Shown here in pieces: positions 1-64,000 of a stretch of DNA of 64,000 nt. The notes under the pieces were generated by a model. That model was not told the DNA's origin. It ran no database searches and was given only the letters and a program-made list of their open reading frames with translations. This DNA is from Utricularia gibba (lineage: Eukaryota > Plantae > Magnoliophyta). Where the stretch lies: contig NEEC01000009.1 in the NCBI GenBank assembly GCA_002189035.1, positions 496,001 to 560,000 on the forward strand, in the 5' to 3' direction. The position numbers were made by a program, and so were the translations under genes. The stretch's first letter is position 1. The number at the start of each line of letters is the position of its first letter.

Positions 1-12244: not shown

Positions 12245-13114
12245 TGTGTGTATATTACAATTAAATAATTGAGTTAATAGTTATCCCAATGAAATAATTT
12301 ATTCCAAAAAATATTATTGTTAATCCATATCGTTTTAAAACTATACATAATCGATTCTCAGTCATTCATAATTGGATAAAATTGATCCATATAAAATATC
12401 ACTGTTTCTATAAACAATTTTGTGAAAATTATCCTCGTTATTTTTTTTCCAAAATAAGATTTTTATTTTTTATAATTTAATTTAATTTTTATTGAGGATA
12501 AATATATTCTTTTTTTCTATTTGTATCGCATGTCTAATAAAAGGAGAGATTTAGAAGATAGTGGTAAAATTTGATAATTTACTAAGATTAAAATCTTTTT
12601 ATATTTACTATTGTGAATAATAAATTTTTATATAGTAGGGTGTGAATATATTTCTGATTTGGTGATGAGCCATATAAAACTTTTGTATAATTTTTATTGA
12701 TTTTTCGCTCAATTTATTATTTAGGTAACGATTCCGTACAACATAAACCTTGGTTGATGAGAGAGTTTGAACATTAAGAAGCTAAAGAATTTAATTGAAA
12801 GTTTGCTAGTGAAATGATGATATTATTTAAGTTAGGAAAAATCCATGTAGAAATTAATCATCACTAATATTTATGTTTAGTAGAAGGGTTGATGATTTTA
12901 TAACAATCAAATAGGCTCTTCTTAATGTAGAGCTATTTAGCTTAAATCCACCTTTCCAGTGTGGAATGTCACTTGTATGTCATTTCTATTTGTATATATT
13001 ATTTAGAAATTAATTAAAATTTAATGCTTGACATTGAAAAAAAATATATTATTGAGAATTATTAATATGCCCCTATCCCTATATCTCGTGTGTTGTATCG
13101 GGTACCCGACCCGA

Positions 13115-13751
13115 TTAAACCTGACCCAAAAAAACGGGTTCGGATCGGACTATTCTACCCTTGGAACTGGAACCAGCGGGGTTGCAGTTATCCCTGATCG
13201 CCGTCAACTCGTACGGGGGTGCGTCGGATGCAAGCCACTGTTCGACGGCGAGCATCTGCTGCGCGCATTGCCGATGGGCGCCGGAGGACGTGACCTCGAC
13301 GTAGTTGCAGTACCATCCGTGGCCGGAGCCAGATCCGTCGGAGGTGAGATTCATCGCGCAGGCAGGGCACAAAAGGCAAGGCCCACGGCCGCTGAAAATG
13401 TCGAGGTTCCCTCTCTCGAAATAGTCGTGGCCGTAGCCCATTAACCCGCCCCACGATTCCAGATCGCCGATCACGAACCCGGATCCTGCGACGTCGTACA
13501 GCGTCAGGGAGATCGTCGAATCGGTGCCGCCTTTGATGATCGATCCCGTTCTCACGTACACGGTGTACACGCAATCCGATTCCGCCTGCAAAATCCGCCA
13601 TTTCCACGATTCAACGACGCAAACTGATAATCAAAACCAGCTTTTTGTAGGTATACGCATGTAACGTCAACTTTGGAAGAAGACGAAAACTCACAGATAC
13701 GGAGAAGAAGATACAGACACAGACAAAGAGGAAGAGCTTTTCGGTTTCCAT
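13115..13751 (-). CDS. PLAT/LH2-domain protein (plant stress PLAT family)
   Basis: Signal-peptide exon 13751-13695 (METEKLFLFVCVCIFFSVS), GT-AG intron 13694-13586, then exon 13585-13115 with CVYTVYVRTGSIIKGGTDS...YFERGNLDIFSGRGPCL...GWYCNYVEVT. Confidence 0.93.
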
Positions 13752-13999
13752 CTCTCAAGCTAACGCCGGATCGCACAACTTTCGAATCAAGGGGAAACTG
13801 ATTCACTGCGAGTATTTATAGTAAAACAAAGATGGTGGAGGTTCAGACAAGCTAGAATTGCGGGACGTGGATCTGAAAGGGTATGATCCTGATAGTGTAT
13901 GGAGTGCTTAGGATTCTTCAGACGAGTTTTGATGGAAGAAATTGATTGAGGATAAACAGGAGATATGGGATTTTAACTTTGGAATATATGAGATCTGAT

Positions 14000-14385
14000 T
14001 GTAAGGTATGAGAGAGTTTCTGCAGAACTGCACATACAAGAATACTGGGAACTCATATTTATAGGCTTCATATTCGACCGTTGCCGAAGTTACCGTTGTG
14101 TTTGTCAGTTGCTTCATCAACGGGAGGAGACGCTCCTCTTCTCATCACTGCTGTCTTCATCTTGTCGTAGTGCCACTTCGTTGTTGGGCTGAGCCTTCAA
14201 TGGGCCTCCATGAATGCTGGCCTAATGCTTGCAGGGCATGTACAGGTAGGAACCCATCACTAGAAATCCAGTTTGATTTCTATCCCCATTCATCTTCACG
14301 GGAGACTTCTCGTACTCTCGTGCCTTCTTCCCCAACTCTGCAATTCCGTATCCAGCTTCCTCATTTTGAGTTGTGGCAGGATCAA
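14000..14385 (-). repeat. Partial LTR lacking the first ~21 bp; about 2% diverged from the other two copies
   Basis: Reverse complement of 14726-15111 with about 8 substitutions counted by eye. The outer end is TG on the + strand (CA in LTR sense). The TATA box cctataaata is retained. Confidence 0.9.
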
Positions 14386-14704
14386 CAACTATGTGATGAC
14401 CTGAAGATCAACATCATCAAACCCATAGTGCTGAAAATAGACAATAAATCGGCAATCAGCATTGCTCAAAACCCGATGATGTTCGGACGGACAAAACACG
14501 TAAAAATCAAGTATCATGTACTCAGGGATTATGTTAAAGAAGGATCGATCAAGTTAGATTACTTACCTTCGGAGGAACAGGCTGCAGACATTCTTACGAA
14601 ATGTCTATTTCCAAGAAATTTCAACAGGATCCGCAGCATGCTAGGGCTGAGACCGAATCCGCTGGAGATTAAGCCAGAATCCAAATTCCTTCTTCAAGGA
14701 GGAA

Positions 14705-15111
14705 TGTTAGTGTGTGAAGAAGGAATTGATCCTGCCACAACTCAAAATGAGGAAGCTGGATACGGAATTGCAGAGTTGGGGAAGAAGGCACGAGAGTACG
14801 AGAAGTCTCCCGTGAAGATGAATGGGGATAGAAATCAAACTGGATTTCTAGTGATGGGTTCCTACCTGTACAAGCCCTGCAAGCATGAGGCCAGCATTCA
14901 TGGAGGCCCATCGAAGGCTCAGCCCAACAACGAAGTGGCACTACGACAAGATGAAGATAGCAGTGATGAGAAGAGGAGCGTCTCCTCCCGTTGATGAAGC
15001 AACTGACAAACACAACGGTAACTTCGGCAACGGTCGAATATGAAGCCTATAAATATGAGTTCTCAGTATTCTTGTATGTGCAGTTCTTCATAAACTCTCC
15101 CATACCTTACA
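14705..15111 (+). repeat. Complete 407 bp LTR (TGTTAG...CCTTACA) preceded by the polypurine tract AAGGAGGAA (14696-14704)
   Basis: TG...CA termini, PPT directly upstream, RNase H end upstream of the PPT, and TATA-like cctataaata near 15046-15055. Confidence 0.93.
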
Positions 15112-17004
15112 ACCAGAATTTGGATTCTGGCTTAATCTCCAGCGGATTCGGTCTCAGCGCTAGCATGCTGCGGATCCTGTTGAAATTTCTTGGAAATAGA
15201 CATTTCGTAAGAATGTCTGCAGCCTGTTCCTCCGAAGGTACGTAATCTAGCTTGATCGATCCTTCTTTAACATAATCCCTGAGTACATGATACTTGATTT
15301 TTACGTGTTTTGTCCGTCCGAACATCACCGGGTTTTGAGCAATGCTGATCGCCGATTTATTGTCTATTTTCAGCACTATGGGTTTGATGATGTTGATCTT
15401 CAGGTCATCACATAGTTTTATAATCCACTGAGTATGGTTCGCAGCATAAGCTCCAGCAATGTATTCTGCCTCGGTTGAGGACTGGGCGACCGAGTCTTGT
15501 TTCTTGCTGTTCCAAGAAAATACAGCAGAACCTAGATGAAACAGATATCCTGTGGTGGAGCGACAATCATTATCATCTCCAGCGAAGTCTGAGTCCACAA
15601 AACCCTGCAGGTTAGCTTCTGTCCCCTTTTTAAAATATAACCCAAAATTGATCGTAGCCTTCAGATAGCGAATGATTCTCTTGGCAATCTCCATGTGTAC
15701 CTTGTGAGGTTTGTGCATATACCTTAGAGGAAAGACACAGCGAACGTGATATCAGGGCGCGTGGCCATAAGGTACATTAGGGCCCCTATGATCCTTTGAA
15801 AGTCATGAGGATCACATCACTGGTTATCCATTTGCTTCATCTTGTGTTTCAGTTTTGGGGGAAACGGTATGGAGCTGTCTTTGGCATGCTGTTGCCCAAA
15901 TCTGAGTATAATATCTTCCATGTATTTCTTTTGATTCAGAAATATGTATTCATCCCCTTGTTGAATTTCCATTCCCAGAAAATAGCATACCATCCCGAGA
16001 TCTGCCAATTCAAATCTGCTTTTCAGTAGCTCCTTCTGTTCTTCAATCTGGTCAGCATTGCTTCCAGTAATGAGTATGTCGTCAACATACAGGGTTATAA
16101 TCACTTTGCCTTTGGAATTCTCCAGGATGTACAACGTGGTGTCATTCTTGCTTCTCATGTAGCCGGATTCTATGAAGTAAGTGTCTATAGTCCCATACCA
16201 CTCCTTGGGTGTCTGTTTTAAGCCGTAAAAGGCCTTTTTCAGTTTCAGTACTTTGTCTTTGCCTGCTTTGATCTCAAATTCGGGCGGCGGATGTACATAG
16301 ACATCCTCGTGGAGTTCCCCATTGAGGAAGGCACATTTTATGTCCAAGTGATACAACTTCCAGCGGAAACTTGCTGCCATTGCTACTACCAATTTTATGG
16401 TGTCGAGGCGAGCGACAGGGGCGAAGGTCTCAACATAGTCTATCCCTGCCCTTTGAAGGTACCCGAGAGCCACCAATCTTGATTTCAGTTTGTTGATAGT
16501 GTAGTCTGGATTCAGTTTCGGTTTTCGAATCCATTTGAGACCAAGAACTCTGGTATTTGCGGGTTTATCGACGACTTCCCATACATCATGCTTTTCAATG
16601 GAGGTCAGTTCCTCATACATCGATTTCTTCCACTCTGGATCTTTTAAGGCTTCTTGATTACTAATAGGCTCATAGATCAAAAGGCACTTGTCGAGAATGT
16701 CTTTGATATATCTATATTTGGGGTGAAGAGGTCGGTCACTGTTATCATGATAATCTTCATTGTTTTCAGGGTCTGTTTCAGAGAAGTGAAGAACATATCG
16801 TGCATAGAGTTCCTTTTCTTTGTCTGTCTCATTGTCATGTGATTCAGAGGCTGATATTTCTTGTAATAATCTAGGGGCGAAACAGGGGTTCCTAGCTGGA
16901 TGAACAATATTTGCTGAATCATCACTGGATTCAGTACCAACTGAGTCTCTGGAGAGGTCCTGCATGTATTCTTCTTGAAGGGTAAGATTAGGGTTGCTTT
17001 CACT
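15112..17004 (-). pseudogene. Copia pol fragment (RT + RNase H) with frameshifts
   Basis: ORF 15817-16965 has KSRLVALGY, DYVETFAPVAR, LDIKCAFLNG, LYGLKQ-like FYGLKQ and LYVDDILI. ORF 15107-15718 has GFVDSDFAGD, SSTEAEY, IDNKSAI and RTKHVKIKYH. Frameshifts occur near 15840 and 15725. Confidence 0.92.
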
Positions 17005-17735
17005 AGATGAAGCAAATGGATAACCAGTGGTGTGATCCTCATGACTTTCAAAGGATCATAGAGGCCCTAATGTACCTTACGGCCACGCGCCCTGATATCA
17101 CGTTCACTGTGTCTTTCCTCTAAGGTATATGCACAAACCTCACAAGGTACACATGGAGATTGCCAAGAGAATCATTCGCTATCTGAAGGCTACGATCAAT
17201 TTTGGGTTATATTTTAAAAAGGGGACAGAAGCTAACCTGCAGGGTTTTGTGGACTCAGACTTCGCTGGAGATGATAATGATTGTCGCTCCACCACAGGAT
17301 ATCTGTTTCATCTAGGTTCTGCTGTATTTTCTTGGAACAGCAAGAAACAAGACTCGGTCGCCCAGTCCTCAACCGAGGCAGAATACATTGCTGGAGCTTA
17401 TGCTGCGAACCATACTCAGTGGATTATAAAACTATGTGATGACCTGAAGATCAACATCATCAAACCCATAGTGCTGAAAATAGACAATAAATCGGCGATC
17501 AGCATTGCTCAAAACCCGGTGATGTTCGGACGGACAAAACACGTAAAAATCAAGTATCATGTACTCAGGGATTATGTTAAAGAAGGATCGATCAAGCTAG
17601 ATTACGTACCTTCGGAGGAACAGGCTGCAGACATTCTTACGAAATGTCTATTTCCAAGAAATTTCAACAGGATCCGCAGCATGCTAGCGCTGAGACCGAA
17701 TCCGTTGGAGATTAAGCCAGAATCCAAATTCTGGT
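17005..17735 (+). repeat. Inverted duplicate of the RT end/RNase H segment 15112-15842
   Basis: ORF 17129-17740 translates identically to 15107-15718. About 5 transitions were found by eye over 731 bp, and both copies share the CTC-TAA frameshift. Confidence 0.93.
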
Positions 17736-18142
17736 TGTAAGGTATGGGAGAGTTTATGAAGAACTGCACATACAAGAATACTGAGAACTCATATTTATAG
17801 GTTTCATATTCGACCGTTGCCGAAGTTACCGTTGTGTTTGTCAGTTGCTTCATCAACGGGAGGAGACGCTCCTCTTCTCATCACTGCTATCTTCATCTTG
17901 TCGTAGTGCCACTTCGTTGTTGGGCTGAGCCTTCGATGGGCCTCCATGAATGCTGGCCTCATGCTTGCAGGGCTTGTACAGGTAGGAACCCATCACTAGA
18001 AATCCAGTTTGATTTCTATCCCCATTCATCTTCACGGGAGACTTCTCGTACTCTCGTGCCTTCTTCCCCAACTCTGCAATTCCGTATCCAGCTTCCTCAT
18101 TTTGAGTTGTGGCAGGATCAATTCCTTCTTCACACACTAACA
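17736..18142 (-). repeat. Complete 407 bp LTR, inverted relative to 14705-15111
   Basis: Reverse complement of 14705-15111 with one difference seen (ggcttc vs ggtttc). Confidence 0.93.
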
Positions 18143-18379
18143 AGTTTGTGTGGAAAAGGGGTTTATTCTATGTAAGAGTTTTCAAAATCTTTAAAAACAG
18201 TGAAGAATTCATCAGAGGCAGGATGTATTTAAGCAGATTTGGCGAGATGGAAGATTTTTCCAGGTGCCAAAGACCACAAAAACTACTGCTGTTCTTTGAA
18301 AGTTGGGGATGTGCTGCAAATGCGTCCTTGTATGAATTTGAGCTCTCGTTGTCGGAGGCATTGGTGGGGGTGCTTAAGC

Positions 18380-20716
18380 CTAGAAGTCACAAAAACTATG
18401 TCTTTGAGGCACGCAATCTCGAAATTCCATGTTGGCTCCTACACAGGAGAAACCCTTCTCGTATCTTGGATCTTTCCGGCTGCTTGTCTGCACCTCCACA
18501 GCAAAGACGGCGCAGACAGGCCGGTGATCGGAAAATCTTGACTCGCCACGAATATAAGAAAGCTGCTCGATTCCGGAGCCACGCCATAGTATTCTATCAC
18601 ACCTGATAAAAGAAAGAAAATGGCACAGTGCTTCAGGCCAATGAAGCAGGAGATCCAAATTCCAGCATGATTTTACGCACAGATGAATTGGGTGGAAACT
18701 TGCCATGCCGGAGTCCTTCGTTTCTTCTTCGACTTGGTGGTTACTCCGGCGTATGAGTCGGAGTTTTGCGAGTACTTGTAAGTCGGAGGAAACATGATCT
18801 TCCCTTCTTTCCATCCAAGAAACACTCTTCCGCTCTCCCGTTCCCGTCTCAGCTGTTAATTTTATGCACGATCTTTTAAACGGCTTTAAATCTGATGAAA
18901 TTCAATAGTTAAACGTATAAACCAACCTGATCTTTCTCCAAGAGGGTGATCCAATCCTTATCCTCCAACAGGCGGTTTGCTTCTTGATAGTTCGCACAGG
19001 TTCTGTAGTTCAAGTCCCCGAACCAAATCGCACGGCTGAAAGGGATTTCATCATGATCTGTAGGGGTTACTTTTGGACAAAAGCTAAAAGGAATACTCAA
19101 AGCATGCATACTCATGGTCAATGATTCTCTCCGGTACTCTTCTGCTTGATCCTTTGCAAACCCGGACAAAAGTAGTGCTTTTTAGGATTTCCGCCACATC
19201 GGAGTTTCTCTTCAGCTCGTCCCCTTCCTTCTCGCCCGAGGCCAGGTGACTGCAGACGAAGCACAGGCTGGTCTTGTGCAGTGTCATGCTAATCGAAATG
19301 CATCCCTGCAGATTCATCCACGTATGTCATTACATATTTGGTAGTATAAAGTATATCTTCTGACAATGTAAGAAAAGAGTGAGGCAAACAACCTTATTGC
19401 CAAGGTATCCCATGATTCCTCTGCCAATGCAAGAAATTCTGAGGTGACTGATGTGCTTAACCAGCTCTCTCCGTGCCCAGATTGAAAGAAAGATGCCCAC
19501 CATTTGCTTGCTAGCAACAAGCTGATAATGTGGCCTCGACGGGACAGATATTCCGGCCGTCGAAAGGAGATCGTCGATGCTTGGAATAGGATTTCCATCC
19601 AAGGGATCCCTCATCTTCTTGACTCTAGGATTTGAGCATCCTCTGGGACAATTGCACCCTTTAAGACCATGATCATCCACCCTTATGTTCTTGAGAATGT
19701 CTTTGAGTGACGACGGTTTTTTGAACATTTTAGTCGAATTCGAGCTACTGTTCGAATCATGGTACGCCTTGTTTATAGCTTGACTTATCAAGAACAACCA
19801 TTTGGCTGCTGGCTCATTGTCCTCCATCACCAGAACATTCCCTGCGTTCAAGGGAACTATCTCCTGAAACCTGAGATAAAATATCAGATTTTTTTGCTTA
19901 AAAAACACGTTCTTCTGCAAGAGGAAGCATATCAGATTCTTACCCGAGTACATATAAGTCTGCTGAACCTTCCACCTGCAAGAAATCTTCAAGGTTGAGT
20001 CCGAGATTAGGCACGTTCCCTCCAACATTCCACGTCCCAACAAAAACCCTAAAATTTTACCGACAAAAATTGCCTTTTATACTACAGTTAAAAGAATCTT
20101 GAGAGAATCGAAGTCAGCTTTTTTACACAGTACCTGATGTCTTGTAGTACGGTTTCTGGATCCATTGATTCATCAAATGGTGAAAGATCCAGGCTCACGA
20201 TCTCCCCACTGCTATGCCTTTCTGAGAAAACAAACCATTCACAAAAAAAGGCTATCTGGTAAGATCTAAAGCTGCAACAGATCATGAATAAATACCTCTA
20301 GAGGAAGAGGAGGCTGATTCTTCAAGAAAGGCTCTTCTTCTGTATGCCCATTCTGCCCATGACCGCGTGGATGAATAGGGAAATGGAGAAAAGAAGCATC
20401 TGGTTTTTTATCAATTCTAAAGCCGTTACCATCCGATTGAAGGCTGTCTTCTTGTGAGTCTTCCCTGCCGCATTTTTTGGAACTGAAAATCTTCGGGATG
20501 ATGAACTTTTTTTGTTGTCAACAGAAACCAACGAAATCCGGGTCAAAATGAATTGGTAAAACAATAAATGCAACAGTGTTGGGTGACTACAAGTACCATC
20601 TTTTTCCGTTCAACTTTTGGGGGTGACGGTGGTGGGCTACCGCCGGAGCCGTCGTCTCCGCCGATGATGTTCGTCATGTTATCGTCATCGGCGGGCATGT
20701 CATCAATGAATGACAT
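18380..20716 (-). CDS. IP5P5: Type I inositol polyphosphate 5-phosphatase 5 (BST1/MRH3/DER4-like)
   Basis: Multi-exon gene with [75 protein letters not shown] and SDHRPV. It ends PQRHSFCDF, like the Arabidopsis At5g65090 product (recalled). Start ATG is inferred at 20716. Confidence 0.9.
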
Positions 20717-21239
20717 TACTCATCACATGACGAGAAAACCGTTTTCCTCATAAAGCGCCTGAGGGCAGATGCATTCTCTCTATTGTGTTGCTTCGGAAAA
20801 GGGGGGTGGCCGTCGCTGGCTGCTTTTCAAAAGAAATCATCTTCATTAATGCATCTGAGTTTCCGTGTCCGACTCTTTGCTTTTCTGCTAAAATAAAAAA
20901 CAATTCATTAATTACACTCACTCTGCCCCATTCCTTTTTCTTTTTTTTTAATAAATAATACATTGTTATTGAAGTTAAGCATGGATTTAGTTCTTGTTTT
21001 GAGGTGAATCACGTAACTTTTTTGTTGATTTTTTTGATCAATTTGTTATTTTGATAATGCTTCCACACAACAAGTGGTAGTTTATTTATGAAATTGATGC
21101 TTATCGTATACTTTGTGGTTACCATTAAATGGATCTTCTGCATCATAAAATAATTTAGTATATTTTATATTCTTCTAATTGATACAAGGCATCATGAAAT
21201 TTAAGATCTTCAGTATGATCAAGTTAAATGTGATGAATT

Positions 21240-22065
21240 ATCTCTCGTGAAAATAAATTGAAATCTAAGATTAATGAAGAATGTGGATTCGAGGATTATA
21301 AACCCTGCAATTTTATTTGGAAATGTTGCTTATAAAACACATACAAAGAGCTTATGATCTAAGCTTGAGAACATGTATGCATCCAAGATGGGTTAACGGA
21401 TTACTTTATGTCATAAAAATGATTATGTCGAAGTATAGAGAAGGGGCTTATGCTAGTGATCATCTAAATGAAATTCAAGAAATTTTGTGGCACTTGGTGA
21501 TAATGGTTATATCTTACTATGCACTTTGAAAATAACGTCACTTGTAGAACTTGTCATTTTGTGAACTTCATTGATGATCATTCTTGTAAAACTTGGATCT
21601 ATCTCATAAAGGTAAAGGATCAAATTTTTGAAAAGTTCAAACACTTTGTTGTGATAATGGAACGAGAAACTCAAAAGAAGATGAAATGTATCTGCACAAA
21701 TAGATGAAGTGTATCTATATAAATGACTTTTGATGTCTATTGTAAGGAGGTAGGAATCCAACACCAATTCACTATGGTAAAAATAATGTGGTTGAATGGT
21801 TTCACATAAATAATGAATCAAACTCTGATGGAAAGAATGAGATTTATTCTTTAGCATTCAAATATATTATAATGTTTTGGGGAATAAGTTATTTTTTCCC
21901 ACTCATATATATCACAAGTGTTTGGAAGAAGCTATTCTTATAATAACATATATTTTGTTTTTTTGTTACGTGTGTCTTTTGAGATATGATATACCATAGT
22001 AATTTGTTCTTATACCAAAGGATGAAGGATCGAAACTCGGTTCCAAGATACTTGAATATGTGTTC
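21240..22065 (+). mobile_element. Heavily decayed Tnt1-like copia gag/integrase remnant
   Basis: Fragments KLENMYASK (gag), KTWIYLIKVKDQIFEKFKHF...ERETQKKMKC, GIQHQFT, TLMERM and PKDERSKL (integrase), with many stops and indels. Confidence 0.75.
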
Positions 22066-22180
22066 ATTATGGTGAAACATAGCGGCAGACGTTCAAATCA
22101 ATCAAGGTCCAGATCGGTCAACTGTGCGACAGCCCACAAACAAAATCCAGACAGAAATGAAAGAACAGCGTACGCCGTAC

Positions 22181-22303
22181 GAGCCATGTACTTGGTGGCC
22201 GACGAGTATCGCAGTAAATGGAGCCCTTCACCAGAAAGGGATGGGCAGCAGAGCTGGCGCTAGCAATTGCAGGGACGACGCAAATCAAGAGACATGCTGC
22301 CAT
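22181..22303 (-). pseudogene. Pollen Ole e 1 allergen/extensin family exon 1 remnant
   Basis: Signal peptide MAACLLICVVPAIASASSAAHPF followed by LVKGSIYCDT. After an internal deletion (CRAGFET missing) the other frame reads SATKYMA up to a GT donor at 22180. No second exon is found before the copia remnant. Confidence 0.65.
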
Positions 22304-22626
22304 TTTCCCAGAAGATAGATATGAGAAACCGCGCCAGGGAAGAAAAGGAAAGGGGCAAGAGTTCACCCTCGACCACCGACGGTTCATTCATTCACAAGAT
22401 TCTGTAATAATTTCGACTTCCCAAAACTTCTGCAACAGCATTATTCTAATGGATTTTTTTTTTTTTTGGCCGGAAAATTTGGAGAGGAACTTCTCCTAGT
22501 ACAAGAGACGACGGGGCACAGGCACCCTTTCTACGACAGAAAGGCGGGACGTCTAAAACAACTTATTATCACCTACTGCATAACTGAGCTACATGACGCC
22601 GCCAGGACTCTTCCTCATTCTACCGA

Positions 22627-22908
22627 TCAAGTGCTCTTAGTCGTATATTTGGACTCATCGATCGGAATCCCTTCCTCCTCCGCCCTCTCCTGGCCAGACT
22701 TATCGCCCGTGCTCAGCCCGCCCTTCCGGCCCATCTCCTGATATCCCTCTGTTCCCAGTTGCTCCCTTCTTGTCTGCCCTCCGCGGCTCCTCCCTTCAGC
22801 CAGATGCTCCTGGGCCTCCAGGCTTTTGCCGCCGGTACCTCCGGGGACCACCGTCTCCCCCTGCTTCGCTCTCGCGTCCAAATCGCGCCTCTCCTGCTCG
22901 GAAGACAT
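22627..22908 (-). CDS. Em: Em protein (group 1 LEA), 93 aa, intronless
   Basis: [67 protein letters not shown] is the canonical Em sequence with one 20-mer motif. Confidence 0.97.
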
Positions 22909-22970
22909 TGTGATTCTCTTGTGAACAGAAAATGTAAACGTGTGCCCAAACATCCTGCTCCCCTGCATTA

Positions 22971-23129
22971 CTTATAGCACAAAAATGGTGGAGGCTGCGG
23001 GCCGCGTGGCCTACTACGCGGCAGAAGGACAGAAAAAGTGTCGCGAGCAAGCATTCGGTGAGCCCAAGAAGAGTGACGCGTGTCACATAGACCAACCAGT
23101 ATGTTCGGAAACCATTCCAATGGCGTGGC
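22971..23129 (-). promoter_or_regulatory. Em promoter with TATA and ABRE/CE3-type elements
   Basis: TATAAG (minus) at 22971-22976, CCGCGTGGC at 23002-23010, exact CE3 core ACGCGTGTC at 23076-23084, and GCGTGGC at 23123-23129. Confidence 0.7.
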
Positions 23130-23402
23130 CTTCCCCTGCATCTCTAGAAATATAAAGTAAAAGGGAAAACTTGTGTTGCTTTTACACCATTGTTTAAGGT
23201 GTTTAAGGTGGTGCTGTTGATGGAAGAGGTTCAATTTCTTACAATAACAGTGAAAACCAGTTGATGCAAGAGGCGTAGATACCCATTGAAAGACAACAAC
23301 CATGAGCATACATCAATATAGCAACATATGTCACGATTACAATTAAAAAAGGGAACCCCAGATGAGGAAACTATCAGTCAAGTCCAAATTCGTTCTCCAG
23401 CT

Positions 23403-25879
<2,477 letters not shown>

Positions 25880-25986
25880 TTTGATTCACAAAGAAGCGAG
25901 AGCTACGTCGGAGATCCCAACAACCCGAACCGGAAACCTCCTCGCAAACTCGCTCGCCTCTGCGATCTGCATCGCCGATACATGCG

Positions 25987-26017
25987 CTTAAATAGGCGGT
26001 GACGACGTGCACGTGGC
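25987..26017 (-). promoter_or_regulatory. MIPS proximal promoter: TATA-like CCTATTTAAG and tandem ABRE/G-box
   Basis: ACGTGC at 26005-26010 overlaps CACGTGGC at 26010-26017, about 130 bp upstream of the ATG. Confidence 0.65.
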
Positions 26018-26195
26018 GCTCCCTCATTGGCCATCCTTCTACCGGTGCCCCGCCATGCAAAGTATTTCGCACTTCGAGAAACCAGTGGCTTCCATAATTA
26101 TTTTATTTTAAAAAAGGGAAATTGGTTTGTGGGCCCCAGTCGATCGTAAAATCCTAAAATAATTTTTTTCGAATAAAACAACAAAAAAGCACGGA

Positions 26196-26233
26196 CACGT
26201 GTGGAATGGGCTATATGGGCCTGCAGTTGGGCC
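26196..26233. promoter_or_regulatory. G-box plus three Site II (TGGGCY) elements
   Basis: CACGTG at 26196-26201; TGGGCT at 26207; TGGGCC at 26216 and 26228. Confidence 0.55.
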
Positions 26234-27592
26234 CAGTCCCGTCCACATACTCCATTATAAATGATTATCTTTATTTAGAATATTCTCTTGTCCTATGGTG
26301 CTCCTGGTGCGACTCCCGCCCACAGTCACTTTCGCTAATCTCTGCCTCTCGTGGAGCCATCGCGGTTCTTGATTACAAACCATTGCTGTCCATTCGAAGT
26401 GTCGATGGATCTTAGCTGATTTGATTGACCCTTGGTTTTCTGACCGGATCCTCAAACTAAACCTGATCTTACGATTTTATGTTTTTTTCTTTTCGATTAT
26501 AGTTGATTCGGATTCTATATAGTTAGTAATGATGATCGGTTAGAAGAAGCAGGCATGATCCTTGGCTTGGGTGGTGGTATCTGGGTCGAGGGCGTGTGGT
26601 CCTGAGGAGGGTTGATGCTGACTCAAGATAATATCTCCATGAAATTGAAAATAAGTTTATGGCTAAGCTTTGGAGCACCACACAAACTCGCCGCGCATGC
26701 CACGACAAAGAGATGCTGTTGTCGTTCACGGCTCCTCCTGGGGTGGTGCTTTTGCAGTTTGGAGGGCGTAGCTCGTCTGGTGCATCAGAGATAGACACAC
26801 TGCTTTACTGCTGCTACTGTGAAATCTGGTTGAAACTGTGATGAATCGATTGCCTTGTTTGTTATTCTGGTTGGGATGGTACAAAAAAGGGAGACCCAGA
26901 TGATTAATTTAATGGAGTTAGTCATCGGGTTCCAGAGATCCCATCAAAATTTGATTGCCACAGGAATTATTTGTGGCGGTTGTGTGTGTAGGGTTTATCT
27001 GTGGTGAAGGTTGGCCCTTTTTCCTCCTAATCATTTCCATGTGCACATAACGCTATTATTAGGGCAACAACTTGCATGATCAGTCGCTTTCTATCTCGAG
27101 ATTGCAAGAGGAGGTTCAAGGGCTTTCTTTTCCTTTGTTTTAGATATCACGCTTGTGGTGGATGGTTCAAGATACCTACCGACATGTCTGACTTGGGAGA
27201 ATATTCTTGTTTGCACTGATTTTGAAGTATGGCCAAGTTGAAGCTTCTGGGTGATTCTAATAAAACGATTTTGGAGACTTGTGAACTGCATAGGCAATGC
27301 ATAAGAAGAGAGCCATTTGAGATGAATGTTAACTGCCATGGAAATGGAATATGCTTTGTCTTTAGAAGAGTAGGAAGAGGCATCACAGATGTTTCAAACA
27401 ATGAAGGACATCAACCGGGGATACAGAAGCATTCACACCCACTTTTCACAAAGCTCTAACAATTTCTTCTGCAAATAACACAATGGCACTATACACACAA
27501 AACAGCACACGCCTTTGAGGTGATCTATTGGGTTGAAATGAACAAAAACCCGTAGATTCTTTATTTTTCATGTAAGGTTGAAGATGATGGTG

Positions 27593-30500
27593 TTACTTGT
27601 TAGACCACTGGATTTCAATTTCGAGGTTCCTTGAAGGCCCGCTTTTGCTTTCAGGCAGCAGAGTGTACTCCCGGCCACTGCTCCGACCATCACCACACGA
27701 TCGATCTGGATTGTCACCTTCCCGAACGAGCTCTGCAGCGTTCAATCCACCAATGGGAGAAGTGAGTATGCAGCAAAATGGGAACAAAGTGGAAGCATGT
27801 CTGGTTTAGCGTATAGGGTGGGTACCTTTCCCATTTTGCTCTTGTTCTTGCACGAAATGTGAAGCTTCTGGCCTTTGGGCGGGCTTTCGAAGGACCAGGC
27901 GAAGCTCTCATCCCACTCTGGGTTCGGACCAGTTGATACAACCTGCAAGAGTCAGAGACATGTTCAGCAAGCTACTGGTGGTGGATCATAATCTCGGTAT
28001 TTTATTGCAACACATATTCTAGAAAGAACATCAGAACAATGCAACTCATCAACCTTGGTTTGTCTGGGGGGAGTGTTTCCGAGTGTAAGCTTGCAGTAAA
28101 CACTGGGATTTCCAACAGATTGTCTCATGTTGTTTCCTCGCTTGATTATCACGACTAGAGTGCCTGGTAGGCATTGCAGCAAGAACTCAGCTTTCTCCTG
28201 GAAGCGTGGAGGTGCGGATTGTATCAAGTACTGTAAGAGTGGAATAGCATCAGCAGCTGCGATGGATTGGGCCCGAGAAACTTCAGCAGCACAAGCCGTC
28301 CATGCTTGTCTCAGGAGGAACAGAGCATCCAATGCAGCTTCTTGAGTTGCCTCCGAACCCGTCTTGAGAGAAGTCACTAGATGAGGAATGCTTAGAGTTG
28401 CAGGTTCAGAGGCTCTGAGGCGGGGGAAGTTGCCAAATAGTGCATTCAGAGCCTTCAGATACTCTTCATTCACAGTTCCAGTAGCCCATAAATCTTTCTC
28501 GATCGCAGCTGCAAGAGGATGAGATTCAACAGTGCATTTAGAGTCAATGATTTCATACATAATCATCCATTTCTACGAGTATGAAAAATCCTTGAAGGAA
28601 AATAGAAGCATGAGTGCGGAGTTACCTGTGATTGCCCTCACGGTTTCGCTTGAAGCATATTCTTGAATGGTATTATTCGAGAAAAGAAGTTTGATGAACA
28701 TTGCTGCCTGTATTGATGTCTCAGGGTCACTGGAACCAATCAAATCCAGCACAACCTGCACCCCACCTCCTTCTGCAACTGCTCTTTTATTTGATCGACT
28801 GTACATCACAAGGTTCTGGAGAGCACATATAGCAACTACCTTCATTTCTTCAGTAGGTTGATCCTCGAGCAAATTTACAAGTGCCCGGCATGCTGAAACA
28901 GCATCTGCAGTTCGAGCAAGAGCCTCGTTTTGGAATAAGTCACCAAGTGCAAGGGTCGCTAGCAGCCTTGCTTGCTGGCCTTGTGTTTGAGGATCCAGAA
29001 GGTACTGGGAGAGTGGCAAGATAGCAGATTTTGTAGCTTTTGATTCCCGGATCTTTACATTGTTCAGTAGTACCTCAAGCAATCTCGCAGCTGTTTCCTC
29101 GCACTGATGATTCCTGAGAAGGTCAAGGAGAGCCTCAATAGCGCCACTTTCAGCCATTGCTTGCGCACTCGTAGAGTCATCACTTTCCAAAACGAGCAGT
29201 GCATTGAGTGCACCAACAATTGTACTCTCTGATCCTGATCTGAGCAACCTAACCAGCACTGCTACAGGCACTTCCAAATAAAATTCAGAACTGAACTTCA
29301 GAATGCTAGATAAAACGGAAGCAGCCGGCTCCCACAAGGCATGAGGGATTAGGGGATCAGCTTGAAGTATAACTTTGGACAATTCACTCACGCCGCCTTC
29401 TTTGGCAATGTCATTTGGCCAAGTCACTGCTAAACATACAAGAGCTCTCACGGCCCTCTGCTGCAAAACACTGATTCCAGTGCTAAGTATACGCACAAGT
29501 GGGCCAATTGCCTGCTGTGCAAGTGGATCTCTCTGAAGATGCTCCTCCAACAGAAGGTGGGATAGAAGCTCAGCAGCCAACTGCTGGACTGCTGGCGACG
29601 GGGAATCAAGCAGAGGGAGGAGGGGTTCCAATGCTTGCTGAGGTGTGGGAGTGTAATCTGCACGACATTGTGGATGCTCTAAAATATTCACAAGTACTTG
29701 CAATGAGCTGTGCTGTCCATCTGGACCATACTCAGATCTTGTCAGCAAATGGAGGAGCGGCTCAACAACTTTTGCTGCGGATGGTCCTTTAGCAATGGAT
29801 GCATTGTTAGTGAGAATTCTAAGTAACTCCGCGAATGCAGCACACAAGAAATCTGGGGCCTCTTCAAGAATGTCAAGGACACACTCTATAACGCCAGCTT
29901 TCACCATTTCAATCTTGCATACAGGCCTATCTCTACCTAACTTAACCAGAGCCCTTGATACAGCTTCATGGAGCAAATAACTTCGACCAAACAGAAGGCC
30001 TACTAGAGGGATCACAGCACTATGAGCAGCAACAAGCTCAGCCAGCTGTTCATCATCTAAAAGTTTATCCAGTGCACGAACAACAGAGAGTTGAGCCGGA
30101 CTATTCTCAATGAGTAAGAGAGAAACCAAGGGCTCGACACACCTAGCAGCTGCTACAGTAGATCTTATTCTCGTGTTGCCAAAAAGCACACAGCACAACT
30201 CAGCTGCATCACCCTTCAGCTCCAATGAATAATTTGAAGAAAGAATCCTGCATAGCACATCAATAGCATTCATCTCAATATCAACCACTACAAGAGCCTT
30301 TGATGGGTTTTCATTAAGCAGTCTAATCAGAGCAGCGATGGCTGCATGTTGCTCTTTCTCCAGACCAGTATTTAGAATTTCAACCAGAGGCTGAACGGCT
30401 TGCCTTGCAGATTCAGCATTCCTCACATGATCGGCAGAAAACAAATTTTCCAAGGCCTTTGCAGCACTGTACCTTGCTGCTCTTCCACCTAATCGAAGAA

Positions 30501-33500
30501 CAGCTATAAGTTGACTGACAGCACCAAATGCTGCATCATGTCTCCTGATCTCAGCTGTGCTAAACAGTATGCCCAGTAAATCAGTAGCAGCTTCTTCATA
30601 GGCATCTTGAGGGCCAAGAGATAGGTACTTCGTTAGACCTTCCAACGCCCCGGATTCCACCATAGCAACTTGATTTGAAGGGCAATCTGCAGCTATCTGT
30701 ATTAGTAGTCCCAAAGCAAGAAATGGGGCTCCAGGGCGATCAGGAATAGGTTTAAGCAGATCAACCAAAGCTGGTATAGCTTTCCTGGAGGTAGCACCAA
30801 GCCTGATGTCATCAACCCGAAACATTCGTTCAAGAGCAACTTGATCAGGGTAACGAATCAAACCAAATTCATCAGCTAACTCTAGAAGGTCTTGTATGTC
30901 TTCATCAGCACACCCAAGCAATGAAATGAGTCCCACTGCAGCTCCTGAATTCGCAACAGATAGAAGAGTACCCCTGCTACCATTACAGATAAGACTTGCC
31001 ACAGCTTGAGCAGCAAAATATCTATTTGCACTGTCATCTGATTTCAGCAAACTAGTCAATACAGGAATGGTTTTGATGGCGGAATTCGATCTTATAATAT
31101 CTCGACTCTGAAATAAAACTGCTAGCAATAAAGCACATATCCACACGCTCCTGTCTTCTTTATAATCAGCCTGAAGAGAGATTTTTAGAGAAGAACCAAT
31201 GTGATCAGACATACTACAATGTGCTAGTAAATTAGGTTTTAAAAAGAAATGGCATGCTAAAGCTTAGCACTGAAGAAACCAAATAAGCAAAAAATTACCA
31301 GGGAATACTGCATCAATGATAGAGAAACTTTTTCAGTGAGAACTTCGATTCCCCCAGCCTCCATGATCTCAACCTTACTTCTGTCGTCATGACATGCTAA
31401 GGAAGAGAGGAGCCACACAATGATGTCGGCTCCACGAATGACAGATGTGCATCTTTCCATGCTTCCTTGTTTTGCATCCTCCTCACTCAATCTGCATAAG
31501 CTTACAGCATCCCTCCAGCCATTGTCCCAACTTCCAAGGGTTCAGTAATGGGTAAAATCCCAACAAGAGAATGTAGGAGCGATGCACACAAATTGGACTG
31601 ATTTAAATCTTCAACCACCCTGTGGCGATTAACGTTGGCGGTGCAGACAAGAAGTGCCGCCCCACCAATTTTGATTGACAAATCAGAGGATAAAATTATC
31701 CTTCTTGCAATAGAAGAGATGCAGTCAGTGGAACATGATATTGTTTCACCAAGAATTTTGGGCTGAGCCTGGGAGAGCCTAGATAGGATTTCTATAGCCT
31801 TATCCTGCAAGGGAGGTGAGGCATCAGGAATACATGAAACTATTGGGGTAATACTGCTGGGATATTCAGCGAGAGCGGTCCAAGCAGGTTTCACATTCCC
31901 AATATTTCCACTTGGTCTCGAGAGAACAGCAAGAGCATCTAATGCCTCAGATGCAGAGATTGACACGCTATCAGCAGTTTCCAAGAAAGAAACGGTGGCA
32001 AGCACAGTACCTGTATGGTTTACACAGTCAATTATATCAGAATCAATTTTACGAGAACGCAGGAGCCTAGCAATTGCTGCTGATGCATGTATCTGTCCAT
32101 CCATTGATCCTTCTCGCAATACTCTTGTGGCAGGTAAGAGAATTTTTTCTACTGTAGCCTTTTCAGAAGCTTCACTGTCTAAAAGGAGATTGGCCAAGGC
32201 ACAGATTGCCTGCTCTGCCACCTTCAGGATTCCAGAGTTGGCTAGAAGTACCAACAATGGAAGAGCTTCCAGACAAAGAACTGCCACATCACGATTCTCT
32301 TTAACAGATAGAAAGATAGCAGCAAGGCACCGAGATGCTTCAACTAAAATGTTCTCAGTTTCAACATTCAAGAGGTTGATGATAGCCTCAAAAGTGTTGA
32401 CAGCTATGAAAGTTTCCCGCAAGTCCTTCCTCAAATGAAAAATACCAGCGAGAGCAAGGGCAGACTTCGCTTGAGTCTCTTCATTATTAGAGCTTAAAAT
32501 TTTAATCATTGTTTCAATAGCATCATTTTCAGCACTTCCTTCTCGTAGTAAATCGTGCAGAGGCGCCACACAAAGCAGGCTTTTCAGGGCATCCAATACA
32601 TACACTTTGGACTCAGGCAAATCACTGATCAATAATGCAGTGAGCTGGCTGATAGTAGCCGTATCTGATTTGTGAATCAGATGATTTAATGTCTTCGCAG
32701 CAATTTGCTTCCCATTCACACTTCCATTCTTCAGCAGCCAGAGTAATGCTGGAACCGCATCTGCACTTTCAACACATGCACGTATATCCTCACTGTGATT
32801 ACAGAGGTTTCCAAGGATCGTTGCAGAATCTTCTTTAGCTTTCGCTGAGCCAGTTTCAAGAATTTGAACAAGAGGGGGAATACCACCCGCAGCAGTTATT
32901 GCCCATTTGCTATCATCGTTTTCAAGGGACAGAAGACAAAGTAGTGCAACAGCATTCTCTTGCTGTTGTTCAGATGACAGGCCAAGAAGGGATATTAGAA
33001 GTTGTATCCCCTCACGACCTTGAAGGGCTTGCCACAGGGTACCTTCATCATTGCAGAGAAAGAGGAGTGGTCTTAGTAACTCTTCCTGAACATCATTCGG
33101 TGCCATTGTAATCAAACCAACAAGAAGTCTCTTTGCATCAGAATATGCCAGTTTGCTTGCTAGTATATCATTTCCGTACAAACTAGCAAGAGCTTCAATT
33201 GTCCTCTCCTGGACCAAAAAGGTTAATTGGGGCTTGAACTGCTGGATAAGTGTTTTTTCCACTTCAAGAGGATCAGATGCTCGAGCAGATTCTGCCTTGC
33301 TATCATATATCATTAAAGCAGATGCTAGTGCCCCTAATGTGTCGGCAATTTGAGCAGGAGACGTGCAAGATCCAAGACTTTTACCAAGACTAGATATGAC
33401 ATAAGACAAGCCTCCTGATATGTTTGCAAGTGCACACATTGCATTCTCTTGCAAAGCTTGGGCAAATTCACCCTGCATGAATTCTTTTGAAGGAGCTATT

Positions 33501-34637
33501 GTAGCGTTTATCAGAATCGGAATACCATTACTGCTAGTAATCTCACGCTTGGCTTCTTTGCACTGTGCTGAAAGAGACTTAAGAGCAGCTGCAGCCTCTG
33601 CTCTGACAGAGGCTTCATTTCCAGGACCAATAAGCTTAAGGAGCACTTTAGTAGCCTCAGCAGACAAAATACTGGAACAAACAGATGGGTCCTCCATAAT
33701 CATGCAAGCCAGTAGAAAACATACATTTTCTTGAGTACTTGCTTGGCCTATCATCAGCAATTTGATTAGTATATCAACCCCCCAGCGTGGACAGTTGCAG
33801 GCCAAAAACCCTCGGTGCTGCTACAAAGATTCCTCAATGTTCCTGTCAGCAGGTCATCAATCACGTTACCAGACTTAAGCCCCTTCTCCAGCTGTTTCCA
33901 TAGTACGGGGACAACACCTTCTGTTGAGAAGATTTTGGATCCAACGTGATCCTTAGTTCCACCCTGGGATACAGCATGTATGGTCTTCGCAGCCGCCATC
34001 TGACCTTCAGTTGAGCTAGACTTGAGAAGACCAAGAAGAGGAGGGATGCAACCACCAAGTAAAACTTTAACTCGCAATTCATTTTCTTGGCACAAGGAGC
34101 CCAAAACACTGGCAGCCTGCATCTTGATCCCAAGTGATCCAGACCGAAGAAGTGATACAAGAACAGGAACTGCTTGAGAATGTGATCCTACAGCACCAAA
34201 GGCATTTTCCCGGGTAACAATTAGGTCATGTAGCTGCCTCAATGAACTTTCTTTTTCTTGTGTTGAAGTAGAACCCTGGCGAAGTTGCTCGACACATTGT
34301 GCAACACTTGCCAACGTGCCATCTGGATCCTCCATGCTAGCCCTATCTCTGCATGTGAAGAGCCATTAAAACAAGGGTTAGGGGATTTTCTCCTCGTAAA
34401 CCAAAGTTAGTGTGTTCACCTTTTACATCAGAGAGGCATACAATGCGATCAAAATAGAAGTCAACATGTGATACAGCATGGAATTAAATGTGCTTAGTTG
34501 CGTCCATAATATTATAAAATAAAAGTACACAAAACAAATTTCAAAGTCGGGAATGTGCAAACCTTGAAGAATGCTTTACTGTGATATGGGGGGTTGGAGG
34601 TTCTGGTTCACGAGATTTAGCCTCCCCATTTCTCTCC
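27593..34637 (-). CDS. CSI1: CELLULOSE SYNTHASE INTERACTIVE 1 (ARM repeats + C-terminal C2 domain); three apparent 1-nt deletions; first coding exon not located
   Basis: Exons approx. 34637-34563, 34348-31299, 31170-28626, 28508-28054, 27942-27826, 27732-27593. Near-continuous similarity to CSI1/POM2 from [14 protein letters not shown] to [11 protein letters not shown]. Frameshifts at 33778-33783, 31526-31528 and 27670-27672. Confidence 0.95.
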
Positions 34638-36238
34638 TACAGAAACATAGGTTGTTAAATACTTAGAGGACTTTAACTGATTGATTGGTTTTAATCAGCA
34701 TATGATAGACAATAATATCTATGAAGAAAGAAAATTAAAGAAGGAAAGAGTATATGCAAATGCTGCTATTATTCGAATGTTCTGATATATGCAATTTTAT
34801 GGAAAATCCACTGCAGAGTATAATTTGAACCTCATAAGATATTCTTAATTCAGAAATATAAGAGAAACGACTGATATCCAAGGCACTCTTTGACAACGGC
34901 AATTCTCACACACTTTGGGGAAAAACTCTGGCACACATGAAAACAGATGCAGTGCTTGAAGAGTAGAAAAGCTGACTGGAAAAAAAAACAAGCACTAATT
35001 TGAAACGGACCATACCAATGTATTTGGTGAAAGACCATTTCCATTAGGAGCAGAAAGTCTCCAATCTACCGTAGTTGCCATGTCTGTGATTAGTCCAGAG
35101 TTATCTTTGGATCGTCTGTTTCTAGATGCAGCAGAGAGCTATCATAGCCGTCCTTCTTCTAAATAAGAGACGTCAAATTCAAGTCAAACAGTTTAAGCTG
35201 CGAGCGCTCTGCACAGTGGAAACAATACAGTACAAGCCTAACTATAAAAAACCAAAATTTGAACTAAATTTGCAACTCTCCAGATCACAGTATCGATCAG
35301 AGAACCGAGGAGGAATCTGCTTGACAATTCAAAAATGATTTCTTAATTGAAGAGTGAACCCCTATTGGAAAGAAAACGAGAAAGAAGCCAAGTGCTCCCA
35401 CAAATTTAGCGTGCAATCCACGAAAAGGAGTAATCTAGCCCGGAAAAAGCACCAAATCAAATCCCCCCCCACAAGTAAATTTGCTGATCCCAAATGCAAT
35501 ACACCCACCCCGTAGAAAAGCAAAGTTCACATGTTTACTTCTAACAAAAAATAGAGCACAATTTCCCACAGAAAGAGTAAGATCCAGCATAAATCAATCC
35601 CACCTTTAATGAGACTCGACGAAGAACATCAAAATTCCATCTTCGTTCACACCATTGCTGGTGATCCAACCAACGAAGGGCAGAATAGCACTAAAGACTG
35701 TTTTGCGGCTGGGACATGCTAATGCATCCTCCCCCGGTCTCTCTCCCCGGTAGTTTCAACAAGGCCCCAGTCCAGTGAGATGCAGATAGCGATGTGGTGA
35801 CTGACAATGGAAGAAGGTAAATTCTTCTTCTTCAATGCACCCCACTGAGCGAGGGAGGGAGAGAGCTGTGACTGTAACTAACTCTTCTGCTGGGAAATTT
35901 TGTAAAGAAGCGTTCAACAGTGGCAATGCGGCCACCGACAGACTGTTGTCCGCGGCTTCATCGGCTTCGCGGCTTCCACTTCGCCTGGCTCACCTTTCTT
36001 TTTACATTTTTTATGTATAAAAAATATCGAATTACGACTTGTTCCTCATAATATGTAAAATTTTTTTAAAAAAATAAATATAATTATACAAATTTAAGAA
36101 AAAAGATCTAAGCTATTTTACCATTACAAGCAGCCGCGTAGCCGAGCCGCTGATTGCTGGCGCCAACTAAATCGATGCCTTTCTCTTTCTTAGCTGGCGA
36201 TCAAATTCCACCAAGTTTTAGGTCAATAAACCCTACTA

Positions 36239-36335
36239 AATAAAAACAAAATAAATAGAATAAAGTAAAATAAAAATAGAATAAAATAAAATAGAATACA
36301 ATAATATAATAAAATATAGAATAAAATAAAACACC
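36239..36335. repeat. Degenerate (AATAA/AATAG)n simple repeat
   Basis: Sequence reads aaataaaaacaaaataaatagaataaagtaaaataaaaatagaataaaataaaatagaata... Confidence 0.7.
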
Positions 36336-37666
36336 ATAATTAAAAAAGGAATCTTTGTTACGACATTATTAATTACATATTTTAGAACCAAAATAATGCG
36401 AAATCGGGCCTCTCAAGTCAAAAGACTCGAGAGCCGTTGATGATGAATGTGGATGAAAGTCATATTTATAATTTTGTGTGGACTGAAAAATAATAATAAA
36501 AAGTTGAAGGTAAGTGAGCTGTAAATTTTTCAATGTATGGGCCGGGCCACACGTATGAGTTGGCAGGCGGACTGGGCTGTAGCCGAGCCCATCTTTAGTC
36601 GATGGCTGTACGATGGCGGTGTGGTACGTTGCAGATTTTGGTTCTATGGTTAGATTGTTCCAAGCTCCAATCAGTGTTGCACTAGCTCCTTTCAAGAGGC
36701 ACCGATGGGCAAAGAAAAATGTAAGTGCATGTTCTATATAAATTTTTATCAAATAAATTCTATTTCTACTTAAAAAAAAAAAGAAGTAATTTGTTTATAA
36801 AGCAATACTTCATTCTTCTCTTATTTTTACTTCCCAATCTTCTTCTCCTTTCTTTTTTTATTTCTTTAAGAAATGAGAAGTAACACCAGAATTACTTCTC
36901 GTTCTCCTTCTTTTTAATAAATTCTCATTTTAGGAGAAGTATAACTTATTATAAAAAGTTATGCAGAACAAACTCTAAGACATTCTTTTTGAATTATGCC
37001 TGTCTATGATCTAGGAACTACATGCAGGTAGTACTGCAGTGTTTCCTGCCTCATCATCGTTGATCCGGGTAAAAAGCTTGATCTTTTTGCATGTGGTTTA
37101 GTAGTGGCTTCCATTAGTATGATCTTGTATTTAGGATTGGGATTATCCCAAATACAAGACAAATATAATAAATGCAAAAAGATCGATGTGGCCCAGCCAA
37201 GACAGTGGATACGGCCCATCCTGCACTGTCTAACATGGCATGGAACGTCACTGATTCCGTTCGCAAATGCCAGGTTTCATGATCTTTCATCACTTCCTCT
37301 TCCTGGGTGGTGGCTCTGCTGTTCCAGAGCTTTTTGCACCTTGTTACCACTTGTGTGTTTTCTCTTGTTTCTTCTTCATTGCCATCAGTCATGAGCACGA
37401 TATTCCAGAGGAAGTTAGGTGGCGAAAGAACCAAAAAATTAAAGAATGAAAAAACTAACCTCTTCTTTACTTTGCATTGCCTGAGTGAGATCCGTGACAC
37501 GGAATGGAGCCTTCTGTAAGAGGGGAGGCTAATCAAGGTTGAAGCCTCTAAACGTGGTTGGTCAGATTAACAGGACTGCAGTTAGTCTCCAATGTTCAGT
37601 CACCCTTGAAAAGGGAGCAAAAGGAGTCGGCTCCACTGGTTCAAGTATCCAGTATGGCATCATCTT

Positions 37667-49870: not shown

Positions 49871-51524
49871 TATTCATTAATGAAATCATGGATATGGTTC
49901 CATCTCTTTCACAGAATCGAAGGGTGAAGAGTAAAGGATGCTGAATCAAGGGAAAAGAGCAGACTTTTCCCAGGGTCCGAGAAAAAAGAAAGCAACTGTG
50001 GTCGGAGAAATTTGTAGTGTAACTCCTAACTAGAGACTAGTTCTGAGGGAAAAAGTTCGTGTTTTCGGGTTGAGAGCTTAGAGTTGGGGTTGGGAGATGG
50101 GGATGATGAATAGTAGTTGACAACAACATCACGGAAAAAGGAACACAAGAATAGAAAGAAAAGGCAGCATACGAACAGGGGGACCCCCGTTGTTCAATCT
50201 GGTTTCTTTAGCAGCATCCATCAGCCAATTGGCAGCTGTTTCGAGAGTGAAAGCTCTTTTCCTCCAGTGAAATTGATGCTTTTTTCCCCTCTTCTTCCAA
50301 AGAAAAGTTTACATCCGCACCACTTTCCTCTTTACTCATTCCCTTGCAACAACAGCCTCGCCTTCATTTAATCATGTTCAACTCCCCTGCTGAACGAATG
50401 CCTCAGCCTCCACTTGACCAGATCTGCTGCTTCTGTGTATCAGCCAGCATTAGTGTCATATGAAGGAGCTGCTAGAGATGCGCCCACTATGGATAAGACG
50501 TAGGTTGCAGGTTACATGTGTCTTGATCATGTGCGCATGCTTTGAATCTTCCTGATTGGTTGAAAAATGGAATTACCAAGATGACATATTTTAAGCAAAG
50601 TGGTCATAGTAGTTGAGATGCTCCCACACTACGCAGCTACTAGGCAATAGAATACTGCTGAAGGGGGGGTCGTAGAGTGGGAATAGCGAAATAAATGAGG
50701 TTTCAGAAGGAAGCAGTAGTGGCCAGTGTGCCATCCACCAACTTGGCTTTGACTGAGCGGTAAAAGAAAACAGGAAATGTTGCTTATTGTTAAATATGGG
50801 AGGGAGTTTCTCGCTGTCAGCATAAAGCTTTCTGCAGTAGAAGAAGCAGGAAGAAGAAGAAGAAGAAATGGTCCTGTTTACACACAACAGTAACAGCAAG
50901 CAATGCAACCTCTTCGGCTGCAGATAAGCAATACTCCACCTGGAAACCACCTTCCAGTCGACCCAACTAAACTTCCTACTGCTCAGTAGCCCCTGAGGTC
51001 AGTGAATTATATAATTGCAGATGTTCTGCATTGTTGTCTCAAGTTCCTCACCAGTTCATCAAAAAACAAGAACAACACGCATTTCTCAGTCCCTGTCTAC
51101 CTTAGTCTGCTAACACCATGACTAACCATCCTCATTACAGGATAAGAAAAGGCACTGGCGTGGGGTGCACAATAATGGAGAGGGGCCTCCGGTGGCCGAA
51201 ACGTATCGGAAAGTAGGGCTTCCTTACACCCCAATAGCATGGTCCTCCTCCTTGTTGCGGTCCTCACAGCAACTTACGAAAGTTGGCCATTGTCCCATAT
51301 CATTCTCATTATTTTATGTATGAGATGGAGAAATATCCCCATCTTTTAAATTCGCTTGTGATCTTTTTATCTATCTCTTCGTCCCCTTTTATAAGGTGTT
51401 AATGACATCATTTACCTAGTGTTTGGTAGCCTTGTTCTAGCCGCCAACACATGCATACACACTTATGATTTAGAACATTTGTATTATTTCTCAACAGTGT
51501 TTTTAAAATTTTTGCATGTATATT

Positions 51525-52071
51525 TTTTAATGGAAAAATTACGTGAATAATTACTAATATTTACATAAATGATATAATTAATTATCATAAATAAGTGTTT
51601 TGAAACCATTCATAATTGGTCTCGATTATTTAAAAATGTATCAAAAATGATTTCCGATACTTATACAAATGATACAATTAATCACAAATTCTATTTTTTT
51701 TATAATTCAATATTACTATTTTTGATCGGCCATCGACCGCCACTCACCACTGTCGATAGATCGTCGCTCATCACCTGCGTCAAGCGGTGAGTGTGGGGCG
51801 AGTGATGGGTAACGGGCGGCGGGCACAGGCGACACGTGACGGTCGTCGGTCGGTCAGAAAAATAAGAATCAATTTTATCAAAATATAAAATAACGATAAT
51901 CAAATATATTTAGTTTTTTAAATATTGGAGATCAATTGTAACTGTTATTTAAAATACAGGAACAAAAAATGATTAATATAAAAAAATTGTGAACTAAATA
52001 TATCGTTAGATACATCAAAATATAAGGATTAAATATACTAATGAAGAATACTTATGTAATTTTCATTAAAT
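51525..52071. mobile_element. Degenerate fold-back non-autonomous DNA transposon (~550 bp)
   Basis: Left end ttttaatggaaaaattac resembles the reverse complement of gtaattttcattaaat at the right end. Inner tttgatcggccatcgacc pairs loosely with ggtcgtcggtcggtcaga around a GC-rich core. Confidence 0.4.
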
Positions 52072-54579
52072 ATTAGAAACTAATCATGTTTATTCTAAAA
52101 ACAGTAGGGGCGTCTGCAGTGAGTGTCCATTTTTTAATGAAGTGAGTCTTAGATTTATTTTATTTATTTATTTACTTAAATACATATATCAAGCATAATA
52201 TCCTTTTTAATCTATATTTATGAAATATACGCACGAATACATCTGCCTAGCAACTCACATTCACAACTGATTATATTAATTTAATTTTAATTATATAAAA
52301 TATATTTATATAATACAAATATATCATTAATTAAAGTATACTATCCAATATCCCTGTATAGTTTATTTCTTTTAATCACATTGGCCGTCCAATGAAATGA
52401 ATGGTATGCAATTATTAAATAACCCATATTTGACCGTTGACAACGACTCTCAACCGAAACTTACTTTTGACCGCAAGAGCATCGTTATTACCAGCCACGT
52501 GTATTGGTAACCTTTTTCCCCCTTTTTCACCGTGGCATGGGTGACTTTCTGCTTTTAAAAAAAAAGTTTTCAGTTCTAACAGTTTTAACTGCCAGCTATT
52601 CATCAAATGGGCCATCAAGGCCCATGTTCATATACACAAGAAGCTCAAGAGTTTTCGAGGGTGGCCCACTAAACGTCTCAAGTCTCGAATAAAGGAATTC
52701 GAGTTTTTTTTTATAATATTTGTTTACAATTCCAAATAAATGTATATTGAATATACGTATAGTCGATAAATATGTTCGTTAATACATAATTTTATAATAA
52801 TTCTAGTTATATTTTTGAAAACTCTATTCTCACATGAATTTTCTTAATCAAATGAATTTTGATTTAGATTTTATTTAATATAATTTCTTAAAATATAATT
52901 TTTAAAAGTATTTCTAAAAAAGAAGTTAAGGTTTTGCAGTTTTTTAAAAAAAGTAAAAAAAAATTTCTAAATTTTTAGATGTTTTGAAATAAAATTCATT
53001 CATATTTGATAATATGAAAGAATTATTTTAAACCTAAACTTATTTTAAATACACATAATCAATACAATATCATTATAAACACACATTTGTTTTATGCAAT
53101 AAATAAAAATAATTCAAAAATATATCATTAATTGAACTATATAAGTTTACGTGTCACATTCGAATTAGATTTAATATACGGGGTTGGTAAGAGTGTATGG
53201 GGCCTAAGTTGCCAACTCCGGTTTCTAAATGGGACCGGTTGGGTCAGCAACCCGAGTCAAATCCGGTTTGGATCGAATTCGGCTCTGTTATTTATTAATT
53301 TTTTATATTTTTAGAACTTTCCTTAAAAGTCAACACAGAGCAACGTTCCCTCCTCCGGGCGGCGGTGTGGCCGGGATTTGTCTGATTTCTGGTGAATAGG
53401 GGAGTTGAACTGCCGGTCAGCTGGTCAGGCTAAGAACCTAGTTCGGGACCTCGTCTAAGGTTGGCTGGCAATTATCGGGGTGAGTTGTACGGGGGACTGT
53501 GTTTCAGAAAACTGCTTGTCTTCAGTAGAGAAATCATTGCTACATGTATGATGATGCATATGGGGCTAAGGGATATTTGCTGTAGATGTGATTATGGGTT
53601 TTCTCTTTTGGTTTTTTAATGGGCGAAGAACATGGGAGATGTCTGAGTAGTCAGATTTTTTGCCATCGAAGCGGAGTGAAATCAGCGGCGAATAGAGACA
53701 AAGGTATACGAAATTGGTGGAGCCTCGATTCAATCAGATCCTTTGTTTTTTTTCCGTAGGTTCTAACCTTCCACTCTCTCTCTCCCCCCTCTCTCTCTCT
53801 TGTGGGGTGCAGCTGTAGAAAGAGATTCACGATGGTGCTGTGTGAAATCTGTTGCTTCTGCGCCCTTCATTTGGGCGGATAACGCGGTGCCTTTTTTACA
53901 GATCCAAGGGGCCTGAATTGGTCGAGGCGTTTTTCCTCTGCAACCCCCAGCTTTCTTCCTCTTCTTCTTCTTCTTCCGTTGTCTCGTACCCCGCCTAGAG
54001 ATGATCCGCAGCTTTTAGAGATCAGGTTTTTGCATGTCTTGAGGCTCGTTTTGTTCCAGAATGAAGTGGGTTTCGTTAAACAAACATTATGAGTTTGAGA
54101 ACAGCTTGGTGGATGTGTTCTGATATTATTGTCTTGACTCTTGACTCTTGAGTGGTTGAGGGGCTTATCAAGATTTGATTTTTGGTCATCTTTCTTTCAC
54201 CAGGCTTGGCTTATAGCTGTCTCTGTTGTTTTCTGGCTATGCCTAATCTGAACTCTTCTGGGAAATTCTCGGTTCTGCAATGGTGGGTGGACCAATCCAC
54301 CTCATTCACCGCTCTTTTTACCCCCCTTTTTCACCTGATCTTTCACTCCTCGGATTTACCCCAGAATTTTATTCCGTTTTCTGATATTTCGTCACTTGTT
54401 TCCCAGGATATGCAACTCACCAGGCCGTGTCGTCATTTCTTTTTTTTCAACTAGTTGTGTAATGATCCGTTGTTGTACATGATACAGATTTGGATTTCTC
54501 TCTATCCTTTGGGGATACTGAAATAGTGTAGTGATTCAATTTGTTTCCCTCGCCTTACAGGGGAGAAGTCTGAAGATAA

Positions 54580-55647
54580 ATGGATAGTGAAAGTGGGGAG
54601 TTTCGTAAATGGGATGAGCTGCTTCCTGATGCATTAGGCTTGATATTCAAGAATCTTTCTTTACATGAGGTTCTTACAGTGGTGCCAACCGTGTGCAAGG
54701 CATGGGATAGAGCTGTGAATGGTCCTTACTGCTGGCAGGAAATCGACATCGAGGAGTGGAGCAAGAACAGCAAGCCCGAACTCGTTGATAGAATGCTTCA
54801 GTTGCTGGTTAAAAGAAGCTGTGGTTCAATAAGAAAACTTGCGGTTTCTGGGATCTCCAGCGAGCAAAGCATCATGTTCATAGCGAATCAGTGAGTAAAT
54901 CTAGCCCATATCATTTCCATCTGTGAAAGATGGATTCTTTTTGTCTGTTCTCATACTTTTTTCCTATTCTTTCTTCCCTGCAGTGCTCAATCTCTGCAAA
55001 CCTTGCGGCTCCCAAGAAGTGAAATAGACGATTCAATAGTGGTGAAGGCTGCTTATAGGCTGTCAAGCATAACTCATCTGGATTTGAGCTATTGCATCAA
55101 CATTGGAGCTGAAGCGCTCGAAATGATCGGAAAGAACTGCAGTTCTCTCACAAGTTTGAGGCGTGTGATGCACCCTTTGGAGGTGATCGACAAGCTCTCT
55201 CAGGATGACGAAGCTCTGGCCATTGCAAACACGATGCCTCTTCTGCAGCATCTAGAGATTGCCTATCTGCTTGTTGAAACTTTGAGCATCCTCCAAATTC
55301 TCAAAAACTGCAAGAAGCTCGAGCTACTGGATGTACGAGGATGTTGGAAAGTGAATTTGGATGACAAGCTGCTGAACCAGTTCCCCAAGTTGAAAGTTGT
55401 TGGACCCCTGGTTCTTGATTGCTATGATGTGAGTGGCTGGGACAACTGCTCCGACTACTCGAGCTCATCGGGTTATCTCGCATGGGACTTCGTTGCAGGT
55501 AATCTGGAGGATGACGACGACTATGACTACGATCCAGAGATGGTAGATGAGTTCTGGGAAGATCAGCAGGCCATTGAGGAAGTTGAAATGTGGTTTTATG
55601 ATGATTTCAATGCAGATCCTGGTCATGACTGGCCTCTGTCTCCATGA
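54580..55647 (+). CDS. FBW2: F-box/LRR protein FBW2-like
   Basis: Exons 54580-54890 and 54984-55647. F-box EFRKWDELLPDALGLIF...VCKAWDRAVNGPYCWQEIDI, LRRs, MHPLEV...DDEALAIANTMP, and an acidic tail ending WPLSP. Confidence 0.9.
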
Positions 55648-55792
55648 ACCCTCATGCGTACATTTCTTCTTCATGTTGTGTATTATGATGATACCTACCT
55701 CTTGAATAAGAAAGACATTTTTGGAGAATCCTGCTACTTGTTGTGAAACAACCAATTCATCAGAACATTTTTGGACAGAGCTTGAAGCTCAG

Positions 55793-58169
55793 CTATGGAG
55801 TGGCAGCTGAAAACTCAGCTCGATAAGCGCTCTCATCTGCGATCACTGGAGGTATTACCCACGTTCCAAGTGGAGAGCCACCAGTTCTCATTGTTCCTGA
55901 ACGACCACAAGAAACCTACCAAAGTTATTATTACCATTTTCCCCAAGGCTTGAAGATGATAGCTTTTACCTACCTTCTTTAGTAGCTTCTTCACATCTTT
56001 TCTGGTACATAGTCAACAGTTCAGGAGGTAGTAGTTGAGATAGTTGAGCATACTTTTCTTCCTCTTGTGTAATGAACTTTGCCTGCATTGTGAGTTCTGC
56101 TGTTTAACTAAAGCAAAACGCAGCTCAGTGAAAATATGGCATATTCTATGTTCAGGTTTCACAAACACACCATCATGACTGAAGCAGACGAGGGTCCATA
56201 GTATTTAACGAACATGCGCAGAATGTTGAAGCTGTTTTCCAGGATATCTTCCTATCAAAACCATGAACACCAAATGAAATACAGTAGCAAGCAAGTGTAC
56301 TAAAAAAGCTGAATGAGGATCAAGGAATCTCGCCTCGTAGTCGAACCTGCACCATCAGTCCATGCTTGTCTTGTGCAGAATGAAATGGAACATGTTCACG
56401 GCAGAAATATGCAGTTTATGGGGTAACAGGAAACATGCTGATGAATGAAGGGAGCCTAGCAGTTCAAAACAGATTTACTCACAGATCATCCGAGACTTCA
56501 ACGAGCAACTCTGAGACAGACAAGAAGTCCATGTGCAGATCATTTACTGCTTCTCCTTTTAGCTGATACAGCAAAAGGTTCAACACGCGGTAGTCGAAAG
56601 ACTTCAAACGGATTGCCTTTGTCACATCTTGAATAGATATCTGTACAAGGATCTTTATAAGAGAAAGCCAACTGTGGCACCAACCCCATATTCAACATAT
56701 GGGCTTGATCTTGAACTATTCTTGGATGATTACCTTTTCGTTTTTTGCTAAAGCATGACAAAGTTTTCTTTCCAGTGACCAGTATTCTTCTCCAAATCTA
56801 AGCTCTTCCTTGATCCTAAAAACGAATGCATTAATTAAATGAGAGTGGTCACTTAATAACAGAAGGAGAAATTGGAGTATCATGAAAAGGATTAAAGATA
56901 ATATACTGAACCTATTTGTGAGAAGCCCATATCGTTCCAGTATTACAAGGAGTGGTCTGAAAGGTTGCTTCCCAAGCATTGTAGAGAACTTAGCATCAAG
57001 ACTTGCTCCATCTTCCTGATCACCAGTAGAAATTCATGGCGTATCCTAGAAAATTAGGTGAGACTCTGGATAGCTATCCAACTCTCACCTCAAAATTCGA
57101 GGCATCTCTTGGCACGCGTAGCAGTTTCTCATTTAAACTATCCAACTGTATCACCCGAATATTGGAGTATATGAAGCATGAGAATATTGTGTGTGTCTGA
57201 GGAACAACCATGTTTATGAATCTGCAATAAGATCCCCCTACCTGATAAATATAGCTTTCAGTGAAAGACAGCAAAGGGAGATACTTGAAAACAGTTTCTG
57301 GATGGTTAGCGTCCATGCTATGAAACATAAAATATGACCTGCACTGAAGATTTCAAGGAGAGGGTCAAAATCACCAAATTTTGTCATCAAAAGATAAATG
57401 AAGCAGTGAGAATATCCAATAGGCTAACTGCACGAGACAAGGGTGCCAATCAACATTCTAGAGAATATGTGCGTCTTACAAAATCCTCTAAACTCGAATT
57501 TGAGCGCATCATTGCATCCAAGCACACCACAGCCTCCTCCCCAAATAAACTGGAAGAAGGACCCTCGTTTGCCTTATCATCAACACGTACTTTTTCTTGC
57601 TCTTTAACTCGGATGTCTCCTGGAAAACATCTGACTTGAAATGATCCTTTATGAAGTAACATGAACAGATCAATAATACTATACCATCTAGGAAACCTTG
57701 TAGGTCACCCAACAAACTTGATATCTGGAGGAGAAATTTAGATAACAAAAAAGCGATCTTTGAACAATTTGATGAATCATAAAACCCAAAAAACAGCAAA
57801 AGGTGCAAAGAAGTGAAGGCTAACTTTAGATATGTTCCGTGAAACCAATTGGCATTTGGATGTAAGATCAAGCTGACCGCCACCTTGCACCTGAAAGAGA
57901 AAGGGCCTGTAATTCAAGTACCTTTGAAAACCTAGTTCTGTAAATGAAATTAAGCAACGACATTTAATCTACTCCACCCCAAACCATAAAATCTTGTGAG
58001 TTCCAAGCCCTAGATACTTAAAAGAACAGAAAAACGGAGACTTGCGTACCAAAAAGAAGGCAAAATCAGCAAGGAAGCGCTCGGCATCGGGATTTTCTTC
58101 GCAGACACCCGAGGAACGCAGAAAATGTATTGCTCTTTGCACGCTTTCAAGTTTCTCCAAGCCTTCCAT
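55793..58169 (-). CDS. Conserved plant protein of unknown function (At5g10320-like)
   Basis: Multi-exon gene: MEGLEKLESVQ...RFLADF, LDAMMRSNSSLEDFCRSYFMFH, FKYLPLLSFTESYIYQ, EYWSLERKLCHAL, YQKRCEEATKEG and LGTWVIPPVIADE...TP*. Confidence 0.85.
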
Positions 58170-58530
58170 CTTCACAACGCCTTAAGAAACTGGGAAAGTG
58201 AAGAAAGCAAAACTTGCGCTTTTTGAGTAACGGGTTGTTGATCCTACAGTGAAGACTTCATCCGGTGGCCAGTATCCGTAAACGGGAGGGAACACGCCTC
58301 TAGAGTAATGAGAATGGCCGATTGGGAAGCAAGGATGTAAGAACATCGATAATTCAAAACTGGCATAAAATTTTACAAACACATCAGCTTTCAACGTTCG
58401 AAAGGCTCTTCCTTACTACAAAAAGGTGCTTCTTCCATCAACTAAGTTACAAGACAACGGTTGCCTGCCACTTCTTGGGAGTCATTTCATTCAGAAATTT
58501 ACACCCGGTGATTGAATTGGATCGGAAAGT

Positions 58531-59742
58531 CTACGGTTTGTTGTTCCCTTCTTTTCGGGATGGCACTGCCTGCATCTGCTCAATTTTAGAATCTGCTGCT
58601 TCATCCCTGGATGAAAAGGCGAGGACTTCTTTAACCGCCTCCTTATTATGAACGTTTGTGGGCGAATCTCCCCACAACTTACTGGTTTTCCCAATTGCAA
58701 GAATAAGCTCAAGCTGCTTTTGCTGTTGCTCCTGCACAGCCAAAACTAATAACTGTACAAGACGACACACAAGTACAAATCTTTCTTGATAATATAACTC
58801 TTTAGAAACCACAGAAAACTGGCTTAAAAAATGTTGAAGGCTAATATACCTGCATGGCGATAAGAACCTTTTGAATTTCAACAAGCTCCCTCTCCAGGAC
58901 ATCATCTTGGGCAGCTAATACATGAGTAGCATCTGAAGTTTTCTGTGCCAATGCTGCAGTCTGAATACAAAGAGAGAGATTATTTTTGTTTCTAAAAAAC
59001 CCTTGATCATAGACAACATTTGCTTCCAAAATCAAACACTGCATTCATCTTCTACCAAGGATCCTAAGCTTTGTTTCTCAGAGAAGTATCGTATCTCAAA
59101 TTGGTTCAATGCCATTTTGCGTTTCTAGGAATTTCGAGAAATTACCTCAGCAATTGGTTCCCTGAGAGTCTTCCTAGACACCCGAAACCGAATCCCAAGC
59201 TTCTCAACGCGCCTCGACAACGCGTGAATAACAGCCGTGCAGCTACGCAAATCCTGCTCCAGTTTCTCTACTCTGTCCAACAAATTATTCCCAGAAGCTG
59301 GACCAGCACCACAAATTCTCCTCCACTGCCGACCCCTGATCAGCACACCCGCCATCAGCCCGAACACCAAAATCACACACTGGCAAGCTAAAACCTTGCT
59401 CCCCAGAATCCCAATTGTTCCTCCACTGGGCAAACAACATTTCACAGCCACGTAAACACACACCGCCGCAGAAGAAGCTAAACTCAGAAACTCAAACCCA
59501 GAAAGAAAAACATAGAAGTTATCATTTTTACTTTCCACCCGTTTACTGGAAGCTTCCAATTTTTCATCGGCGTAGGCAACGACTCTACGAGCAGCCAATA
59601 ACCGACGGCGAGCTACGGAATCGAGGTTTGCGATCCCAGGAAAATTGGGATCACGGAATTTCTGGAGATAGGTCTGAAATAGATGGATAGTCGACGATGT
59701 GGCATGCTTGCTCCTCAAGACGCCATGGAACACGAGCGCCAT
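58531..59742 (-). CDS. Conserved membrane/coiled-coil protein of unknown function (At5g65250-like)
   Basis: Three exons: IRGRQWRRIC...RVEKLEQDLRS...LSRRVEKLGIRFRVSRKTLREPIAE|TAALAQK...LVEIQKVLIAMQ|EQQQKQLELIL. Confidence 0.87.
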
Positions 59743-59809
59743 CGACACAACTGGCGACCTCTCCGACCAAAGGCTCCCGTTGTACGCTAGATCGTCAGGT
59801 ATTCATAAT

Positions 59810-59880
59810 GAGCCCAACTAATTGGGCCAAACATTTAATCCATTGGGCCTTATGTGGTTTAAGGGTCCAAGTAGCCCATA
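59810..59880. promoter_or_regulatory. Site II (TGGGCY/RGCCCA) cluster upstream of the At5g65250-like gene
   Basis: gagccca, tgggcc (twice) and agccca lie within about 70 bp, 70-140 bp upstream of the ATG. Confidence 0.5.
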
Positions 59881-61419
59881 TCCCATTTTTTTGTTAATTA
59901 TTTAAAGAAAATAATAATAATAAATAAATAAGTACCTATTGGTAGGTGACAGTTATGAGTAGGTTAATTTGCAATGTAGCTCACTACAAAAATTATATGG
60001 GCTATATAATCTTAATTGATAAATATTTGTGAAGTGGTACTATTTAGTGTAGCTATTTACTAAATAGTTTTACTTTTAATATAATATATTTAGTATAATA
60101 AAAATAATTAATTTTTATTTAAAAATTGTAATATATAACTAAATATATATGATATATGATATTTTTTTTTAATTTTATATAATCTATATTTTATTTTATA
60201 TTCTTATTTATACCAAAATTATAATTAATGATGTATGTAAAATAATTTATGCGTGTGGCTTATCATTCGTATAAATGTATATTATTCTATGAACATGATT
60301 TATAGAATTACCAACATCTGCATATAAATCATTTTACGTGTGTAGCTTATCATACGTAATGATGATATAAGATTGGAGGTGAGAATATCTCATACGCACG
60401 TTGTTTATGCTATCACTAAAAAATTTTCCGATTTTTTCAATTATTGTCATTTAAATTTATATTTGTTTTGTCATTTCATAATATATAAATACGTTAAAGA
60501 TTTTTTCGATGTTTTGGAAATTTCATTCAATTCCCAATATTCGAGTAACATATATTTAACAATGAAAATATCAATTTGTCCTACAATGAGGGTGAAAGTT
60601 TATATATTCTTTTATCGTCTTGCATCAATATGTCGGATGTAAACTATAAAATTATTGATTTTATTGGATATTTTAGTAACTATTATTTTTTTATATTTAT
60701 AATAATTAATTGCATTCTAAATGTATCACTAAGTTTTCAATTTTCATTTTTTAAACTATGATGACAATCCTAGTGTGAACGTTACTACAAAATATTACTT
60801 AAAATGTAAATTTAGTGATATTAAGTGTAAATATATGAAATTGTTGTTATTGACTTTTTTTTGAAAATATGGTTGATTTCGATGATGATAGTGGAGACAT
60901 CTCATATAGTACAATTTCTTAAATCTTATTCTCGATAGTTCTTTGGGATGTTCCATAAGACAGAAATACCATGTTTCCAAAATAATTCGATAACACTTTC
61001 ATGTCCAAGAAAACAATTTGTAATTTTTAAGAAAAACACTAATGAATTTTGGTTGTTGGCAATTACGAATCTTGCAAACCGCAATGTTTTAGAAAAAATG
61101 AAAGTTAGATCTTCTTTTTTTGTGCCACACTGACATAGTTTATGAAATAAGCGAGATTTATATGGTTTTTATTTTTATTATTTAGAATTATATGTTATAT
61201 TAAATAAATGATTAGTTACATCTATATTATTTATACATATATTTGTTATTCTTATATATTTTCATAAATAATGAATTAATTATATCTATATTATTTATAT
61301 ATATTCATTACATTTATTTGGATGTGTTAAATATTCAAACACATTCCTCAAATATCTCAATTCTGAATATATATTCTCTCTATCTCTTTACAATGTTAAA
61401 TTCTATTTCATTTGTGAAC

Positions 61420-64000
61420 ATGCGAGTATTCTATGGTGGTAACATAGTACAATTGGTTTATAGTCATAGAGTATTATTAGGATGTGCTAGAATGTCTTTG
61501 ATTAAAAAGGTTTATGAACTCCAAGACACTTACATGATGCATATATGAAATAATCGATATATATCTGACACATTTTCCAAGTAGTGATGTTCGTTTAATA
61601 ATAAAAAGGTTCTATATAGACATCTTATTATATAGCTCTCTCAGATAATGAGTACTACGATTTCTATTTCAATCCAATAATACTTAGTGTGGTGTTAGAC
61701 ATTTTTTGTGATATGTGAGCTAATATCGAATTTTCAAGTATCCACATTCAATAATATTGGATTGTATATGATGATGTTGATTTTTTTATGGGCATGAACA
61801 CTCATATAATGACTCAATAATATTGGATAGCATATGATGATTCTGATTTTTTATGGGCATGGACACTCATATGATGATTCTGATTGTCATAGACAATGCT
61901 ACTGACTTCTATGACACATGTAAGCAGTCGTCAGTATCTACGAACACTATTTCCACCAAAATCTGATAACGATGCTTTACTATCGTTGGATAGTGAACCG
62001 ATATCGGAAATACTTTGAAGCAATGACAACACAATACCCTTAATTGATCATGAAAATGAATAATACAAGAAATATAGTTCAAATAAGTAGAGTTTATTAT
62101 TGTGCTAAGACTCTATGAACTATTCGAAGTTTGTTGTGATATACAACATAGTGATGAATGAATCCATTTACATGTCGGGCTCACAAAAGATTAAAAAAAG
62201 TAATATATGATTGGTGGCCAAATGTTGACTAACGTGGTTGATGGTTCCCCTCTATTTATAGAGGAGAACATTTTCTACAAATGAATATCGAAACATCAGC
62301 ATTTGATTAGTCTTTTAGAGTGAGTTTGTTAGAAATTCAGTTTCGAAGGGTAGAAAAGGAAAAAAAAGGAAAACAATTTTTTTTCCTATTCGTATTTCTC
62401 ACCTCATAGAGTTTTCGGAAAGAAAGTGGAAAGAGAGAATAAAACCCATTAGTTTATCAAATCCCTTTGTATTCATTGTGGTAAATAGTGAATTTTTCTC
62501 AGAGTTGGTTGTGGATGTAGCACTTATTTTAAGGTAAACCATATTAACTTTTGGTGTTTATTTTCTTGATTTTATAATTAAATTTATTGTATGGTATCGA
62601 TTGCATACAAACCATAGGTACTATGAACCTACGTCGTGGACTTACACTTGTACCGAAAGCCAAAGTTGTTGCAATTGCCAATTACTCGGTGTTTGTTGCC
62701 ATACGAGAATTTGCTATAAAATGCAATAGCAACTCCAAGTATGAGCTAATTTGTCATAAATTATTTTAAAGTAAATCGCACTATTATTAGAAAATGTATT
62801 ATAGCCATAGTAATATGAAAAGTATATGGAAGATCACATAGCTAATATAACATCAAACTTGCAATATATTTTGTATTTTCACAACAAGACGTGTGAATTT
62901 GAGAAAATACTTTTTGACCCATAGCCTGATTGAATGGTAAGAGATTGGTTGTGAATTAGATTGACTACGATATAGCGATTCATCTAAATGCAATTCCAAT
63001 TTAAGATATTGTACTCAAAGGCATAGTGTATTCTGATACGAGCATAGGAGCTAGTTTATGGTACATAGGAGCAATCTATCATTGAATTGCCTGAATATCT
63101 CTTAAAGTGCAATGATTAAATGTAGATACTATTGGTACATTTAAAAATACTCGTGGAAGACAAGAGGAACATCTATTGCATTGCGTTTTCTGGGCCTTTT
63201 GACCGTACGCTGCAAGTTACAAGCATTATCGTCCGATGATATAGGTAGACGAGACACACTTATATGTTAAATATAACTATAAATTATTTGTTATTGTGGT
63301 CATAGATGCCGAAGTTCATTGTTTCCCTGTGTTATGAAAATGGTTCCTACACCTATTAAATGTGCATGTTGTCCACAATTGCCATCCAATATACGTAATT
63401 AATAATGAGAGAGTCAGATTGGTAGATACTTTAAAAACGGTCTTGACATTTCGACTATCTAATGGGATTTATCATTTCTACCTATGACATGTGGGGTCGA
63501 ACTGTATTATATATAATAGAAACAAAAATCTACGTATCTTAGCATAGGTCGCCGGATCTACACCACATGTTGAAGAATTCAATCGTATGATGGAGAGAAT
63601 ATATCACATACATTCAGTAGGATAGCAGTATTTAATAGACATTCCATTGGAAATATAGACATTATCGCATGATTGAGGTGCAAGATTCACTTGTTTTATT
63701 TTTTGCAAACTACATGCTCTATTAATTTTCAACTCTACTTCCATGTATGACTTCCGCTTCTTAATTTCCAAATTCGATATTATAACTACAAACCACGCCA
63801 AAACGATAAATGGAATTTTTCGAGGAGAGCATCGTTTGTTGTGTATATCTATTGTGTATATCTACACCTCAATTTTTTTGAGATAACTTCTTTAACTACT
63901 CTTTTGATAAATGTAGTCATCATTCAATAAAACAAATGAATACTTTGCATACAGGATGGCCGCAGCTCATCAAATAACTCAATAACAAATTAAGTTTGCA
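61420..64000 (+). mobile_element. Old, heavily decayed Mutator-like transposase region
   Basis: 63170-63330 translates to LHCVFWAF...KHYRPMI*VDETHLYVKYNYKLFVIVVID, the same MULE DDE motif as at ~47190-47310. The surrounding DNA is AT-rich with broken frames; ends are not defined. Confidence 0.55.
62327..62610 (+). mobile_element. Possible solo-LTR-like fragment nested in the decayed MULE
   Basis: Begins tgttagaaattc and contains gtggatgtag...aaccatattaac..gtgtt, a motif style common in copia LTR U5 regions. The 3' end is not defined. Confidence 0.3.

Follow-up and report, generated by a model that had tools for sequence, protein, structure and literature searches.

A rearranged Ty1/copia insertion with a long inverted repeat in Utricularia gibba is a putative hairpin source that may silence itself

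Endogenous inverted-repeat (hpRNA) siRNA loci of plants, e.g. IR71 of Arabidopsis, consist of long near-perfect repeats with a spacer, and their transcripts are expected to undergo Dicer-like processing independent of RNA-dependent RNA polymerase. In maize, the naturally occurring locus Mu killer (Muk) carries part of MuDR as an inverted duplication (Slotkin et al. 2005; PMC3440606, PMC2725412); it is of DNA-transposon origin, and its transcription, its small RNAs and the heritable silencing of MuDR have been proven. In Arabidopsis, an antisense self-nested insertion of EVD (ATCOPIA93) has been proposed as a silencing trigger through an LTR hairpin (PMC11624286); this is a fresh insertion in a laboratory line, from an active multicopy family, and its siRNA output is only proposed. 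In the published complex LTR retrotransposon insertions formed by template switching (Sabot and Schulman 2007, PMC1950507), the units lie in direct tandem, the LTRs are complete and the outer ones are near-identical. The initial trigger of plant LTR retrotransposon silencing is an open question, with hairpins from rearranged or nested copies favoured but undemonstrated (PMC11624286).

The window analysed here, a 64,000-nt stretch of the Utricularia gibba genome, contains at 13930–18142 what we read, with a probability of roughly 0.6, as a single Ty1/copia insertion in minus orientation that has natural outer ends, a 5-bp target-site duplication (TSD) and a scrambled interior, and that is a putative source of double-stranded RNA (dsRNA) acting on itself. 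Most likely the locus is a rearranged relic able to trigger its own silencing, a role as killer of its family being unproven. It shares with Muk the partial inverted duplication of a promoter-bearing terminal repeat and part of the main ORF (here in arms of 1142 nt, each with LTR positions 1–413 and the 3′ end of pol), the kilobase-scale hairpin potential, a flanking gene placed to read through and the status of a single locus segregating in the species. A first-pass annotation had drawn this parallel, and the structural likeness (inverted duplication, hairpin potential) stands but goes no further: unlike Muk, the copia locus is a dead retroelement whose own predicted LTR promoters converge on the repeat and whose target family is undetected, and it is known from sequence only. 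Like the EVD case, it is a Ty1/copia element with opposite LTR copies 1–2.5 kb apart within one element, and the same idea applies, namely that a hairpin or convergent transcription would give LTR siRNAs; however, it is natural, older and heavily deleted, its family is otherwise absent, and nested insertion is one of three possible origins. As in the template-switch complexes, three LTR copies and duplicated internal sequence lie within one 5-bp TSD, whereas here every LTR is truncated, the middle one has the opposite orientation, and ~2.5% divergence separates the outer two, with the middle and right ones nearly identical. Loci of the IR71 type have in common with it the long near-perfect inverted repeats, the spacer and the expected Dicer-like processing, but are defined by measured small RNAs, not by sequence alone.

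The insertion is 4213 bp long, starts with TG and ends with CA, and is flanked on both sides by the target duplication AGTTT (13925–13929 on the left, supported by the flanking sequence and an X6 contig, and 18143–18147 on the right). The X6 contig represents an exact empty site: position 13924 is joined to 18143 and 4218 nt are skipped, with five letters fitting both sides. The insertion is polymorphic in the species, as some plants carry it and one other sample is empty. Along with this TSD and these ends, the element has the Ty1/copia order of an RVT_2-type reverse transcriptase (RT) followed by RNase H (the RNase H region and a C-terminal ADILTK motif align with copia relatives), and it is single-copy by contig depth. 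A polypurine tract (PPT) is found at 14696–14704; a search of the element for a primer-binding site (PBS) gave chance-level matches only, and the anatomy of the insertion leaves no room for gag, protease and integrase between the junctions. With these parts gone and pol broken, the element is unable to move. It is a copia derivative, not an intact member, and its missing features appear to have been lost by deletion.

Inverted duplications are a known type of long-read artefact, and the inverted repeat might in principle be a palindromic chimera of long reads; we regard this as extremely improbable. Short-read contigs of three samples from two studies (X1, X3 and X5) bridge the internal junctions, namely J1, J2, the A/B junction and the right end (see below), and the inversion is thus no misassembly. 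For example, an X5 contig covering 15787–17060 crosses both arm/spacer junctions, with 60 nt each and zero differences, X3 and X1 contigs likewise cross both, and another X5 contig (14619–14888) crosses the A/B junction. The two arms, furthermore, differ by real substitutions without indels.

A repeat search places the arms of the inverted repeat at 14705–15846 and 17001–18142 (99% complementary, 1154 nt apart). The 1138-nt arms reported at first pass are present, but their true length is 1142 nt. A base-by-base comparison bears out the earlier count by eye of about six differences, all transitions: there are six transitions within 1138 nt, no indels over the 1142 nt and, beyond the six, one mismatch at the inner edge. 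Sites that tell the arms apart are 15817/17030, 15785/17062, 15767/17080, 15741/17106, 15142/17705 and 15045/17802. The spacer, described earlier as ~1.16 kb of RT, has 1154 nt (15847–17000, minus strand, contiguous with the left arm on that strand); its ORF (15817–16965, minus strand) encodes a Ty1/copia RT (Pfam RVT_2, E 1.3e-71). In the left arm the pol part, from the RNase H region to the pol end, occupies 15116–15846 on the minus strand (antisense on plus), and in the right arm 17001–17731 on the plus strand. Both arms have the same inactivating frame break in the RNase H region, at about 15722–15728 and 17119–17125, and an in-frame stop at 15817–15819 is present in the left arm only. The RVT_2 spacer and the broken pol agree with the earlier description of a dead, copia-derived copy. 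The claim that each arm includes a full LTR has to be corrected: only LTR positions 1–413 of 477 are present, and this partial LTR is inverted relative to the adjoining pol 3′ end, i.e. the arm is no natural 3′ end. The spacer is single-copy, its contig depth being equal to that of the flanks; no contig was found with the spacer in flipped orientation, which is weak evidence since contigs drop rare variants.

The first reading overlooked a third LTR copy and a 302-nt copy of the pol end at 13930–14704, which add two inverted repeats in the repeat search (I2 of 392 nt and I3 of 302 nt). LTR copy A (13930–14385, minus strand, LTR positions 22–477) serves as 3′ LTR, its terminal CA abutting the TSD. 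Junction J3 (14386) consists of one unmatched base between LTR A (at position 22) and the pol-end fragment E2 (14387–14688, plus strand), the third copy of the last 302 nt of pol, which runs naturally into the pre-PPT bases and PPT (14689–14704, plus strand, the PPT itself being AAGGAGGAA at 14696–14704) and then LTR copy B (14705–15117, plus strand, LTR positions 1–413), the outer part of the left arm. At J1 (15116–15117) LTR B meets the left-arm pol with a 2-nt overlap (GA); a second copy of J1 lies at 17730–17731. Junction J2, between spacer and right arm (17000/17001), is bridged by the contigs X5 record 16 and X3 record 10. LTR copy C (17730–18142, minus strand, LTR positions 1–413) is the 5′ LTR and begins at the TSD. 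All three copies are incomplete, the full LTR being 477 nt. Along the minus strand, the insertion opens with copy C (LTR positions 1–413), followed by 730 nt of antisense pol, from its end back to the RNase H region, and by 1884 nt in sense that cover RT, RNase H and the pol end; copy B (LTR 413–1), the PPT and a 302-nt pol-end piece come next, in antisense, and copy A (LTR positions 22–477) closes the series. Only three novel junctions are required, each with 0–2 nt of microhomology. A 13-nt inverted repeat (14684–14696 and 14715–14727, plus strand, 14684–14727 overall) brackets the PPT/LTR-start junction; the J1 breakpoint lies 5 nt into its left half, and its right half ends at the J3 breakpoint (LTR position 22/23).

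The orientation of the LTR is settled by its junction with the PPT. The sequence at 14693–14710, spanning the PPT and the start of LTR B, reads F K E E C stop, and the pol ends of relatives read AKEEC, IKEEC or IKGEC; in a natural relative from Gossypium the LTR start TGTTAG directly follows the PPT, and the PPT with its KEEC-stop junction is common to both. Once the orientation is fixed in this way, the putative promoters of the two arm LTRs converge on the spacer, as the first-pass annotation had predicted. The motif TATAAATA, at LTR position 344 of 477, occurs in LTR B at 15048–15055 (plus strand, pointing rightward into the arm), in LTR C at 17799–17792 (minus strand, pointing leftward into the arm) and in LTR A at 14063–14056 (minus strand); transcription start and poly(A) positions are placed by motifs only, the starts being predicted near 15080 (plus strand) and 17765 (minus strand). 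We also considered an LTR in the same orientation as the adjoining pol, with diverging promoters. Four results rule it out: the empty site pushed LTR A out to 13930, the PPT/KEEC-stop junction and the Gossypium relative speak for the other orientation, and by parsimony the same-orientation reading needs five junctions versus three.

Any transcript through the region was expected at first pass to form very long dsRNA, and the fold of a model 3771-nt transcript predicts the same (dG −2590 kcal/mol, with helices of 756 and 357 bp). Transcripts could arise from the LTR B and LTR C promoters, which by the anatomy would converge on the spacer, or by read-through from an inositol 5-phosphatase-like gene on the right, whose end at 18380 is ~235 bp away; RNA from this gene would enter on the strand of the LTR C transcript. 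Folded read-through or LTR RNA with these two helices would be an ideal Dicer substrate. The expected outcome would be siRNAs and methylation at the locus itself, and perhaps at the gene neighbours, a PLAT-domain gene and the 5-phosphatase-like gene, which lie within 250–350 bp of the insertion on each side. None of the runs labelled RNA holds the stretch (0.00 of its sequence words), and from seven runs presumed to be RNA these words are almost absent, a weak argument against abundant long transcripts.

With no near-identical relative present, the locus is not expected to act as a killer of a whole family. The trans-silencing of a copia family suggested at first pass would require a true Muk-like locus, whose hairpin siRNAs silence active same-family copia members in trans and heritably. 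The structure would be competent for this: long near-perfect inverted repeats cover the LTR promoter region and pol, the predicted LTR promoters converge and a flanking gene is placed for read-through, the polymorphic insertion makes a genetic test possible, and near-extinction of the family would fit past success. We nevertheless consider such a locus improbable, as no target is visible: the element is single-copy, and no other copy, and no homologous active element, was found at ≥95% identity in the four runs X1, X3, X5 and X6 (X6 being without the insertion), although below this threshold siRNAs could in places still hit copies of 80–95% identity. Among 1.84 billion cluster representatives the RT has no relative beyond about 50% identity, the nearest protein reaching that value at most, and the RNA-labelled runs are without the stretch. 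A metagenome scan with the RT gave a single distant match (27% identity), and exact-protein look-ups had neither the 203-aa RNase H ORF nor a PPR ORF of the window on record. The value of the locus is limited because no active relative is detectable: it is suited to testing cis effects and hairpin processing, probably not family-wide silencing. For the former it is a natural test case, with a presence/absence allele, converging predicted LTR promoters, two long perfect stems and close gene neighbours; carriers and non-carriers allow a direct comparison of siRNAs, spread of methylation and expression of neighbouring genes.

The arms had been taken for a recent duplication, which is now uncertain: four of their six differences lie in the inner 105 nt (p about 0.001), and this clustering suggests that the arms are older and that their outer 1 kb was homogenised by gene conversion. 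LTR A differs from B and C at nine of 392 sites at which B and C agree, and from C at 10 of 392 (~2.5%), and E2 differs from both arm copies at five of 302 sites. In total, A-type sequence differs from B/C at 14 of 694 sites (2.0%), compared with six of 1138 between B and C. The flanks differ from the empty allele at one of 383 sites; the divergence of A from B/C exceeds that of the flanks (p 0.026), which is easier to reconcile with two source copies than with a history wholly in situ. Reading the all-transition arm differences as a signature of methylation is not warranted, the excess failing to reach significance when set beside the older differences with their 8:6 spectrum (p 0.11).

The most likely history of the rearrangement is an inversion followed by repair and gene conversion, the order and nature of the events being unprovable from one allele. 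At the 3′ end, an inversion accompanied by inverted duplications would have produced J1 and J3; the B arm would then have been copied onto the 5′ LTR (J2) by homologous repair, one-sided and between the inverted LTRs, with loss of the 5′ half of the element; and the near-identity of the arms over their outer 1 kb would be due to later gene conversion. A somewhat unlikely alternative is strand switching in one round of reverse transcription (by fold-back/self-priming or end-to-end jumps, on two co-packaged RNAs ~2% diverged), with the scrambled cDNA integrated as is. The single TSD and natural outer ends agree with it, as does the pre-insertion divergence of A from B/C, which fits two templates, and template-switch complexes within one TSD are known for copia elements (PMC1950507). 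The J1 breakpoints fall at landmarks of reverse transcription: one falls 5 nt inside the stem that lies immediately upstream of the PPT, and the other is LTR position 413, which follows an ATAAAC motif by ~22 nt and the TATA box by 62 nt, about where the end of R is expected, although R and poly(A) positions are themselves inferred. Plus-strand 14387–17000, moreover, has the layout of an RNA 3′ end to which an antisense copy of itself is joined. However, the outer LTRs are unlike, in contrast to those of the published complexes; the 302-nt pol-end piece entering LTR B is of the diverged type, whereas B matches C; and arms made by fold-back would have entered the genome identical, whereas these differ at four sites in the inner 105 nt. 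A long shot within the same scheme is that the unit was born in one aberrant round with switches at the PPT stem and the end of R, and integrated ready-made as a ‘suicide’ element whose convergent LTR promoters would yield hpRNA against the LTR and pol; the natural allele, which still segregates, would then have silenced, and helped to extinguish, its own copia family. Were such structures to recur in the genome, LTR retrotransposons would have a repeated route to making their own killers.

An antisense nested insertion of a ~2% diverged sibling into the 3′ LTR of a first copy, followed by two microhomology deletions and copying of the arm onto the 5′ LTR, is unlikely. It would account for the ~2% difference of E2 and LTR A from the arms, and plant LTR elements commonly suffer deletions through illegitimate recombination; the antisense self-nested EVD element, a proposed LTR-hairpin source, offers a precedent (PMC11624286). 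But five events are needed, the inner TSD is absent, both donors are missing from the genome, and LTR C must have been almost wholly overwritten by B.

The 64 nt at 13930–13993 have no significant similarity to the remaining element and most plausibly represent its U5 end, at the end of the LTR. The two ends of the LTR are only weakly alike, a similarity matched by 43 of 1000 shuffles.

The inverted repeat belongs to a single Ty1/copia insertion that is polymorphic in the species. An empty site was found in a 7715-nt contig of X6, a sequencing run with the same species label as the window but from a different study: this contig links position 13924 straight to 18143, skipping 4218 nt, with five letters fitting both sides. 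The inserted unit is therefore 13930-18142 (4213 bp, with TG...CA ends), flanked by a target-site duplication of AGTTT (13925-13929 and 18143-18147). The possibility that the inversion is a misassembly, raised by the first-pass annotation, is dismissed by contigs of three samples from two studies. For example, X5 record 16 (15787-17060) spans both arm/spacer junctions by 60 nt beyond each, with zero differences, and X3 records 9 and 10 and X1 record 6 are consistent with these junctions. The junction of the LTR copies A and B is spanned by X5 record 15 (14619-14888), and the right end of the insertion by X1 record 8 and X3 record 14. The element is single-copy in the sequenced samples: spacer and flank have equal depth (7.0 versus 7.5 in X1, 4.4 versus 5.3 in X3; LTR pieces about 2x), and the empty-site run X6 contains no further element sequence at 95% identity or more except one 31-mer.

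A repeat search of the window places the arms at 14705-15846 and 17001-18142 (1142 nt, 99% complementary, separated by 1154 nt). Compared base by base, they differ by six transitions (exactly the number and kind first counted by eye) plus one inner-edge mismatch, with no indels. The spacer has a minus-strand ORF of 382 aa encoding a Ty1/copia reverse transcriptase (RT; RVT_2, E 1.3e-71). When pol is followed along the minus strand, starting at 17000, the inactivating frame break already noticed in both arms reappears (~15722-15728 and ~17119-17125), together with an in-frame stop at 15817-15819 in the left arm only. The two-arm repeat is real, but the first-pass annotation missed further copies outside the arms: a second inverted pair (13994-14385 versus 14726-15117, 392 nt) and a third (14387-14688 versus 15116-15417, 302 nt). 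Since 13994-14385 and 14387-14688 are direct repeats of right-arm parts, there are three LTR copies (A, 13930-14385; B, 14705-15117; C, 17730-18142) and the final 302 nt of pol are likewise present three times.

The assumption made at first, that each LTR runs in the same direction as the adjoining pol piece, was rejected by the empty site, the polypurine tract (PPT)/stop junction and relatives. The plus strand at 14693-14710 reads TTC AAG GAG GAA TGT TAG (F-K-E-E-C-stop), with a nine-purine tract immediately 5' of TGTTAG, and many pol proteins among the relatives of the RT end in AKEEC, IKEEC, TKEEC or IKGEC. In a Gossypium anomalum relative, two LTRs 4522 bp apart each start with TGTTAG right after AAGGAGGAG, and the pol stop falls within the LTR start. 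One contig each in X1 and X6 matches 29-31 nt of 14677-14708 with one mismatch, so that the junction is conserved and canonical, and elsewhere in the genome there is a distant relative whose PPT region is conserved (the X1 contig is 586 nt long, its remainder unlike the window; the X6 contig is 31 nt, at about 2x single-copy depth). The sense of the LTR is thus plus in B and minus in C (18142 to 17730) and A (14385 to 13930), which means that in both arms the LTR is joined inverted to the pol end, not a natural arrangement. This orientation bears out the proposal that the B and C promoters point at one another across the spacer; TATAAATA at LTR position 344 is typical of a long U3. The arms do not carry a full LTR as was claimed, because the empty site puts the end of copy A 64 nt further, at 13930: the LTR is 477 nt and the arms have positions 1-413 only.

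Read along the minus strand, the insertion consists of LTR positions 1-413 (copy C), 730 nt of antisense pol, 1884 nt of sense pol from RT to the pol end, antisense LTR 413-1 (copy B) followed by the PPT and 302 nt of the pol end, and LTR positions 22-477 (copy A); it has no PBS, gag, protease or integrase. Three novel junctions explain the whole structure: J1 joins LTR position 413 to the reversed pol end and occurs twice (15116-15117 and 17730-17731; overlap of 2 nt), J2 lies at 17000/17001, and J3 at 14385-14387 includes one unmatched base. A perfect 13-nt inverted repeat (14684-14696/14715-14727), possibly a stem native to this copia lineage, flanks the PPT/LTR start; J1 falls 5 nt inside one half and J3 at the end of the other, and this placement suggests that the strand switches were guided by secondary structure.

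Three histories are all compatible with the data. One, that reverse transcription went through strand switches or self-priming, is attractive because J1 adjoins the PPT and is near the expected end of R, and copia three-LTR units within one target-site duplication are documented (PMC1950507); in those units, however, the LTRs are direct and the outer LTRs match, unlike here. Another is that a sibling copy nested itself in antisense orientation within the element and deletions came afterwards, a kind of event observed for EVD (PMC11624286). A rearrangement after integration fits as well: an inversion accompanied by inverted duplications at the 3' end would give J1 and J3, and the inverted LTRs would then undergo one-sided homologous repair that copies the B arm over the 5' LTR, joins at J2 and deletes the 5' half.

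In the three-copy part B and C agree but differ from A at 14 of 694 sites (six transversions included); the two B/C differences there are both C-to-T, on copy C. Divergence is 2.0% for A versus B/C and 0.53% for B versus C (p 0.004). The inner 105 nt (17001-17106/15741-15846) contain four of the six B/C differences (p ~0.001), giving 3.8% for the inner part versus 0.19% for the outer 1033 nt. This clustering suggests either gene conversion of the outer arms or unusually error-prone synthesis near J2; the arms look old, with an outer part apparently homogenised by gene conversion. Divergence of A from B/C (2.0%) is moreover greater than that of the flanks between carrier and empty alleles (one difference in 383 bases, p 0.026), a hint that A-type and B/C-type sequences were distinct before insertion, but a weak one because the flank comparison rests on one SNP.

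None of the RNA-labelled runs searched for this stretch of the window contained it (the run evidence consists of contigs and so tells of presence, not of level), and we infer transcript behaviour from sequence. A model minus-strand transcript, with an expected start in C (~17760) and end in A (~13990), has a predicted fold of -2590 kcal/mol. In the model the proposed long dsRNA takes the form of two uninterrupted helices: 17759-17001 pairs with 15846-15088 (756 pairs), and 15087-14727 with 14384-14024 (357 pairs). The promoter of LTR B would produce the mirror-image RNA, and read-through could enter from a minus-strand inositol polyphosphate 5-phosphatase-like gene, which ends at 18380, ~235 bp from the insertion.

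In structure the locus compares well with Mu killer, the maize inverted duplication that silences MuDR (PMC3440606, PMC2725412), but one defining feature of that locus is lacking here, as no target family for silencing is visible among run contigs searched for element copies at 95% identity or more. Just one contig, of 1274 nt, carries the RT protein, and the runner-up among proteins of similar length shares 46-51% identity with it; in an exhaustive comparison with 1.84 billion cluster representatives the RT is its own representative, with nothing above 50% identity. A present-day trans-silencing role is therefore improbable (roughly one chance in ten); most likely, the locus yields siRNAs against itself and stays methylated.

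LTR A keeps a TATA box (14063-14056, minus strand) oriented out of the insertion and aimed at a PLAT/ATS3-domain gene on the same strand (13115-13591), whose ORF starts ~340 bp off; LTR A could provide this gene with an alternative promoter, or methylation could spread from the LTR into the gene's own promoter. On the other side, the insertion lies ~235 bp downstream of the stop codon of the 5-phosphatase-like gene (stretch 18143-18382), in or just past the 3' UTR. Only ~575 bp separate the flanking genes in the empty allele, so this part of the genome is compact. Elsewhere the window contains two intact genes for PPR-E-DYW editing factors, each a single exon (6188-7966 and 37667-40054), of a type that marks the source as a land plant, and two adjacent armadillo-repeat ORFs within 28573-33805; GC content is ~0.40-0.45 except at 10001-12000 (0.51) and 60001-62000 (0.24).
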